A DNA stretch of 64,000 nucleotides from a virus. Shown in pieces: positions 1 through 64,000 of the stretch. The translations under genes and the position numbers were made by a program. The notes below the pieces were generated by a model, which had not been told where the DNA came from, did no database searches, and saw only the letters and a list, made by a program, of their open reading frames with translations. Positions within the stretch are counted from its first letter, which is position 1, and each line of letters starts with the position of its first letter. Location of the stretch: positions 32,001 through 96,000 of the IMG/VR virus record IMGVR_UViG_3300027859_000006. The stretch is one strand, 5' to 3'.

Positions 1-693
1 GAACGTCGATTTAACTCTAAATACGTAAGTCTTTCCCAATTGAAGACCTGAACTTACGCTTAGATTATAAGAGAGATTACCGGAATAAATGGGATTCCAA
101 GTCAATCCTGCTAAACTTCCAGAATAATCTGTCGCAACTTCTATCTGGATACTGGAAACCCTAGTGTTCTCAATATTATCCGCTCCTAGTTCTAACACTA
201 GATAGGGAGGAGCTGAATTGCTTAAAGAGTCAGGAGTATTAACAAGAACGTTAGTTAGGTAAGCTCCTCTAATAGAGCTAACTCTAACTGGGTCGCTGAT
301 ATTAATAGCAGTAGACAGTCTCGAAGAGACAAGCGCATTGGAGCAAGTACCAAAGCTTTCACCTTTGTAGTTAATCTTTTTAATAGACGAACCAGCTAGA
401 GTAGCCCCATCTGCCATAGCATCCACAACTGCCATTTCTATAACGTACTCTTGAGAGCTATCTATAGAGGGTATTGGCAGGTCAAAGAAGTTAACTTCTG
501 CCTTATCAATTCGGTACAGTTCGAATTGAGTAGCATTAGTTATATAGTCTGAAGTACCAACAGGTACTACGTATAGATAACATGCTATAGCACTAGCATC
601 GTAATCTACTAGGCTAGAGTGATTAACTCTAGCCTTATTACCTAGTAAAGTAACTGACACTATACTAGGGGTTTGTGGTATAATATTCTTCAT
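1..693 (-). CDS. central tail fibre/tail tip protein (T5 pb4-like), truncated by window edge
   Basis: ATG at 693 abuts the pb3-like stop; open frame MKNIIPQTPSIVSV... to the window edge; beta-rich with FN3-like YVFRVKS; syntenic with T5 pb4. Confidence 0.7.
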   Translation of the reverse strand, partial: MKNIIPQTPSIVSVTLLGNKARVNHSSLVDYDASAIACYLYVVPVGTSDYITNATQFELYRIDKAEVNFFDLPIPSIDSSQEYVIEMAVVDAMADGATLAGSSIKKINYKGESFGTCSNALVSSRLSTAINISDPVRVSSIRGAYLTNVLVNTPDSLSNSAPPYLVLELGADNIENTRVSSIQIEVATDYSGSLAGLTWNPIYSGNLSYNLSVSSGLQLGKTYVFRVKSTF

Positions 694-3600
694 TTATATC
701 TCTAAGTATGCCCACGGGCCGAAGCCTAACTGACTGTACCCTGGAACCTGCTTCCCCGGTGTAAGGGCTGGGTCAGACCTAGCTCTTACTTTTATTCCTA
801 GGTTTCTAATCAGTCCAGCACTACCATGGTAAGCTTGATAATCATCCATATTGTTTTCTACGGTGTAGCTAAATCCAGTAGTTTCATCAAGAGTAGCTGG
901 AACAATCCATTGACTGTATTGCTCACCTTCTTGGTCGAACTTAAAGAATATAACTTCGTAAGCGTTAGTAATGCTGTCTTGCGTATCCCACACTATATCA
1001 ATACTAGGGCCGAAGAACTGATTAGTAGTTCCTGGTACTCTGTTAGTTACATTTAATCCTGTTATAGGTGGAAGCTTATCTGGAAATAGCGGATCAGTAG
1101 AATTTAAGCTCTTAGATACCCAAGTACTAAACCCACCAGATGCTAACACAGCTCTAACTCGGAAAGTAAAAGTCCAATTGTCTGTCCTGCTACTAATGTC
1201 GTTTACGAAATCGTAAATCTTACCATTCTCGTCTAACCTATCAGGCTGAACTTGGATTGTTCCGCTAGTCTCATCAGGGTCTCCATTAGTAGGGCCTATA
1301 AACCATTGATACTCGTACCTTAGTATAGGTTGAGAAGCTGAAGGCTTCCACCTTAACAAGAATGTAGAGTAGTCTGGCTCTCCGGTAACTTCCCAAGAGG
1401 TTAATATCTCAAGCTGAGTAGGTGCTCTTACACCTATAACCGGAGGTATTTGAACATCAGTTCTATCAGTCTGGTCAATGTTACTATAGATTTCTGCATC
1501 GAAGTCTGTAAGGGTTAAATTAACTAGCCCATCTTTTCTAAGTGTTATAGCAGATACTCTAAGCTTTTCAGGCCCTGTAGGGAAGAATCTAGGATAGTTG
1601 AATAGAACGTTATCGTTGATCTTTAAGTAAGAGTATTTGTAATACGTAACAATGGAGAAGGTTCTGTTATATCTACTTCTCTTCAACTCTAAAGCTGCTA
1701 AATTACGTCCGGTGTAGTAGTTGGTAATATATGAGAACTCAAGTCTACCTTTCTTCTCAATACCATTATCTGCCTCTTTGTATCTAGAGTCAAAGAATAC
1801 TACGTTGTTAGCATCATAGCCTTTAGCAGGATCGGATATTCTAGCATCAATAGTGTTGTAACTATCTTTAGAGGAAGTATTCTTGGAACTAATAGCATCT
1901 TTTGTCTCAGTCCAATCTATAACCGTAGGGTTCCCATCACCGTCAGTAACCACATCATTGTTGTTCTCAACACTAAGAGTATATTTACCTCCTATGTAGT
2001 TAAGAGTACCGTTAATCTGAGCTAACATGCTACTAACATTCTTAAATACTGTTTGGTCAGTGCTAATGTGAGTGTTGCACTGGTACTTAGCTCTCGTAGG
2101 TACTAAGTTACCATGAGCGTCTTCATAAGTATTAGATAGCGTTTCCCATCCTAAGTACCTCCAGTACGGAACCCACCCAATGTCGTAAGAGTCATCCTCT
2201 TCATTTAGTAGTTGGGCAGTTTCCCAGAATGATCTTATATTAACATCATCCAAGTCTATTTGACCACCACTGTCACTAACTAGGTAATCTAGAAGCTGCC
2301 AGGCCATGTTTAGAGTATGGTCTGGTAACCCACCATTTACTGTTAAGTCTGAAGAGTCCCAAATATTAGGCTTAGAACCTTGAACTACCACTTCTATTTC
2401 TGGTAGCTCTGTTTTGTCTTCAGTAAGTTTAGTGTGTACTACTACATAGGCAGTATCTAGAAGCCTATGGTTAGTACCCCAATATTCCTCTCCAGGTGTA
2501 CTACCTTGCAATAAGAATCCTTGATTAGCTGCTATATTAACTAAGTCAGGGTCTGCTGTTTGGTTGTCCTTACCGTGATACACTGTAATGTCAATAGTAG
2601 AGGTTTCATCCTCAATAACATATTTAGTGCCGTGTATAGAAGGTATGCCTACCTGTCCAGTACCGCCTTCAGCAGCAGTTTCTAGTGTATGTCCAGCTCT
2701 CTGAGAACCTACACATATGGTAACTTCTGACTCTGCTTGTTCGTCAGGCTGTCCACAGATAACAGTTTTGTTATCTATGTATAAGTTTAAGAACCCGTCG
2801 ATTTCTCCTTCACATACAGTGTACACTGCGTATACCTCTGAAGGGTCACTAGCATCTACACCTGCAAATACAGGATGTAGTGGAAGTCGTCTAACTCCAT
2901 ACACTTTAGGCAGATAAGCAGCAGATAAGTTAAATCTTAGGTCTATTTCCCTAGTAACCTCTACTTCATACTCTACTAGACGTTTCATACCTGCTAGACC
3001 AGCTAAACCACCACGCTTTTTCATCTTATAGCGAGTCTCTTTAGCCTTATATTGGGCTTCTAGGTTAATAGCTGTGTTAGCATGCATAAAGCCTAAATCT
3101 GATGTGTGTGCTGGCTTTCTAGCAACTGTAGGGTCTGGTAAGTCTTCAAATACTCCAGGTGAAGTTTCGACACTTACTAAGCCTCGATGGGCGGTATCAT
3201 CGGCCAACCTACCTGTAACATTTTGGAAGTAAGCAAAATGGTTAGCAGCCTCCCATGTAACCTCTGACGACCCGCGTTGTACTGCCTCTTTAACAGATAT
3301 GTCTGTTATAATACCTTTAAAGTATTTAAGAGGGCCACCGTCTACATCCATGTCTATAATGTTACCATCATCGTCTAGGAATGCTCTGTAGATAGTGATT
3401 TTCTTGTGTACATAACTAACGTCGTTGGGTTGTTTTAATGCTCTGTCCAGTTCTTCTTGCCACTCACCCGCGACAGTTATAGAAATAGAGTTTACCTTGA
3501 TTCCTTGGTCTTCCTTAATATCACTAATTCGAGAAATTCTATTAGTAAGGTAAGTAACACCATTGTACTCTATAGGTGCCCCATAGTCGGTATAGTAACC

Positions 3601-3720
3601 ACTAACAGATTCACCTTCGATTGTAGGTAACTCAAGCTCTACAAGGTGAGCAATCGTAACATTTGGTTTAGTAGCTAAATACTGCAATGCAGCGTTACTA
3701 TATCCTCTATGAGTAGTCAT
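694..3720 (-). CDS. baseplate hub/tail tip protein (T5 pb3-like) with C-terminal FN3-like domains
   Basis: 1008 aa; LPKVYG, CEGEIDG, HRLLDTAY motifs of the T5 pb3 family; lies downstream of Dit. Confidence 0.85.
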   Translation of the reverse strand: MTTHRGYSNAALQYLATKPNVTIAHLVELELPTIEGESVSGYYTDYGAPIEYNGVTYLTNRISRISDIKEDQGIKVNSISITVAGEWQEELDRALKQPNDVSYVHKKITIYRAFLDDDGNIIDMDVDGGPLKYFKGIITDISVKEAVQRGSSEVTWEAANHFAYFQNVTGRLADDTAHRGLVSVETSPGVFEDLPDPTVARKPAHTSDLGFMHANTAINLEAQYKAKETRYKMKKRGGLAGLAGMKRLVEYEVEVTREIDLRFNLSAAYLPKVYGVRRLPLHPVFAGVDASDPSEVYAVYTVCEGEIDGFLNLYIDNKTVICGQPDEQAESEVTICVGSQRAGHTLETAAEGGTGQVGIPSIHGTKYVIEDETSTIDITVYHGKDNQTADPDLVNIAANQGFLLQGSTPGEEYWGTNHRLLDTAYVVVHTKLTEDKTELPEIEVVVQGSKPNIWDSSDLTVNGGLPDHTLNMAWQLLDYLVSDSGGQIDLDDVNIRSFWETAQLLNEEDDSYDIGWVPYWRYLGWETLSNTYEDAHGNLVPTRAKYQCNTHISTDQTVFKNVSSMLAQINGTLNYIGGKYTLSVENNNDVVTDGDGNPTVIDWTETKDAISSKNTSSKDSYNTIDARISDPAKGYDANNVVFFDSRYKEADNGIEKKGRLEFSYITNYYTGRNLAALELKRSRYNRTFSIVTYYKYSYLKINDNVLFNYPRFFPTGPEKLRVSAITLRKDGLVNLTLTDFDAEIYSNIDQTDRTDVQIPPVIGVRAPTQLEILTSWEVTGEPDYSTFLLRWKPSASQPILRYEYQWFIGPTNGDPDETSGTIQVQPDRLDENGKIYDFVNDISSRTDNWTFTFRVRAVLASGGFSTWVSKSLNSTDPLFPDKLPPITGLNVTNRVPGTTNQFFGPSIDIVWDTQDSITNAYEVIFFKFDQEGEQYSQWIVPATLDETTGFSYTVENNMDDYQAYHGSAGLIRNLGIKVRARSDPALTPGKQVPGYSQLGFGPWAYLEI

Positions 3721-4364
3721 TATAGAACCGTACCTCTAAGTGCTAGAGAAAAGCCTTGCACTAGTCCTGAGGCAGTGACCTCTTCGCGAGGCTTATCTCC
3801 TACTAGTACGCATTTAAATTTAATTTCATTTGGCTCAAGCTCAGTGGTATTATCAATAGGACTGTCTATTACACAATGTAGTGTGTAACGCACGGAAGTA
3901 CTAATGTTCTCTACCTTGATAACTTTATAGATTCTATCGTTACCTGATAGTTTTAAGTAATCCCCTGCCACTAGAGTACCTCCTAAGGACGTTCTATTAG
4001 CTACCTCTATAGTTTGAGCATTAATTTTTGTTATGAGACCCTGCCCAAGTTGAGGGCCAGATCCTACCCAAGCCCCGTTTTTAGGATTCGCTCTGTCAGG
4101 AAACCTGACATAGAACCTTGACGCCGAGCCTTGTAAAGAACTAAGAAAAACCCCTAGTTCGTTGTAAGTTTCAGGCAACATACTGTTGTATGATAAGCTG
4201 ATGTTCCAGTAGTTCCCACCTTGGTAAACTGCAATTGTAGAACCCCCGTTTAGTTCCGTTGATTGAACAGGTGCAATATCGTATATTGTCTGAGATGCCC
4301 AACCCGGCCCTACAGGTGTAGTAGTGGGGTCTGGCAATTGTGGAATTGATGTATTGTAAGCCAC
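3720..4364 (-). CDS. distal tail protein (T5 pb9-like Dit)
   Basis: 214 aa, GTG start with GGAGG SD; LPDP...PGW N-terminus; between TMP and hub. Confidence 0.8.
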   Translation of the reverse strand: MAYNTSIPQLPDPTTTPVGPGWASQTIYDIAPVQSTELNGGSTIAVYQGGNYWNISLSYNSMLPETYNELGVFLSSLQGSASRFYVRFPDRANPKNGAWVGSGPQLGQGLITKINAQTIEVANRTSLGGTLVAGDYLKLSGNDRIYKVIKVENISTSVRYTLHCVIDSPIDNTTELEPNEIKFKCVLVGDKPREEVTASGLVQGFSLALRGTVL

Positions 4365-4391
4365 GAGTTACCTCCTTAATTTGTACTTACT

Positions 4392-4419
4392 ATTATACGC
4401 AATAAACAAGTTTTGTCAA
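4392..4419 (-). promoter_or_regulatory. sigma70-type promoter upstream of Dit
   Basis: TTGACA-N16-TATAAT on minus strand. Confidence 0.7.
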
Positions 4420-4474
4420 TACCTAACTTCGCATATTTTTTAAAGGCACAAAAGAAAAAAGCGCAGGGATAACC

Positions 4475-7400
4475 CTACGCTTCTAAAGATGCCAAAGTGA
4501 AACCTTTGGAGTTGGCCGCTCTTTCTAGAGCTTCCCAAATGTCGTCTGACCTATCAACAATACTTTGACTATCTAGAGCTGTAATGTTTAGGTTAAGATT
4601 GTTTTTGGTAACTGGTTTAGACTCAGTTTCAGATTCTGATGCTGGTTTAACGTATAATGGTTGAGTTGGAACAATTTGCTCTGCTCCTCTCTCACCTACA
4701 GTTATAGAACCACCACCTGATCTACCAGGAGTAAAGTTATTAGCCCCTGTACCGAATCCAGACTCTCCACGTAAATAGGATAGCTCACCCATAGATGCTC
4801 CCATAGAAGTATCTACAGCATTGTTTCTAGAACCTACTGAAAGTGATAAGCCTCCAGTGTCTGCGTCTAATGCTGCTAATTGTCCAGCGGATGCTTTCTT
4901 AATGTTGTTAACTTGCATTAACCCCATAGCACCTATAGCTGCTGACATAGCAATGTTCGCAGGGAACGGAACTTCTGCCATTGTTTTCATAATAGCAAGT
5001 GATGTAGACATAGCAGTTTGAGCAATACTAGACTTCTCTTTCTCTTTAATCTTTTTCTTCTCTAAGGCTCTAATCTTAGCTAAGGATTCTTGAGATTTAC
5101 CGTCACGTTTTTTCTCTGCCGCAATTTGGTTGTCTATATCAGTAATGATACCTTGAGTCATTTCACTAAATAGTGAGGACGCCATTGTACCTACTGCTAT
5201 TATACTATCTGAGAAGTCAGATAACGCTAGTTCCTGACCGCTTGCTACTAGCTCAGTAACGTTAGTCATAGTGTCTGCAATAGTTCCAGACATAGCTATA
5301 AATTCGTTCTGTAAGCTTGTTAGGCCAGGTACTGAACCTGCTACTTCAGAAATAGCAGAACCTATTTCTCTATAAGCAGCTGCCTCTTCCTTGGCTAGGG
5401 CTATTCTTTCGGCTGCGTCAGCTGCCATAACCTCTGCGGATAGAACTTGAAGTTGTTGTGGGTCAGCTTTGTTTATTTGAGCTTCTCTAAGTTTAGCACG
5501 CGCAACATTTAAGTCTAGAGTAGCTTGTGCGGAAGCTCTAGCTGCCTCGGTCTCTTCGTTAAGTCTTCTATTTCCCAAGGACTCTCTGTTTCTAGCAGTA
5601 TTATCCATGATAGAGTTTATTGAAGAATCTGCTTCGGCTTGTCTTAAAGCTGCTTGAGCCTTGGCTAACTCTTTGTAGTACCTAACTTCATCTTTAAGTA
5701 AGTCAACTTTACTCTGTTGAAGTATTTCCGCCTCAGTTTGAGTACTGCTTAGTGCTTTCATAGTAGCCAGTAGCTTATCTTCCGCATCTAGTTCTTGCTG
5801 TATCAGTTCATACTTATCCCTGTATACTCCTAAACCTGCGGATTCAAATCTGTTAGCTGCTAAAGTATTGTTAAGCTTAACTTGGTTAATCTTCTCTAAC
5901 TGCTTTTGGTACTCAATCTGCTTCTCTAGTAAGTAGATTTCGTTGCGCTTCTCTCTCATAGCTTCAACATTCTTCTTATCTGCTTTATCCATAAAGTCTA
6001 GAAGATTTTTTTGAATGTCTAACTGTGACTCTAGTCCTTGTAGCTGAGAGTTTCCTTGTAGCGTGTTATCTAGAGCTGCTGCTGATAATGTAACGGATAA
6101 GTCTCTAACTTTTTCGTTTAACTTTTCAGCATACTCGTACAGTTCGTCAAAGCTATTTATAGTAGCATCTAACCCTAAAGATTTAGATATTTTTTCAAAC
6201 TCTTCTCTAGTTTTAGCAGTTACTACTCCAATACCCTGTATTACTGTAGGTATATTAGCTTCTCTAAGGCTCATAGCAGTCTTGACAAATTCGGACATAG
6301 GCCCACTTACTTGCTGAGAACTATTTGCTAAAGATTCCATATCTCTAGCTGCAATCTCAAAGTCTCTGTTAAATGCTATGATAGCTGCTCCCATTTCAGC
6401 TATTTTATCATCGCTGAAACTGGACACTGCAATTCCTGCTTCCCCTAGGACTTTATAGTAGTCGCGAAGTGACGTGGTTGCGGCGTCTACCGTAATTTTT
6501 TGTCTCTCTAGTGCTTGTTCAGTATTGTCCAGCCCTGGGATTAGCCCTACTAAGCTATTAGACAATTCTTTAATTTCATCAGAGAATACATATAATAAAC
6601 TACCTATAGCGGCGGTAGCTATTAAGAATAGTGGATTGGTTAGCATTGCTACTGTTGCTGCTTTAACCGCAGATCCTATAGCAACAAATCCACCGGCTAT
6701 AGCTGCTAATGCAATAGGTATTCTACCTGCTGAAAGAACGGTTAGAGCTATAGCATTGGCTCTAGCTGCATTAGTTAGTCCTACAACCGCTTTAGTAGCA
6801 GTTACAACTGCTGGAGTTAGTGCTGAGATTAGCGTTCTAGTAGCATATACTGTAGTAATGGCTACTAGAGCTTGCATAGCTATGGTAACGTTTTCAACAG
6901 TAGATTTTGACTTTTCTATATGTTCGGAAGTATCTTCGGTTATACTACCTAGCTCTTTAGTAGATTTACTAAGTTCGGAAGCAGCAACCAGAGCCTGACC
7001 CCAGTGTTCGCCTTCTAGAGCATTTTTAAGAGTGTCTTGGGACTCTACTACATCATCGGTAGCAGCCTTAAACTTATTAGTCTGGTTTATTGTGGTTAAC
7101 AGAGAAGTCCCAACTTTTGCTAAAGGCTCTAATATCCTAGAAAGCCCTACTAGCATGTTGTCAATAGCGTTCTTCGCTGCAACACCTAGTTCTTCCCATT
7201 TAGTAGCTCCCGCATCAATACCGGAGAATCTAGTATCTAACTGGCGTTGAACCTCGTTAGTTAGTGCTAGCTGACGTTCGTAATCAGATAATTCGTCTAC
7301 GGTTTTATCCACCGTTTTAGCATATGCTTCAAAAGCTGGTGTCAATCTTGTAACAACACCTAGTTCGTCAAATAGTTCAATCTCTTGTTTAGATATACCG

Positions 7401-8386
7401 CGAAGTACCCTGTCCATAGAGTCATTGAAATCTCTACCTAGTGCGATTGACGCTTTACGTGCCCCTACTGTTAAGTTCTCTAACTGTTCCGCAGTAAAGT
7501 TAAATGCAGCACCTTTAGTAGCAAATGACATACTTTCCCTAACTGACAATGCGCCTTGAGAAAGCTCTGACATATCTCTAGCTAGACCTTTAACGTTAAT
7601 ACCTGAAACGGCTGCCGAGAAGCTAGCTGTTTGAGTCATTAGTCTGTCGAAGTTAGCAGCTTCATTTAGTACCCTAAATGCTTCTGAAACTGCGTAAACG
7701 TTAATAGCTATACTAGCGTACGCAGATGTTAAAGGGTTCATAGAGAACGCTAGTTCACTAAAAGCCCTCTTCTGGTTTCTTCCACTACCTGCTAAACCTC
7801 TAGCAGAGTTATTGAAACTTTCTTGGTTTTGGGTAGCTTTGCCCACGGATTTACTGTATTCGTTCATAGCTTGAGCAGAAGCTTGAGTTGCATCCCTAGT
7901 AGTCTTTAAACGTTTAGCAGTTTTACCAGTACTCTCTTCCATAGCTTCTAGTAATATGTTGGATATTCTTGCACGTTCTCCAATGTTGTTTAACGCTACT
8001 ACTACTTGATTTAACGTTTTTTCTAAGGACTGCATCCCTACTGCCCCTGTAGTGCTATCGTTTACGCTTTTAAGCGACTTGGCAGCACTAGATGCTGTTT
8101 TGTTAACCATGTCTAGTGTTTTGTTAACTTCTTGCATCCTTTTCTGGTAGGTTTCCAATCCTTTGGTTTTTATCTTATTAGCACTCATAGAGGAGTTAAT
8201 AGTTTTCATACTATTAGACATTGACTCTAATGCGGTGTTAATGGACTTGAAACTTCTACCAGACCCTTTGACTGTTTCTATAACAGCTTTAAGGTTTTCA
8301 TTAAGCTTACCAGACTCACGAGCAGCAGCGGTAATATCCTTACCACTTACTTTAATCATTATGTCTCTTATATTTCGTTGTGCCAT
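4475..8386 (-). CDS. tape measure protein (T5 pb2-like)
   Basis: 1303 aa, coiled-coil/Ala-rich, central hydrophobic segments, ELFDELG motif; follows the chaperone genes. Confidence 0.9.
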   Translation of the reverse strand: MAQRNIRDIMIKVSGKDITAAARESGKLNENLKAVIETVKGSGRSFKSINTALESMSNSMKTINSSMSANKIKTKGLETYQKRMQEVNKTLDMVNKTASSAAKSLKSVNDSTTGAVGMQSLEKTLNQVVVALNNIGERARISNILLEAMEESTGKTAKRLKTTRDATQASAQAMNEYSKSVGKATQNQESFNNSARGLAGSGRNQKRAFSELAFSMNPLTSAYASIAINVYAVSEAFRVLNEAANFDRLMTQTASFSAAVSGINVKGLARDMSELSQGALSVRESMSFATKGAAFNFTAEQLENLTVGARKASIALGRDFNDSMDRVLRGISKQEIELFDELGVVTRLTPAFEAYAKTVDKTVDELSDYERQLALTNEVQRQLDTRFSGIDAGATKWEELGVAAKNAIDNMLVGLSRILEPLAKVGTSLLTTINQTNKFKAATDDVVESQDTLKNALEGEHWGQALVAASELSKSTKELGSITEDTSEHIEKSKSTVENVTIAMQALVAITTVYATRTLISALTPAVVTATKAVVGLTNAARANAIALTVLSAGRIPIALAAIAGGFVAIGSAVKAATVAMLTNPLFLIATAAIGSLLYVFSDEIKELSNSLVGLIPGLDNTEQALERQKITVDAATTSLRDYYKVLGEAGIAVSSFSDDKIAEMGAAIIAFNRDFEIAARDMESLANSSQQVSGPMSEFVKTAMSLREANIPTVIQGIGVVTAKTREEFEKISKSLGLDATINSFDELYEYAEKLNEKVRDLSVTLSAAALDNTLQGNSQLQGLESQLDIQKNLLDFMDKADKKNVEAMREKRNEIYLLEKQIEYQKQLEKINQVKLNNTLAANRFESAGLGVYRDKYELIQQELDAEDKLLATMKALSSTQTEAEILQQSKVDLLKDEVRYYKELAKAQAALRQAEADSSINSIMDNTARNRESLGNRRLNEETEAARASAQATLDLNVARAKLREAQINKADPQQLQVLSAEVMAADAAERIALAKEEAAAYREIGSAISEVAGSVPGLTSLQNEFIAMSGTIADTMTNVTELVASGQELALSDFSDSIIAVGTMASSLFSEMTQGIITDIDNQIAAEKKRDGKSQESLAKIRALEKKKIKEKEKSSIAQTAMSTSLAIMKTMAEVPFPANIAMSAAIGAMGLMQVNNIKKASAGQLAALDADTGGLSLSVGSRNNAVDTSMGASMGELSYLRGESGFGTGANNFTPGRSGGGSITVGERGAEQIVPTQPLYVKPASESETESKPVTKNNLNLNITALDSQSIVDRSDDIWEALERAANSKGFTLASLEA

Positions 8387-8481
8387 TAATTATTACCTTA
8401 TATAAAAAAGGCCCTAAGCCTTTCGACCTAGAGCCAAACGTGAAACACAGGTGCTTCACTCCAGAGGATAACTTTGTACTC

Positions 8482-8875
8482 CTAGCGACCCTTGCTGATT
8501 TCTTTTTTAGCTTTCTCAACAGAGTTTTTCACATTAATTCTGTCTAGGTGTAGAATTGCTTCCGTTATCTCCATTCTGCTCCAAAAGTCCGTTATTAAGT
8601 ATGTATCTAGTAAGAACGGTAGAGCAGATACGTTTTTTCCTGCGTAAGTACTAACATTACCTCCTGTATACGTATCTGGAAGCTTAGAGTAAATCTCTAG
8701 AGAGTCCTGTACAAACTGAGGCAAGTCCGAAAAATCCGGTGGCATCTTGTCAGGGTCAGGTTCATCACCCATACGCTCACAGATTTCCAAGTACTGTTCT
8801 TTAGTAATATTATGCTGCTGGTTGCTTTGGTATTTATCTAGTAGCTCTAAACCCTTACTTAGATTGCTCTCCGCG
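8482..8875 (-). CDS. tail assembly chaperone C-terminal extension (frameshift product)
   Basis: open +1 frame starts at the TTT CGC near the end of the upstream chaperone; no convincing start of its own. Confidence 0.7.
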
Positions 8876-9271
8876 AAAGTATTTTAGTTTAAACGCCACC
8901 TCGTTTACCCAAGCTTCAAAAGCAGTACTGTTTTTGATAAGCATTACAGCGTTGTCATGGGTATAAGGAATTTCGTCTTCATCCTTAACCGCGTCGTCGT
9001 CAACTGGTAGTAAGTCTTTAACGTACTCTCCTGTCAGACCTTCCCAACCCTTGATAGCAGCATTGGTGAACTTCTCTGCGAATTTGTTCTCGTCTAGAGT
9101 TTCTTCCATGCTAGAGTAGCGGTCTGACATTCTTGTAACTGTACAGTCTTTGCGAATTTTGTTCGCTAACTGTCTGCTTATTAGACCAATTTTAACTTTA
9201 AATCCTTTGTAACCTGGGAACTCTAGTTCCGCAGTTTTTGATTCCTGTAATACATCTTTTAAATTAACCAT
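8855..9271 (-). CDS. tail assembly chaperone
   Basis: 138 aa, IKGWEGL / NAVMLIKNS..F..W motif of T5-like chaperones; upstream of TMP. Confidence 0.8.
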   Translation of the reverse strand: MVNLKDVLQESKTAELEFPGYKGFKVKIGLISRQLANKIRKDCTVTRMSDRYSSMEETLDENKFAEKFTNAAIKGWEGLTGEYVKDLLPVDDDAVKDEDEIPYTHDNAVMLIKNSTAFEAWVNEVAFKLKYFRGEQSK

Positions 9272-9278
9272 ATTTCCT

Positions 9279-10145
9279 CTAGATTATTATTTGTGAGTCT
9301 ACGCTATTTAGTAGCTTAAAGTCTGAAACCGACTGTAGTACTCCTGAGCCAAAATCAGCTCTCTGTGTTATGTTGCAATGTCCTAGGTTGACTGTTATGT
9401 AGTCGCCTAGGGATATAGATACTGGCACATCAGGTAAATACTTAGGCTCTTCAGTCCCTCTTTTTATAGTTGTTATATTACCCGCTACTGCCAAGTTTGA
9501 CCCTACTACATCTTCAGGAATAAACATAGTTCCAGAAAATGCGTCGTGTACTGATTGATTATTTAGCCAGTTTATATCTCTAGTCAATTCTAAGGTAGCA
9601 CCTGCTACTCTAGAAACATCAATACCTGGTACGGATGCTGAGATATAGGCGTTTGTAAATGACCCTTGAGAGTATAATGTTCCGTTAGAAGGTAGAACTA
9701 TTGAATCCATCATAGAAGTAAATCCTCTAGCTGTCACAGACATACCAAGAACTCCTCTAGGATTTAGTTTAAAGCTAAGATTTTCTAGTACCACATTATC
9801 TATGAATACTATCTTTGCTCCTAAATCTACGTAAACATCAAACTTTTTAGTCAACTGTCCATTAACTGCTGGGAAGTTACCGGAGGCATCAAAGCCGTAC
9901 CATTCCAAGACTTTTTTCTCAACTGTAATATTATCGCTGAAATACATTTCAAAGTCAAAAGAGCAATTAGACTTGGCATTTACATAAGTTTTGTTATTAA
10001 TAGCTACTGGGTTATGTACTGTTGATACATCGTACCCTCGCTCAATAAAGGTTTCGGAGAAGTTAAAGTCCGCTACCTTTAGCAGATAGCGGTCAGTACC
10101 GTCGTCTATAATGAGCTTAGAGCCTCTTTTAAAACTAAAGCTCAT
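9279..10145 (-). CDS. baseplate tube/minor tail protein (T5 p140-like)
   Basis: 288 aa, tube-like, between tail tube and chaperone genes. Confidence 0.75.
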   Translation of the reverse strand: MSFSFKRGSKLIIDDGTDRYLLKVADFNFSETFIERGYDVSTVHNPVAINNKTYVNAKSNCSFDFEMYFSDNITVEKKVLEWYGFDASGNFPAVNGQLTKKFDVYVDLGAKIVFIDNVVLENLSFKLNPRGVLGMSVTARGFTSMMDSIVLPSNGTLYSQGSFTNAYISASVPGIDVSRVAGATLELTRDINWLNNQSVHDAFSGTMFIPEDVVGSNLAVAGNITTIKRGTEEPKYLPDVPVSISLGDYITVNLGHCNITQRADFGSGVLQSVSDFKLLNSVDSQIII

Positions 10146-10154
10146 TTAGTCTCC

Positions 10155-11306
10155 TTATCGGAAAAACGTAATGTTTACTTCGTCACCGTCGTCCATATCA
10201 GCGCTACTAGGAATACCTTTAAATTCTAGAGACTGAGATATGATAGAGTCTACTGAAACAGCTGGAATACCAATGTGCGCTTGAGGAAGGTTTACTTCCA
10301 CACGGCTACTATTAGATTTACCACCTAGTTCAAAAGTGATGTTAGAAACGTTAATAACGTTTTTGTTCTGTACCATTTGTTTTAGTAAGTCCGCAGAACC
10401 ATAAGCGTTTGCGTCACTAGAACCGTCGGCCAGACCAACACCGTCACGTAGGTAACTATCCATTGTACCAGATACATCAAATGTACCAGTGAATGAACCC
10501 ACCGGAGTATCTACTTCAGCTAGTGTTGAAGGGGTTACATAACTGATGTTGTTATTGATAGTTAGTGAACCACCGGTTAGAGCAATACGGTAGTATGAAG
10601 TAGTACCACCAGCATTAGATTGCATAGTAACAGTTGTTAACTTACTTAAGATGTAAGAACGGTCGGGTGGAATACCTACGAAAGAATCTGCTGTAGGTAG
10701 ATCAGGATTGAACGTTTCCGCGGTAGCCGACATAAATGCAGGAGCTGCGATTTCAACCATCTCTGTACCTTGTCCAGACCAGTTAGTCATAGCAATGTCA
10801 GCAATGTCTAGAGGTATGGAAGCTTCGTTAACCTGAGCTTCTTTAACTAGATAAACTTTGTTATCAATCTTAAAGTAAAGGTTAAGCTTAGTCAGTACGT
10901 GAGCACCGTTTTTAGTGAATCCGATTTTAAACTCTGAACCTGTTGAGTAAACGTCAGTTTGACCAGCATTACCTGCGCCATCACCTTGCAGTTCAAGAGG
11001 AAGGTCATTGCTAGTTGCTAGAGCATGCCATAGGATAGCATCTAAAGCATATACATCACCGTTTACTAAGTACGGGTTTAAGTATGTTGAGAAACTCCAG
11101 TCAACAGGGTCTAGATTAGTATTGAAACGTCTAGAACCACGAGTTGGTGTAGGGCCTGCCTCTTCTGGGGAAATATCCTCAGAAGCCATGTTCTGACCTA
11201 AACTATACCCGTCTTGAATTGGGATCTCAAATGTATTTGAGTTATCGTGTCCAGTGTCCACTGTACTAACCCAAAGTCTGGTATTACGTGATAAATTTAA
11301 AGACAT
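10155..11306 (-). CDS. major tail tube protein (T5 pb6-like)
   Basis: MSLNLSRNTRLWVST, RGSRRFN, WSFSTY motifs; 383 aa. Confidence 0.9.
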   Translation of the reverse strand: MSLNLSRNTRLWVSTVDTGHDNSNTFEIPIQDGYSLGQNMASEDISPEEAGPTPTRGSRRFNTNLDPVDWSFSTYLNPYLVNGDVYALDAILWHALATSNDLPLELQGDGAGNAGQTDVYSTGSEFKIGFTKNGAHVLTKLNLYFKIDNKVYLVKEAQVNEASIPLDIADIAMTNWSGQGTEMVEIAAPAFMSATAETFNPDLPTADSFVGIPPDRSYILSKLTTVTMQSNAGGTTSYYRIALTGGSLTINNNISYVTPSTLAEVDTPVGSFTGTFDVSGTMDSYLRDGVGLADGSSDANAYGSADLLKQMVQNKNVINVSNITFELGGKSNSSRVEVNLPQAHIGIPAVSVDSIISQSLEFKGIPSSADMDDGDEVNITFFR

Positions 11307-11317
11307 TAATTATTCTC

Positions 11318-11785
11318 CTAGTAATCTCTTCTTTTTTCATATTCTACAGAGAGTAGTATCTCCCCAATTCCTTGAGGCTGTAATAGACCTTCATCTGTAG
11401 TGATAGACAATATAGTGTTGGATATAGTTTTATGGGTCTCCTGACCACTACTTGTAATTAAATTATACGCCATATCCAAATTCTTGTCAAAAAACTTTTC
11501 TAAGTCACCAATGATTTGCTCAAGTTCCCCTTGGGCATCATCTTGGTTTTTTACATATACTCGTACAGCAACTTCAAGCCTACAAAGGGTAAAGTTGGAG
11601 GGCATGTCTTCTCTAGTCTCAGGCCCAGGAGTAACAGTAATAGTAGGGAAATTCTCTATATCTTGGAAATGTCGAACTCTAGATTCCACATTACCGTACA
11701 TGTTAGTAAGGTAATCCCCAGTACCGTTTAACACTTGTTGTAACTTTTCTACATATGCGACTGGAATCGCTATTCTGGCATTCAT
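11318..11785 (-). CDS. tail terminator (T5 p142-like)
   Basis: 155 aa; SITTDEGLL motif; synteny. Confidence 0.8.
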   Translation of the reverse strand: MNARIAIPVAYVEKLQQVLNGTGDYLTNMYGNVESRVRHFQDIENFPTITVTPGPETREDMPSNFTLCRLEVAVRVYVKNQDDAQGELEQIIGDLEKFFDKNLDMAYNLITSSGQETHKTISNTILSITTDEGLLQPQGIGEILLSVEYEKRRDY

Positions 11786-12492
11786 CTAAAGTCACCATTA
11801 ATAATATTGCCGTGTTTGTTTCTTCCTGAGTACACGCTAAATCTAGTATTAGCTAAATCTTGGTCACTTATTAGTAACGATAAAGCATCAGCTATTGCGT
11901 TAGAGAATATATCCCTAGGGTCACGGCCTTTCTTATACTGAGCAAATCCCGGTTCAAATGTTTGATACGGGTAATGCAAATAAGTAAAGTGTATGCTACT
12001 TCTCTTTAGGTTAAAGCTAGTAATATTAACAGAGTTAGCTAACCTACCAGTCCTAAAGTTTAGTGTGTTTCCGTACTTGTGCCCTTTCATAATTTCTTTA
12101 GCTTTTATCTTAACCATACTATTAAGAAGAGTAGCTAATTTAAGAGCACCAATAAATCTTCCAGACCTAGAGCGAAGTGCTTGAGCCGACTTGGTAACAT
12201 TGATCCTTTTAGTTCTAGAGAAACCTTTTATCTTGTTACCTGTGCTGTCACCTACTATAGTAGATACAATACCATCGACTTCAGATTCTAATACCTCTAT
12301 AGCAGCATCTATAATTTGCTCTATACTTTTCTCCGAGGTTTCTATTCCTCTAGAGTCCAATGTATAAGCTAAATCTGCTCCACGCTCTACTAACATTTCC
12401 CTGTATTCTTGAACTCGTCCTAAAGCTATAGAATCTAAGAGTTTAGCTTCTACTAATTTTCGATATTCTAAATCTAGGAAACTGGTAAACAT
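11782..12492 (-). CDS. tail completion protein (T5 p143-like)
   Basis: RTGRLANSV, YPYQTFEP, RDPR motifs; synteny. Confidence 0.75.
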   Translation of the reverse strand: MFTSFLDLEYRKLVEAKLLDSIALGRVQEYREMLVERGADLAYTLDSRGIETSEKSIEQIIDAAIEVLESEVDGIVSTIVGDSTGNKIKGFSRTKRINVTKSAQALRSRSGRFIGALKLATLLNSMVKIKAKEIMKGHKYGNTLNFRTGRLANSVNITSFNLKRSSIHFTYLHYPYQTFEPGFAQYKKGRDPRDIFSNAIADALSLLISDQDLANTRFSVYSGRNKHGNIINGDFR

Positions 12493-13034
12493 TATAACAC
12501 CCTGAACATATCTAATATAGTTCTAATGTGACTTGGTAAAATACTAGCATCAGTAAAGTCTACTGACTGTCCGTTACCTATATCTTTAGACTTATTAAAT
12601 TCCCTTTTATCGTAGTAAGTTGTTAGCTCTACTGCCGCTTGTTTAAGTGCAAAAGGCACTACAGTATACCCGTAGGTATAGTCAACAATAAATGCTCTAG
12701 GATTTCTAGGTAGGTTTATTGAAGGGTCGATTAGTTCTATCGTGCCCTCTTGAGGGTGCAGAATGTATTGGGAAGAATCAAGCTCTTCGGTATACTCAGA
12801 TGACCTTTTAATCCCTAAATACTCTACACTTATGATAGGAGTATCTGGTAATATGATGTAGTAATTGCTTTGGTTTAGTCGTACTCCGGTAGCTACCGAA
12901 CCGCTAAAACTAACTTGACAGTATTCTTCTATAATACTATTAACAGCATCAATTAAAGGCTGGAGCTGAGTATCTTGTTTAGGATTGTTTATACCCTTAA
13001 ATAATTTGTATTCGTTTAGAGTTATAACACTCAT
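12492..13034 (-). CDS. head completion/head-tail adaptor (T5 p144-like)
   Basis: ATG at 13034 with GGGAG SD (preferred over 13064); Y..GY..VP.ALKQAAVEL adaptor motif. Confidence 0.8.
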   Translation of the reverse strand: MSVITLNEYKLFKGINNPKQDTQLQPLIDAVNSIIEEYCQVSFSGSVATGVRLNQSNYYIILPDTPIISVEYLGIKRSSEYTEELDSSQYILHPQEGTIELIDPSINLPRNPRAFIVDYTYGYTVVPFALKQAAVELTTYYDKREFNKSKDIGNGQSVDFTDASILPSHIRTILDMFRVL

Positions 13035-13046
13035 ATTTGCTCCCAA

Positions 13047-13080
13047 TAAAAAAGCCCCACCCAAAGGTGGGCAGGGCTTC
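13047..13080 (-). terminator. rho-independent terminator after capsid gene
   Basis: GC-rich hairpin GCCC..CCACC/GGGTGGGGC followed by a T-run on minus strand. Confidence 0.75.
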
Positions 13081-13098
13081 TGTTTTAAGTATTATCTA

Positions 13099-15036
13099 TT
13101 ACGCCGCTGCGTAAGTAACTGCAACAACACCTTTGTCTTGTCCGTCAGTGTCACGGATTAGAGACTCTAGGTTTAGACGTTGTGTAGCAACGATAACACG
13201 ACGATCTTTCTCTACGTCGAAGTCAGTACGTACTGTAACTGTACGCTGAGTTGGAACTAGGAAGTTCTTAGTGTTAACTAGTACTGCGTATGCTTTTGAA
13301 AGCCCTGGAGCTTCGAAATGGTCAGATACTAGAACTGGCATACCGTAGATAGAACCTACTTGACCAGATAGCTTAGTAGCTGCCCCACCTACTAGGTTAA
13401 CATCAGCCCATGCGTCGTCTTCGATTAGCGCGTAGTAAGCCTCTGTAGAAACTACTAGAGTAACATCACGTACGTTTAGACCGTAAAGCTTCATTTTCTT
13501 ACGAGCTTTAAGAATCATTTTAGCTGTGATTGGAATGTTACCGTTAGCTGTCGCTGTAGATGTTTCAACACCACCAGCTTTGTTAGTGTCGCTAGAAGCT
13601 TCAGCAGCTGTAGCACGTGGAACTAGACCCTTAGGCTCTGTAGTACCATTACCTAGTAAGAATGCACGGTCGATTTCGTTAGCGTGAGACTCAACTAAGT
13701 GTTGACGAATTAGAGGTAGAAGAGGTATGATAGCATCTTCTGATGTTTCGTCAGTGATGTAGCTCTTAGCAGCAAGCTTCATTGTTTTAAGCGTGATTTC
13801 GCTTAGAGCTGCTGTGATCTCGCTACCAGTACTTGCGTCAGTACCGTAAGCTGTACCAGATACCCATGAAGCGTTCTTACGGTCAGGGTTTACTGGGATA
13901 GTTAGGTTAGCAGACGTCATTGTAATGTCGCGGAAAAGTGGAGCGATAACAAGTTCTGCTTGAATGTCGCGGATTAGGTCAGTAGAGAACACTGTCTCGT
14001 ACGCTTCGCTAGAAACTTCGATTGAAGAAGAATCGTTAACCGCTTTAACTGATTCACCGAATTTAGTACCAAAAGTACCTTTCTGTGTAACGATACCTAG
14101 TAATACTGCGTCATTAACAGACTTACGAGTATCGGGGTTCATTCCGTCAGTTACTTTGTTATAAGAGAACGACTTAGTACGAGATGCAACTACTTGCTTG
14201 ATTTCTTCACGTAGTGCTTCGATTTCGTCTTCGCGAGCTTTAAGAGTATCTGCGAAACTCTTTTGGTTGCTAGCAATTTTGCCTTCAAGCTCGTCTACGA
14301 TAGACTTAGCAGCTTCACGAGCTTGAGTTTTAATTTCTTCCGCTTGCTTAGCAGCTGCGGCTTTAGCAGCGGCTTCTTTAGCCTTTGCGTCAGCTTCTTT
14401 TTGGCGTTCTTTATCTAATAGGCCCATAACGTCGTCTAGGGTTAAGCCTGTATTTTCATTTTTTGTTGACATATCTTGGATTTCCTTAATATCTGTATTT
14501 TCAGCCTCTTCAGCAGGAGGCACGAATTCTTTTTTAAATGCCTCTGCGTCAACTAGTGACTTAGAGACCGAAAATGTAGAGTCTTGGTTGCAAGGAACGG
14601 AAACTACCGAAACCTCTAGTAACTCTAGGTCTGTAATCATATAAGTGTCTGTTTTACTATGATACTCAGCATCATGGATGTAAAAACCTACACTAAATGT
14701 GGACAATACGCCATCCTTAATAAGATGGTATACGTCTCCAGCTCCCTTGCTAATCTTAGCTTCGATGAAAAGTCCATTATCATCTGCGTACCAGTTAGTA
14801 GCTTTACCGATTGGCTTGCTATGGTCGTGGAAGGCTAAAATTATTGGGTTCTTTGAATAGTTGCTAGTAGCATTGCTTTTTAACCAAGTGTCCTTTGGTA
14901 TAACATCGCCAGCTCGGTCCTTTGTGACCGTATTGGCGTAGCCACTAATTATAATATCAGAAGACTCGTCGTCAGCCATCTTAACTGTTTTAATCTGGCT
15001 GACAATTTTACCTTCGTATTTATTCTTTAGAGTCAT
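13099..15036 (-). CDS. fused HK97-type prohead protease + major capsid protein (with scaffold delta domain)
   Basis: N-terminal GYAN..DRAGD, HDH, FSVGF, LLEVSVVSVPCN protease motifs; coiled coil; C-terminal HK97-fold capsid motifs; internal SD + ATG at 14472. Confidence 0.9.
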   Translation of the reverse strand: MTLKNKYEGKIVSQIKTVKMADDESSDIIISGYANTVTKDRAGDVIPKDTWLKSNATSNYSKNPIILAFHDHSKPIGKATNWYADDNGLFIEAKISKGAGDVYHLIKDGVLSTFSVGFYIHDAEYHSKTDTYMITDLELLEVSVVSVPCNQDSTFSVSKSLVDAEAFKKEFVPPAEEAENTDIKEIQDMSTKNENTGLTLDDVMGLLDKERQKEADAKAKEAAAKAAAAKQAEEIKTQAREAAKSIVDELEGKIASNQKSFADTLKAREDEIEALREEIKQVVASRTKSFSYNKVTDGMNPDTRKSVNDAVLLGIVTQKGTFGTKFGESVKAVNDSSSIEVSSEAYETVFSTDLIRDIQAELVIAPLFRDITMTSANLTIPVNPDRKNASWVSGTAYGTDASTGSEITAALSEITLKTMKLAAKSYITDETSEDAIIPLLPLIRQHLVESHANEIDRAFLLGNGTTEPKGLVPRATAAEASSDTNKAGGVETSTATANGNIPITAKMILKARKKMKLYGLNVRDVTLVVSTEAYYALIEDDAWADVNLVGGAATKLSGQVGSIYGMPVLVSDHFEAPGLSKAYAVLVNTKNFLVPTQRTVTVRTDFDVEKDRRVIVATQRLNLESLIRDTDGQDKGVVAVTYAAA

Positions 15037-15253
15037 TAGCTTGGTTACCTGATTTTACCGCCGGTGCTTTCTTAGCAGGAGATTTTGTTTCTTCTCCAGC
15101 TAGTGCATCTTGGTAACGAACAACGAAGTTGTCCCACGTACCGTACTCTTTAGAAATATCAGCCACTAGGCATGGTGCTTCTGGATCGTTGCGGAACGCT
15201 GTTTTACCTGGCAGGTCTTTGCCGTAATGTTTCATTATTTTCTCTAGTAACAT
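15020..15253 (-). CDS. hypothetical head-module protein
   Basis: 77 aa, overlapping both portal and protease genes. Confidence 0.6.
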   Translation of the reverse strand: MLLEKIMKHYGKDLPGKTAFRNDPEAPCLVADISKEYGTWDNFVVRYQDALAGEETKSPAKKAPAVKSGNQANDSKE

Positions 15254-16464
15254 TATTTGTCATCTTCGTTTGTTGAAGGCTTGCCGCCTTCCTGACCTGA
15301 TACTCCGGTAGCAGAACCTGCAACGTTTGCAGGAATTCTGATTTCGTCTAGTAATGGGTCTTCTAAAGGTTCTAGTCTTAGTATTGAACGAGCTTCTTTG
15401 CCCAGCATAATACCATTGTTGACTAGAGATGAAAGTCTGTCTGACTCTGCTTTTAAGTCTGGTCTTAGAGCGACCACTTTATGAGTAGTTAACTCAATAT
15501 CATAAGCAAAGAAAAACTCAAATGCAGACTCAAATTTTCTCATCATCGGAAGAATGGTAGTGGAGAATAACAACTCCATATTCGGCCTAAGGTTAGCATT
15601 ATTACCAGAATCTAGTAGTATATGAGGTATACCCAGTGCTAAGGCTATTCGTTTTTCCATCGCTTCCATGGATTCGTTAAAGTCTAAATCTCTAAAGCTA
15701 TTTGTATTTAGTGACTTAGCCTTCATTCCAGCATCAAGAATCATAGGTCTACCCTGCGAGTCTTTAGGGTTAAACTTAGACATCCACTCTTTTTCGCGTC
15801 TATCTTTTAATCTGGTAGATAGTACTGCTTCAGTCTCTACGACTAGGCCAATCATTGTACCATTTTCGTAGAATCTAGCCTGAAAATCTAGAGCGGTTTC
15901 GTGTGTAAGGATTGTCTTGATAGCTGCTAGTAATCTTGAACGTCCCCTGAAGTTTCGGTACTCGGAACTTGAGGAATTGTCTCTGATGTGTATGATTTCA
16001 TTAGGTTTAAACTTAACAATAGAATTATAAACATACTCGCTAACGTACGCCTTTTCATCAGTTTTAATCTCCATGTGTCTTGCAGGTACATGGTAGAAGC
16101 CTGAACCGTCAAAGTGAACAAAAACGTTACCCTCGATAATCATGTCTAGAAGTAATAGCCTTTTAAACGTATTGATATCCATGTATGGGTTAGGTCTGTT
16201 GTTCATTAAAGTACTGAGCGTTTTGCCGCGCATGTTACCATCAGCTCTAGCCGTGAAACTAAGTTTGTCTTTTACATCAAACTCAATATCCGAACCTAAG
16301 TCTACTAGAAGGTTAACGCAGCGGTTAACAATTTCCATTAGGTTGTACGCGTTTTCAGTTGTTCTAATTTTGTTCTGGTTTGTCCCAACGTGTGTACCCG
16401 CCTCTTCAGCTATGTACCTTTGGGCGGGGTTTGCTTTAGAATGAATTTTGCTTCGTAAGCTCAC
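15253..16464 (-). CDS. portal protein
   Basis: 403 aa HK97-family portal motifs (NNRPNPY, EIIHIRD, IALALGIP, NGIM..EAR). Confidence 0.92.
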   Translation of the reverse strand: MSLRSKIHSKANPAQRYIAEEAGTHVGTNQNKIRTTENAYNLMEIVNRCVNLLVDLGSDIEFDVKDKLSFTARADGNMRGKTLSTLMNNRPNPYMDINTFKRLLLLDMIIEGNVFVHFDGSGFYHVPARHMEIKTDEKAYVSEYVYNSIVKFKPNEIIHIRDNSSSSEYRNFRGRSRLLAAIKTILTHETALDFQARFYENGTMIGLVVETEAVLSTRLKDRREKEWMSKFNPKDSQGRPMILDAGMKAKSLNTNSFRDLDFNESMEAMEKRIALALGIPHILLDSGNNANLRPNMELLFSTTILPMMRKFESAFEFFFAYDIELTTHKVVALRPDLKAESDRLSSLVNNGIMLGKEARSILRLEPLEDPLLDEIRIPANVAGSATGVSGQEGGKPSTNEDDK

Positions 16465-16476
16465 TTAACGCTGTCC

Positions 16477-16887
16477 TCAAATCAAAGAGGCAAATCTACC
16501 TTTAGTAGTCTTGCCCTCTGCTTTGTCGCGCTGTTTTTCAACCCAACGCTCCTGTTTCTTAGCGGTGTGCAAAGGAGGCTCACGTCCATAGATAGAATGT
16601 AGTTTTCTATGATGCTCTTCGCAAAGAGTAACAGTGTAGTCTACAAGCTCATACCAATACATCTTATAAAAGTCATCTCGCATTGCTCGGACTTCTTCAT
16701 CTGTATCTACTGGAATATTATGCTCCTCTACGTAATTCTTGAAGAGGGTAGAAACCGTGGTATAGTGGTGTAATTCCAGTTTTTCTTCCGTACTACATAT
16801 TGCACACTTACAGTCCTTTTTATAGTTGGACTTTATACCGTCTCTAATATGTTTTACGGCAACCCGCTTTTTGGTATTTGCTGCCAT
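16477..16887 (-). CDS. HNH-type nicking endonuclease (T5-like, between terL and portal)
   Basis: CAIC...LELHH...TLCEEHHRKLHSIYG; ATG at 16887 with GGAGG SD. Confidence 0.8.
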   Translation of the reverse strand: MAANTKKRVAVKHIRDGIKSNYKKDCKCAICSTEEKLELHHYTTVSTLFKNYVEEHNIPVDTDEEVRAMRDDFYKMYWYELVDYTVTLCEEHHRKLHSIYGREPPLHTAKKQERWVEKQRDKAEGKTTKGRFASLI

Positions 16888-16916
16888 AAATTTTTTCCTC
16901 CTAATCAATATAAGCT

Positions 16917-16945
16917 ATTATAAACACTTTTATAAATTTGTAAAG
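16917..16945 (-). promoter_or_regulatory. late promoter for head genes
   Basis: TTTACA-N17-TATAAT on minus strand. Confidence 0.65.
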
Positions 16946-16969
16946 TATTTAATTTAGTCCTACTTCTGT

Positions 16970-18253
16970 CTATACAGTAAAGCTATATAAAGCATATCTC
17001 AACGCGTCAGCTATGTGCGAAAATGCATCATGGACAGGTTTAGGCTTTAGTAGCTCAGGACGAGGATCCCACCTATAGTTAGCAAGCATGTCTAGAGTAT
17101 GTATACAAGACTTATCTACTATTAACTTTCCGTTGTCTACTAAGCTTTGAACGTACGCTATACCATCCAGTACCGATTTTATGCTAGGGTTGGACGGGAT
17201 ATCATGTAACTCTGCTAAATCCTGCCTAAACTGCGCAGCGGCAGAGTCACAGAATACAAAGTCCGTATCATCACCCATCATTTTTCGTATGTGTTCTGCG
17301 TGTTGGTCTGTATTTCTTTGTGCTTCCAAGTACTCATCAACAAGATAAAATACCTTCTCATCGAAAGAATAGTAGAGCTTAACAACCGCAGTAGGGTCTT
17401 TATAACCAGCGTCAATACCCATAAGAGCATCGCAATCTTTAAAGTTACGTCCAGACAAGTCCTGAACATACTTATCGGCATCGAACCCTTCGTAGATTTG
17501 ACCTTCGAACGTTGTAAAGTCCGCTTCATACTCTTGTCTAAACTCCGCATTAGACATTGAAAGCTTAGCTTCCTCAATGTCAGCCTCAGACGTTCTAGGG
17601 TTATCTCTCCATGTAGAGTGTATTGAAGCCCAGAAAGGGTACTTGTCGTCATAACCACGCATGTAGAAGTCATGGAAGTAGTTAGTACCACGAGGTGTTG
17701 AAATAAATATAGCTTTAGAATTATCTTTGTCTAGAGTAGGACGTAACTGGATGTTGAAAGCATCCACGCCTTTAGGGTCTAGCGCGGCTTCGTCAAATAG
17801 TATCAGGTCATAAGAACGACCTACACAAGAGTTAGCTTGAGATACAGAACCCAGCTTTATTAGAGAGCCATTCTCTAGTACAATCTCTTTATCCTTAGCA
17901 TTTAGCTTTTCGGTTTTTATATCATGCTTCTTAATAAGCTTTAACTGCTCTGTCCATGAAATGTTAGATAGTGAGTAGTTAGGTGATATAATAAGTATTT
18001 GAGTGCCTGGCTCTAGAGCCTTTAGGAACGCTATGTGGTTAGCACTAAATGTCTTACCTGTACGTCTTGAAAGACACCCTACCACAAAACGGTGAGCAGG
18101 GTCATTGATAGCATTAATTAGTGCTATCTGAGGAGGTATTAACTCTACCCCCTCTAACTCGAAGAATTGGTCGACTGGAAGCTTTAGAAATCGTTTCTCT
18201 AAAGGAAAGTCTTGCAGCTCTTCAAAGTTAATACTGGCTCTAGATACTTGCAT
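16970..18253 (-). CDS. terL: terminase large subunit
   Basis: Walker A SRRTGKT, Walker B LILFDEAA, ISTP, nuclease GIDAG...HIADALRYA. Confidence 0.95.
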   Translation of the reverse strand: MQVSRASINFEELQDFPLEKRFLKLPVDQFFELEGVELIPPQIALINAINDPAHRFVVGCLSRRTGKTFSANHIAFLKALEPGTQILIISPNYSLSNISWTEQLKLIKKHDIKTEKLNAKDKEIVLENGSLIKLGSVSQANSCVGRSYDLILFDEAALDPKGVDAFNIQLRPTLDKDNSKAIFISTPRGTNYFHDFYMRGYDDKYPFWASIHSTWRDNPRTSEADIEEAKLSMSNAEFRQEYEADFTTFEGQIYEGFDADKYVQDLSGRNFKDCDALMGIDAGYKDPTAVVKLYYSFDEKVFYLVDEYLEAQRNTDQHAEHIRKMMGDDTDFVFCDSAAAQFRQDLAELHDIPSNPSIKSVLDGIAYVQSLVDNGKLIVDKSCIHTLDMLANYRWDPRPELLKPKPVHDAFSHIADALRYALYSFTV

Positions 18254-18744
18254 TAACTACTCCCTAACTTGCTAATTAGCTTGTCATACGAAGACTCTTC
18301 AATAACATAGTTGTTATACTGATTATTAGTCTGGTTCTTAATTTGAACTTCTTCTTTCTTACGCTCAAGTTCTAGAAGCTCTTTCTTAACCTTAGCCTCG
18401 AATTCAAGCTCTTTCATCTTCATAGCGTGCTGTGCTTGCAGCAGGTCTAGAATATCTTTACTAGAGCCCATGTCGGTATCGTCCATTTCTTCTAGTTTCT
18501 TAGCAATAAGTTCATCCATGACTCTAGCCATCTTAAAGCGATTTCGGAATCCTGCTTCGTGATAAATTCTATCTACATATTCCTTGATCTCACGCTTATT
18601 TAATTCTGATTGTAAGTCCGCTACTGGAAGCCCTAGCTCTAGACTAGTCTTCTCTATATCGCCACCAGACATTATATATGCCTCGGCTACTTTTAACCCT
18701 TCCGGACTTAACTTTTCTGGGTCTATTAATTCTGTACTGCTCAT
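18253..18744 (-). CDS. terS: terminase small subunit
   Basis: LSPEG..VAEAY HTH start, GSSKDI motif of T5-like TerS; coupled to terL. Confidence 0.85.
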   Translation of the reverse strand: MSSTELIDPEKLSPEGLKVAEAYIMSGGDIEKTSLELGLPVADLQSELNKREIKEYVDRIYHEAGFRNRFKMARVMDELIAKKLEEMDDTDMGSSKDILDLLQAQHAMKMKELEFEAKVKKELLELERKKEEVQIKNQTNNQYNNYVIEESSYDKLISKLGSS

Positions 18745-18745
18745 G

Positions 18746-20728
18746 TTAATTTAATCCTATAAATGAAAAGGAGAAACCTGGAATAGTAATACTATTTTCT
18801 AGTCCTCCGCTACCGTTAAAGGAGAAGTACGTATAGTCGTACTCTATACCTATAAGGGTGTCTGTAATTTTTACTAAATAAAAGGTACAACGTATAGTAT
18901 ACCAGGTATTCCAATAGGGGTCTCCACTAGGAAGCTCCTCTTTGTCAAATCTATATGTCTCAGAAGTGGAGTAGAAAGGTACTCTAGAAGAGAATGATGA
19001 AAATCCTATAATGCCTTTGTCTTGTGCATATAACTCTTCCCATGACTGTTGATCGCTAGAGTAATCCCATTCCACGGGGGTAACTGAGTAACCCCAGCAG
19101 TCGGAGCTCCTAACCCCTTGGTTATCAAGTATTATTGTTAGGTCTGTCAATATACCTGTACCAGTAACAATACCTTCCCCTTGAGAATTAGTCTCATGAG
19201 ACGGTATATTGAACGTATAAACAGGAGTAGTATGATCTGTGCTTTTGCCCATATACCTCATACGAGTCCTTCCACGACCCGCGTTAAACCAAGTGTTACC
19301 GCCTCGTTTAATTATCCCCTTAGTCATTTCAATGTCCCATCCAGATCCGCCAGATCCGCCAAGAATTTGTACAGCATCACTAGGGTTCTGGCCGGAATAC
19401 ACCCCCAAGGGGTCTATCAGGCCGACTATTGGTATTATAGGATCGGATAGATTCATACTGTTAACATACGAACCGTCGTTCACAATACCTGCATAGGCTA
19501 GGAACATACCTGAGAAATCTGCCCCATCTACTGTGAAGTTATCAGGGTCTAATAGTATTCCAGATGCTCCGGTTTTAGCGGTTTCATAGTTTAAGTCTCT
19601 ACCACTACTAACTACATTGAACTCGTATATCTCAACAGAGTTTATATCTTGAGGTGTCCTAATGTACGTGTCTCCTGAGGTGTAGTAAGCCCCTTCCGAA
19701 CCGTAAGCGAAAGATCCGAGAGTATATTCAGCCTGAGCCAAGTTCTCGTTACTAAAATTGATTTTTCTACTTATTACAGGCGCTCCACCTTTTCGGTTGC
19801 CCAGCTTATCTACAGTAACTACCATAGTTAGACGAGTAGAGCTAGGGGTATAAGATACCAAATTTCCTGTAGTGCCGTCTAATGCGTCTGAGAATTTAAA
19901 TAGCCTATTTACAAGCTCGTCAGTGTGCTCTGTTATTCTAATATATTTTAGGCATTTAATATAGTCAAACATACTATGCATGTAAGTATCATCTCCGTAG
20001 TCTACATTAATACCTACCCAATCCTGAAACCAGTCTGTCGCAGTCTTGCCTGACTCCACGGCGGGCGGAGCCGCCGGGACTACGTTAGGATTACATATAT
20101 GAAGTATCTCATCTCCGGCCCGGTTTACACCAAGAAAGAAGTCGCACGGAGCCTCTGGCTCGGGTCTAGGGGGTGGAGGTGAAAGTAGGGACGCAGATAC
20201 TGTGTTTGAGAAAGGCCCGTAAACTACGTCGCTGCCTGTGCCCTTCACCATGCGGACTTTAAAACTACCCCCTTCCTCATGTATATAACTACTACCCGTG
20301 CCAGTAAATACCGTAGTACCGTTCCTTACGACTTCTACCCTTTCCCCAATATCTGTGTTAGGGTTCCAATCTAGTAATACTCCGTCATACCTACTAGTAG
20401 CGGTCAGTACCCTAGTTTCAGGCTTCACGTGAAATATAATGTTTATGGTGTTACTAGGATATAAATTATCTGTTCTTAGCTGAGCTTTTGTAGCATTAGC
20501 TGGTGGTATTACCTTTAATGAATTGGAACTAGTAGAGGTATTAGCCGACTGCCAGTTTCCACCTACTAGCCAATATAAATGGTACATCCCTGGACTACTA
20601 GGCTCAGTCCATTGCAAGTTAGCATATTTATAAATAGGACTAGTAGAGTTTGATAAGTTTGTTACTTTTTTAGCAGGGTTGTCCGCCACAAAGTAGACGG
20701 ATACCGTTCCAGTTGTATATGTAGCCAT
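18746..20728 (-). CDS. receptor-binding protein (T5 pb5-like) with N-terminal FN3-like extension
   Basis: located next to terS; FFLG..ILHI..TYMHS segment resembles the pb5 N-terminus but starts near residue 195, after a Pro-rich linker. Confidence 0.6.
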   Translation of the reverse strand: MATYTTGTVSVYFVADNPAKKVTNLSNSTSPIYKYANLQWTEPSSPGMYHLYWLVGGNWQSANTSTSSNSLKVIPPANATKAQLRTDNLYPSNTINIIFHVKPETRVLTATSRYDGVLLDWNPNTDIGERVEVVRNGTTVFTGTGSSYIHEEGGSFKVRMVKGTGSDVVYGPFSNTVSASLLSPPPPRPEPEAPCDFFLGVNRAGDEILHICNPNVVPAAPPAVESGKTATDWFQDWVGINVDYGDDTYMHSMFDYIKCLKYIRITEHTDELVNRLFKFSDALDGTTGNLVSYTPSSTRLTMVVTVDKLGNRKGGAPVISRKINFSNENLAQAEYTLGSFAYGSEGAYYTSGDTYIRTPQDINSVEIYEFNVVSSGRDLNYETAKTGASGILLDPDNFTVDGADFSGMFLAYAGIVNDGSYVNSMNLSDPIIPIVGLIDPLGVYSGQNPSDAVQILGGSGGSGWDIEMTKGIIKRGGNTWFNAGRGRTRMRYMGKSTDHTTPVYTFNIPSHETNSQGEGIVTGTGILTDLTIILDNQGVRSSDCWGYSVTPVEWDYSSDQQSWEELYAQDKGIIGFSSFSSRVPFYSTSETYRFDKEELPSGDPYWNTWYTIRCTFYLVKITDTLIGIEYDYTYFSFNGSGGLENSITIPGFSFSFIGLN

Positions 20729-21063
20729 TATAGTGGTTCCGTACCAGGGCCCCCAGGAGGAGTTCCGGCCTCTTCGTTGATTTCCATCTCAAAGTAATAT
20801 TTATAGGTATTTTGATTAGTTACATTAGAATCTGTATAGATTATGTCACGTTGGATAAAAAACCCCTCGCCCCCGTCCGTTGGTAAGCTGTAATTTCCAG
20901 AAACTTTAGAGAAAGACCCATTGTTAGTAGACCTCATTACGTATCCGTATCCATCTTCTTTAAGTTGTATCCCAGACCCGCCAGAATTCACTCTAACATT
21001 TATAGATACTTCTACTGTAGCCCCTACTATTTCTGCGTTTATTGTACTGTTGTTAGTTGCCAT
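20728..21063 (-). CDS. small beta-rich protein coupled to the RBP gene
   Basis: 111 aa, GGAGG SD, stop/start overlap with RBP; YTDSNVT...TYKYY FN3-like pattern. Confidence 0.6.
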   Translation of the reverse strand: MATNNSTINAEIVGATVEVSINVRVNSGGSGIQLKEDGYGYVMRSTNNGSFSKVSGNYSLPTDGGEGFFIQRDIIYTDSNVTNQNTYKYYFEMEINEEAGTPPGGPGTEPL

Positions 21064-21084
21064 GGTTTCCTCCTAATATTTAGT

Positions 21085-21113
21085 ATTATACGGTAAGCTA
21101 TGCAAATTTTCAA
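21085..21113 (-). promoter_or_regulatory. late promoter for RBP/terminase operon
   Basis: TTGAAA-N17-TATAAT on minus strand. Confidence 0.7.
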
Positions 21114-21214
21114 TTGTATTATTTTTACCCACGGTCTAGTAATGCAATTTGCCCAGTGTTACACGTACGGGTATGGCCTGTACCAAGCCATTGAAGACGT
21201 GTCTGGAAACCGCC

Positions 21215-21329
21215 CTGTATAGTGTTTTGAGTAATATGCTAATTTTCTAAGTGTTACACGCGTCTAGTAGAATCAGCGCTGTATAGTGTTTCTATCAATA
21301 TGCTAATTTTCTAAGTGTTACACACGTCT
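21215..21329. repeat. two ~51-bp direct repeats at the probable left genome end
   Basis: CTGTATAGTGTTT..AATATGCTAATTTTCTAAGTGTTACAC.CGTCT at 21215-21265 and 21279-21329; partial AGTGTTACACG at 21155. Confidence 0.85.
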
Positions 21330-21385
21330 GGGGGCGACCCCGTATCTAAATGAGAATAAGTCTCATTACCGCCCCCTATGGGTAT

Positions 21386-21413
21386 GGGATCACATACCTT
21401 AGCATGTGATCCC
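21386..21413. terminator. hairpin after A2 (probable terminator)
   Basis: GGGATCACAT-N8-ATGTGATCCC perfect inverted repeat just past the A2 stop. Confidence 0.5.
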
Positions 21414-21420
21414 GATCCAA

Positions 21421-21804
21421 TTACTCGGTGTCGTCATCCGATCCGCTTTCTAGATCATCGATGATCGCCGCTTGTTGCTCAACAAATGCCGCTAGCGCTT
21501 CAAGTTCTCCCTTGTTCGCCTTTTCCAAGCTGTCAACCGTTAGACCTGTTGTTTCAGCGATTTGCTTAACAACTTCGATTTTACGCGTTGCGCTTGGGTT
21601 GCCCACCTTTGCCTTAGCTTCTGGCGAGATGTATTCGCCCATGCTAACCAACTTCTGACGCGCGCTGTGTTCTGTTACGTCAGAGTCGTATGCAAGCGCT
21701 TTAAACGCTGCCGGTTCAAGCGCCTTGCCACCATTAGCTTTGATAGCTGCCGCGTATGCTGTGCTTAACTTCGCTGTGTTTTCTTCTGTCCAAACTTTAG
21801 CCAT
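21421..21804 (-). CDS. A2: pre-early DNA-binding/second-step transfer protein A2
   Basis: WTEENT..., RQKLVS..EY, KVG..SATRK, SLEKA..L motifs match T5 A2. Confidence 0.8.
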   Translation of the reverse strand: MAKVWTEENTAKLSTAYAAAIKANGGKALEPAAFKALAYDSDVTEHSARQKLVSMGEYISPEAKAKVGNPSATRKIEVVKQIAETTGLTVDSLEKANKGELEALAAFVEQQAAIIDDLESGSDDDTE

Positions 21805-21899
21805 GATTTGATCTCCTTAGATCGTAAATTAAATGTTGGTTTGTGTTTGCGGTCGTATTTTGCCCCGACCGCTTGAGCATTAAAACAAATTAAGAACGG

Positions 21900-23561
21900 T
21901 TATGCAACAACTTTTTGCGGGTTCAAGGTGATTAATTGTACCTGTCCGTTGCTGTATTCCATCATGTGACCGTGATCCCACGATGACGCGCCCCCACGGT
22001 TATAGCCTTGATTTAGTCGAGCGGTAACGCCTGTAGTAAACACTGAGCCTATTATGCATGGGCTGTGGGTGTGTCCTGTTATTAGGTTTAAATTCCAGTC
22101 TTTGAACTGATTTGGGTTTCCTGCGCTCCCGTTTGCGCCCTTGTGCCCATGCTGCGAATAATCGAATTTAAGCGGCTTAAAAGGCTTATCCATTCGACCA
22201 AAATGCACATTATTGGGTAACTCTGGCAATGTGGTTAGATCGGCATTTTCTAAGGCGATCTGTAACGCGTTTTTCTCATGTTCACCTTGGTCTAAGGTAT
22301 CGCACACTAACCAATTTAACAGATAGTATAATTTGCTGTTATGGCTGTCCTGCTTGGGATTAACGCTACTATCATCCAGCCAATTGTCGAGCGCTGAGTT
22401 GTGATTGCTCTCGGTGATCGATACGGTATCAACTATGGTAGATAATTCGGTTAACTGTACGATTACCTGTTTAAGGTCGTTCTCAACGCTTTCATGTCGA
22501 TTTGCGTACAAGTGCTTCCCACTGTTACGGTTATGGTGAGACCTTGTGCTAAAGTGTAAAATATCGTCAACTGCGATCACACTTGGTTTAACTTTGTCAA
22601 GAAAGTCCATTGTCTTTTGCCAATATGCATGATCGTAAACTTCACAATGTAGATCACCAAGTTTTCCGGCTTCTGGTAATTTACCGTAATAATATTCGAG
22701 TTCAGGTAACACCACATTCAATGATCCGTCATCGCCTTGAAAAACGTTGGTAACGTTATAACCACCGTCACACTTGTAAACGATCATGGCTGCCTGTTTA
22801 TGGTCTTTTTCCGCTTCTGCTCCTGCGCGACTTCTGGTGTAGTTGTACGCTGTGCAGCTACCAGTAGTGACAGCCTTTGTAATTGATTGATCGTTAAGTC
22901 GTGGTAGCGTTTTGTACTGCTGCTTGGGGCTTGCTACTACCGTGATTAGTTCACCACTATTCAGCTTGGCCGCTGCATTAATAGGCAATTTGTTAGTTGG
23001 TAAAACTGCTGCGGTGCTAGCGATCAAACAGGCGTTTTTCTCGAATAGCCAACAATCGTCAAGCTGTAAAAACGGCGTGACCTTAGGGTTAAATACTTCG
23101 GCTTCGGTCTCTACCGCTGGACTAAAGGCGTTTTTGTTATAGTAAACGGGCATTACCATTAAACGCGCATCTAGTAGGCTTGCTCTCATATCATCGATCA
23201 TAGCAAGAAGTTGATCCTCAAAGCCTGTGGTAATAGTGTTATTTTGTGCGCTTGTAATTACGAAAACATCACCGTCTAGAACTGGCAATAAATCGCGCTG
23301 TGATTGAGTGTAACCAACTTGTGTATCTGCCGCTGGTTTAGTCGCTGCACTTGGCTTTTTCGCTTTCTCAGCCTCTCTCAGGCTCTTTAGATGCTCAACA
23401 ACTAGCGGCATTAAAATAGCTGCATCGCCTTTAAGATCAAGGTTATGGATCGCATCCTCAACAACTTCCAAGCGTGAATCACGTTTACGCTTACCTAAAA
23501 GGTTATTTTCCTCGCACTCTGCGCAAAGTAGATCAAAGTTTTTATCGTTTAAATGTTTCAT
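21900..23561 (-). CDS. A1: pre-early protein A1 (DNA transfer/host DNA degradation; metallophosphoesterase-like)
   Basis: 553 aa; FVITSAQNNT, LGDLH, ESNH, HGH.GANGS.G, TGHTHSP, GYN.GGASSW. Confidence 0.88.
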   Translation of the reverse strand: MKHLNDKNFDLLCAECEENNLLGKRKRDSRLEVVEDAIHNLDLKGDAAILMPLVVEHLKSLREAEKAKKPSAATKPAADTQVGYTQSQRDLLPVLDGDVFVITSAQNNTITTGFEDQLLAMIDDMRASLLDARLMVMPVYYNKNAFSPAVETEAEVFNPKVTPFLQLDDCWLFEKNACLIASTAAVLPTNKLPINAAAKLNSGELITVVASPKQQYKTLPRLNDQSITKAVTTGSCTAYNYTRSRAGAEAEKDHKQAAMIVYKCDGGYNVTNVFQGDDGSLNVVLPELEYYYGKLPEAGKLGDLHCEVYDHAYWQKTMDFLDKVKPSVIAVDDILHFSTRSHHNRNSGKHLYANRHESVENDLKQVIVQLTELSTIVDTVSITESNHNSALDNWLDDSSVNPKQDSHNSKLYYLLNWLVCDTLDQGEHEKNALQIALENADLTTLPELPNNVHFGRMDKPFKPLKFDYSQHGHKGANGSAGNPNQFKDWNLNLITGHTHSPCIIGSVFTTGVTARLNQGYNRGGASSWDHGHMMEYSNGQVQLITLNPQKVVA

Positions 23562-23626
23562 AAATAACGGTTTCCCTATTAAGGTTTTTTAAGGATCTAT
23601 GAAGATCCCGTTACGAGTTGATCAAA

Positions 23627-24142
23627 TTAATGACCGTGAAAAGGAACGTGAATTGCTTTCATGTTCAGGCGCTGTGCCATTTGGCAGTTTGCTAGATTAT
23701 CATCGACCAAAAATGATCGCGACAATTCAGCCGATGAAAATGCGCGTGTTAGGTGGTACTCTTTTAATTCAAAATCTCGTCTACGATCATTTTCGCCCTC
23801 TCTGGAAAAGATTGCGGTCGGTTTGATCCCGTTTTTACGCAACCACTTTTCAGAGTTCTTGCACATAACGCGAGCGGTACAAACAAAAAATGGTCTACCT
23901 GCATCAGTTAGGAACTGCGGCACTTCTGCCAGTGGCATGATCTGATCTTTAGCAATATTTGCAGCCGTTGAAAGTTTACGATACATTTCAAGGTTAAGCG
24001 ATCCGTCAGGGTGTATCGCTTGGCGGTGTGTAGCATCGATCACTACACCATCAAGATCAAAAATAGGTATAATGCTCTGATCCAATAGGATCGCATCAGT
24101 CATTTGAAGCGCTGCCGCTCTTGTATTTTGAATTGTTAACAT
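23627..24142 (-). CDS. dmp: HAD-family deoxynucleoside-5'-monophosphatase
   Basis: IFDLDGVVID, CTAR, K, LVDD motifs; pre-early location. Confidence 0.75.
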   Translation of the reverse strand: MLTIQNTRAAALQMTDAILLDQSIIPIFDLDGVVIDATHRQAIHPDGSLNLEMYRKLSTAANIAKDQIMPLAEVPQFLTDAGRPFFVCTARVMCKNSEKWLRKNGIKPTAIFSREGENDRRRDFELKEYHLTRAFSSAELSRSFLVDDNLANCQMAQRLNMKAIHVPFHGH

Positions 24143-24216
24143 CTGGTTAACTCCCGTTTAAGGTATATAAAAATATACGGTTTTTGTTGGGGCTGCTTGC
24201 CTCTCAACTGTTACCC

Positions 24217-24244
24217 ATTATATAGACCAACAAACTTTTGTCTA
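24217..24244 (-). promoter_or_regulatory. leftward pre-early promoter (dmp-A1-A2)
   Basis: TAGACA-N16-TATAAT on minus strand. Confidence 0.6.
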
Positions 24245-24320
24245 TATTAGTTTTTATACGTATGTATGAAATTATATACTTTTCATTTGCTCTGTTCTGT
24301 GCTACCCTACCAGCAAATGC

Positions 24321-25031
24321 AAATGAGAACTATTCTCATCTGACCGGCTCCGCCAGGTCGGAACGACCAAACGCAAATGAGAATGATTCGCATTCAACCG
24401 CGCCGATTTTGGGTCGCTTTCCCAGCTATGACTTATTATTGCATTTACGTGTAGCATTGTCTAGAACTAATTTATTATAAGAATGAATTTATTTAGGCGA
24501 TTTTGTTATATAGTGAATTGTGGCATTCTAGCAATTACTATGCCAACTCAAAAACCGTGCCAAAGTCGCAAATCGCGTATAAGCGGTCTAAATGGCTCTG
24601 TATTGAGAGCTGGATGCAAGCCAAGCAAGTGCATTGCTATACCGTAGAAGTCTTCTCATATTGCCATTGTGTAAGTTGTTGATTTTAAAGGGAAAAATAA
24701 TGCTTGACAAGCCGATGGCACGATTTTTTCTATTGCAAACGACGTGCCAACTTTTATTGGTCAATTTCACTACTTTTTAGTCAATTTCGCTTATGGCACG
24801 GACTTTGCTAGGTAAATACGAATGCAAATGATAATGATTCGCATTTGACCGCGCCGAAAAATGGCATGGAAGTTGCTAGGGAAGTTATCAACAGGTACGT
24901 GTGAGTAAGTGAAGTTATGCACAATACTGTATAAATGTACAAGCGCTCAGCGGACGCTGGTGGACTTATCCACAGAAAATTGTGGATAAATATACCTGTA
25001 TAGATATACAGTAGTTTTAAGTTGTGGGTAA
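24321..25031. promoter_or_regulatory. non-coding array of host DNA-binding-protein sites (Fur, sigma54, IHF, DnaA, LexA)
   Basis: Fur-like 24321, 24375, 24826; sigma54 24530(-), 24734(-), 24794(+), 24862(+); IHF 24672-24684; DnaA 24885, 24915, 24966, 24981, 25023; LexA 24996-25011. Confidence 0.75.
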
Positions 25032-25190
25032 CTCAAACGTACCATTTAAAGCTCCTGTAAGCCATTCTGACGGGTTTTTATGTGAGAGTAATACTAGGGC
25101 TTAGGTGGGATAGAATACCTAGTGAGTCCAGGCGAAGCCTGGTTATAAAAAACGGGTTTTCTAGAGCGAAAAGTTATTATAAAAAGGTAC

Positions 25191-25219
25191 TTTACAATTT
25201 TAGCCACCGCTACTATAAT
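25191..25219 (+). promoter_or_regulatory. rightward pre-early promoter
   Basis: TTTACA-N17-TATAAT. Confidence 0.7.
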
Positions 25220-25271
25220 GTATTTAAAGGTTGAGGCAATAAGGCAGCAACCAAAAACGGGGTATAAAAAT

Positions 25272-25637
25272 ATGAAATATTTCAATTTTGATGTTAATGC
25301 ATCTATTTCTGTAAAAGTTGAACTAATTCAACTAGTATCTAACTCTGAACTAGTTGCTCTACGCTTTTCACGTACCGAAGAAATTTTTGGTATTAAAGAA
25401 CTTGTAAGTGTAAAGCATGTTGCAGTGAGCAATGAAGAGGTGTACAGTACTAAGCTAGAATCCCTAGCTATTAAGGCATTTGGTACTAATAGTAAAATAT
25501 ACGCTACATTTTTAGTTGCAGGTAAAAACGAAAATGCTAACGAGCACTACTATAAACTTATGGAAATTCAAGAACTCCTACACGCATTAAAAACCAGACC
25601 TAATTTAAGACTTCGTAATATGGAAGTTACAAAATAA
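25272..25637 (+). CDS. pre-early hypothetical protein
   Basis: ATG at 25272 after GGGG SD-like, downstream of promoter. Confidence 0.6.
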   Translation: MKYFNFDVNASISVKVELIQLVSNSELVALRFSRTEEIFGIKELVSVKHVAVSNEEVYSTKLESLAIKAFGTNSKIYATFLVAGKNENANEHYYKLMEIQELLHALKTRPNLRLRNMEVTK

Positions 25638-25826
25638 TATAAAAAAAAAGGTCTTGACTTTCTAGTTAAGACCTGCGCCGCGCGCCGTAGGCGCCAAAAT
25701 TATGACACATGCAAGCTACGTGCCACTACGCAAGATTACGTGTGTGGTCTGACCAGTGAAAAAGTTGTTGCGGTCTTAGCTGGTAGCTGTATAATGATTA
25801 CATCAACTAGAGACAGGGAGACAGGG

Positions 25827-25967
25827 ATGAATGCATCTCATGTTATAGGCTTGCTATTTTTAGGCCTAGCCATTGCTACACTTTTTTCTAGAGAGCCACT
25901 AGCGGCTATACCAGTGGCTACTATAGGTGTGTTGCTAATGTTTGGCAACACTGAGAAACCAGTTTAA
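25827..25967 (+). CDS. small membrane protein
   Basis: MNASHVIGLLFLG..., two hydrophobic stretches, GGGAG SD. Confidence 0.5.
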   Translation: MNASHVIGLLFLGLAIATLFSREPLAAIPVATIGVLLMFGNTEKPV

Positions 25968-26033
25968 CCCCGTAGGCGATAACCGCCATTTTGCCCCGTC
26001 TATCTGGGCGGGGCATTTTTTAAGGGTAGTATA

Positions 26034-26225
26034 ATGGATAAAAAATTCGGCTGGTGTGGTGCTGGCTTAATGGTAATTTTTAGCTTTACCTTGTTGCCGA
26101 TTTTCGGTATACTAGGTCTGACGTTGCTTACAGTGCAAGCGGTTAGCACTAAGCAACATAACTTGACAGCTCTAAACACATTTAGTATACTAGGGCTGAT
26201 TTTAAACTCTACGGGAGTAATTTAA
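26034..26225 (+). CDS. small membrane protein
   Basis: 63 aa hydrophobic; SD AAGGG. Confidence 0.55.
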   Translation: MDKKFGWCGAGLMVIFSFTLLPIFGILGLTLLTVQAVSTKQHNLTALNTFSILGLILNSTGVI

Positions 26226-26226
26226 T

Positions 26227-26625
26227 ATGTTTAAGCAATTCGCAGCAACACGTATTCTAGCTACAGCTATCGCTTCGGTTTTGGATTCTGGAAAGGATCT
26301 AAGTTGTGAAAATGTTGTTTCAGCTATGATGATCGAGGCAAGCAAAAACGAAATCCCTTACGCGGATTTAAAAACCTTTTGTGTTGACACGATTGTAGTG
26401 GCAACGAATACACCTACTACTCCAATCGTTGCAAACCTAGAGGAAATTGCACAAGCGGATGATCCTCTGATGCATTTAGCCAGTCGTATATTGAGCGATG
26501 AAAACATGGGAGCGCTACAGAAAAACCTAGAGGCTGAGCCTGATGAAGATGAGGAAGAAGGTTCACTACTTGATGTGATTCGTAGCTTGCGTGGCAATGT
26601 GCGCACGGAAAAGGATGTAAACTAG
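26227..26625 (+). CDS. pre-early hypothetical protein
   Basis: 132 aa, GGAG SD. Confidence 0.65.
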   Translation: MFKQFAATRILATAIASVLDSGKDLSCENVVSAMMIEASKNEIPYADLKTFCVDTIVVATNTPTTPIVANLEEIAQADDPLMHLASRILSDENMGALQKNLEAEPDEDEEEGSLLDVIRSLRGNVRTEKDVN

Positions 26626-26636
26626 TAGAGGCAGCT

Positions 26637-26885
26637 ATGGCGAACACTGGCATTGAAAAGGGGTGTTCGCCTACACCCCTGAGAACAGTAAGCACAATTC
26701 GCAGAGAGATTCAAGCCCTAGAGCAAGAATATCTCAATTTACCTAGTATAATGGTAGCTAGTATAGTAGGGTACGATTATATAGATCGTATTAATGCGAA
26801 AAAATCAACTATTAATTTTCTCACTACCAGAATAAGACGCCGCAAGTTTTACAACTGGCTGAGAAAGAAAACAGGGTGCAAATGA
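26637..26885 (+). CDS. pre-early hypothetical protein
   Basis: GAGG SD, operon context. Confidence 0.55.
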   Translation: MANTGIEKGCSPTPLRTVSTIRREIQALEQEYLNLPSIMVASIVGYDYIDRINAKKSTINFLTTRIRRRKFYNWLRKKTGCK

Positions 26886-27142
26886 TGAAACTAGAAGACA
26901 AACTAGAAGTGGTTAAAAAGTTAACTGACCTATTTAAACGTAACTACGGTACACAACAAAGTGTGGAGATACTCCAAGCGTTATTCGATGCAGAGGGTAG
27001 TGCGGAGGAGGATTTCGCGGTTGATGAACTACAACCCATTTTAGGGCTACACTTGAGCTATGTTTCTGAAAGCGATGAGACAGAGCAGAGCGACATTGAT
27101 ACTACCAGTTTATTATGTGAACTTTTTGCATACTGCACTTAG
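26876..27142 (+). CDS. pre-early acidic hypothetical protein
   Basis: overlaps upstream stop; operon context. Confidence 0.55.
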   Translation: MQMMKLEDKLEVVKKLTDLFKRNYGTQQSVEILQALFDAEGSAEEDFAVDELQPILGLHLSYVSESDETEQSDIDTTSLLCELFAYCT

Positions 27143-27244
27143 TAAAATTAATTTCAAAAAAGCGCTTGCTTTTTTGTGTGCCCGTTGTATACTATAAACA
27201 AGTCGAGGCAATACCGCCAAGACACTAATAACGGGGTAAAAAAT

Positions 27245-27697
27245 ATGAAAACTTCTTCTTTTGTGGCTGGTACTGTAGATTGCGTTTATCCTAGACCTGT
27301 AGAGGGTGACGACTTGGCAAAGGTGGCCGCTGCTCTAGACAGCATGGAGGAACTTTATACAGTTGAGCTATCGCTGGATAACTCTTTTGATAGTGAGGGA
27401 GAGTACCTAGTGCCTCTATTGGCAGGGTTTGACCTGAATAATGACTACCGTGCAGAGGGCAGACTAAACAAGTCTTTCCGTGATTATAAAGACCGTAGCA
27501 AGGGCTTTGCGTTCGTAGGCAAAATGGAGGTGCAGCCTCGCTACCTACCACAAGCAGAATTTTGGTTCAATACTACTAGAGAACCTAGCACATGGGGGGA
27601 GGCTTTGCAAGCTACCGTAGAGCGGATCAAAGAACACGACGGAAGAGGCACTTTAGTAGTAAAAGCCCGTCGCGAAATTTTTAAAATAGCTATCTAA
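27245..27697 (+). CDS. pre-early hypothetical protein
   Basis: ATG at 27245 after ACGGGGTAAAAAAT leader (similar to the leader at 25272); hairpin GGGGC-GCAA-GCCCC follows. Confidence 0.65.
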   Translation: MKTSSFVAGTVDCVYPRPVEGDDLAKVAAALDSMEELYTVELSLDNSFDSEGEYLVPLLAGFDLNNDYRAEGRLNKSFRDYKDRSKGFAFVGKMEVQPRYLPQAEFWFNTTREPSTWGEALQATVERIKEHDGRGTLVVKARREIFKIAI

Positions 27698-27798
27698 TCA
27701 ATAATAGGGGCGCAAGCCCCCCAATACTTACAACTGGAGAAAATGAAGATGAAATTTAAAAAAGCTATGAAAATTGTAAAAAAGCTTGACAGCTAAGC

Positions 27799-27981
27799 AT
27801 GAAAGCAAAAATAACTATGCTAGAGGAATTAACAGGCATAGAGGATGGTGAAACTCTGACCAAAGAAATACTAGCGCAGGGTGTAACTCTTGAAAACGTC
27901 GCCTTAGCTAATTCAGCCGCCAACAAACATACGTTTACTTGGACAAAAGACGACGTAGAAAGGATGCGACCTTATATGTAA
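27799..27981 (+). CDS. pre-early hypothetical protein
   Basis: 60 aa ORF in operon direction. Confidence 0.45.
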   Translation: MKAKITMLEELTGIEDGETLTKEILAQGVTLENVALANSAANKHTFTWTKDDVERMRPYM

Positions 27982-27999
27982 ACTAAAGTGAATAAAAAG

Positions 28000-28240
28000 T
28001 GCATATTTATGCACTTTTTTGCATAACCGCGCCGCTCCGGCACACGGATTCCCACCTATACAGTATAACAGGTCTACACGTCAACGCAAGCACTTTTTAA
28101 CTGGTCAGACCACGTAATCTAAATGAGAATGATTCGCATTCAACCGCGCCGATTTTACCATACCCTGACACAAAAAACAAGTCTACATGCAAATGATTCG
28201 TATTTAACTTTTTGAATCTAAATGCAAATGATTCGCATTC
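28000..28240. promoter_or_regulatory. second host-regulator site cluster (ArgR-, FadR-, Fur-like)
   Basis: TGCATATTTATGCA 28000-28013; AACTGGTCAGACCACGT 28099-28115; Fur-like boxes 28121, 28185, 28220. Confidence 0.65.
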
Positions 28241-28315
28241 GCAAAGTAACCTTATTTTTCGACAAATAAATTTACCGAAAAATCGGGGGTTTACCCCTGT
28301 CCGGGAGCGCAGCGA

Positions 28316-28526
28316 CCTGCGCCAGAGTACGATTTCGACTAGTACTAAACCGACCGCTGCCCCTACGTGTGAGCTACCCTGAGTACTAATCCGACTACCA
28401 TGGCGGCTTGTCCCAATCTTCAGCAGACACTACAGCTTCTGACGGGCGTGCTGTGCTGGTGGAAGTAGACGGGCGCGAAGTGCCCGTCGCCAGAGTACGA
28501 TTCTGACCTAGTACTAGACCGACCGC
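28316..28526. repeat. short-unit direct repeats (AGTAC-N4/5-CCGAC-like x5)
   Basis: units at 28326, 28341, 28382, 28494, 28510; hairpin 28468-28488. Confidence 0.75.
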
Positions 28527-28628
28527 CTCTGCCAAGAGCAGGAGTTCGTCTTTTTTAGCAGCACTGAGGCTAGGGGCGGCAATGTTTAAGTGAGTACAAA
28601 TCTGATTGGCTATATCTGTCTTAGTCAT
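28395..28628 (-). CDS. small protein resembling the A2 C-terminal helical module
   Basis: MTKTDIANQI..HL....SLSAAKKDEL; 3' half runs through the repeats. Confidence 0.45.
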   Translation of the reverse strand: MTKTDIANQICTHLNIAAPSLSAAKKDELLLLAEAVGLVLGQNRTLATGTSRPSTSTSTARPSEAVVSAEDWDKPPW

Positions 28629-28660
28629 GCTTATTCCGGTTAATTCAACTTATACGCATA

Positions 28661-29329
28661 TTATATAAGGTTTATAGCGGAAAAGCAAGGGATTTCTTGG
28701 CTTATTTTGGGCTTTTCAGGGAATCTTATATCAGGCTTAAATGCGTACCATTTACCATCTAGAGTATAAGAATTATGATACTTTGCGCAATATATAGTGT
28801 CAAAGTTATATATACCCTCATCTTCTACATACTCCCAGAACTCAGCTAAAGACCATCCGGCCGGTTTGACCTCCGAAGGAGGGAGGTAGCCGAGAACCCT
28901 GTAGGCGTTGTTGTCTATTAAAAATTGTTCAGTCTTGTCACCCACCAGCGCCTCTATTTCAGAGTACAAATCCGGTGACAGTTTATTTTTAGTCAGTACC
29001 TCTGTAGCAGCAAGTCTCTTTAAAGCGGCTACCCCTGTTTTTCTAACTAGAGGTAGGATCTCGGAACAGACGTAAAGCTGCCATTCTCTTGCTGTTGGCA
29101 TATCAGATCGCATTAAAAAGAAGTAAAGAACCTGCTCAGCATACAATTTACGTCCGTCGGAGCACGGTGCACTCTCGATACGTAAATCAGCATTACGCTT
29201 AAGAAAATCTCGTATTGCTCGCTTAGGCTCTGAGTAACCTAGCTTCTCTGCAAATTCTTCAAGGTCAAAATAAAATTCGTTGTTTATCTCGTAGAGTGAG
29301 ACACCCTTTTCTAAGTTTAGTATATTCAT
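28661..29329 (-). CDS. Bro-N domain (antirepressor-like) protein
   Basis: AEKLGYS.PKRAI, LY.F.MRSD.P.A.EWQ.YV.SEILP.VRKTG. Confidence 0.8.
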   Translation of the reverse strand: MNILNLEKGVSLYEINNEFYFDLEEFAEKLGYSEPKRAIRDFLKRNADLRIESAPCSDGRKLYAEQVLYFFLMRSDMPTAREWQLYVCSEILPLVRKTGVAALKRLAATEVLTKNKLSPDLYSEIEALVGDKTEQFLIDNNAYRVLGYLPPSEVKPAGWSLAEFWEYVEDEGIYNFDTIYCAKYHNSYTLDGKWYAFKPDIRFPEKPKISQEIPCFSAINLI

Positions 29330-29382
29330 AGGTTTCAGTATATCAAAAATAGTCTAGGAGGGCAAATGATTTAACAAAACAC

Positions 29383-29436
29383 TTGATTCGAGACGTTTTT
29401 TAACGTATAATACTTGTATTGAATGAATGAGGAAGA
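29383..29436 (+). promoter_or_regulatory. early-type promoter/leader repeat
   Basis: TTGATT...CGTATAATACTTGTATTGAATGAATGAGGA; same leader as the minus-strand early promoters. Confidence 0.75.
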
Positions 29437-29442
29437 ACGAAT

Positions 29443-29754
29443 ATGTGGAACGAACAAAAATCTGCTCAACTAGTTAAGACTTACAAAACTAACGGCTACG
29501 ATGCTGCGCAAGCGGCGAAGGCGCTTGGAGTATCGGAACGCTCTGCTATCTCTAAGCTGGTGGCTCTAGGAGAGTATGTTAAGCCTGTTAAGGTACAAGC
29601 TTCCACGGGGCGCATTAATAAAACTCAGTACATTTCTGCGGTCGAGGCAATGCTAGGAGTCAAGTCTGGTAAACTAGCGGGTCTCTCTGGGGCTAGTGCT
29701 AATGCGATAGAAGAATTAGCGGCTGCTCTTGTAAAACTAGGAGACCGTGCATAA
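29443..29754 (+). CDS. A2-paralogous DNA-binding protein
   Basis: MWNEQKSAQL...SERSAISKLVALGEY aligns with A2 (21421). Confidence 0.7.
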   Translation: MWNEQKSAQLVKTYKTNGYDAAQAAKALGVSERSAISKLVALGEYVKPVKVQASTGRINKTQYISAVEAMLGVKSGKLAGLSGASANAIEELAAALVKLGDRA

Positions 29755-30002
29755 TGGATGTTATTGTTGGAATTTGGACTGTATTAACCCTTCTAGGGTA
29801 TCTAGCCTACTTCGCAGGCGACAGAGCGACTGTAGTAATGTATGACCTAGAGGTGTATCAGGGTAGAGTATTCAATTGGGCGGATGCAGTTAGTATTATC
29901 CTAGGGGTGGTATCGGGGCACTATTGGCTGTCTTTGCTAGTGCCGCTCAGCTCGATTCTCATGTATAAGCGCACTCGCAAAAAGTTGGGACGTCCCAGCT
30001 AG
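29754..30002 (+). CDS. membrane protein
   Basis: translationally coupled; hydrophobic segments. Confidence 0.55.
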   Translation: MDVIVGIWTVLTLLGYLAYFAGDRATVVMYDLEVYQGRVFNWADAVSIILGVVSGHYWLSLLVPLSSILMYKRTRKKLGRPS

Positions 30003-30100
30003 CGCCGCTCCGCGGCGAGCCCTTTCCCATCTATAACATGTATTATACGCGGAATTGAGCCCGTTTGCAAGTGATTTTTAGTAAGAAACTGGTGAGGCTA

Positions 30101-30558
30101 GGGTGGGTTTTGGGAAAGACTCGGGGAATTTTAGTCGCGCCTAACGGTCGTTTACGACCTGCGCCTCCGAAAAAGCTAAAAAATTGCTTGCGAGGCTACA
30201 AACCCAAATTTCGCCACTTCGCGGCGGATTAGGGTAAAATGTTGCAAACCCAATCTTGGCCGTAAACGGCCGGGTTATGGGTAGAAGTGTAATAGACCTA
30301 GGGGAAGGTTGGGAGGGATTTGGGATACAAGTGTAATCCGCATCGAGGAAAGAATTTGGGTAAGTGTTGCTAAGGTTCTCGCCGGAACAATGCCGAAGGC
30401 ATAGAGTGGGCGAGGATATAGCAGAAGTGTAATAGAAGTATAGTAGAGTCTAGGGAGAAGTCTAGGCTAGAGTTGGAAAGGCAGCGGGCGGGGCGAGTCC
30501 AGGGCCGTATGTTGGGAAGGGTCGGGGAAGGTTGGGATGGATTTGGGATTAAGTGGGG
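30101..30558 (+). repeat. G-tract repeats (potential G-quadruplexes) near the probable right end of the terminal repeat
   Basis: GGGGAAGGTTGGGA.GGATTTGGGAT at 30301 and 30524; GGGTGGGTTTTGGG...GGGG at 30101. Confidence 0.7.
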
Positions 30559-30887
30559 AAACATTCCTCTGATATAGCTATAAGTATAACTATAAATAAC
30601 TATCCCTCCTAGTTTTTTGATACTCAAAATTTTAAAATTGGTACTTTTTCGATAGATACAATTATGGCAATAAAATCTTTTTGTTGTGTTCGCTTAAAGC
30701 GTCTATTTCTTAGTATTGGTTAGGCTTGTCAAAGTTTTTTGGGGTGTGCTTTAAACAGAGTCGCACCCCACTTTGAGCCAAACCGACTAAGAAGTCGCTA
30801 AAGCTCACATCAATAGAGAGTCATATAACTCTCTAGAAGATGTTAATATTGTAGCAGATTTTTTTCTCCATGTAAAGTATTTTTCTT

Positions 30888-31160
30888 TTACTCACCAATG
30901 GGTTCTGACCACAATGCTTCAAATGGTTCTTTGCAGTAAACAACATATGACCAAGACGTGTAACTTGGGTTACTTTTTCGGTCGACTTTGTTTTCTTCTA
31001 GGATTTGAAGATATCGGTCGTATTTTTGCTTAACAGTTCTTTCCTTATCTTCCTTGAACAAGCGTTGTGTGACTTGCATATGCTTTAACAGCATTTCTTG
31101 AGTGTGGTTTGGGAATTTGTTGCAAAACTGTCTTAGTTTAACTTTGTAGGCTTCTTTCAT
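30888..31160 (-). CDS. hypothetical protein, paralog family A
   Basis: MKE.YKVK..QFCNK...NP...SW.YVVY.KE shared with 31157. Confidence 0.75.
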   Translation of the reverse strand: MKEAYKVKLRQFCNKFPNHTQEMLLKHMQVTQRLFKEDKERTVKQKYDRYLQILEENKVDRKSNPSYTSWSYVVYCKEPFEALWSEPIGE

Positions 31161-31411
31161 TTCTTAAAATACTCCTTATAGCTCTCTTTAAAATATACTA
31201 CATACTTCCAGCTTGTCCAGCTAGGAGGGTTGGTAGGGTCTTTCAACTCTTCTGCGCTTACTCGTTCTACGAACGCTTCATAACACTCCTTAACCGAGAG
31301 GTGCAGCTTATCAGCACGAAAGCGTTTTCTAGTACTATCTAAAATTTGCTCTGTAGGGTTTTTATACTTATTACAGAACTGCTTTATTTTAACTTTGTAT
31401 GATTCTTTCAT
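31157..31411 (-). CDS. hypothetical protein, paralog family A
   Basis: paralog of 30888. Confidence 0.75.
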   Translation of the reverse strand: MKESYKVKIKQFCNKYKNPTEQILDSTRKRFRADKLHLSVKECYEAFVERVSAEELKDPTNPPSWTSWKYVVYFKESYKEYFKK

Positions 31412-31418
31412 GGTGCTG

Positions 31419-31664
31419 TCAACTTCTATTAATCTTTTTTATTTCTGCTTTAATAGCTTTTAATCCTCCGACTTTTCTTAGTATCTTCCATCGGGTGTAC
31501 ATTACTTCTAGCTTAGACATATCTTTGTAACCTTTAATCCACCAAGTAGCACTGGTGTAGGCGACGTAGTCGCCAGCTCCTAGGTTTACAACAGCTTGTC
31601 GGACTAGAGGACAGCTAACTCCAAAGAACTCAGTACAAATACCATATCTTAATGCGTTAAACAT
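31419..31664 (-). CDS. hypothetical protein, paralog family B (single domain)
   Basis: GIC...QAVVNLG...WWIK.Y. Confidence 0.75.
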   Translation of the reverse strand: MFNALRYGICTEFFGVSCPLVRQAVVNLGAGDYVAYTSATWWIKGYKDMSKLEVMYTRWKILRKVGGLKAIKAEIKKINRS

Positions 31665-32217
31665 TAGGATTATTCCTCGCTATGAGCATCATTCTAATGC
31701 TGTACCAATGTTTTATAATAAATTGTATAATCTCTTTCCTAGCCTTTCTACCTGCTTCTGTATTTGGACTACCAGCTTTGACCCAATAGTGTTCTGCTGG
31801 GTCTATGCCAGGACACCCCATTTCATGGAGGATTTGGCCGAGATTTCCTACACTACCTAAAGTACCTGAAGGGGTTATATACTCAGCTATTTGATGGCAC
31901 AGGTAATCGTCGCTTCTTAAATGAAAGGGGGGAGTAAAAGGTACATAGCTTCTTTGTTCAAGCTCGGTTAGTCTTTCGACTTCTTCTTTCAAAGCACTCA
32001 ATCCATTCACTCGGTTCAGGATTTTGATTCTAGTAATAACAACTTTCCACCAAGGAATATTGTAGTAGTCTTTAATCCACCACACGTTCTCCTTATGCTC
32101 AACGTATTGAGAGCCGCCTAGATTAATGACGGCTTGTTTAACAATAGGCGAACTAAGGTTAGGTCTGTCACCTTTTACGGCTATACAAATACCTACTAAT
32201 AGTGCTCTTAAATACAT
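31657..32217 (-). CDS. hypothetical protein, paralog family B (two domains)
   Basis: GIC...QAVINLGG..WWIK plus second domain YLC..GCP..WVKAG. Confidence 0.75.
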   Translation of the reverse strand: MYLRALLVGICIAVKGDRPNLSSPIVKQAVINLGGSQYVEHKENVWWIKDYYNIPWWKVVITRIKILNRVNGLSALKEEVERLTELEQRSYVPFTPPFHLRSDDYLCHQIAEYITPSGTLGSVGNLGQILHEMGCPGIDPAEHYWVKAGSPNTEAGRKARKEIIQFIIKHWYSIRMMLIARNNPNV

Positions 32218-32723
32218 AGTCTTATCCTCAAGGTGTTCCAGTTTACTCGCATAAACCGTATGATTTCTTCTCTAGCCTTTTGCCCTTCTGGAGTATCTGG
32301 TTCTCCTGCTTCAACCCATAGAGACTTATATCTGGTTGAGACATTAGGACATTTCATACTTAAAAGAATGTCTCTAAGCTGTTCTGAAGTTACAGGAATA
32401 TCGTAGATTATTTTTAACTGTGGGCAAATATATCTATCAGGCATTAGATCAGGGCAGCTTACAGGCATAGTAGAAATCTTATTTTCTACTCTTACAGCTT
32501 CTTTGCGCAGCTTTTTATACCCTCCGACTTTAATTAGAATTAATAGCCTAATGAGCATAATTTTCCACTTAGGGGATTTGTAGTAGTTTTTAATCCACCA
32601 AGAAACGCTTTCCCTATCCACATATTTTCCACCACCTAGATTAATAACTGCTTGCTGTATAACATGAGTATTAATAGTGGATATAGGAAAACAAATACCT
32701 CGCTTTATTGCTTCAAACCACAT
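32208..32723 (-). CDS. hypothetical protein, paralog family B (two domains)
   Basis: paralog of 31657. Confidence 0.75.
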   Translation of the reverse strand: MWFEAIKRGICFPISTINTHVIQQAVINLGGGKYVDRESVSWWIKNYYKSPKWKIMLIRLLILIKVGGYKKLRKEAVRVENKISTMPVSCPDLMPDRYICPQLKIIYDIPVTSEQLRDILLSMKCPNVSTRYKSLWVEAGEPDTPEGQKAREEIIRFMRVNWNTLRIRLCI

Positions 32724-32725
32724 AA

Positions 32726-33007
32726 TTATTCCTCCGCTTCTTTAAGTGCTTCTTCTAGGTCTTCAATGCACTCAGCTTGGTCATTAATGCGTTGTGCTAC
32801 TACCATCAATGCAGTTATTTCTATATCTAACAAGTAACTTATAACATTAATATTGGCGGCATTATGTTCAGCTTCTACTACCTTTTCAATCTGCTCATCT
32901 GTAAGCATATGACCTATGATGCAACGGCATCCGTCTGAGTCAACGTACTTACCTTGTACTAGACGGCCTTGCTCTTTAACTTTTTCAAGCGCTTTCTGTA
33001 AGTTCAT
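32726..33007 (-). CDS. hypothetical protein, paralog family C
   Basis: CRCIIGH...QRIND. Confidence 0.75.
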   Translation of the reverse strand: MNLQKALEKVKEQGRLVQGKYVDSDGCRCIIGHMLTDEQIEKVVEAEHNAANINVISYLLDIEITALMVVAQRINDQAECIEDLEEALKEAEE

Positions 33008-33311
33008 AGTGTCTTTCCACGTAGCTTTTAGCTTTTTGCATAAATTCTTTCACAGACTGACTATGGTCATTTAGTACCTGCAAATCGGATAGAGTTATTA
33101 ACTCTCTAGTTGTTAAATCTAAGCTTAGAGCGTCTACTGTTCTATTTTGTAGGTTTGTATTTACAATATACTCTATTTCGTAATCATCCATCAAATGACC
33201 AATAACACAGCGGCAGCCTCCGCTGCCTATGTATGCTCGTTTTATAAGTCTGTTTTGGTCTTCTACTTTCTGAATAGCTTCTAACAAATTTTCTTTAGTT
33301 ACTGGTTTCAT
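32985..33311 (-). CDS. hypothetical protein, paralog family C
   Basis: CRCVIGH...LQVLND. Confidence 0.75.
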   Translation of the reverse strand: MKPVTKENLLEAIQKVEDQNRLIKRAYIGSGGCRCVIGHLMDDYEIEYIVNTNLQNRTVDALSLDLTTRELITLSDLQVLNDHSQSVKEFMQKAKSYVERHYELTESA

Positions 33312-33637
33312 TTAAACAGCTCCTCTACTAATTCTTTAGCTTCTTTTGCAAATACGTCTACTGGGAGTTTTTCAATGTCATTCAGGCTTTGAAGTTTTGC
33401 TAAAATAAGTCTGTCTTTAACAGACACGTTGATAGAGTTGGTTTCAAGAAGAAATGCTCCAATAGAGAAATCATTGAACCCAGCTTCTTTTAGTTTAGCC
33501 AACTCTTGGTCATCCATCAAGTGACCAATAACACAGCGGCAGCCTGTAGAATCTTCATATTCATAATGAGTTAGCTTGCCCTGCTTCTCTACCTTTTGAA
33601 TAGCTTCTAACAAATTTTCTTTAGTTACTGGTTTCAT
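33308..33637 (-). CDS. hypothetical protein, paralog family C
   Basis: CRCVIGH...LQSLND; same N-terminus as 32985. Confidence 0.75.
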   Translation of the reverse strand: MKPVTKENLLEAIQKVEKQGKLTHYEYEDSTGCRCVIGHLMDDQELAKLKEAGFNDFSIGAFLLETNSINVSVKDRLILAKLQSLNDIEKLPVDVFAKEAKELVEELFK

Positions 33638-33954
33638 TGGTACGATTCCTCGATTATTCGTGTGCAGCGAGCTTTGAAATTGTCCATACTCGTAGCGGTG
33701 TCATTAACAAACTGCAACGCTGATAGAATCCCTTCAGGTTCAGTTCCTAGGAGGTGCTTTCCAATAACACCTATTGGAAGCCCATTAGCATTATTACTTA
33801 AAATGGCATGTAGCTCTTTATCTTCTAGTAGATAGCCTACAACATCGCGATGTTTGCCGTCGCTGGAAATGTAGGCATTTTTAAGGATAAGACCTTGGTC
33901 TATTACTTCCTGTACCGCTTTAGTAACGCTTTCTTTAGTTAGTGCTTTCACCAA
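33634..33954 (-). CDS. hypothetical protein, paralog family C
   Basis: HRDVVGY...LQFVND. Confidence 0.7.
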   Translation of the reverse strand: MVKALTKESVTKAVQEVIDQGLILKNAYISSDGKHRDVVGYLLEDKELHAILSNNANGLPIGVIGKHLLGTEPEGILSALQFVNDTATSMDNFKARCTRIIEESYQ

Positions 33955-34291
33955 AATATCTCCTTACAACGTTCTTCGCTTCTTTTTCAAAATAGTCAAG
34001 GTCGACAGCTAAGTCGTGCGCTGACTGTAGTGCCATTAACATTAGTACGTCTTCTTCGTCAAAGAAACCGTGTACTTCCTGTACTGATTCTACTGCTGTA
34101 TCACTAGGAGTATTATCTGCTAGCTTTCTTTGCTCCGGAGTAAGAAGCTTGCCTACTACACAGTTGATATTTGGGTCGTCTGGGCTTTCGTAGTAACATC
34201 TCTCCTGCTCATTAACGCTTAGGCATCCCTGTGCCACAACTGCATCGATTGCATCAACAACTTGCTTTCTAGTTAATCGTTTACTCACCAA
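33935..34291 (-). CDS. hypothetical protein, paralog family C
   Basis: CYY...NCVVGK...LQSAHD. Confidence 0.75.
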   Translation of the reverse strand: MVSKRLTRKQVVDAIDAVVAQGCLSVNEQERCYYESPDDPNINCVVGKLLTPEQRKLADNTPSDTAVESVQEVHGFFDEEDVLMLMALQSAHDLAVDLDYFEKEAKNVVRRYFGESTN

Positions 34292-34619
34292 AATACTCCT
34301 CTACAACTTTTTTCACTTCTTTTTTAAAACCGTCCAGATCGTTAGCTAAGTCGTGTACTGCTTGTAGACCAACTAACAATGGAACATCTTCTGGGTCGAA
34401 AAATCCATGTTCACGGTTAACCCAGTCTATGCTAGAATCCACTTCAGTAAGATCGGCAAGTTCTCTTTGCTCTGGAGTTAGCAACTTACCAACGACACAA
34501 TTGATATTTGGATTGCTAGGATTTGCATATAGACAGTTCCCTTCAGCGTCCTGCCCTAAACATCCCTGCGCTACAACCGCATCGATTGCATCAACAACTT
34601 GTTTTTTAGTTAAGCGCAT
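34281..34619 (-). CDS. hypothetical protein, paralog family C
   Basis: CLY...NCVVGK...LQAVHD; near-duplicate of 33935. Confidence 0.75.
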   Translation of the reverse strand: MRLTKKQVVDAIDAVVAQGCLGQDAEGNCLYANPSNPNINCVVGKLLTPEQRELADLTEVDSSIDWVNREHGFFDPEDVPLLVGLQAVHDLANDLDGFKKEVKKVVEEYFGE

Positions 34620-34851
34620 TAGTAGCCTCCAATAGTTCTTTCAGTGTGGCGGGTTTAGCGTCTTTTATGTATGGGAAATCTTCACCGTCAAGAACCCAGT
34701 ACTCTAGCTCTACTAGAACGTTGTTCTCAACACTGGCGATTAGTACTTCGTCCTCTCCTGCTTTACCATATATATTTCTGTATAGTTCAAAGAAACAGCT
34801 TTTCAGGGCTTCTAGGTTTTCTTCTGTGTCTTCGATAATAAAGTTCTTCAT
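34606..34851 (-). CDS. acidic hypothetical protein
   Basis: coupled in operon. Confidence 0.6.
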   Translation of the reverse strand: MKNFIIEDTEENLEALKSCFFELYRNIYGKAGEDEVLIASVENNVLVELEYWVLDGEDFPYIKDAKPATLKELLEATNALN

Positions 34852-35252
34852 GCTAATAATTCTCTTACTTGTTTAAGGTAGTCTAATGCTGTCTCGGCAT
34901 TAGATTCTGTGTTTAAATGAGGATGTTCTAATAAAGGGTTCAAAACATCAGTGGCTTCGGCATCTGTCTTTCTATTCTTCCACCAACTGCCAAACATAGA
35001 GTTTGAAACGGTCTCCCCCACCTCGTCTCCCACGTGAAGCCATACTTCATCAGGGTTAGTATCTTTTACCAGTCTCGAAACTTCAGGGTCTAGTACTGCA
35101 TAACCGCAGATACAGGCAGCAGTTTCACAGTTATGGATGGTCGTGCTTTTGCTAAGTAGTTCTTCGTGTTCGTAGAAAACTGCCATGCTAAGCTCTTTAT
35201 CCCTAGCAACGACTTCTTCCATAGCGTTAATCACAGCGTTCAAAACTTTCAT
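34848..35252 (-). CDS. hypothetical protein (C..AACICG, HPHL)
   Basis: first gene after early promoter; related to 35643. Confidence 0.7.
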   Translation of the reverse strand: MKVLNAVINAMEEVVARDKELSMAVFYEHEELLSKSTTIHNCETAACICGYAVLDPEVSRLVKDTNPDEVWLHVGDEVGETVSNSMFGSWWKNRKTDAEATDVLNPLLEHPHLNTESNAETALDYLKQVRELLA

Positions 35253-35259
35253 TCGGATT

Positions 35260-35311
35260 TCCTCATTTATTTAATACATATATTATACGTTAAAATTAAG
35301 TAGATTTGCAA
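35260..35311 (-). promoter_or_regulatory. early promoter/leader repeat
   Basis: TTGCAA...CGTATAATATATGTATTAAATAAATGAGGA. Confidence 0.75.
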
Positions 35312-35642
35312 GCGATTTTATCTTTGAATTGAACTATGCGTCTCAATGTTTTTTGCTTCAAATCTCGGTATCTTAGTTCTTGCTCGTATCGCGTTATTTG
35401 GTCTTTTGTTAAGACCTAGTCGTACAGGTGTTTCAATATCTCGCTCTAGTGCTACATAGCTCATAAAAGAAGTTTTCCGGCTCGTATACGTAAGCTCTTC
35501 CATTCGTTTCAAACCAACAGTACCCTATTGTAATATAGCCCTGTTCTTTTAAATACTGGCTTTATTTCGTCGAAGTAGTTTTCTAGTTCAAAGTCATACT
35601 AAGCCTAGAATTATTTCCATACACATGGAATGTTAAGGGTAA

Positions 35643-36041
35643 TCATAGCCTTTTCAACTTTAATATAATAAGGTTAATGAAGTTGATAGCCATTGCTCTG
35701 TTATTATGGTCTTCTGTTAAGTGGGGGTGTTTTAGATCATCGTCTGTGAAGAACTTAGACTCGTACGCCATTGCACGTCTAGCCATGTAAGTAGACCTAT
35801 AGATACTTTCTGCCACCCTTAGTCCCGCGTCTTCTAGAACATCCTCAAATAGGTTTTCTAGTTCGCTAGCTGCTGCTATGCAAGCAAGGTTTGAGGACGC
35901 ATTACCTGGGTCTCTGTAAACTGTCAAGTCACCTATTAAACAGCAAGAGCTTCCACAATACCAGTACCCCATGTCTAAAGGGATAGTAGCCTTCTCAGAA
36001 GCCTTAATCATTTCTTCTAAAAATTTAATTAGTTTGTTCAT
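35643..36041 (-). CDS. hypothetical protein (CGSSCCLIGD, HPHL)
   Basis: paralog of 34848; start MNKLIKF with GGAG SD. Confidence 0.65.
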   Translation of the reverse strand: MNKLIKFLEEMIKASEKATIPLDMGYWYCGSSCCLIGDLTVYRDPGNASSNLACIAAASELENLFEDVLEDAGLRVAESIYRSTYMARRAMAYESKFFTDDDLKHPHLTEDHNNRAMAINFINLIILKLKRL

Positions 36042-36246
36042 TTTGTCGGCTCTCCAGTATTGAAATGTCAAATGGGTTTAGTACTGAAATTACTTTGTTA
36101 AAAGATATTTTTATTCCTGAAAGGTCTGAGAAAATTAAGTTATGGGATTTACCCTTTATAGTAATCTCTTTTTCTTTAAGCACGGCAGCCTTCGCTGCCA
36201 CTTCACTTAAGGGTGTATGGATTACTAGAAGTTCTGCTATTGTCAT
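36025..36246 (-). CDS. hypothetical protein
   Basis: coupled in operon. Confidence 0.55.
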   Translation of the reverse strand: MTIAELLVIHTPLSEVAAKAAVLKEKEITIKGKSHNLIFSDLSGIKISFNKVISVLNPFDISILESRQNEQTN

Positions 36247-36674
36247 TAGTAGTCCTTGTAAATTTTAAGTAATTCTTTTTTAGGATCATCGTGCTCAGAG
36301 TATTCGTCAGGTACACCGTTTTCTAGGAAATATCTAATGCGTTTCGCTGCTCCTTTTGGAGTATTATCTACATCTTTCCATTCGTAGCCAAACATCCACT
36401 CTTGAGACCGGTAATCAATACCAAAATAGTTCTCTATGAAAATATCCCACATAGGAATCATATTAGTCTCTTCGATACTTAGTCCTAGAGCTTGAGGAGC
36501 ATGACCGATAGCACACGCGGCGTAACCACAGGCTTTAATATCTACATCCTCTATTTCATCAGGGCAAAGTGTTCCGTTCTCTGAAGCTACCCAGTCTTCC
36601 ATATCAAAGCGCTTGTAGTCTTCTGGCAAGCCGTCTAGAAATTTTGCTAGTTTTAAAAGGTTTTCTTTGTTCAT
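36246..36674 (-). CDS. hypothetical protein (FDM..W, CG.AACAIGH)
   Basis: first gene after the early promoter at 36680-36732. Confidence 0.7.
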   Translation of the reverse strand: MNKENLLKLAKFLDGLPEDYKRFDMEDWVASENGTLCPDEIEDVDIKACGYAACAIGHAPQALGLSIEETNMIPMWDIFIENYFGIDYRSQEWMFGYEWKDVDNTPKGAAKRIRYFLENGVPDEYSEHDDPKKELLKIYKDY

Positions 36675-36747
36675 TTATTATTCCTCAATCATTCAATACA
36701 AGTATTATACGTTAAAATAAGCTATTTATCAAGTGATTTAACGAGAC

Positions 36748-36769
36748 AAAAAGGAGGCCGAAGCCTCCT
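36748..36769 (-). terminator. rho-independent terminator
   Basis: GGAGGC-TTCG-GCCTCC + T-run; identical copy at 46869-46892. Confidence 0.85.
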
Positions 36770-37230
36770 TACTGTAATTTATATACTATAACGTTGTGGT
36801 CGATAAAAATTTCCTCTAATAGAGTAATAACTATTTCCCACTTACCACCAGCTCTATCACTACCCATTAAATATGGTACAGCAATAGTAGAGCCTTTTGG
36901 AGCGTACCTTGAAGCTTCTAACATGGCCTCTACTAGAGCCATGTAACTTAACTGCCTACCGAAGTTATCGTTCATTAAGCTAGATTTTCCACCAAAGTAG
37001 TCTTGACCGTATAAGTTTAAAACTCTACCGTCTGTAGACATACTTCCTAGTATCTTATCGTTAGCATTGTAGTGTACAGTATCCGCTTCGTATGCACTGG
37101 GAATCCTTTCCCTGATTTCCTTAGCAATGCCGGAGCCAAAGTTGTTTCGACAATTGCAGCAGTGCATTAAAAACTCTACTTCACCCTCTAGTAACGCTGA
37201 AACTGCATTTCCTAGTTTAAAATCAATCAT
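36769..37230 (-). CDS. macrodomain (ADP-ribose-binding/hydrolase) protein
   Basis: HCCNC..NFGSGIAK.I, NLYGQ, P.MGSDRAGG.W. Confidence 0.85.
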   Translation of the reverse strand: MIDFKLGNAVSALLEGEVEFLMHCCNCRNNFGSGIAKEIRERIPSAYEADTVHYNANDKILGSMSTDGRVLNLYGQDYFGGKSSLMNDNFGRQLSYMALVEAMLEASRYAPKGSTIAVPYLMGSDRAGGKWEIVITLLEEIFIDHNVIVYKLQ

Positions 37231-38762
37231 AGCATCGCCCTCATACGCACGTCATTCCACGACGTTTTGCGAACCATTTTACCATTCTTAAAGATAACTT
37301 CTAAGTCACCACCATCATCGTTAGGTTGCTGGTCGTACAGCTCACCATCAATAACTTTTAGGTAGCCCTTAGCTGATTTCTTAGTACCATTATCAGTTTT
37401 AGGGTCTTTGAACAGTTCTACATGCTCACCACCACGAGTACCTGCCGTAGCCTTAAACGCAATTCCTAGAGTGTCTCTAGTATTGTACTGGTATGTGTAA
37501 GAACCGATACCGAATACAACGTTGCATGATGCAAAACCTTTAGCAGCTAGTCGAGCCATAATAGCTTCACAACGGTGAAGTGTGATTGAGTCACCATAAA
37601 TAAGACCTACTGAGCTATTAAGAATTTTGAAGCCTTCTTCGGTTTCGTCACCTCCAAAGATATCATACAAAACTTCAACCGCTCCTTTAATCTCATGCTC
37701 CGCTAGCTCTTTACCAGTTTTACGGCAGTAGTAAACACCTCCAGATTCACGATACTCACTAGGCTTATAACCAGTAAGAATCTTGACAGGGTCTCCACTA
37801 TCTGGACGGAACACTGTACGTCCTGGCACTAGTACGTTACCGTCTTCATCTACAATGTCTTCTCTGCTTTCGATAAGTTCTTTAAGCAGAACTGTGTAAG
37901 AAGTAAGAACTTTCCAGAAGTCCCAAGTGTCTGACACGATACTAACAATACCAGCAGGGTATAATTTAAGCAAGCGCTCAAACGTATCTATTTCTTTATC
38001 TTTAGAGCCCATACACATTACAGAGTGTTCTGTAGCTGGTACTGTAACACCTGTCATTGGGTCTGCATTGTGGAAGTATTTTAGCGCTTGTTTCACTGGC
38101 AATGTATCTGTACCGTTGAAATACACCATGTGACCCATTGCTCCAAATACTGCGTCTTCTACAAAAGATAGTCCACGCATTGAGAAGTCATGGCACTGTA
38201 GCTCTGTAGAGATATCAGAGCAACCTGTACGAGCTGCGTATTCATCTACTAGAATACGGAATTCACGTGCAATTGTAGCATTAGTAATAGGCTTCCAAGT
38301 AACCGCTGATAGCAGAGTTTCTAGGTAATTAGTAACCCAGAAAAACTCAGGTAATGTGTCTTTAATAGTTAAGAACGGCACTTTAATTTTAGCAACAGTA
38401 CCTTCCGGCAAGGCCTTGATGATAATTGGCAAGTAGCCTAGGTCATGTAGAGCGTATACGTGATCTAGAGTAATAGCACCTGGTCCTAGAGCATCTTCTA
38501 CAACTTCTTTATACTGAGGACATACATCGTCTCGGTCTTGCTTGAAGAAGTTTTCATCGAATAGCTCTTTAATAAAATATAATACTGTTGCTTCCATACC
38601 TACGGCAACGTATTTACCATCGTGCTTAGGCCATGTTTGTTGGAATATTTTATTGCTTCGAGGAGTACCATTAGAATATACAACTTCTGTATCTTCAGGG
38701 TACTGGCTTCTGTGGTCTAGTTTATAACCATCAGTAATTAGTAAAGGGTTTAATTTAAACAT
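37227..38762 (-). CDS. nicotinamide phosphoribosyltransferase-family protein (Namat/NadV-like)
   Basis: TDGYK..H, HDFSMRG, PATEHS, SIVSDTWD, RPDSGDP, IYGDSIT, KKSAKG. Confidence 0.92.
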   Translation of the reverse strand: MFKLNPLLITDGYKLDHRSQYPEDTEVVYSNGTPRSNKIFQQTWPKHDGKYVAVGMEATVLYFIKELFDENFFKQDRDDVCPQYKEVVEDALGPGAITLDHVYALHDLGYLPIIIKALPEGTVAKIKVPFLTIKDTLPEFFWVTNYLETLLSAVTWKPITNATIAREFRILVDEYAARTGCSDISTELQCHDFSMRGLSFVEDAVFGAMGHMVYFNGTDTLPVKQALKYFHNADPMTGVTVPATEHSVMCMGSKDKEIDTFERLLKLYPAGIVSIVSDTWDFWKVLTSYTVLLKELIESREDIVDEDGNVLVPGRTVFRPDSGDPVKILTGYKPSEYRESGGVYYCRKTGKELAEHEIKGAVEVLYDIFGGDETEEGFKILNSSVGLIYGDSITLHRCEAIMARLAAKGFASCNVVFGIGSYTYQYNTRDTLGIAFKATAGTRGGEHVELFKDPKTDNGTKKSAKGYLKVIDGELYDQQPNDDGGDLEVIFKNGKMVRKTSWNDVRMRAML

Positions 38763-39519
38763 GCGATTTTACCTTGTTTTCTGCAAATATTTCGTCGTAG
38801 TGCTCTGTTAGCACTTCAACGCCTTTTGAAAAGATACCGTGAGATACATGAAGAATCTTTTTCTTAACTTCTGGTAGAACTTTAGCTAACTCAATGAAAG
38901 TACGTCCACCGTCACAAATGTCGTCTATTACCAGTACCACATCATCTTTAGTGAGTTTATCAATATCAGATACTTTGTAGTCTGTAATCTCCCCCGACTC
39001 GTTGCGAACTTTAGTACCGTATAAGATTTTAAGCTCGCACTTTAACTTATTAGGTAGAAGCTTGTAATACTTGTCCTTAGCTCCTTTATCAGGGAATACT
39101 AACGCTGTAGCTTTGTGGTGCGATACTAACTCTTCAACATCTTGATGGACGTTGTCGTAGTAACCACTGTGTGTATCAGAATGTACATCGAAAGTCACTA
39201 TGTTATTATAGCTGTTTTTGAGTAACTTAATAATAAGCGCTTTCCCGCCAGATTCCCCTTTGGAGCATACTCTATCCTGTCTAGAGTACGGCAAGTATGG
39301 TATTGACAATATCAGCGTAACGTTATGATTGGCTCGTCTTAAAGCATCGCTAAGCATTAGCAATTGCATAATAGTTTCTGAGCTATAATCCTCAGTTACA
39401 GATACCGTTAGCTGGTCTGGTAGGTTTTTAGGTATAACCCGAACACCTACTTCACCTGCGGGAAACTTCCAAAAATCAACAGGTACTTGGTGACCTAATG
39501 CATTACTTACTACAATCAT
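38755..39519 (-). CDS. ribose-phosphate pyrophosphokinase-like protein (Adps-like)
   Basis: FPAGE, PYLPYSRQDR, DVHS, PDKGA, IDDICDGGRTF, HGIFS. Confidence 0.9.
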   Translation of the reverse strand: MIVVSNALGHQVPVDFWKFPAGEVGVRVIPKNLPDQLTVSVTEDYSSETIMQLLMLSDALRRANHNVTLILSIPYLPYSRQDRVCSKGESGGKALIIKLLKNSYNNIVTFDVHSDTHSGYYDNVHQDVEELVSHHKATALVFPDKGAKDKYYKLLPNKLKCELKILYGTKVRNESGEITDYKVSDIDKLTKDDVVLVIDDICDGGRTFIELAKVLPEVKKKILHVSHGIFSKGVEVLTEHYDEIFAENKVKSHV

Positions 39520-39722
39520 TTACCGCTCCTCTCTAGGTGCTAAATAGCGGGGCATTCCCCACACGTTTACAAGGTGTTCGTATTCCCCATCTTTCCAAAG
39601 TGACACAAGCTCTTTTATATCATCTTCTTGGTCATCTTCACAGAGCCAGCGGAAAAAGTTAACTTCTCTAAATGTATTCGTATTCATTTGTTCTCCTTAA
39701 TTTATGTATATATTATACGAAA

Positions 39723-39959
39723 TTAAGAGCGTTTTGGCAAGTCGTTTTCTTCTTTCATTTCTCGGTAAAAGTGTAAATTTTGCAGCGTAACTGCTTTAGC
39801 TATTAACTCTAGCCTTTCTCGCTTCATTATTTCTATAGAGTATCTAGCAAGGTCTATGTTTTGCCTAGTTAGAGTAATCTCTTCTAACATAGCTTCTATT
39901 TCTTGAATAGCAAGATTGCGACTTTCTATCTCGTTAGCTAAGTTTTCTAATGTACTCAT
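39723..39959 (-). CDS. hypothetical protein
   Basis: coiled-coil ORF in operon. Confidence 0.5.
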   Translation of the reverse strand: MSTLENLANEIESRNLAIQEIEAMLEEITLTRQNIDLARYSIEIMKRERLELIAKAVTLQNLHFYREMKEENDLPKRS

Positions 39960-40296
39960 AAAGTTTTTCTCTAGTCAGTACTTCACCAATGGCTTTTTCA
40001 AAATAAGTAATCCAGCCTCTAGTGTTAGGGTACTTTCCAAATTCGTAGTGAGCCTGGAAGTCTTTAAAACTCACCTCATTTTCGTACTCTCTACTAGGGC
40101 GAAATGAAATTGTTTCGAATTGCTGTTGGCACGCTCTAAGTGCCTCTGATTTAGTGATTCTAGTATTGAACTTTTTAGCTACATATCTGTAGTCTATATC
40201 GCTCTCTACTATATATTCTTCAATAAAGGCGGGAGTAAATGTCCCATCCTTGTTTTGAAACTCTTCTTTTAAATGCTGAAAAATATCTAAAGACAT
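39934..40296 (-). CDS. hypothetical protein
   Basis: GGAGG SD, operon context. Confidence 0.6.
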   Translation of the reverse strand: MSLDIFQHLKEEFQNKDGTFTPAFIEEYIVESDIDYRYVAKKFNTRITKSEALRACQQQFETISFRPSREYENEVSFKDFQAHYEFGKYPNTRGWITYFEKAIGEVLTREKLYEYIRKLS

Positions 40297-40739
40297 TAAT
40301 CGAATCCTCCACAACTAAGGCTGGATGAATCGCTAGAAGAATATCCGGTATCGCTGCTAGAAGTGTCAGTGCTGGAAGAGTACCCGCTGTTTACACTAGG
40401 TCTTATAAGGATATCACTCTCAAATGAGGATATTTCAGCTGGCTCTCTAATAGGTTCACGTTCTAGCCATTCGTCAGCTATATTCTCTGACGGGTTTCGT
40501 ACTACAGGGGAGTCAGCGACTTCATTTGCAAAAGTATCCATTACTGTACTAGCCTTCCATCCAAAATATTCTTTAGCAAAATACGGGTCTGGGAACTGGT
40601 CTAGAATACTTGCTAAGAATACCCATTCAAGTAGCGAAGAATCCCAAACTTCTAGTTGTCTATTAGTGCTTTGGCGTCTGCGTGATTTAGTGTAGCGGTT
40701 TTTAATTAGTCGTTTAGTTCTAGTTTTCTTAAAAAACAT
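40296..40739 (-). CDS. hypothetical protein with Ser-rich tail
   Basis: SSSTDTSSSDTGYSSSDSSS..GGFD low-complexity C-terminus. Confidence 0.6.
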   Translation of the reverse strand: MFFKKTRTKRLIKNRYTKSRRRQSTNRQLEVWDSSLLEWVFLASILDQFPDPYFAKEYFGWKASTVMDTFANEVADSPVVRNPSENIADEWLEREPIREPAEISSFESDILIRPSVNSGYSSSTDTSSSDTGYSSSDSSSLSCGGFD

Positions 40740-40942
40740 TAAGGATATCTCCATTTAATTTTATTGCTTGGGATAAAGAACACTTCGTCTTTACTGTCCC
40801 TGAATTCAATGTTGCCACTTCTGGACGAAGCCCATACTTTTCGTGTTGCCACCGTCCAGGCATCGTTGTGCCATACCTCTAGCTTTATATCAACGGGTGG
40901 CAGGTTCTGATTGTAATGCGTGTTTAAGTTGACGGATTTCAC
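40739..40942 (-). CDS. hypothetical protein
   Basis: coupled in operon. Confidence 0.5.
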   Translation of the reverse strand: MKSVNLNTHYNQNLPPVDIKLEVWHNDAWTVATRKVWASSRSGNIEFRDSKDEVFFIPSNKIKWRYP

Positions 40943-41114
40943 GTTCTTGTTCCCTAACCCTATCTTCGATGTGGTTATAGTTTTTAGCGTTTTGTAAGTA
41001 ACCAGAGTACATTTTATTAAGCGTACTCTCGTCTAGTTTCATTAAGTCCTTAATCATAACTCGATCTAGGCTCAATAGGATTACCATAGTATGCGCTACT
41101 TCTTGTTTAGTCAT
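40890..41114 (-). CDS. hypothetical protein
   Basis: MTKQEVA... helical; operon context. Confidence 0.5.
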   Translation of the reverse strand: MTKQEVAHTMVILLSLDRVMIKDLMKLDESTLNKMYSGYLQNAKNYNHIEDRVREQEREIRQLKHALQSEPATR

Positions 41115-41331
41115 GTTCTTTTTGTCCTTCGTCGGTAACACTTTCAAATAGGGTTTCTTTAAAGATAACAATAAATGCTATTGTGGCGACTGTTACTGTT
41201 ATTAGGGCGTAAAGCACGCCGATGAAATTGGATAACACTACAACGGATGTAGCGTAAATAGCCACTGTAATAACGTACAGTATTAAACTGTATAACGCTA
41301 CTGCGGCGTCTCGTAATATGATGTTAAGCAA
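41107..41331 (-). CDS. membrane protein
   Basis: two TM segments. Confidence 0.5.
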   Translation of the reverse strand: MLNIILRDAAVALYSLILYVITVAIYATSVVVLSNFIGVLYALITVTVATIAFIVIFKETLFESVTDEGQKEHD

Positions 41332-41648
41332 TTTAATAAATCTCTTAATCCCGAAATCGGGGCTTTCTCAAAACCTTTCACTGTAGGATAGGCTTTTTCG
41401 AGTTGTTTTACATAGTCTTTTTTAAATCGACTAGTAACGGGGCTAACTGATTGTTTAGTTTGAGGATTTAATAATTTTTTCAATTCTGAGTTTGGAATAG
41501 TACCAATGTCAAGGGTCTTTGCTCCGAATTTGGTCGCGATTGCAGTTAAAATTTCTTGCTTACTAGCCTTGTTCTGCAAGGCTCTGCGATTCTTTCCCCA
41601 AGTTTCTATCAAAGTAATAAAGCTCCTGCAAAGAATGAAAGCATACAT
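41298..41648 (-). CDS. hypothetical protein, related to C-terminal domain of 61417
   Basis: SKQEI...PVTSRFKKDY..K..I..L pattern; start uncertain. Confidence 0.55.
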   Translation of the reverse strand: MYAFILCRSFITLIETWGKNRRALQNKASKQEILTAIATKFGAKTLDIGTIPNSELKKLLNPQTKQSVSPVTSRFKKDYVKQLEKAYPTVKGFEKAPISGLRDLLNCLTSYYETPQ

Positions 41649-42055
41649 AGTAAAATAAAGGACATTATATTGTGCTTAGACCTATTAGCATTAGATTCCA
41701 CCTCTTCTACAAAACGTATAAACCCTGCCTCGTTTTCATAATAGGGCTTTAATTTGTTAAATGGTACTAATTCAGTTATTCTCATGTAGCTGTATCTATG
41801 ATGGTCTAGAAGGACTACTGGCATATTAGCCTGCTCTGACCTGAGATGCTCTCTAAGTTTTGTAGCTTCAGCATTTAGGTATGATACTTCTTGGCAGAGA
41901 CTATCTCTTTCATCATTTAATTTCTTTTTAGTAGTTTCCTGAACCTCTACAAGCCTTTCGGTCTCCGCTTCTATATTTTTAAGTTGCAGATATTTATTAG
42001 CATTGGTTTCTAGCGCTTCGTACTCATCTAAGGGTAATGTTATTGTTTTACTCAT
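41609..42055 (-). CDS. coiled-coil protein with C-terminal TM helix
   Basis: MSKTITLPLDEY...; hydrophobic C-terminus. Confidence 0.6.
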   Translation of the reverse strand: MSKTITLPLDEYEALETNANKYLQLKNIEAETERLVEVQETTKKKLNDERDSLCQEVSYLNAEATKLREHLRSEQANMPVVLLDHHRYSYMRITELVPFNKLKPYYENEAGFIRFVEEVESNANRSKHNIMSFILLCMLSFFAGALLL

Positions 42056-42228
42056 CACCCATCTCACACTGTACTTCGTCTAGGATTTCTTCTACTTCAA
42101 ATGCTAGAGTGTCAGCAGAAAGGTTTTCTTTCTCGACCCACTCAAACATTAGTTTTCTTATTTCGCCATAATAGTCCATACGTACTCCTGATACAAAAAG
42201 AGCCGAGCGAAAAACGCTCGGCTTTTAA

Positions 42229-42684
42229 TCAATTTAACAGCCCCGTAAATATACCATTACTATTAATGGTTAATACTTCGTTTCTGTTGTTGCCCTCGAC
42301 ATAAGAACAGTGAACCCATCCAGACCTTACCCCTTTAGCAGGGTCATAGAATTCTAGGATTAACTGGTCAAATTCGAGATTATCTCTTATCCAAGCAGCA
42401 ACTTCATAGTTACCTGCTCTAAGAGCCTCGCCATCAATGGCCTGACCTAAAATATGTTGGCTAGTATCTTCCGATCTAAGCGCTCTATTAAGTTCTAGGC
42501 TTCTGTAAGCTGAATTTATTACCACCGGCCCGAACTGGTCTCTAACAGGCTGCCACACGTTATCTACCAAGGATTTTAAATTTGATATGATAACGTGGTT
42601 ATCCGTGGTATTATCAATACCTAGCCTGTCAGCGGTTGCCGATTTAAACATTTCAGCTAAAGTAAAGTTTTTACTTAGTTTCAT
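42229..42684 (-). CDS. endolysin, peptidase M15 family
   Basis: INSAYRS..LN, SQH..GQAID, FDQLILE, WVHCS. Confidence 0.88.
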   Translation of the reverse strand: MKLSKNFTLAEMFKSATADRLGIDNTTDNHVIISNLKSLVDNVWQPVRDQFGPVVINSAYRSLELNRALRSEDTSQHILGQAIDGEALRAGNYEVAAWIRDNLEFDQLILEFYDPAKGVRSGWVHCSYVEGNNRNEVLTINSNGIFTGLLN

Positions 42685-42809
42685 AAACCTGTTATTAATT
42701 TGATTGCGAATAGTAAAGATTCTGGGCTTACCCCAAGTAGTAGTAAAACTACCACCCCTACTACCATAGCCAATATCTTAGCGACCTTTATCCACAATCG
42801 TTTTGTCAC
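42681..42809 (-). CDS. 42-aa membrane protein (holin candidate)
   Basis: GGAGG SD + GTG; MTKRLWIKVAKILAMVVGVVVLLLLG...; overlaps endolysin start; not in ORF track. Confidence 0.55.
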   Translation of the reverse strand: MTKRLWIKVAKILAMVVGVVVLLLLGVSPESLLFAIKLITGL

Positions 42810-42869
42810 AATACCTCCTTATGGTTAGCTTTCTGGAGTGAAGCTTACCCTGAGTTTCGTGACTGAGCT

Positions 42870-43739
42870 TTAAATTGTTTCTCGCTCTTTTTGGAATTTG
42901 TCCATGATTTCATTTGGAATCGCAACGGCTGCTGTGATTTCTGAAATGAATTTTTCAACCATATCAGAGTCACGTGTAATAGCTACCATCGCGTCTTGAA
43001 GCATAGCTTCTGAAATGTATCGTAGACGTGGGTCGTCTTTACCAAAGTGTTGCGCTAGACCTACTGCTGCGTTAGCTACTGCTAGTTTAGCTAAACCGTT
43101 ATTTTTCGCATCTTTTTTCTTAGCGAAAAGGCGAGCGTACCAAGGCAATGACGCATACATTTTACTCTGGATGAAATCGTTAGCTGTTTTACCGGCTGTA
43201 AGTTGAGCCGCCATAACTGCTGCGTCTTTGTTTGTGTTTACTACTTTATCGAAAAGGCTTTTCATTTTATTTGATTCCTGTTGTTTTTGTTTGCTTACTG
43301 TTTTAACCGCTGCTGCTTGTGCTGCTTTTGCCATAGGCACTGGTATTTTGTCGAGTTCTTTTAAGTCTATTTCACCATGACTAGCCCAATAAGGTAGTAT
43401 AATATACTCTGTTAGTTCTTTACATCCGGTACTTTCGTACCAGCTAAGGAACTCTTCTATTTGGTATACTATATCCTGCTTATCTATAGTATTAACTACC
43501 AGCTCTACTTTAGAAGTCTTGCCGAACTCGTCAACTTCCATAACTAAAAATACGCAGTCTTTTGACTTAGCCCAAGTTAAAGCTCGCTTTACCCAAGGGC
43601 TTTGACCTCTGCGTGAGTAGTACCCTTGAGCATTGGACAGAGCTAACATATTTTGTCCTAGGCTTTTATCTAGATCGTATTGGTATTTAACACGAATACT
43701 AGCACATGCTTTATTGAAAGTATTTACAGAATTATTCAC
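42870..43739 (-). CDS. hypothetical protein
   Basis: 289 aa, follows early promoter at 43760-43810. Confidence 0.7.
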   Translation of the reverse strand: MNNSVNTFNKACASIRVKYQYDLDKSLGQNMLALSNAQGYYSRRGQSPWVKRALTWAKSKDCVFLVMEVDEFGKTSKVELVVNTIDKQDIVYQIEEFLSWYESTGCKELTEYIILPYWASHGEIDLKELDKIPVPMAKAAQAAAVKTVSKQKQQESNKMKSLFDKVVNTNKDAAVMAAQLTAGKTANDFIQSKMYASLPWYARLFAKKKDAKNNGLAKLAVANAAVGLAQHFGKDDPRLRYISEAMLQDAMVAITRDSDMVEKFISEITAAVAIPNEIMDKFQKERETI

Positions 43740-43771
43740 ATCGAAATTTTCCTTTTGGTCATTTCATTAAT

Positions 43772-44299
43772 TTATGTGTATATTATACGTAAATTTGGCT
43801 GTTTTAGCAAGCAATTTTTTTTAGTTTTATTGTGTAATTTCTTAGGAAATAAGTCAGCCGCAGTTGAAGCAGCCCATGCCTCTGGCTTTAGAATAGGAGA
43901 CACCCCACAAACACCAAGAATATACCCAGCAGCGGCCTTCGCCGCACAATTTGAACCGTACTGCTCTTCAGACGCAATGTCTAAATGTACTTCGATAGGG
44001 TAGTCAATCCCTTCCTCTACCAGAGCATTTTCCAGTTCTAGATAAATGTTAGCTAAGGCTTGTACCTCAGTCATCATTCTATGTTGTGGTTTTCCTAGGT
44101 TTTTATCGTAAACGCGCTCTCTGGTAGTTTCCCCTACCACTTGGCAGCCTTTGCTGCCTGCTAGGTGGATAACTGCAACAACAGTTATCTTAGCCCAAGC
44201 GATACCTTTAGTATCTACGAATCTAACGCTGTCCGCTCCTAGATATAATCTACTGTTACTAGGGGCTTCTTTTAATTTATGAATTGTCTCCCGAATCAT
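43772..44299 (-). CDS. RNase H-like YkuK-family protein
   Basis: LYLGADS, RMMTEV, EVHLDI, KPEAWAASTAAD. Confidence 0.8.
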   Translation of the reverse strand: MIRETIHKLKEAPSNSRLYLGADSVRFVDTKGIAWAKITVVAVIHLAGSKGCQVVGETTRERVYDKNLGKPQHRMMTEVQALANIYLELENALVEEGIDYPIEVHLDIASEEQYGSNCAAKAAAGYILGVCGVSPILKPEAWAASTAADLFPKKLHNKTKKNCLLKQPNLRIIYT

Positions 44300-44939
44300 C
44301 GGTATTCTCCAAGTTTTTGATTATTTTCTTAGCATTCTCTATAGTTTCTTGCTGTTTAACCTTTTCAAATGCCTGTACTTTTTCTGTTTTTGCCTTTACT
44401 AGTCTCTCAATCCGTTCACGCATCTCATCAGAGTTAAACCAGTAGTCTTTACCATTAAACATAAGCTCTAGCTCGTCTTCTGTTAAAAAATCTGAGTAGT
44501 AATGTCTGTTTAACTGTGCTATCCACTTATCTGTAGCCTCTATCTGAGATTTGACCTTATGCCCTTCTCCATAGAATCCAGCTGAGTATTGATGGAACAA
44601 GCTTAACGTATTGTCTTCTATACACCATCCATCACATGCTAGGAATACTATAGTAGCTGCGGAATCACATGCAGATTCTATAATGCCTATTACAGTTCCT
44701 TTACAATTTTCTATAGCATTAACTATTTGTACTGCGGTATATACTTGGCCGCCTGGACTGTTAATATGGATATGTATTTCGTCTGCTTCACTTGCAGACC
44801 TTAACGTGTTTAGTAAATCTGTATAGTCCGAAGCGTCCCCTATACTTCCCATTAAGTTGTAATGGTATACTGTGTTAGAAGTACCCTCGTTTCCAATTGA
44901 TACTGCGAATTTAGATAGTGATGGTGTATGGTAAGACAT
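44277..44939 (-). CDS. ClpP-like protease
   Basis: HINSPGG, CDSAAT, FHQ, DYWF. Confidence 0.85.
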   Translation of the reverse strand: MSYHTPSLSKFAVSIGNEGTSNTVYHYNLMGSIGDASDYTDLLNTLRSASEADEIHIHINSPGGQVYTAVQIVNAIENCKGTVIGIIESACDSAATIVFLACDGWCIEDNTLSLFHQYSAGFYGEGHKVKSQIEATDKWIAQLNRHYYSDFLTEDELELMFNGKDYWFNSDEMRERIERLVKAKTEKVQAFEKVKQQETIENAKKIIKNLENTDDSGDNS

Positions 44940-44949
44940 ATTATCCTTG

Positions 44950-45204
44950 TTATATAAGTACTAGTTTTATAAGTTTAGTTACCCAGTACTCTGTCTTTGG
45001 TATAGACTCTTCTTTATGACTAGAACCTCGGTGCAATGCACTAGAAAGTTCTTCTTTGGTGAATAATGCGTAGTGATGATCTTTAATATCATTAACATAC
45101 GCAGGGTACAGGGCAGTGCCCTGTACATCTATCTGCTCTGAAAGTCTTATTTCCGAAGATATGTACTTAGGTGGTTTTTTCTTTCTGCGTAAGAATTTTA
45201 GCAC
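44950..45204 (-). CDS. hypothetical protein
   Basis: operon context. Confidence 0.5.
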   Translation of the reverse strand: MLKFLRRKKKPPKYISSEIRLSEQIDVQGTALYPAYVNDIKDHHYALFTKEELSSALHRGSSHKEESIPKTEYWVTKLIKLVLI

Positions 45205-45565
45205 ACCTTGAGTCCTCCTTTGGTCTGTAGGTACAGAACTTAATATTCATTTCTCTCAAGTAACGAATTAAGTCCTCAGTACAGGCCGCCATTTTTAAAT
45301 TATCTTCAAAAGAAAGAGCCACGAAGGGCTCTTTATCAACTACCATTATTTTCCACTCGACGTCGCACGTTTCATACGGTGCTGGCCAAGCGGGATGGTA
45401 TACAGCAGTTTCTACTTGCTCAGGGGTTGAAATGGTACAACCAGTTAGAGTTAAAGCAGTAACTGCAACTAAGGTAATATCTAGCACTGCGTCAGTAATG
45501 TCCCCTATATAGTCTAGGAAGTACGAAAAGACTGTGCTTAGAAAGTTTTCTATTGCTGCTGACAT
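45167..45565 (-). CDS. o-spanin (lipoprotein); start uncertain
   Basis: lipobox LTLTGC, Pro-rich HPAWPAP, follows i-spanin. Confidence 0.75.
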   Translation of the reverse strand: MSAAIENFLSTVFSYFLDYIGDITDAVLDITLVAVTALTLTGCTISTPEQVETAVYHPAWPAPYETCDVEWKIMVVDKEPFVALSFEDNLKMAACTEDLIRYLREMNIKFCTYRPKEDSRCAKILTQKEKTT

Positions 45566-45921
45566 AAGTTAGTATCTCCTGTAATACAACCTAATTCGCG
45601 CTGGGTCTCATTGAAGGCTTTATTTAGCTTTATTTCTACGAGACCTGGCTTTGCCGCCACAACACTTTCCCTACCTGATAGTTCTGATAGCTTTCGCTTG
45701 TTGGAATTTGTCTCTTTAGTTAGTTCTAGCACAGTTGACTCTGTTAATACTTGCAGAGTTTGTACGTCCTTGATAGACTTTTCTAACCTATCAACACTTG
45801 CTTGTTTAGTTACTAACTGTTGCTTTGTTACGGCGTGTTCTTGAATCTCTTTATAAAAAAGAAAGCCCCCTACCGCTAATAAAAGCATAAGAGCTATTAT
45901 AATTTGTGTTCTGAATGACAT
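45550..45921 (-). CDS. i-spanin
   Basis: N-terminal TM, coiled coil, KPGLVE, C-terminal Cys pair. Confidence 0.8.
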   Translation of the reverse strand: MSFRTQIIIALMLLLAVGGFLFYKEIQEHAVTKQQLVTKQASVDRLEKSIKDVQTLQVLTESTVLELTKETNSNKRKLSELSGRESVVAAKPGLVEIKLNKAFNETQRELGCITGDTNLCQQQ

Positions 45922-45939
45922 AGTATAATAAAACCTCTT

Positions 45940-46392
45940 TCATGTCAAGAAAGTTTTCACTTTCCTCCAGACAACCACTCCTATGTACATTAAGCGTGCT
46001 TTCCACTTATCAGTGTTATTATCGACTAGAGTAGAATAAAATTGCAGGTCTCTTTGAGACCCGTCTACTCTCATATGTATAAGAAAATCGTGTTGTACAG
46101 AAGCTTCTAAGTTTTTCGGGCAAAATGGCCCTCCAAACACACTCCAAAATATTCTAGGGATAGAAGCTCCGTCTGTAATAAACCCTTTAGGAATAGTAAA
46201 GGTTTGCCCTAGAATGGGACTATTAAACACGTAATCCTGCACTACCATATAATTGTAGTTGCCGTTAGGGGAAATTGTTAACTTATTGTGGCTTTGTAGC
46301 TGGCGGTACATTCGGTGACCCTGATGAACCACTGCCTTTTTTAGATGCGCTACGTTTTTTAATAAAATATAGAATTGCAGCAATACCTGCAA
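45940..46392 (-). CDS. DUF1353-family protein; start uncertain
   Basis: IPKGFITDGASIPR, ASVQHDFL. Confidence 0.75.
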   Translation of the reverse strand: MQVLLQFYILLKNVAHLKKAVVHQGHRMYRQLQSHNKLTISPNGNYNYMVVQDYVFNSPILGQTFTIPKGFITDGASIPRIFWSVFGGPFCPKNLEASVQHDFLIHMRVDGSQRDLQFYSTLVDNNTDKWKARLMYIGVVVWRKVKTFLT

Positions 46393-46417
46393 TTACTAAT
46401 ACTGATTCTAGAAACAT
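46283..46417 (-). CDS. small single-TM protein
   Basis: GGAG SD; MFLESVLVIAGIAAILYFIKKR. Confidence 0.5.
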   Translation of the reverse strand: MFLESVLVIAGIAAILYFIKKRSASKKGSGSSGSPNVPPATKPQ

Positions 46418-46419
46418 AC

Positions 46420-46761
46420 TTACTCCTGATCTTTGTCTGCTTCTACTTTCCATTTCCACCCAGAATTGGTATAGAAGCCAAAAAATACAGCACCTGCGCC
46501 AAACATCGTCGTGATTAGGGCTGTATAACCTACGGGCCTTCCGATTACGCCCACCTGTCTGCAAGCTAGTAGCTCTGCGGTTTTGATACTTTCCCCTTTA
46601 TTAAGTACCACCTGCATCACTGCTGCGTCGCATTTTATTTCAGGAACTTCCTTATACGAAATGTACCAATTCACAGACATTATAAGACCTACTGTGTATA
46701 CTACAAGTACCATTCTAGGAAATATCCTAAACATGTCTAAGTATTTAGCTATTTTAGACAT
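46420..46761 (-). CDS. two-TM membrane protein (holin candidate)
   Basis: RIFPR + TM ... TM; heads the spanin operon behind a TTGACT-N17-TATAAT promoter (~46818-46846). Confidence 0.6.
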   Translation of the reverse strand: MSKIAKYLDMFRIFPRMVLVVYTVGLIMSVNWYISYKEVPEIKCDAAVMQVVLNKGESIKTAELLACRQVGVIGRPVGYTALITTMFGAGAVFFGFYTNSGWKWKVEADKDQE

Positions 46762-46892
46762 AGGGTTAGAGGCCTGTTAAATTTAATAAATACATAAAAA
46801 ATTCCTCCTAGGACTACATTATATCAAAATATAACTTGAAGTCAACAGAAGAATTTTTATACAGATACAAAAAAGGAGGCCGAAGCCTCCTT

Positions 46893-48275
46893 TTATAAGT
46901 AGTCGTACTTAGGTATGCACAGCGCGGATTTGACCATGTCTAGAGGTGTTACTACTTCCCCAGACAATACTGTCTTCATAACCGCAGCTGAGAAGCCCGA
47001 TACTAAAACAGTACCATTCTGTCCAGCTCTAACTGGTACGTTATCACGTCTGCTAGCAATGTTCCAGAACACTAATTTAGGAGCAGTAAAACCTGAGGCT
47101 TCAAAGTCTCTAATAGTTTTCTCAGATACAGGGCTTGAACCGCAACGGTCAAATTCCATATCAGACAGTACGATTAACGCATCTGGCAAATCTTCATCAG
47201 TCAGTCCGTTAGCAACGGCTCTATCCAGGATAGTTTGCATAGCGCGATTAATATCCGTATTCATGCCCCAGTGCGCTCTACTTAGGTTACGAAGACGAGT
47301 TTCTAAGGTATCACCACAAAGTTCTTGCATTCTAGGACGTTCAGAGAACGTTAAGAACTGGTCTTTGAACACTCCTTTGTTTCGCTCGGCTAGGTAAATA
47401 CCAAGAGACATTGCTACTTGCATAGTAGTGAATTTAGTATTCCCAGCTGCAACACACATAGACGCTGAAACGTCTATCATAGGCAAAAAGCTGCCTTCGC
47501 CCACGTAATCTGGCAAACCTTTCCATTGAGCTTCTCGAAGCTGCCCTGAACTATTTGCTACAATCTCATAAGGATATAGCACGCTAGAGTTAACCGTATC
47601 CTTGCCCTTTTCAAGGGCGGATAGATACTCTTCGTATCTTTCACCGTCATTGCGAGCAAACGCTTTGCGATAAAGTAACTGAGCACGAGAAGGCAACTTA
47701 CCGTACTCAATTTGATCCCACTCACGATTACACATCTGAGTCTCAACTACGTTAGTAGTTTCAACTAACAGCTTGCGCAAAGTTTTTGGCGGAACGCCAA
47801 GGTGACGGCGCACCTCTCCGAAGATTGTACCTTTACGAGGCATCCACTTAGCTGCTAGAGCATTTTTCTCAACCGCAATAGCGCGTAGCCATACGGTGAT
47901 AGCGTGTGCCTTAATGTCTCCACCAAGTTCAATTACTGGGATTAGGTCGTCGAAGCGACCAATCTCAGGGATTTTTGATACAATGGCTTTACCTGTTTCT
48001 AGGTCGACCAGTTTAAGGATTTGTGTAATCCATTGGCGGAAGTGTTTACGTTCACCGTAACCACCACGAGGGTCACGTGTATACAGAGCTAAGCGAATAG
48101 CCAAGTCTGGGTTTTCTTTAAAAGCCTGTAAGAATTCACCTACTAGGTTAGTTCCACGGCTAGAACCTGCACGACCGAATAAGTCTACTAGGAATGAACC
48201 TGATGTAGAGTTTGTTACTGCTCTATTCTCTGTAAATGAGTTAGCGTGCGTCATTGCGTTAAATAGTTTGTTCAT
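46893..48275 (-). CDS. DUF2828 / TROVE-like (Ro60-related) protein with C-terminal vWA domain
   Basis: TEN, RDPRGG.GER, AAKWMPR, MIDAS-like DVSASM, WGMNTD, LSDMEFD, FWN, VSGFS. Confidence 0.85.
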   Translation of the reverse strand: MNKLFNAMTHANSFTENRAVTNSTSGSFLVDLFGRAGSSRGTNLVGEFLQAFKENPDLAIRLALYTRDPRGGYGERKHFRQWITQILKLVDLETGKAIVSKIPEIGRFDDLIPVIELGGDIKAHAITVWLRAIAVEKNALAAKWMPRKGTIFGEVRRHLGVPPKTLRKLLVETTNVVETQMCNREWDQIEYGKLPSRAQLLYRKAFARNDGERYEEYLSALEKGKDTVNSSVLYPYEIVANSSGQLREAQWKGLPDYVGEGSFLPMIDVSASMCVAAGNTKFTTMQVAMSLGIYLAERNKGVFKDQFLTFSERPRMQELCGDTLETRLRNLSRAHWGMNTDINRAMQTILDRAVANGLTDEDLPDALIVLSDMEFDRCGSSPVSEKTIRDFEASGFTAPKLVFWNIASRRDNVPVRAGQNGTVLVSGFSAAVMKTVLSGEVVTPLDMVKSALCIPKYDYL

Positions 48276-48600
48276 TTTTGATTCCTTTTAATGCTGTAAT
48301 ATGCTCGGAAATTGGGATTAGCAAATAAAACAATGCTAAGTAAATATTTGATACTGCCCAGATTATGCAGAAGATTACTGCTACAAAGCCTAGGAAGCCT
48401 TTAAAGGTTTTCTCTCTATACCGATAGGCACGGATTCTAAACTCCATATCACCACCAGTAAAGTAATCTTTTATTGCTACTGCTACGTTAGCAGAGATAA
48501 ACAAGGCTAGCGCTGCGTTAAATCCATACGCTATCCACGTAAGGATTGTTACAATGAGTGATACCGCACCGATAATTTGATTTTCTTTACTTACTTTCAT
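48259..48600 (-). CDS. membrane protein
   Basis: multiple TM segments, overlaps the start of the DUF2828 gene. Confidence 0.6.
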   Translation of the reverse strand: MKVSKENQIIGAVSLIVTILTWIAYGFNAALALFISANVAVAIKDYFTGGDMEFRIRAYRYREKTFKGFLGFVAVIFCIIWAVSNIYLALFYLLIPISEHITALKGIKNEQTI

Positions 48601-48833
48601 TAATTTTTCCTTAGTAGCACAACATTGTGCAGTGATTGAATGTATATAGATTTGTTAACCTGAGTGAAAAGTCTCTGTAGCATAACAGGGTCATTAGTCT
48701 CAAATGACACTCTAGGAATGGAGACTCTTCGTTTGTTCTTTGTTATAACGTGGTAAAAGTCTTTATCTTGAGCAACTTTTTCAACGTGAATCATCATATC
48801 TGGGTGTATAAGACCGTTTAAATCCCAAGCCAT
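48600..48833 (-). CDS. hypothetical protein
   Basis: first gene after early promoter 48838-48892. Confidence 0.65.
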   Translation of the reverse strand: MAWDLNGLIHPDMMIHVEKVAQDKDFYHVITKNKRRVSIPRVSFETNDPVMLQRLFTQVNKSIYIQSLHNVVLLRKN

Positions 48834-48910
48834 ATTGTTTTCCTCATTTCTTAATATGTGTATATTATACGTTGAAATATGTTGTTTTGCAAATCTTTTT
48901 TAAAGTTATT

Positions 48911-48986
48911 TGGGGTGACTGACGGGGTTCGAACCCGCATAATCTAGAATCACAGTCTAGGACATTTCCAAATCTGCCACAGCCAC
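48911..48986 (-). tRNA. tRNA-His(GTG)
   Basis: cloverleaf, loop CTGTGAT, CCA end; encoded -1 base is T rather than G. Confidence 0.9.
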
Positions 48987-49004
48987 ACTAAATAACTCTA
49001 ATCA

Positions 49005-49476
49005 CCGTACCGAGAAAGTGTACAAAGCTTTCTCTATGATTTTTTGTTACTCTGTCTTACCAGAGTAGGTACAGATACGGGAAAGAGCTTTCGGGTTTTG
49101 GTAGTACTCCAGACCCGCCGGAAGTTCTCCAGCGAAGGGGAATTGAACCCCTTACCTAACCCTATTTAGGAGTGAGAGTACGAAAGAGATAGCTAGTCTC
49201 GTTCATGGGAGGATCAATCCCTAATTACTACACTCCATATAACCACTCAATTATATGGAGTGTCTCTGGCGGCTTCTCACACCGATTTTATACAGACCCA
49301 GAGACTGCCTGACCGCGTTCCTGCGGCAGTGGGATACTTTATATAACAAAAGTAACAAAACTTGACACGTTTAAGTGAAAGTGAAAGTGCCCAAGACCTT
49401 GGAATTTTATACTGGATTCCAACAGTACCACTCTACTACATCTAGGGCGAGATGGCGTAGTTCCGCTACGCTCGGG
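49005..49476 (-). ncRNA. candidate large (~470 nt) structured ncRNA
   Basis: >10 hairpins, T-loop-like arms, long-range pairings, no ORF of 60 aa or more. Confidence 0.5.
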
Positions 49477-49493
49477 AGATTTTATTCTGTTAG

Positions 49494-49799
49494 TCAACCG
49501 TGCTCTTCTTCGTTGTAAACTTCTACTTCGTAGACCAGCTCTCCTGTAGCGTCTTCGTATCCTTCAACTTCTAGGTCTTCTAACTCTTCTTCAGTGTACT
49601 CGTCTTCGCAGATTGGAGTTCCGATAGTATCCAAGTCTCCGAAAGCATCCTCATCTTGGTACATGCCGTACATTTCGGCGTTATCGATTGAGTACTGACG
49701 AGCAAGCTCCATTGCCGCTTCTTCGTCTTTCGCCTCTAAAATACCTTCGTCGTCACAGCCTGCGAAGCCAGTTCCAACTTTGTAGTAATACTTAATCAT
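49494..49799 (-). CDS. highly acidic hypothetical protein
   Basis: GAGGAG SD after early promoter; very D/E-rich. Confidence 0.7.
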   Translation of the reverse strand: MIKYYYKVGTGFAGCDDEGILEAKDEEAAMELARQYSIDNAEMYGMYQDEDAFGDLDTIGTPICEDEYTEEELEDLEVEGYEDATGELVYEVEVYNEEEHG

Positions 49800-49830
49800 T
49801 AACGTTCTCCTCAATCATTCAATACAAGTA

Positions 49831-50349
49831 TTATACGTTAATTTTGCTTGTTTGGCTAATGATTTTTTCTTTTGAAATAGGCTTCCAGCTTTCTAATTGT
49901 TCCATAGATACGTTTACATATCTAGGGTCTGGTATTATATGACTGTGTAAATGTCCGTGAATATTTAGCTTTGCTCTATATTCTAGTTGGTTAGGGTGAA
50001 CTGGCATATGCGTAATAAGAACTTTACCAAAACCCTTCCAGCGGTCTTCTAAGCATCCTGCTAGTTTTACGTTTGGAAGTGCTTCTTGTATTAAATGAAC
50101 TTTACTAGGATAATCGTGATTTCCTAGCACTACTATAATGTCTTCACAGTGCAATGCTGAAAGTCGCCAAAACTCAGAATTGAATGCTAGGTCTCCTAGT
50201 AGGTATAGCTTATCTGTGGGTTTAACAGTATCATTGATAGCCTCAATGATAGTTTTGTTGTGTGTTTCTATATCTGGGAAGTTACGACCGAACTCAAGAA
50301 TCCGTCTGTGTCCCAAATGTAAGTCGCTGGCAAAGTACGTTGTACTCAT
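49831..50349 (-). CDS. calcineurin-like metallophosphoesterase
   Basis: SDLHLGH, LGD, GNHD, TH.P, HGHLH. Confidence 0.85.
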   Translation of the reverse strand: MSTTYFASDLHLGHRRILEFGRNFPDIETHNKTIIEAINDTVKPTDKLYLLGDLAFNSEFWRLSALHCEDIIVVLGNHDYPSKVHLIQEALPNVKLAGCLEDRWKGFGKVLITHMPVHPNQLEYRAKLNIHGHLHSHIIPDPRYVNVSMEQLESWKPISKEKIISQTSKINV

Positions 50350-50581
50350 TTAAAAATTCCTCTGGTGTTACGTCTCTGTAGTATACTTCATCTACATAGC
50401 CTATTGGAGTGTTTACTGAATACTGAGGATCTCCAGTCTCCCAGATTTCTCCTTTTCTACGTATAGCTCTAGTAAGTATAAGCTGCGGTACTAATCTTTT
50501 ACGTAAGCCTAAAAAGCCGTAACGTTCTATACGATTTTCTATTCTAAACTTGTATTCATCTGTAGGGGTTTCTGTTACCAT
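50294..50581 (-). CDS. hypothetical protein
   Basis: operon context. Confidence 0.5.
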   Translation of the reverse strand: MVTETPTDEYKFRIENRIERYGFLGLRKRLVPQLILTRAIRRKGEIWETGDPQYSVNTPIGYVDEVYYRDVTPEEFLNEYNVLCQRLTFGTQTDS

Positions 50582-50761
50582 TGCACTTCTGCCCTATCTA
50601 AATACGTTCCAACCATAACTACGTTTCCTGCTGCTAGGAAGTAGGTGATTGCTGCCATTAGGTAATTGTGAGTATCCCCTAATACAGAGATAGCTAAGTA
50701 AGCCGCCACTGCAATGGCTGCTAATTCTCTTTTAGTATTCATGTTACTTCCTCGTTAATAA

Positions 50762-50928
50762 ATATTTGGTCTGCGCTTAAAGTAGGGAGAGGCACTCGGT
50801 TTAGGCGTCAGCTACTGAGAGTCCACTAGTTATCCAGACTACTCGACCTACGAAAGTCAAGAACTGCGTTACTTGCAGATGTGGCTTTTTTGGATACCCG
50901 CATCACAACATAAGCGCATACCAAATAT
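50762..50928 (-). ncRNA. candidate ncRNA closed by an ~18-bp stem
   Basis: ATATTTGGT.TGCGCTTA / TAAGCGCA.ACCAAATAT; intergenic. Confidence 0.45.
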
Positions 50929-51134
50929 CTATATAAAAAGTGGCTGACTGGGGTGGACAGTCAGCACTTTTACCATTTAACAAACACAAAGGAGATCAAA
51001 TGCACTACACCCTAACTTTATTATATAGCCGAAGCTACGGCTGACATTTTTGGCTTTGACGTGCCCTAGAGGATTACACCCCGTCCTCTAGTCGGGTACT
51101 GAGGGCTTGCTTAAACTGCAAGTAAGCCCCAATC

Positions 51135-51383
51135 TTATAAAACTAACCGTGCTGATATTGTTGTTACGTCTTGGTCGTCGATTAGCTCACCGTCTTCATC
51201 TAAATTGTCCGAATCTGTGTACTCGCCGTCACCTACCCCCATCAAGTCAAACTGAGAAGTAAAGTCTTCTAAGAATTTCTCTTCTGACCAGTCTTCTGCG
51301 TGGCAGTCTGGAACATCGTCAGGTACTTCGTAAGTCTCTGTATACCCACAATAATCAACACAATATATTTCAACAATTTTCAT
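51135..51383 (-). CDS. highly acidic hypothetical protein
   Basis: after early promoter; D/E-rich. Confidence 0.65.
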   Translation of the reverse strand: MKIVEIYCVDYCGYTETYEVPDDVPDCHAEDWSEEKFLEDFTSQFDLMGVGDGEYTDSDNLDEDGELIDDQDVTTISARLVL

Positions 51384-51455
51384 TCACTTTCCTCATTTCT
51401 TAATATGTGTATATTATACGTTAAATTAACTTGTTTAGCAAATGATTTAATAATT

Positions 51456-51583
51456 TGGAGCAGAGAGAAGGAATCGAACCTCCGCCAATCTTTTATGAGA
51501 AGAAAGCTAAATAGTTGCTGCAAGTATTCTTCCAAACAGAATACCTTGTTTGCTGTATTATGCTACCACTACACCATCTCTGC
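51456..51583 (-). tRNA. tRNA(CAT)-like gene with ~53-nt insertion in the anticodon stem
   Basis: acceptor GCAGAGA/TCTCTGC, D arm, loop CTCATAA, T arm, CCA; insert carries ACAGCAA/GCAGCAA motifs. Confidence 0.7.
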
Positions 51584-51685
51584 ATGAGTACCCTAGGAAG
51601 TGCACTCCCTAAGTTTAGTATTATAGACCTGACCGGCTCGGCTCGGATTATTATAGTGGGGTCAATCACTCTACGTTTTATAAGG

Positions 51686-51883
51686 CTAACGTATTACCTC
51701 AGAATTTATAAACTTCTCTGAGCTAAGGTCTATAGCCCTAACTTCGAAATCCCAATATAGTGGGCAGTTAAGCTCTTCTTCTGCTACGTTTTGTGCTTTT
51801 TCGTAAGCTTCTGAAATAGACAGGTCATCGTCAACCTCTACCTGTACTGTTTTAGTAATCTTTACTTCTACTTCAACAAACAT
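51686..51883 (-). CDS. hypothetical protein
   Basis: after early promoter 51889-51941. Confidence 0.6.
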   Translation of the reverse strand: MFVEVEVKITKTVQVEVDDDLSISEAYEKAQNVAEEELNCPLYWDFEVRAIDLSSEKFINSEVIR

Positions 51884-52105
51884 TCGTTTTCCTCATTTCT
51901 TAATATGTGTATATTATACGCTGAAATGGGTTATTTTGCAAATGATTTAATAATTAATTTGAATGTCATACCAGGTTCCGAACCAGTTAAAATAAAACCT
52001 ATAAATTATACTCTTTTTGTAATACAGTACTTTAGGTATAATTGTAGTGGATATATTTAGTCTATAAGTGCTTGGTCTTTTACACATTTTTACCGCTGAA
52101 ATCAT

Positions 52106-52345
52106 TTAGTCGCGCCCTAGTAGTAGATTTATAGGTATCTCTTTGCCTGAGTTACACGTAAAGGTATGTCTGTTGTAAGACTTTAACTCTCCAAATCCGT
52201 TAAGCTCACAAAAGCTATTATAAGACTCTAGCTTAACTAGCGTTGCTTTGTACTCAAAGTCTGCGTTAGTTTCGACGCCTGATCCTATAACAAAGCCTAA
52301 TGCGAAAGCCATCATGATTGTAAAGAAAGCGATTGGGGCTGGCAT
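52106..52345 (-). CDS. small membrane-anchored protein
   Basis: N-terminal TM; AAGGA SD. Confidence 0.55.
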   Translation of the reverse strand: MPAPIAFFTIMMAFALGFVIGSGVETNADFEYKATLVKLESYNSFCELNGFGELKSYNRHTFTCNSGKEIPINLLLGRD

Positions 52346-52429
52346 ATCTATATATCCTTTATTAAATAAAAAGAAACCCCTGCTTTTACACAGGGGTTAT
52401 TGACACCTCGGTAGCGAATTTCCAAGTCG

Positions 52430-52909
52430 TCAAAGGTTTGGAAACCAACAAATGTCTGAGAACGTTTCTATAAACTTCTCTTTGTTGTTCCCGAAGTAAG
52501 TAAAACATGAACCCCTAGAGCCTTTACCTTTGTAAGTCCCATCGGGTAGCATAAAGCTAAGTCTTCCAGTTGTGTAGGCTTGTAGTCCAGAGCGCAGAGG
52601 TACAGACCATAATGTATCTGTTCCGGCATTGGTTAGCATAATCCCCTCTGCCATGTTACCGTTTTGATATTCGGCTAGGAACTTCGCTGTGAAGTGCTTT
52701 AAAAGCTTTGTGGAGTAAGGCGGGTTACACCAGACTCTCCCAATCCAGGGCTTTTCAAGCCCAGAATCTTCAGCAGTATAAATTTTTGAAGCTCCGACAG
52801 TGCGGTTTGCATATTCACAACTAGCAGGGTCTAAGTCAATAGTTCCCAGTACAAGTTTAGCTTTCTCTATAATATAAGGTGGAGTGTACCATTCACAATT
52901 CATATTCAT
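52430..52909 (-). CDS. DNA N6-adenine methyltransferase (phage Dam-like family)
   Basis: EWYTP, DLDPAS, WCNPPY. Confidence 0.85.
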   Translation of the reverse strand: MNMNCEWYTPPYIIEKAKLVLGTIDLDPASCEYANRTVGASKIYTAEDSGLEKPWIGRVWCNPPYSTKLLKHFTAKFLAEYQNGNMAEGIMLTNAGTDTLWSVPLRSGLQAYTTGRLSFMLPDGTYKGKGSRGSCFTYFGNNKEKFIETFSDICWFPNL

Positions 52910-52922
52910 GTTTTCCTTAAAA

Positions 52923-52998
52923 TGGCACTGACAGCAGGACTCGAACCTACAACCTCTCCGTTCGTAGCGGAGTGCTCTTCCAGTTGAGCTATGCCAGC
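52923..52998 (-). tRNA. tRNA-Arg(ACG)
   Basis: cloverleaf, loop CTACGAA, CCA. Confidence 0.92.
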
Positions 52999-53417
52999 TT
53001 TGGTGTTTCTATTTTTACAATAAGAATATCTTTAGGCATTCCTCTTGTATAGTGTTCTAAAATTTCCCATGTTGGAGGATACTCGTCAATTAAAATAAGT
53101 AGTTTTCCTAAGCCTCTTATTTCTACAAAATGTGTCTTTGCGTGTTTATCTATCCTAACAGAATCAGGATTCATGTTATCTAGCATTTCTTTAATAAACA
53201 CTGACTTTCCCGACGCTCTAGGTAGTCCCCAAGAGTAATGCATAAACTCCTTTGCAGACACTAGAGGGTTGTAGTATCCTCGGAAATTATTGTAACCAGT
53301 TAGTCCTTGCTTTAACATAGGATTATCCAATGTAGGACATGACCAGTACCTTGAATCTATTAGTTTGGATTTGTGAAGCCAGTCATTGATTAGTTTTAGA
53401 ACGTCAGTTTGCCACAT
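52989..53417 (-). CDS. hypothetical protein (P-loop-like PRASGKS / LIDE)
   Basis: GAGG SD; Walker-like motifs. Confidence 0.55.
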   Translation of the reverse strand: MWQTDVLKLINDWLHKSKLIDSRYWSCPTLDNPMLKQGLTGYNNFRGYYNPLVSAKEFMHYSWGLPRASGKSVFIKEMLDNMNPDSVRIDKHAKTHFVEIRGLGKLLILIDEYPPTWEILEHYTRGMPKDILIVKIETPKLA

Positions 53418-53434
53418 ATTTCCTCTTTTTGATT

Positions 53435-53511
53435 TGGAAGACTAGAGGGGAATCGAACCCCTATGAGCTGGATTTGCAATCCAGTGCCTATATCCCTTCA
53501 GCCACTAGTCC
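53435..53511 (-). tRNA. tRNA-Cys(GCA)
   Basis: loop TTGCAAA, U73, CCA. Confidence 0.9.
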
Positions 53512-53898
53512 ATTGTTATAGTTTTCAGTTAATTCTTCATGGTTCTTCATAGCTCCAGGACTTAAAAACCTTTCGCCTACCTCCATAAGATGGTTGTTTA
53601 GGTAGAACGGCACTAAAACTACATCTGCGTTGTGTCCTGGCTCTATCCGTATCTTACCAGTAGCTCCTAAATGTTTCCTTAGTGCGGTAAATGCAGGGTG
53701 GTAATCAAAAGAAGTTATACCAAATTTCTTGTATTCTGAATCATAGTAAGTAATACCGGAATATAAGCTGCACATATACTCAGGATTTAAGAAGTAATAC
53801 TCGGGCATTCCTAAGTCTAGTTTCAATTGAAAGTACCTCCCACTTTTTCTAGCAAAATCTATCATTAAGTCTAGCATACAATTATCTCGTTGCTCCAC
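53488..53898 (-). CDS. hypothetical protein
   Basis: 136 aa ORF ending inside tRNA-Cys. Confidence 0.55.
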   Translation of the reverse strand: MEQRDNCMLDLMIDFARKSGRYFQLKLDLGMPEYYFLNPEYMCSLYSGITYYDSEYKKFGITSFDYHPAFTALRKHLGATGKIRIEPGHNADVVLVPFYLNNHLMEVGERFLSPGAMKNHEELTENYNNGLVAEGI

Positions 53899-53968
53899 CT
53901 ACAGCCTTCTACTGCACCTTAAAAGATTCACTCGCAGAACGGAAGTGATGGTAGTTTCTTTTTGCAAA

Positions 53969-54057
<89 letters not shown>

Positions 54058-54059
<2 letters not shown>

Positions 54060-54294
54060 ATTTATCGAAACAGGTTAATCCTGATGCCTTGTCTCCGCCA
54101 GAGACAAGTATAAGGCACGATTTTTCTGGATGCCCTACCGGAGTAAATTCGTAAATATCAGGATTAGAACCCCAGCCGTCTACTTCGTAGACGCGCACTG
54201 GGTTTAATAGTACTCCGCCACCGTTGTCACTAGATTGGGGGGTACATGCTGCTGTTAAAAATACAGCTGAAAAAAGAATTGCTAATTGTTTCAT
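54058..54294 (-). CDS. lipoprotein
   Basis: signal peptide with lipobox LTAAC. Confidence 0.65.
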
Positions 54295-54311
54295 TTTATT
54301 CCTTGGTTGAT

Positions 54312-54386
54312 TGGTGGAGACACCGTGGGTCGAACACGGCGGTTTTGCCTTATGAGAGCAAACTGAGCACCTACCGCTCCATCTCC
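54312..54386 (-). tRNA. tRNA-Met/Ile2(CAT)
   Basis: loop CTCATAA, T arm CCGTG-TTCGACC-CACGG, CCA. Confidence 0.75.
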
Positions 54387-54647
54387 TTAAATTGGTTTTG
54401 GGGCTGCTCCTTTACGCCCTTCAGCTATATAACCTTTAGCAAAGTTAGGCAGTTGCATAACTGGAGTACCCTCTAGAATGTCTAAGCGAGTTATATCAGC
54501 CCAATGCTGCTTATCCATACTTTCTGTAATTACTGCTTGTACGCATCCGTACAGGTCAAAAGATACGCTACTTACTACACCAGTAGTACCGGTAACTTTA
54601 TCTCTTACTTTTCTACCTAAAAACTTGTTTACGTGTTCTTCTATCAT
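54387..54647 (-). CDS. hypothetical protein
   Basis: LG.KVRDKVTG..GVV....LYGC.Q phage-type motif. Confidence 0.65.
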   Translation of the reverse strand: MIEEHVNKFLGRKVRDKVTGTTGVVSSVSFDLYGCVQAVITESMDKQHWADITRLDILEGTPVMQLPNFAKGYIAEGRKGAAPKPI

Positions 54648-54831
54648 TAACAGATTTCTCTTAATTCAAAAATTGGTGGGGGTTCAACTGTACGTCTAAT
54701 TTTTTCTTCCAGACGTTTACTTTCCATATACATTGCAAATTGTACCACCGCCTGTCGCTCTTCGGGCGACAGTGTCTGCGTAGTAATAAACTCGTCTAAT
54801 GCTTTTTTACAGTTCATAGAATTCCTTAATT

Positions 54832-54924
54832 TGGCGGAGAGAAAGAGGATCGAACTCTTAAGGCCGTTTAGGGCTCGCTTGATTTCAAGTCAAGTGCAGT
54901 CGCCAGCCGTCTGCTTGCCTCTCC
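54832..54924 (-). tRNA. tRNA-Ser(TGA)
   Basis: loop CTTGAAA, long variable arm, CCA. Confidence 0.88.
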
Positions 54925-55297
54925 AAAGTAAGTTGTTTAAATTTGTGTCGTTAAGAGTAAGTGCAGATTTAGCAGTTATTCTTGATGCGTCTAGTAAGTG
55001 CAGTTTATTTTTTGGCAAGTCGTAAACGGCTAGCACGCTTTGAGCTTTGTTATCAAAGCTCTTTATTGTATTTCCAGTCCTATTAGATCTAGTAGACTTT
55101 AATTCTACTACTAAGTTGCCAGACGGCGATACTTGACTAGAAAACTTTACCTGCACTAGTAAAAGCTCATCCTCTTTTAAGGCTATAAAGTCCACTGGAG
55201 ATTTACCAGAAGTATCTTCAAATATATAGTATCCTAACTCTACTAGGGCTAATTTTGCCCTGTATTCTGCTAAATATCCTTTGTTAGATGAATGCAT
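54890..55297 (-). CDS. PD-(D/E)XK endonuclease (homing-endonuclease-like)
   Basis: KG.LAE, PVDFIA, LVQVK. Confidence 0.75.
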   Translation of the reverse strand: MHSSNKGYLAEYRAKLALVELGYYIFEDTSGKSPVDFIALKEDELLLVQVKFSSQVSPSGNLVVELKSTRSNRTGNTIKSFDNKAQSVLAVYDLPKNKLHLLDASRITAKSALTLNDTNLNNLLWRGKQTAGDCT

Positions 55298-55301
55298 TAG
55301 T

Positions 55302-55637
55302 TTATTTCCTTACCAACTCAGCGGTACTTTCCAAATGTTCTTTTATGCTTTTCCAACCCAAGTCATGACCACTACCGTACTCAGGTCTATGATGTACTAC
55401 AATGTGTGCTAATTCGTGAGCGATTGCGTTTTCCACCATCGAGTCAAAGTGGTTTAATATAAATTCTGGATTGAACACAACCATACCATCACCTTCGTAA
55501 AACGTTCTAGCTGGAGCGCTTAAAGGAGCAGCTATTACTGATACATTGCTAAGATCTAGATTGAATTCCTGTTCAGCTACTTTTAATACTTGAAGTACCT
55601 GCTGTAAAAATAGCTTAATGGTCTGTTCTTCGTTCAT
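55302..55637 (-). CDS. SprT-like zinc metalloprotease domain protein
   Basis: AHELAH...GHDLGWK. Confidence 0.75.
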   Translation of the reverse strand: MNEEQTIKLFLQQVLQVLKVAEQEFNLDLSNVSVIAAPLSAPARTFYEGDGMVVFNPEFILNHFDSMVENAIAHELAHIVVHHRPEYGSGHDLGWKSIKEHLESTAELVRK

Positions 55638-55881
55638 TTGCTTTCCTCATTTATTCAATACAAGTATTATACGTTAAATTAACTTGTTTAGCAAATGATT
55701 TTAAAAGCTTTCTAGAAAAGCGTCTACTAATTCAGGAGGCTTAGGCTGTTTATCAAGATACTCTTTACATATCTTTAACCAGAAGTCTCGTTGTGCCCTA
55801 ATTTTATCCGCTGAAAGCTCTGGTGGCTCTGATGCGATTATACGAACTATTTGCTCTGCTGTCATGGTTACTTCCTGAAAG

Positions 55882-55957
55882 TGGCAAGGGTGGAGGGAAT
55901 CGAACCCGTCTCTATGCGAAGGTTTGGAATCTTGCTGCATACCATATGCTCACCCCT
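55882..55957 (-). tRNA. tRNA-Trp(CCA)
   Basis: loop TTCCAAA, T arm, CCA; imperfect anticodon stem. Confidence 0.75.
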
Positions 55958-55961
55958 ATTT

Positions 55962-56056
55962 TAATTTAACATGCAGCCTCGTTATCTAGCCGTTGCGTTT
56001 ACTTGAAAAACTAAATATGAGATTTGCCGCTAGTGTCGAGGCTGCATGTTAAATTA
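55962..56056 (-). ncRNA. candidate ncRNA with 20-bp perfect terminal stem
   Basis: TAATTTAACATGCAGCCTCG / CGAGGCTGCATGTTAAATTA. Confidence 0.45.
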
Positions 56057-56130
56057 GCCTAGTAGTTAAAGCTCTGACTAGGCTCAAAGCGAACTTTATA
56101 AAGTTATACTTTAAAGGTGTTCAACCTAAA

Positions 56131-56207
56131 TGGTCAAAGAGGGGAGATTCGAACTCCCGACCCCTCCCTCCCAAGGGGAGTGCGCTACCTGACTGCGCTA
56201 CTCTCTG
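56131..56207 (-). tRNA. tRNA-Pro(TGG)
   Basis: loop CTTGGGA, CCA. Confidence 0.92.
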
Positions 56208-56305
56208 TTATATTGTATGAGTAGAGTAAACCATATACAGACAAGGCCCTACTCTAATTGCTAATCCCATAGCTTTGATTACAAATTCTGTGCTTTTATG
56301 TTCTA

Positions 56306-56512
56306 TCATAGTTGTTCCTCTTCATACCCGCATCTTTTGCAGGTAACTACTGTGACCATTGAGTTAGCCCAGTGTGGGGTTGATTGCCATTCGTGGCAAC
56401 AGTTTCTGACTTCTTTAGCTTGAGATAAATCTTTAGCTGCAAAAGCTATTTCCGCCTCTAGACGCTCTATTTTTTCGTCTAACTCTTTATTTAGTTCATC
56501 TAGATTAACCAT
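56306..56512 (-). CDS. small Cys/His protein
   Basis: CCHEW...CKRCG. Confidence 0.55.
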   Translation of the reverse strand: MVNLDELNKELDEKIERLEAEIAFAAKDLSQAKEVRNCCHEWQSTPHWANSMVTVVTCKRCGYEEEQL

Positions 56513-56786
56513 TGATATTCTCTACTTTTTCTAACCAACCTGTATCAATAACTTTAGTGATAGGTTTTCTTAAAGGTCTACCATTTCTATCTAAGAAGAC
56601 TAGAACAGTTGCCAAGTCTAGCGAACCAGTTGGCCTAGAAGACAAAAATATAATTTTACCTGTCCATCTAGCTCTAAAGTTACTTCTTATAGTATCAGTT
56701 ACTTTAAATTTAAGTTTGTTTTTCAAAGCAATCTCCCAATTCAATACAAGTATTATACGTTAAATTAAGCAGATTAGCAAGTAATT

Positions 56787-56863
56787 TGGTACGGCGAGTG
56801 GGGGTCGAACCCACAATCAACAGATTTTAAGTCTGTTCGCGATTCCAATTTGCGTACCGCCGC
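56787..56863 (-). tRNA. tRNA-Leu(TAA), short variable loop
   Basis: loop CTTAAAA, CCA. Confidence 0.85.
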
Positions 56864-57020
56864 TCTTGAAATATTTTTACTGTTTTTCCGTTATCCTGAA
56901 TAGACACTCTAAACTCGTCAGTTTCTGTGTTTATATACCTGACTAGCACTCTACCAGTTTCGTCTATAAATTCCAGCCTATTTACTCTGCCTAAAGGTTT
57001 CATATTATTTTCCTTTAAAA

Positions 57021-57098
57021 TGGTACAGGGAGCGGGGGTCGAACCCGCAAACCTCTGAATCTAAATCAGAGAGGTATTCCAATTCCCATCACCCCTGC
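57021..57098 (-). tRNA. tRNA-Leu(TAG), short variable loop
   Basis: loop TTTAGAT, CCA. Confidence 0.85.
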
Positions 57099-57102
57099 AT
57101 TT

Positions 57103-57274
57103 GATAAATTTTAAATGTGTACTATTGTTTTCTCTGACTACCTCAAGCTAAGCTGATCAGTTCCTAGTGGTGTAGTTGCCCTTACTCGGCCTAAGTTGGT
57201 GTAAGATATTATATTTATAAGTGGCCTTACCTAAATTTGCCTAAAGTTTCCCTAGTACACATATAAAATTTATC
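57103..57274 (-). ncRNA. candidate ncRNA closed by an ~22-bp stem
   Basis: GATAAATTTTA.ATGTGTACTA / TAGTACACAT.TAAAATTTATC. Confidence 0.45.
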
Positions 57275-57356
57275 GAGTTCACTGAATTACACAGCTGCCG
57301 CTAATTACTAGCCTTGTTATTGTCCATCGAACCCCTGATAAGATGGAGACATTAAT

Positions 57357-57446
57357 TGGTGGATAGTAGAGGAGTCGAACCTCGTGCCCTGAGGGTACTG
57401 GTTTACAGCCAGCTGACACACCACTGCGTCCTTATTGATACTATCC
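57357..57446 (-). tRNA. tRNA-Tyr(GTA)
   Basis: loop CTGTAAA, variable arm, CCA; extra bases between acceptor and D arm. Confidence 0.8.
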
Positions 57447-57514
57447 TTTAAAAGTATTTTCGCGAATGGCACTAAGCGTTCTCTCTTACCGGTCTAGAGC
57501 TAAACTACGTATGC

Positions 57515-57754
57515 CTAGTTTCCATCCCGAAAATACTCTTCTGGTTCAATCATAGGTACAAAAGATTCGCAGCAGCTAATCTCAAATGCTGTTTCTTCTA
57601 CGGGGTCTAGAGTAAACGTTACAGAGTACTCTTTACCGTTTTCATCTTTAACAGTACCTACTTTCATTTCGCAGCCTGAGGTACTTTCTTCTTTCATTAC
57701 ATTGAAAGACTCTTTTAGAAAGTACCCTACTACGTCTGGGTAAATAAAGTTCAT
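57515..57754 (-). CDS. hypothetical protein
   Basis: AAGG SD; between tRNAs. Confidence 0.55.
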   Translation of the reverse strand: MNFIYPDVVGYFLKESFNVMKEESTSGCEMKVGTVKDENGKEYSVTFTLDPVEETAFEISCCESFVPMIEPEEYFRDGN

Positions 57755-57772
57755 TAATTAAACCTTTTAATT

Positions 57773-57847
57773 TGGAGCGTCTTACAGGACTTGAACCCGC
57801 GCTTTTTGGGTGGAAACCAAACGTGCTACCATTAACACTAAAGACGC
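57773..57847 (-). tRNA. tRNA-Gly(TCC)
   Basis: loop TTTCCAC, U73, CCA. Confidence 0.9.
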
Positions 57848-57855
57848 AAATAATT

Positions 57856-57945
57856 TGGCGGAGAGAAGAGGTCTCGATCCCCAAGCCACATTTAAGGCTC
57901 GACTAGCTTAGCAGGCCGCCCCAGTACCTAACTGGTTTACTCTCC
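57856..57945 (-). tRNA. tRNA-Ser(GCT)
   Basis: loop CTGCTAA, long variable arm, atypical T loop. Confidence 0.8.
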
Positions 57946-58275
57946 AAATTCTTTAGATTGTTTCTTGACAACAATATCTTTATGTTCTTTTTCTAACTCT
58001 TCGATACGCTGCCTTAGCTCTCTGACCTCGTTAATGAGTTCAGTAAGTGGGTCAATCCCTGTTGATATTGTATTCATTTCTAATCCGTAATGAAAGTAAA
58101 GGAAGAGACCTTTTTGTTTTCATAAGGACAAATGTAAGGTAGGGTTCTCATTAACGTTAATTTTTGAGCGATATGCCCAAACCGTTTATGCCACTTTCTT
58201 TCTGATTTAAAGGCTTTTGATATTTTAACCTTATTTCTTTTGGAAAACTTTCTCATTATTTACTCTCCATTAAAT

Positions 58276-58351
58276 TGGTGCCTCCACGAGGACTTGAACC
58301 CCGATAAGTGAATTACAAAATCACCGTAATAGCCAGTTATACGATAGAGGC
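58276..58351 (-). tRNA. tRNA-Thr(TGT)
   Basis: loop TTTGTAA, CCA. Confidence 0.88.
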
Positions 58352-58557
58352 GTTTATCTCTTAATACTCTAAATAAAGCATTAAGAGATAAACAAGCGTT
58401 TTACACTATAACCACACTCAAGTGGAAGCCAACCGAGTAGTTGGACTAGAGCTATGAACTCTCGTGCTGTTTAGGAGGTAGGACTCAAATCTCTAGCTGT
58501 TTCGGCTACCACCTCACATACTACTGCGTTGCGGACACCTAGTTTATCAAAAAAGGA

Positions 58558-58680
58558 CAGAGTAGTTTGATTTTTAAGGACTTTTAACTGTCCAGTCTAA
58601 TAACACTTTAACGGTGAGACCAATACACCGCCGTACTTTTACAGTACCTATACATTAGATTTTGTTTGCTGTAACTACTC
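58558..58680 (-). ncRNA. ACAGCAA-motif small RNA copy A
   Basis: GAGTAG-TT-ACAGCAA ... CTACTC-TG. Confidence 0.6.
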
Positions 58681-58688
58681 TTTAAAAA

Positions 58689-58766
58689 TGGTGCTCCAGG
58701 AGGGACTCGAACCCGTCACTTTCCCGATTATGAGTCAGGTACATTAGCCAGCTATGTTACCGGAGC
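58689..58766 (-). tRNA. tRNA-Met/Ile2(CAT)
   Basis: loop CTCATAA, CCA. Confidence 0.88.
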
Positions 58767-58778
58767 TTTAAATTAAAA

Positions 58779-58833
58779 CAGACTGCTTTTTTATTTTCAC
58801 CCATTGAAATTTTAAAAGTTGCTGTTAGCAGTC
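58779..58833 (-). ncRNA. ACAGCAA-motif small RNA copy B
   Basis: GACTGC-TA-ACAGCAA ... GCAGTC-TG. Confidence 0.6.
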
Positions 58834-58841
58834 TTTAAAAG

Positions 58842-58920
58842 TGGTTGCGAGAGAGGGACTCGAACCCCCGTCCGTACAGGTTATGAGCCTGACCATCTAA
58901 CCATCTGATTGTATCTCGCT
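58842..58920 (-). tRNA. tRNA-fMet-like(CAT)
   Basis: loop CTCATAA; 1:72 mismatch typical of initiators. Confidence 0.8.
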
Positions 58921-59091
58921 ATCTAATTAAATTAGCTATAGATTCTAGAATACTTACTATTAAGTATGTAATACCTAGAACTACTACCCAAAGTATACCT
59001 ACAAAAAACGCAAATATACCTATAAATACTTTTGGAAATATTAGCACTAAAGCTAACAATATTAACCAACTCATAAATGTTCCTTAAAAAT

Positions 59092-59167
59092 TGGAAGGGG
59101 TAACTGGACTCGAACCAGTAATCGCGAGTTCAAAGACCGCTGCCTTAACCAATTTGGCTATACCCCT
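59092..59167 (-). tRNA. tRNA-Gln(TTG)
   Basis: loop CTTTGAA, CCA. Confidence 0.85.
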
Positions 59168-59437
59168 ATAGTTGAATAACGTCTAGTTTTAAACCCCATT
59201 CAACTATATGCTCTCCTCACAGCCCTCACAAAGACCAGAGTGTCTGTCTATATCTTCTTCAGAACCGATTGTTCCACAATTGTCGCAGAAGTACGCTTCT
59301 ACTAACAAATCTTCTTCACAGTTACACACGTCTTCGCTACACATGCAACCAATACAGAACATTTCCATTTAGTTTCCTCATTTCTTAATATACGTATATT
59401 ATACGGAAAATAAGGCTGTTTGGCAAGTAATTTAAAA

Positions 59438-59495
59438 ACTAGGGCGGGAGTCGAGCCCGCATTTTACCCAAACATCAACTTTCGTTGTTCCTAGT
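59438..59495 (-). pseudogene. degenerate tRNA-like remnant
   Basis: T-arm GCGGG-CTCGACT-CCCGC, TTTGGGT loop-like sequence, no CCA or full cloverleaf. Confidence 0.35.
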
Positions 59496-59500
59496 AAATT

Positions 59501-59576
59501 TGGTGCAGAGAGTGGGTAACGATCCCAACCTCTCAGGTGCTTCAAACCTGCGCTAATCCATCTCAGCTATCTCTGC
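59501..59576 (-). tRNA. tRNA-Phe(GAA)
   Basis: loop TTGAAGC; T loop ATCGTTA. Confidence 0.85.
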
Positions 59577-59586
59577 AATAAATAAT

Positions 59587-59648
59587 CAGGCTGCATTATA
59601 TTGGTTTTTGATTAGCAGTCAAATAATACAATGTTGCTGTTAGCAGCC
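59587..59648 (-). ncRNA. ACAGCAA-motif small RNA copy C with Ser(GCT)-like anticodon stem-loop
   Basis: GGCTGC-TA-ACAGCAA ... TTTGA-CTGCTAA-TCAAA ... GCAGCC-TG. Confidence 0.65.
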
Positions 59649-59656
59649 TTTAAAAG

Positions 59657-59728
59657 TGGTGGAGAATAAGGGTAACGATCCCTTTCAGCCAGGGTGCAAG
59701 CCCAGCGTCTAGCCCATCTAGATTCCCC
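59657..59728 (-). tRNA. tRNA-Ala(TGC)
   Basis: G3:U70, loop CTTGCAC, CCA. Confidence 0.85.
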
Positions 59729-59734
59729 GAAATT

Positions 59735-59809
59735 TGGTAGGTCTAGGGAATTCCGAGATCCCGTCCTCTGCTTTGTAAGAGCAGCGCTCTGCCTCTGAGC
59801 TATAGACCT
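59735..59809 (-). tRNA. tRNA-Val(TAC)
   Basis: loop CTTACAA, CCA. Confidence 0.85.
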
Positions 59810-59817
59810 AAATAAAA

Positions 59818-59894
59818 CTGGTTACTATTGTTGACGCTTCTTAAACGTCCGTTTCTTGATGTTGGTAAGAAAATAGTATTTGCTGTAAGTAACC
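59818..59894 (-). ncRNA. ACAGCAA-motif small RNA copy D
   Basis: GGTTAC-TT-ACAGCAA ... GTAACC-AG. Confidence 0.6.
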
Positions 59895-59900
59895 ATTTAG

Positions 59901-59971
59901 AAGCACACTGGTCAAGGAAGCTAATCACCAAAAGGCTTGACTACTTTCCGAACATAGCTTGCAGTGTGCTT
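59901..59971 (-). ncRNA. compact structured RNA candidate (possible pseudoknot)
   Basis: 10-bp terminal stem AAGCACACTG/CAGTGTGCTT, inner GTCAAG/CTTGAC. Confidence 0.45.
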
Positions 59972-59976
59972 GTAAA

Positions 59977-60052
59977 TGGTAGTGGTAGCAGGGATCGAAC
60001 CTGCGGCCTTTCGATTATCAGTCGAACGCTCTGCCAGCTGAGCTATACCACT
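59977..60052 (-). tRNA. tRNA-Ile(GAT)
   Basis: loop CTGATAA, CCA. Confidence 0.93.
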
Positions 60053-60057
60053 ATAAT

Positions 60058-60134
60058 TGGTGGGTCGCCCGAGACTCGAACTCGGAACCTTCTAATTAAA
60101 AGTTAGATATTCTAACCAATTGAATTAGCGACCC
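60058..60134 (-). tRNA. tRNA-Lys(TTT)
   Basis: loop CTTTTAA, CCA. Confidence 0.93.
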
Positions 60135-60141
60135 ATTAAAT

Positions 60142-60218
60142 TGGTTCAGCTGACGGGAATCGAACCCGCTTACGCAACACTGCGTCTAGGGTGAAAACCT
60201 AGTGTCGACATCGGCTGA
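60142..60218 (-). tRNA. atypical tRNA-Glu(TTC): D arm reduced, long variable arm
   Basis: CTAGG-TTTTCAC-CCTAG, T arm, CCA. Confidence 0.65.
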
Positions 60219-60228
60219 GTTGTAAATT

Positions 60229-60304
60229 TGGCGGAGCTACAGGGAATCGAACCCCGATCTTCGCGCAGACAACGCGTCATAATTAGCCATTATACGATAG
60301 CTCC
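60229..60304 (-). tRNA. tRNA-Asp(GTC)
   Basis: loop TTGTCTG, G73, CCA. Confidence 0.88.
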
Positions 60305-60310
60305 TAAATT

Positions 60311-60385
60311 TGGCGGATGAGGGGAATTTCGAAATCCCGACCGTCGGCTTAACGGGCCGCTGCTCTGCCTCTGAGCTACACATCC
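60311..60385 (-). tRNA. tRNA-Asn(GTT)
   Basis: loop CCGTTAA, G73, CCA. Confidence 0.88.
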
Positions 60386-60441
60386 TTTATTTTCTAAAAC
60401 ATATTATAACAAACGTTTAGCAAATACATTTTTAACTTATT

Positions 60442-60590
60442 TGGCACAGGTAGAGGGACTCGAACCCCAAGGCTAGTATTGATAGATAGAGAAATTATCT
60501 CTGTCGTTAATCCCATTTAATTCTAAGAAAATACTTTTTTATTAGCTTACCTTTAGAATCAATATAGTCCACATAAGTAGCTACACCTGT
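60442..60590 (-). ncRNA. 149-nt tRNA-like RNA (tRNA-Arg-derived) with expanded anticodon domain
   Basis: acceptor ACAGGTG/TACCTGT-GCCA and T arm nearly identical to tRNA-Arg(TCT); ~75 extra nt. Confidence 0.6.
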
Positions 60591-60693
60591 ACTACCAGCC
60601 TTACATTTGTAATTCTCATTATATTCTTTTATAACCTTATTAGGTTTTCTGTACGGTAGTGGTTGGTAAACTTTCATAGACTATTTCTCAAGT

Positions 60694-60770
60694 TGGCGCA
60701 GGTAGAGGGACTCGAACCCCCAACTCACTGCTTAGAAGGCAGTTGCTCTCTCCAGTTGAACTATACCCGC
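60694..60770 (-). tRNA. tRNA-Arg(TCT)
   Basis: loop CTTCTAA, CCA. Confidence 0.92.
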
Positions 60771-60825
60771 ATTTCATAATAAGAATATATTATATGACTT
60801 TTTTAGTAATTTATCAAGTCATTTT

Positions 60826-61014
60826 TTAATTTTTACAACCGTAAACATATTTTAACTGGTTATGGGACTTTTCCTTTTCTGAGAAAAAGCCCTCAATGTA
60901 GAGCTTTTCACAAAGCTCACGTAATTCTAAATGCGTTATGCTAGACTCGTGGACGAATACGCAGCCTTGCCTACTTGCTAAAGACTTGATTTTTGTCTCA
61001 CTAGGCTTACGCAA
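60826..61014 (-). CDS. hypothetical protein
   Basis: coupled in operon. Confidence 0.5.
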   Translation of the reverse strand: MRKPSETKIKSLASRQGCVFVHESSITHLELRELCEKLYIEGFFSEKEKSHNQLKYVYGCKN

Positions 61015-61354
61015 TGAATGCTAGCCCTTTTAATTCTAGGAACAGATTACGTACCGCGTTAGCTTGAGGCAGATTTACCACCTTTTCCGACATATTAGTT
61101 TCAATGTGTTCATAGTTGAGCGCGGACTTTAGCGTAACTACTTCACCAGGGCTGTAGTCTAGTACTAATTTCATACTATACGCATGTCTAGGTACTAATA
61201 CATCTTCAACAGCGTCTGCTACATCGAACATATCACGCAAAGTAATATCGTTTGATGATAGGTACTCTAGAGCTTTAGCTTCTAAAGCTCTATTACGAGC
61301 AGCTTGACCTGAAGCTGACCCAATAATCATAGCTTTCTGAAAACTTTTTAACAT
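61007..61354 (-). CDS. hypothetical protein
   Basis: after early promoter 61363-61416. Confidence 0.65.
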   Translation of the reverse strand: MLKSFQKAMIIGSASGQAARNRALEAKALEYLSSNDITLRDMFDVADAVEDVLVPRHAYSMKLVLDYSPGEVVTLKSALNYEHIETNMSEKVVNLPQANAVRNLFLELKGLAFIA

Positions 61355-61416
61355 TTTATTGTTTTCCTCATTTCTTAATATGTGTATATTATACGTTGAA
61401 ATAAGCTGTTTGGCAA

Positions 61417-62196
61417 TTACTTTTTAAATTTATTTAATACCTCAGTTAACTCTTTGACTGTTAACTTACCCCAGTCTATAGACTTATGCAAATGCTGTGT
61501 GCATGTGTCTATGTATGGTTTCTTCAAGCGGCCTGTAGGAATAGAATATTCTCCTATTTTTATGTCCGAGGCTTTTTCTAAATCGGTAACAGTTAGCTTC
61601 TCCATTGCTGGGCAGCCTAGATTTTCTGCTATTTCTTTTTTGGTTAGCCTTTTAGGCTTCTTTTCTTTAGAATGACCAGGGCATGTACCTATAGTTTCTA
61701 GTTGTTGCTGATAGAATCTGTCGCCCATAAAGAATGGCCTCTCTCGGTTAGTCCATACAAGATCAAAGCTCTGTGCCTTATCTCGCATGTAAAATAATCT
61801 GTATTTGTCTACTAAGTTTAACTGTGGGTAATAATCCTTCAGAGTTGTGCAATTAGGTAAGGGGGTTCTAATTACTAACTCTGAAGGATCTAGGATTCGG
61901 GGTAGTTCTTCTAAAATAAACGTAGTGCTCTTATGGATTCGTCCATATCGGAAAGAGTATTCTCTACCTACTGCTATTGCAAGGTCGTACAATAGTGTAT
62001 AATTTCCGCCTGTTTTACAAGCCCACCGAGTGCATGGGTGGTTTATATGAGTTGGTTTGTAGGAGGTTTGAATGTTTCTTTCTCCGGCTGCCACAGACAA
62101 AATTTGAGCGTACTCTAAGGGCATCTTTACAACGTGTTTGTCGCAATGATACTGAGCGCACTTTGTTAAATCTGTATCTAACCAGAATATGTTCAT
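61417..62196 (-). CDS. pyrimidine-dimer DNA glycosylase (DenV-related) family protein with extra C-terminal helical domain
   Basis: MNIFWLD..AQYHCDKHVVKMPLEYAQIL, YKPTHINHPC..W, EY..RYG..H. Confidence 0.8.
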   Translation of the reverse strand: MNIFWLDTDLTKCAQYHCDKHVVKMPLEYAQILSVAAGERNIQTSYKPTHINHPCTRWACKTGGNYTLLYDLAIAVGREYSFRYGRIHKSTTFILEELPRILDPSELVIRTPLPNCTTLKDYYPQLNLVDKYRLFYMRDKAQSFDLVWTNRERPFFMGDRFYQQQLETIGTCPGHSKEKKPKRLTKKEIAENLGCPAMEKLTVTDLEKASDIKIGEYSIPTGRLKKPYIDTCTQHLHKSIDWGKLTVKELTEVLNKFKK

Positions 62197-62226
62197 TATA
62201 CCAAACCTCTTACAAATGTAGTAAAA

Positions 62227-62415
62227 TTAGACTGCGCGAGCCAAGAATCCACGGATTTTTGCATACCCAGACAATACCTTACGCTTATGCGCAGGGTTAT
62301 CAAGCACTTTATGTCGCCAGTTAATTAACTGACCGTAAAGGTTTTGTGCTTCCACGGCGCGTTGGTGGTTAGCCTGTAGCTGTTCTGTTAGAGCGCGAGT
62401 TAGTTCGTTATGCAT
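62227..62415 (-). CDS. hypothetical protein
   Basis: GGAGG SD, coupled. Confidence 0.55.
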   Translation of the reverse strand: MHNELTRALTEQLQANHQRAVEAQNLYGQLINWRHKVLDNPAHKRKVLSGYAKIRGFLARAV

Positions 62416-62687
62416 TATTTTGCCTCCTTAGCAAATACTGGAGTGAATGACGGCATTAGGGTTTTTCGTCCTGCTCCGTCATATACATAAAACTTTTGCG
62501 CTGGGTGGCCGTTTTTACCGGCTGGTTTGCGCGGCGTACCTTGAGCAGGTGCTTTAAATGTTTGCTCGTCATTAGGGTGCGCTTTTAGGTGACGTGCGAT
62601 TTTACGTGCACGGTTTTTCTGCATACGACCTTCTGTTGCGTATGCTGCGTATGAACCTTTACCTTTGCGTGATTTTTGTTTAGCCAT
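62415..62687 (-). CDS. basic hypothetical protein
   Basis: MAKQKSRK...KNRARKIARHLKAHPND; after early promoter. Confidence 0.7.
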   Translation of the reverse strand: MAKQKSRKGKGSYAAYATEGRMQKNRARKIARHLKAHPNDEQTFKAPAQGTPRKPAGKNGHPAQKFYVYDGAGRKTLMPSFTPVFAKEAK

Positions 62688-62757
62688 CTTTTTTGTTTCC
62701 TTTTGTTAATTTATGCGTATATTATACGTGGAAATAAGTTGTTGAGCAAGAGATTTT

Positions 62758-63021
62758 TTATCGCGTTTTGTTAAGTGTCCAATAATCGACCGTGTAAGAA
62801 ATCCCACCGTTCTCACTGAATTGCTGAGAAACGCTGTTATCATTATACATTACACCTACTCGGCATGTATTGCCATCTAGATGGCGTACAGTGCCGTGCT
62901 TTTGAGTTGCTGAGTTAAATACCTTATCCCCTTCTTGGATTTCGCATTTAAGTCCAGTGCTCTGATAAAACGCAAAGCATAAAGCTGTTGTTAGGGCAAT
63001 GCCCCAACCTACTGTTTTCAT
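62758..63021 (-). CDS. membrane-anchored hypothetical protein
   Basis: N-terminal hydrophobic segment. Confidence 0.55.
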   Translation of the reverse strand: MKTVGWGIALTTALCFAFYQSTGLKCEIQEGDKVFNSATQKHGTVRHLDGNTCRVGVMYNDNSVSQQFSENGGISYTVDYWTLNKTR

Positions 63022-63175
63022 TTATTTAGTTTCCTTAATAAAATGCCAGCATGCTCCAGAAGCAGGATTGTCGTGCTGGTGTTTAGTTTTACCGCATCTA
63101 GCACACGGTTCGTTTTCGCTTACTACAAAAGCGATTAAAAATAATACTATTGCTAAAAACGCAAAAAGTGCCATG

Positions 63176-63943
63176 TTATACCTCTACAAAGTTAGAAGGG
63201 CTATATCCCTCTGTCTCGTAATTAAACTTATCAGTTACATAACCTCTAGGGTTAGAGTACAATAGTGTGTCGCCTACACTTTCTTTAACATACTTGTGCG
63301 TATGTCCAAATATCCACATAAGCGGCTTTTTATCTAAAATAAACTGAGTTAAGTCTGTGTAATAAGCGTGACTTAAATCATCGTTTTTGTATCTTGTGCT
63401 ATCTACCCCCATTTTGTGAGGAGAGTGGTGAGTTACTACTACTGTAGGCTTAGAGTAATCTATAGACTCTAAGAAAAGCATAGCTGAGTAATGCATGTTC
63501 GTCCAGTCTAGGATATCTAGTTTGCGATACTTAGCACCTGCTCTTATCTGATAGAAATCGTTCATGCTGAACTTAGCTGTTACTCTAACTACGGGGTCTC
63601 CGTTATTTAGGCTAGTCCACAGAGTAGTACCAACAAACTGTATCCCATCTAACTCTACTACGTCTTCGTCTAGTAGGAATACGTTGTTTAACTCTAACTC
63701 TTTGATCTTATTTCTGATCTTATTCGGAAGAGTGTCTATGTTGTGCCTGTAGTATTCATGGTTTCCTAGTACATATATTACGTACTTAAACATAGAAGCC
63801 CACTTAGGTATGTACTCTTTTCTAAAAGCTTTAGTACCTACGAAAATATCGCCTGCTAATACTAGCACGGCGTCCTTGTCACCCTCTATATTATCAGGGT
63901 AGCTGAACTCACAGTGAAGATCGCTTAGTGCTACAATTTTCAT
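63176..63943 (-). CDS. metallophosphoesterase
   Basis: SDLH, LAGD, GNHEYY, THHSP, GHTH, NPRGY. Confidence 0.88.
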   Translation of the reverse strand: MKIVALSDLHCEFSYPDNIEGDKDAVLVLAGDIFVGTKAFRKEYIPKWASMFKYVIYVLGNHEYYRHNIDTLPNKIRNKIKELELNNVFLLDEDVVELDGIQFVGTTLWTSLNNGDPVVRVTAKFSMNDFYQIRAGAKYRKLDILDWTNMHYSAMLFLESIDYSKPTVVVTHHSPHKMGVDSTRYKNDDLSHAYYTDLTQFILDKKPLMWIFGHTHKYVKESVGDTLLYSNPRGYVTDKFNYETEGYSPSNFVEV

Positions 63944-64000
63944 AATTGTTTCCTCATTTATTTAATACAAGTATTATACGTTGAAATTAGCAAATTAGCA

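Follow-up and report, generated by a model that had tools for sequence, protein, structure and literature searches.

What makes phage T5 halt its injection at 8% of the genome, and what role its highly conserved gene-free repeat regions play, is an open question. We addressed it in a 64,000-nt window (bases 32001 to 96000 of a 108,151-nt viral contig), where an intergenic stretch carries a dense array of matches to the binding sites of host proteins. In T5, the untranslated Repeat Regions 1 to 3 have been described as the arrangement IRC-spacer-IRD/IRD'-spacer-IRC' together with an injection stop signal (Heusterspreute 1987; Wang 2005, AY543070; Davison 2020, 10.1101/866236). Davison found conserved DnaA boxes in repeat regions 2 and 3, linked them to the injection stop, and proposed that membrane-bound DnaA halts injection; the same work reported that the repeat regions are more conserved than neighboring genes and that some T5-like types have a single module (10.1101/866236). 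Its text deals with DnaA boxes only, with IHF and FIS in passing, and names no LexA, Fur, or sigma-54 (10.1101/866236). A 2026 T5 preprint still describes the stop signal solely as repeats and palindromes, and our literature search found no paper joining the term "injection stop signal" with LexA. What is new relative to the searched literature is the multi-factor mix, whereas the DnaA boxes, repeats, and palindromes of T5 first-step DNA were known already. An earlier interpretation of this DNA, hereafter the sequence-only reading, had not known such a multi-regulator mosaic to be described. It is indeed absent from the literature searched, but it is not peculiar to this phage, being a family-wide module of T5 repeat regions.

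Position and layout of the gene-free stretch

Judged from its genes, the source of the window is an uncultured marine T5-like phage. Among cultured phages, its A1 protein is closest to those of Vibrio T5-like phages (45 to 47% identity), its A1 and A2 are 32 and 34% identical to the respective T5 proteins, and close uncultured relatives are common in marine metagenomes, including Tara Oceans. The A1 and A2-like genes lie directly leftward of the array, as in a T5-type first-step-transfer repeat region; genes for an A2-like paralogue and a Bro-N protein also stand in the neighborhood. In alignment, the left end of phage phi3 falls at about position 21322 of the window, and the contig is a collapsed 108-kb assembly; based on this alignment, the physical left terminus of the genome is probably at about 21322. 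By homology, the array is located in presumptive pre-early (first-step-transfer) DNA, and the DNA that bears it is probably injected first. This accords with the sequence-only reading, which had placed an array of host-protein motifs in such DNA: the stretch is gene-free and stands beside the A1/A2 homologues.

The gene-free stretch is 1,075 nt long (Table 1). It is equivalent in position to T5 Repeat Regions 1/2 and, as far as homology can tell, is this lineage's version of the T5 untranslated repeat regions. The earlier claim that it holds no credible gene was borne out, in that no ORF in the array is conserved among four relatives and an Rfam scan of positions 21000 to 31000 gave nothing above threshold. 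Small ORFs in the array were rejected as coding: where the frame persists, the changes (judged by eye) are mostly amino acid replacements. The two divergent promoters reported at its borders were both recovered, each with 11 of 12 consensus matches. The stretch between them is not promoter-free, however, since it contains two further leftward promoters of the sigma-70 type, both conserved.

Read from the left, the array begins with two Fur-type boxes, followed by two leftward sigma-54 elements. Its middle holds the facing sigma-54 pair 24716/24734 and then two rightward sigma-54 elements flanking one Fur-type box, and its right end is a module of 150 nt that combines five DnaA boxes with two LexA-type boxes. 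Besides these sites, we observed a conserved 21-nt palindrome at about 24605 to 24625 and a Chi word at 24956 to 24963. Five of the eight genome copies of the Chi word fall between 20.5 and 29.6 kb, and the copy in the array is not conserved in L013, the most distant of the related contigs described below.

Table 1. Features in and around the gene-free stretch, with positions in the window (., no strand assigned)
Feature	Position	Strand	Remarks
Fur-type box, some 30 nt in from the inferred left genome end	21349-21367	.	Aligned to 30-48 of the left terminal repeat of phi3
Leftward pre-early operon HAD-A1-A2	21421-24142	-	Adjoins the array on the left
A2-like DNA-binding protein	21421-21804	-	phrog_1725, E 2e-16
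A1 DNA-transfer protein	21900-23561	-	phrog_1745, E 5e-130
HAD/PNK-phosphatase-like gene	23627-24142	-	
Whole untranslated stretch (putative hub)	24143-25217	.	Flanked by HAD-A1-A2 (leftward) and the rightward pre-early operon
Sigma-70-type promoter, beside HAD-like gene	24217-24244	-	11/12 consensus matches
Fur-type box 1 (palindrome)	24322-24340	.	
37-nt repeat: Fur-type box 2 (24376-24394) and GC-rich 9-nt tail	24370-24406	+	Identical 36-nt copy at 28121-28156
Internal sigma-70-type promoter, extended -10	24435-24463	-	26/29 columns invariant in four relatives
Sigma-54 -24/-12 element, exact	24530-24545	-	15/16 columns invariant
Degenerate sigma-54-like element, -12 part imperfect	24547-24562	-	14/16 columns invariant
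IHF consensus match	24672-24684	-	Overlaps -10 of the 24710 promoter
Internal sigma-70-type promoter	24682-24710	-	27/29 columns invariant
Sigma-54-like element, one mismatch	24716-24731	+	Faces the 24734 element; 15/16 columns invariant
Sigma-54 -24/-12 element, exact	24734-24749	-	Identical in L013
Sigma-54 -24/-12 element, exact	24794-24809	+	Spacer differs among relatives; half-sites mostly intact, with a single -24 mismatch in L004
37-nt repeat: Fur-type box 3 (24827-24845; overlapping register at 24821) and GC-rich tail	24821-24857	+	
Sigma-54 -24/-12 element, exact	24862-24877	+	Points into the DnaA/LexA module 7 nt away
DnaA/LexA module	24885-25031	.	Conserved in L004, L005, and L013; content similar to T5 IRC/IRD arms
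DnaA box	24885-24893	+	
DnaA box	24915-24923	+	
LexA-type box	24927-24942		One mismatch
DnaA box	24966-24974	+	Perfect
DnaA box	24981-24989	-	Perfect
LexA-type box	24996-25011		Exact
DnaA box	25023-25031	-	
Sigma-70-type promoter of the rightward pre-early operon	25191-25219	+	11/12 matches
Sigma-54-type element, exact (fifth), shortly beyond the first rightward ORF	25710-25725	-	
Three further Fur-type repeats, next gene-free block (27698-28660)	28116-28240	+	Copies include 28122 and 28221

Enrichment, conservation, and distribution of the sites

Each site that the sequence-only reading had listed was present as described, and we compared the motif counts in 24143 to 25217 with 500 dinucleotide shuffles and with the rest of the genome. 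The density of sites was far above that of composition-matched controls, and sigma-54, DnaA, and Fur matches were more numerous than in any of the 500 shuffles and than in the remaining genome. As a guard against cherry-picked motifs, 8-mers and gapped dyads were also counted blindly in pre-early noncoding DNA and in the rest of the genome. The Fur-type box (8 versus 0) and a bipartite word of sigma-54 type (5 versus 0) were the top families of these blind counts.

The Fur-like sites noted at 24321, 24375, and 24826 were confirmed as an enriched class, with four matches of at most four mismatches against 0.02 expected (P of about 6e-10). The three boxes of the array show two to four mismatches over the 18 specified positions of the 19-nt consensus, a palindrome built of AT-rich hexamers, and their symmetry center is that of the consensus. 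Throughout the genome, the Fur-type core dyad occurs eight times in pre-early noncoding DNA and not once elsewhere. The 9-nt GC-rich tail word has four genome copies, all in pre-early noncoding DNA and two of them in the 37-nt repeats; this tail is neither part of the Fur box nor explained by it. The core of the repeat at 24821 to 24857 is nearly identical to the T5 array, and the repeat belongs to a unit of about 68 nt (sigma-54 element plus Fur box) that L013 lacks and L004/L011 carry in one additional copy.

Sigma-54 sites were sought as TGGCAY-N5-TTGCW, and four exact matches were observed in the stretch against 0.004 expected. Of the four strong and two degenerate elements originally proposed, the four are exact, one has a single mismatch, and one is looser. 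Outside the array, the element at 25710 to 25725 on the minus strand is the only exact match in the 108,151-nt genome; all five lie within 24530 to 25725, against about 0.2 expected genome-wide by our own estimate. Among relatives, both half-sites of the elements are mostly retained while the spacer changes. The element at 24862 stands in the same order and orientation to a DnaA box and then a LexA box in phi3 and IW18. The palindrome at 24605 to 24625 and the IHF-type match are suitably placed as an activator site and a bend for one sigma-54 element only, that at 24716. A rule of fixed spacing between the sigma-54 element and the Fur box was dropped, as this gap differs from lineage to lineage, between 9 and 32 nt.

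Five DnaA boxes with at most one mismatch were found against 0.32 expected (P of about 1e-5), which agrees with the number claimed, two of them being perfect. These two are convergent and 6 nt apart, and a pair spaced by 3 nt is present in L013 (2166/2178). The perfect LexA box and its near copy were likewise found, the former being the single exact match in the stretch to CTGT-N8-ACAG, a palindrome with an AT-rich center (0.008 expected, P of about 0.01), where chance would give about one exact match per genome. A LexA-like pair at 41265 to 41303 lies inside ORFs and was discarded, as it fits this chance rate. The LexA boxes neither overlap nor closely follow a promoter, and the nearest sigma-70-type promoter is about 180 to 200 nt away; a second, inverted DnaA/LexA cluster was found nowhere in the genome. 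Two items of the sequence-only reading did not stand. The IHF site that it had called perfect is at chance level (one match in 24143 to 25217 against 0.086 expected, and nine in the genome) and overlaps a promoter -10, and the Met-box pair is a weak match lying where close relatives vary, and was rejected.

A search with the stretch itself by megablast and blastn against cultured phages gave no match, and relatives were reached through A1. The array is kept in three related contigs, of which L013 (P0007 type, sequence taken from IMG/VR) is the most distant, with an A1 protein 64% identical. Nucleotide identity to L013 is 87% over 24374 to 24818 and 76.5% over 24882 to 25059, against about 68% for the A1 gene and 65 to 74% for the HAD gene. 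The difference between 87% and about 68% shows that the noncoding block is under stronger constraint than the neighboring essential genes. Within 24383 to 25072, 72% of motif columns are invariant compared with 60% of the others. The recognized sites do not account for all of the constraint, and, because conservation spans this whole block, promoters or unrecognized elements may drive part of it. Units are gained and lost among relatives while the overall design persists, and in the LexA-type boxes the changes fall in the central spacer with the outer arms fixed.

In the whole genomes of T5, phi3, D386, IW18, and G001, all LexA-type, Fur-type, and exact sigma-54 matches, and nearly all perfect DnaA boxes, fall in the pre-early/terminal-repeat part; of these five, only T5 and phi3 have annotated terminal repeats, and G001 is a close relative. 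Controls with reversed patterns gave 0 to 3 matches per genome. No sigma-54 match was found in T5, and the sigma-54 class is therefore lineage-specific. None of the motifs was found at the A1-bearing loci of HNL01 and KASIA, whose layout is not T5-like and which served as negative controls. LexA-type, DnaA, and sigma-54 elements occupy matching places in phi3, IW18, D386, and several uncultured relatives. Besides, this phage and T5 agree almost completely in the sequence of the Fur-type core and of the LexA-type box, and in phi3 and IW18 a Fur-type box lies about 30 to 90 nt from the physical end of the genome.

Roles considered for the array

We give about an even chance to the reading that the array is a cis-acting docking hub for preexisting host proteins on the first-entering DNA. 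As this DNA enters, DnaA, LexA, Fur, and sigma-54 RNA polymerase, which would already be present in any gammaproteobacterial cell, would bind the close-packed near-consensus sites interleaved with the pre-early promoters. The resulting nucleoprotein complex may organize, hold, or mark the incoming DNA while injection pauses ahead of second-step transfer, perhaps also modulating the promoters embedded in the array, and it would work with no titration of host regulators. Several abundant proteins would be used redundantly, and such redundancy would explain the turnover of units among relatives. The sites are predicted from motif matches throughout.

We infer that the ligands are host proteins rather than phage proteins, because the sites are near-identical between phages whose A1 and A2 are only about a third identical. 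Fixed sites would fit host proteins of invariant specificity better than fast-diverging phage proteins, and DnaA, LexA, Fur, and sigma-54 are the motif classes of most invariant specificity across the Gammaproteobacteria. Against the docking hub, binding by cytoplasmic proteins is not obviously a means of stopping DNA that is still outside the cell. The conservation that reaches beyond the motifs, the GC-rich tail of the 37-nt repeats, and the lack of sigma-54 matches in T5 also count against it. In a genome-wide loss-of-function screen with T5, fhuA was the hit and fur was mentioned only with regard to receptor repression (PMC7553319). The main text has no rpoN or lexA and reports none of fur, rpoN, and lexA as a hit (PMC7553319); thus, no single non-essential factor appears to be required, which fits redundancy. 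That host proteins are working parts of T5-like two-step entry, setting or holding the injection pause or licensing second-step transfer by host state, is a further claim that we regard as rather doubtful. If it were true, the 60-year-old "injection stop signal" would be a host-protein/DNA complex.

Conventional regulation is unlikely in our view, in which operators and promoters would tie pre-early transcription (A1/A2 and the commitment to second-step transfer) to host state, with iron signaled via Fur, DNA damage via LexA, replication via DnaA-ATP, and stress or nitrogen via sigma-54 activators. In its favor, the array contains or is bordered by four promoters, three in tandem pointing leftward and one rightward; the start predicted for the 24794 element is followed within a few bases by Fur box 3, a DnaA box covers the predicted start of the 24862 element, and the palindrome and IHF match stand where an activator site and a bend are expected for the 24716 element. 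The sigma-54-to-DnaA-to-LexA order and orientation that recur in phi3 and IW18, and hence in three lineages, keep a classical operator role alive, though as the weaker reading. However, most boxes do not coincide with a sigma-70 promoter (the LexA boxes are about 200 nt away from one), sigma-54/Fur-box spacing varies among lineages, D386 breaks the orientation rule, and no activator site was identified. Besides, repression of its earliest genes would bring a strictly lytic phage little benefit. Because T5 grows on recA hosts, LexA cleavage cannot be required, and a LexA-cleavage timer for second-step transfer was set aside for the same reason.

Both recognition by phage proteins and a role in replication or recombination are less likely than the docking hub. 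It seems improbable that A2, its paralogue, the terminase, or a stop-site virion protein recognizes repeats that merely resemble host operators, even though A2 binds DNA and second-step transfer depends on it, the paralogue and the Bro-N protein are encoded close by, the Fur-type repeats carry an extra conserved tail, and the Fur-type box near the genome end in phi3/IW18 lies where packaging proteins act. Four motif classes are each near-perfect for a different host consensus, which is unlikely to be coincidence, and the boxes are almost identical between phages with such divergent A1 and A2. The first-step pause of T5 needs no phage protein synthesis, which also speaks against phage ligands. 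Still more improbable is a replication origin or a recombination hot spot of the terminal repeat, built from an oriC-like DnaA cluster and bending sites. Five clustered DnaA boxes (two perfect and convergent), AT-rich surroundings, and the regional clustering of Chi words would suit it, but it leaves the LexA, Fur, and sigma-54 sites unexplained, and the Chi word of the array is not conserved in L013. Moreover, the T5 origins are near the genome center, and the replication genes have yet to enter the cell at the first-step stage (Davison 2020, 10.1101/866236). Least likely of all, with hardly any chance in our estimation, is the decoy sponge proposed in the sequence-only reading, which would titrate Fur, LexA, or sigma-54 from host promoters and derepress the iron/SOS regulons. 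Many strong sites do lie together, and multicopy Fur boxes titrate Fur in plasmid assays. Yet at the first-step stage a handful of sites on a single entering DNA copy would face hundreds to thousands of protein molecules per cell, judged by textbook abundances, and derepression would find no target, because T5 later degrades host DNA and shuts off host transcription.

Reading the repeats as sites for named host proteins makes the question of the T5 halt testable in E. coli with T5, and such tests would be simple because T5 carries LexA-type, Fur-type, and DnaA sites. The marine lineage adds sigma-54 polymerase and displays duplication and loss of units, which suggests that these phages draw redundantly on any invariant host DNA-binding protein at hand. 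Should the sites bind nothing, what remains is a description of conserved repeats.

Comparison with known systems

Transcription-driven entry of phage T7 resembles the docking hub in that the leading genome end carries strong sites for a host DNA-binding machine, used before any phage protein is made. It differs in relying on active transcription from sigma-70 promoters, whereas the sites here mostly suit proteins that are not motors, and sigma-54 polymerase needs an activator to work. The array is also reminiscent of bacterial oriC and of DnaA/IHF/Fis hubs, where close-packed DnaA boxes stand with other host-protein sites over a few hundred base pairs and, on the hub side of the likeness, a higher-order nucleoprotein complex is formed. 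LexA, Fur, and sigma-54 polymerase are not components of oriC, however, and nothing here points to unwinding or initiation.

With the Vibrio T5-like phages phi3, IW18, and D386 (Ermolyevavirinae), the array shares a LexA-type box, perfect DnaA boxes, and exact sigma-54 elements confined to terminal-repeat/pre-early DNA, and in phi3 and IW18 a sigma-54 element likewise points into a DnaA box that is followed by a LexA box. In contrast to the present phage, these phages have two mirror-image modules and fewer Fur-type boxes, and their A1 proteins are 45 to 47% identical.

Differences from the T5 repeat regions lie in content and arrangement. This phage has a single DnaA/LexA module and lacks the inverted copy near the repeat end; the T5-style pair of DnaA boxes 3 nt apart is kept in L013 and rearranged in this phage; five to six sigma-54-type elements occur here and none in T5; the Fur-type boxes are spread across three gene-free blocks; and the gene order is HAD-A1-A2 instead of A2-A1-dmp. 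The array and the T5 regions are both gene-free pre-early blocks beside A1/A2 between divergent operons, both combine clustered DnaA boxes with dense repeats and palindromes, and both are conserved above the neighboring ORFs. In T5, the same LexA-type palindrome stands next to DnaA boxes at 6213 (repeat region 2) and at 9411 (injection-stop region), and an array of the same Fur-type core extends over 9552 to 9709, which, by a rough conversion between two T5 records, would be about where Davison places the shear point.

A GC-rich word and palindromes in noncoding DNA

We found a GC-rich 9-nt word at four sites, all in noncoding DNA of the presumptive pre-early region. The word lies directly 3' of a predicted Fur-type box at two of these sites and a few nucleotides downstream of such a box at another, and the copy at 28026 comes after a separate palindrome. 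A predicted Fur-type box is likewise flanked by the word in L013, the most distant of the three related contigs that keep the array. Besides, two conserved palindromes were observed inside the array, with leftward predicted sigma-54 elements on one side and rightward ones on the other; both are candidates for binding an additional protein.

In a further relative, L017, whose A1 protein is 45% identical, predicted Fur-type boxes alternate with sigma-54 elements at 5363-5635, and the 15.5-kb locus covered there (7 kb to either side of the A1 gene) yielded no DnaA or LexA boxes. Elsewhere in the window, two LexA-type boxes, one exact and the other with a single mismatch, are spaced 7 nt apart within overlapping small open reading frames; they are consistent with chance, although their pairing is odd.

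Other features of the presumptive pre-early region

Five of the eight copies of the E. coli Chi word in the genome are located within 20.5-29.6 kb, four of these five on the plus strand, and the copy inside the array is retained in the two closest relatives and absent from L013. GC-rich direct repeats (two of 38 nt and three of 19 nt) occupy a gene-free block after the rightward operon, adjoining three predicted Fur-type repeats. Farther right, the terminal repeat may have its right-hand boundary at a G-rich repeat block. Two genes of this region are also listed below.

Positions of sequence features (window coordinates unless a phage is named)
Feature	Position	Strand
60-nt direct repeats	21206-21265, 21270-21329	
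Third, partial repeat copy	21146	
Fur-type palindrome near genome end	21349-21367; phi3 (L006), 30-48; IW18 record, 129132-129150	
Chi word	20499, 24956-24963 (in array), 28455, 28942, 29556	
GC-rich 9-nt word	24397, 24848, 28026, 28143	
Conserved palindromes	24603-24627, 24646-24656	
GC-rich direct repeats	28302-28526	
Bro-N/anti-repressor-like protein gene	28661-29329	-
Second, shorter A2-like DNA-binding protein gene	29443-29754	+
G-rich repeat block	30000-30600	
LexA-type pair	41265-41303	

The inferred left genome end

The two 60-nt direct repeats show 87% mutual likeness, and the third copy corresponds to the 3' end of the repeat. The left terminus of phi3, a Vibrio T5-like phage, aligns where these repeats stop, and thus the repeat set (21146-21329) may be part of a genome-end or packaging signal. 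Directly to the right of the neighboring Fur-type palindrome, positions 21372-21418 share 94% identity with L013. In phi3 and IW18, another Vibrio T5-like phage, the physical genome end lies 30-90 nt from a Fur-type palindrome, and the palindrome in the window stands at the place matching these genome-end palindromes.
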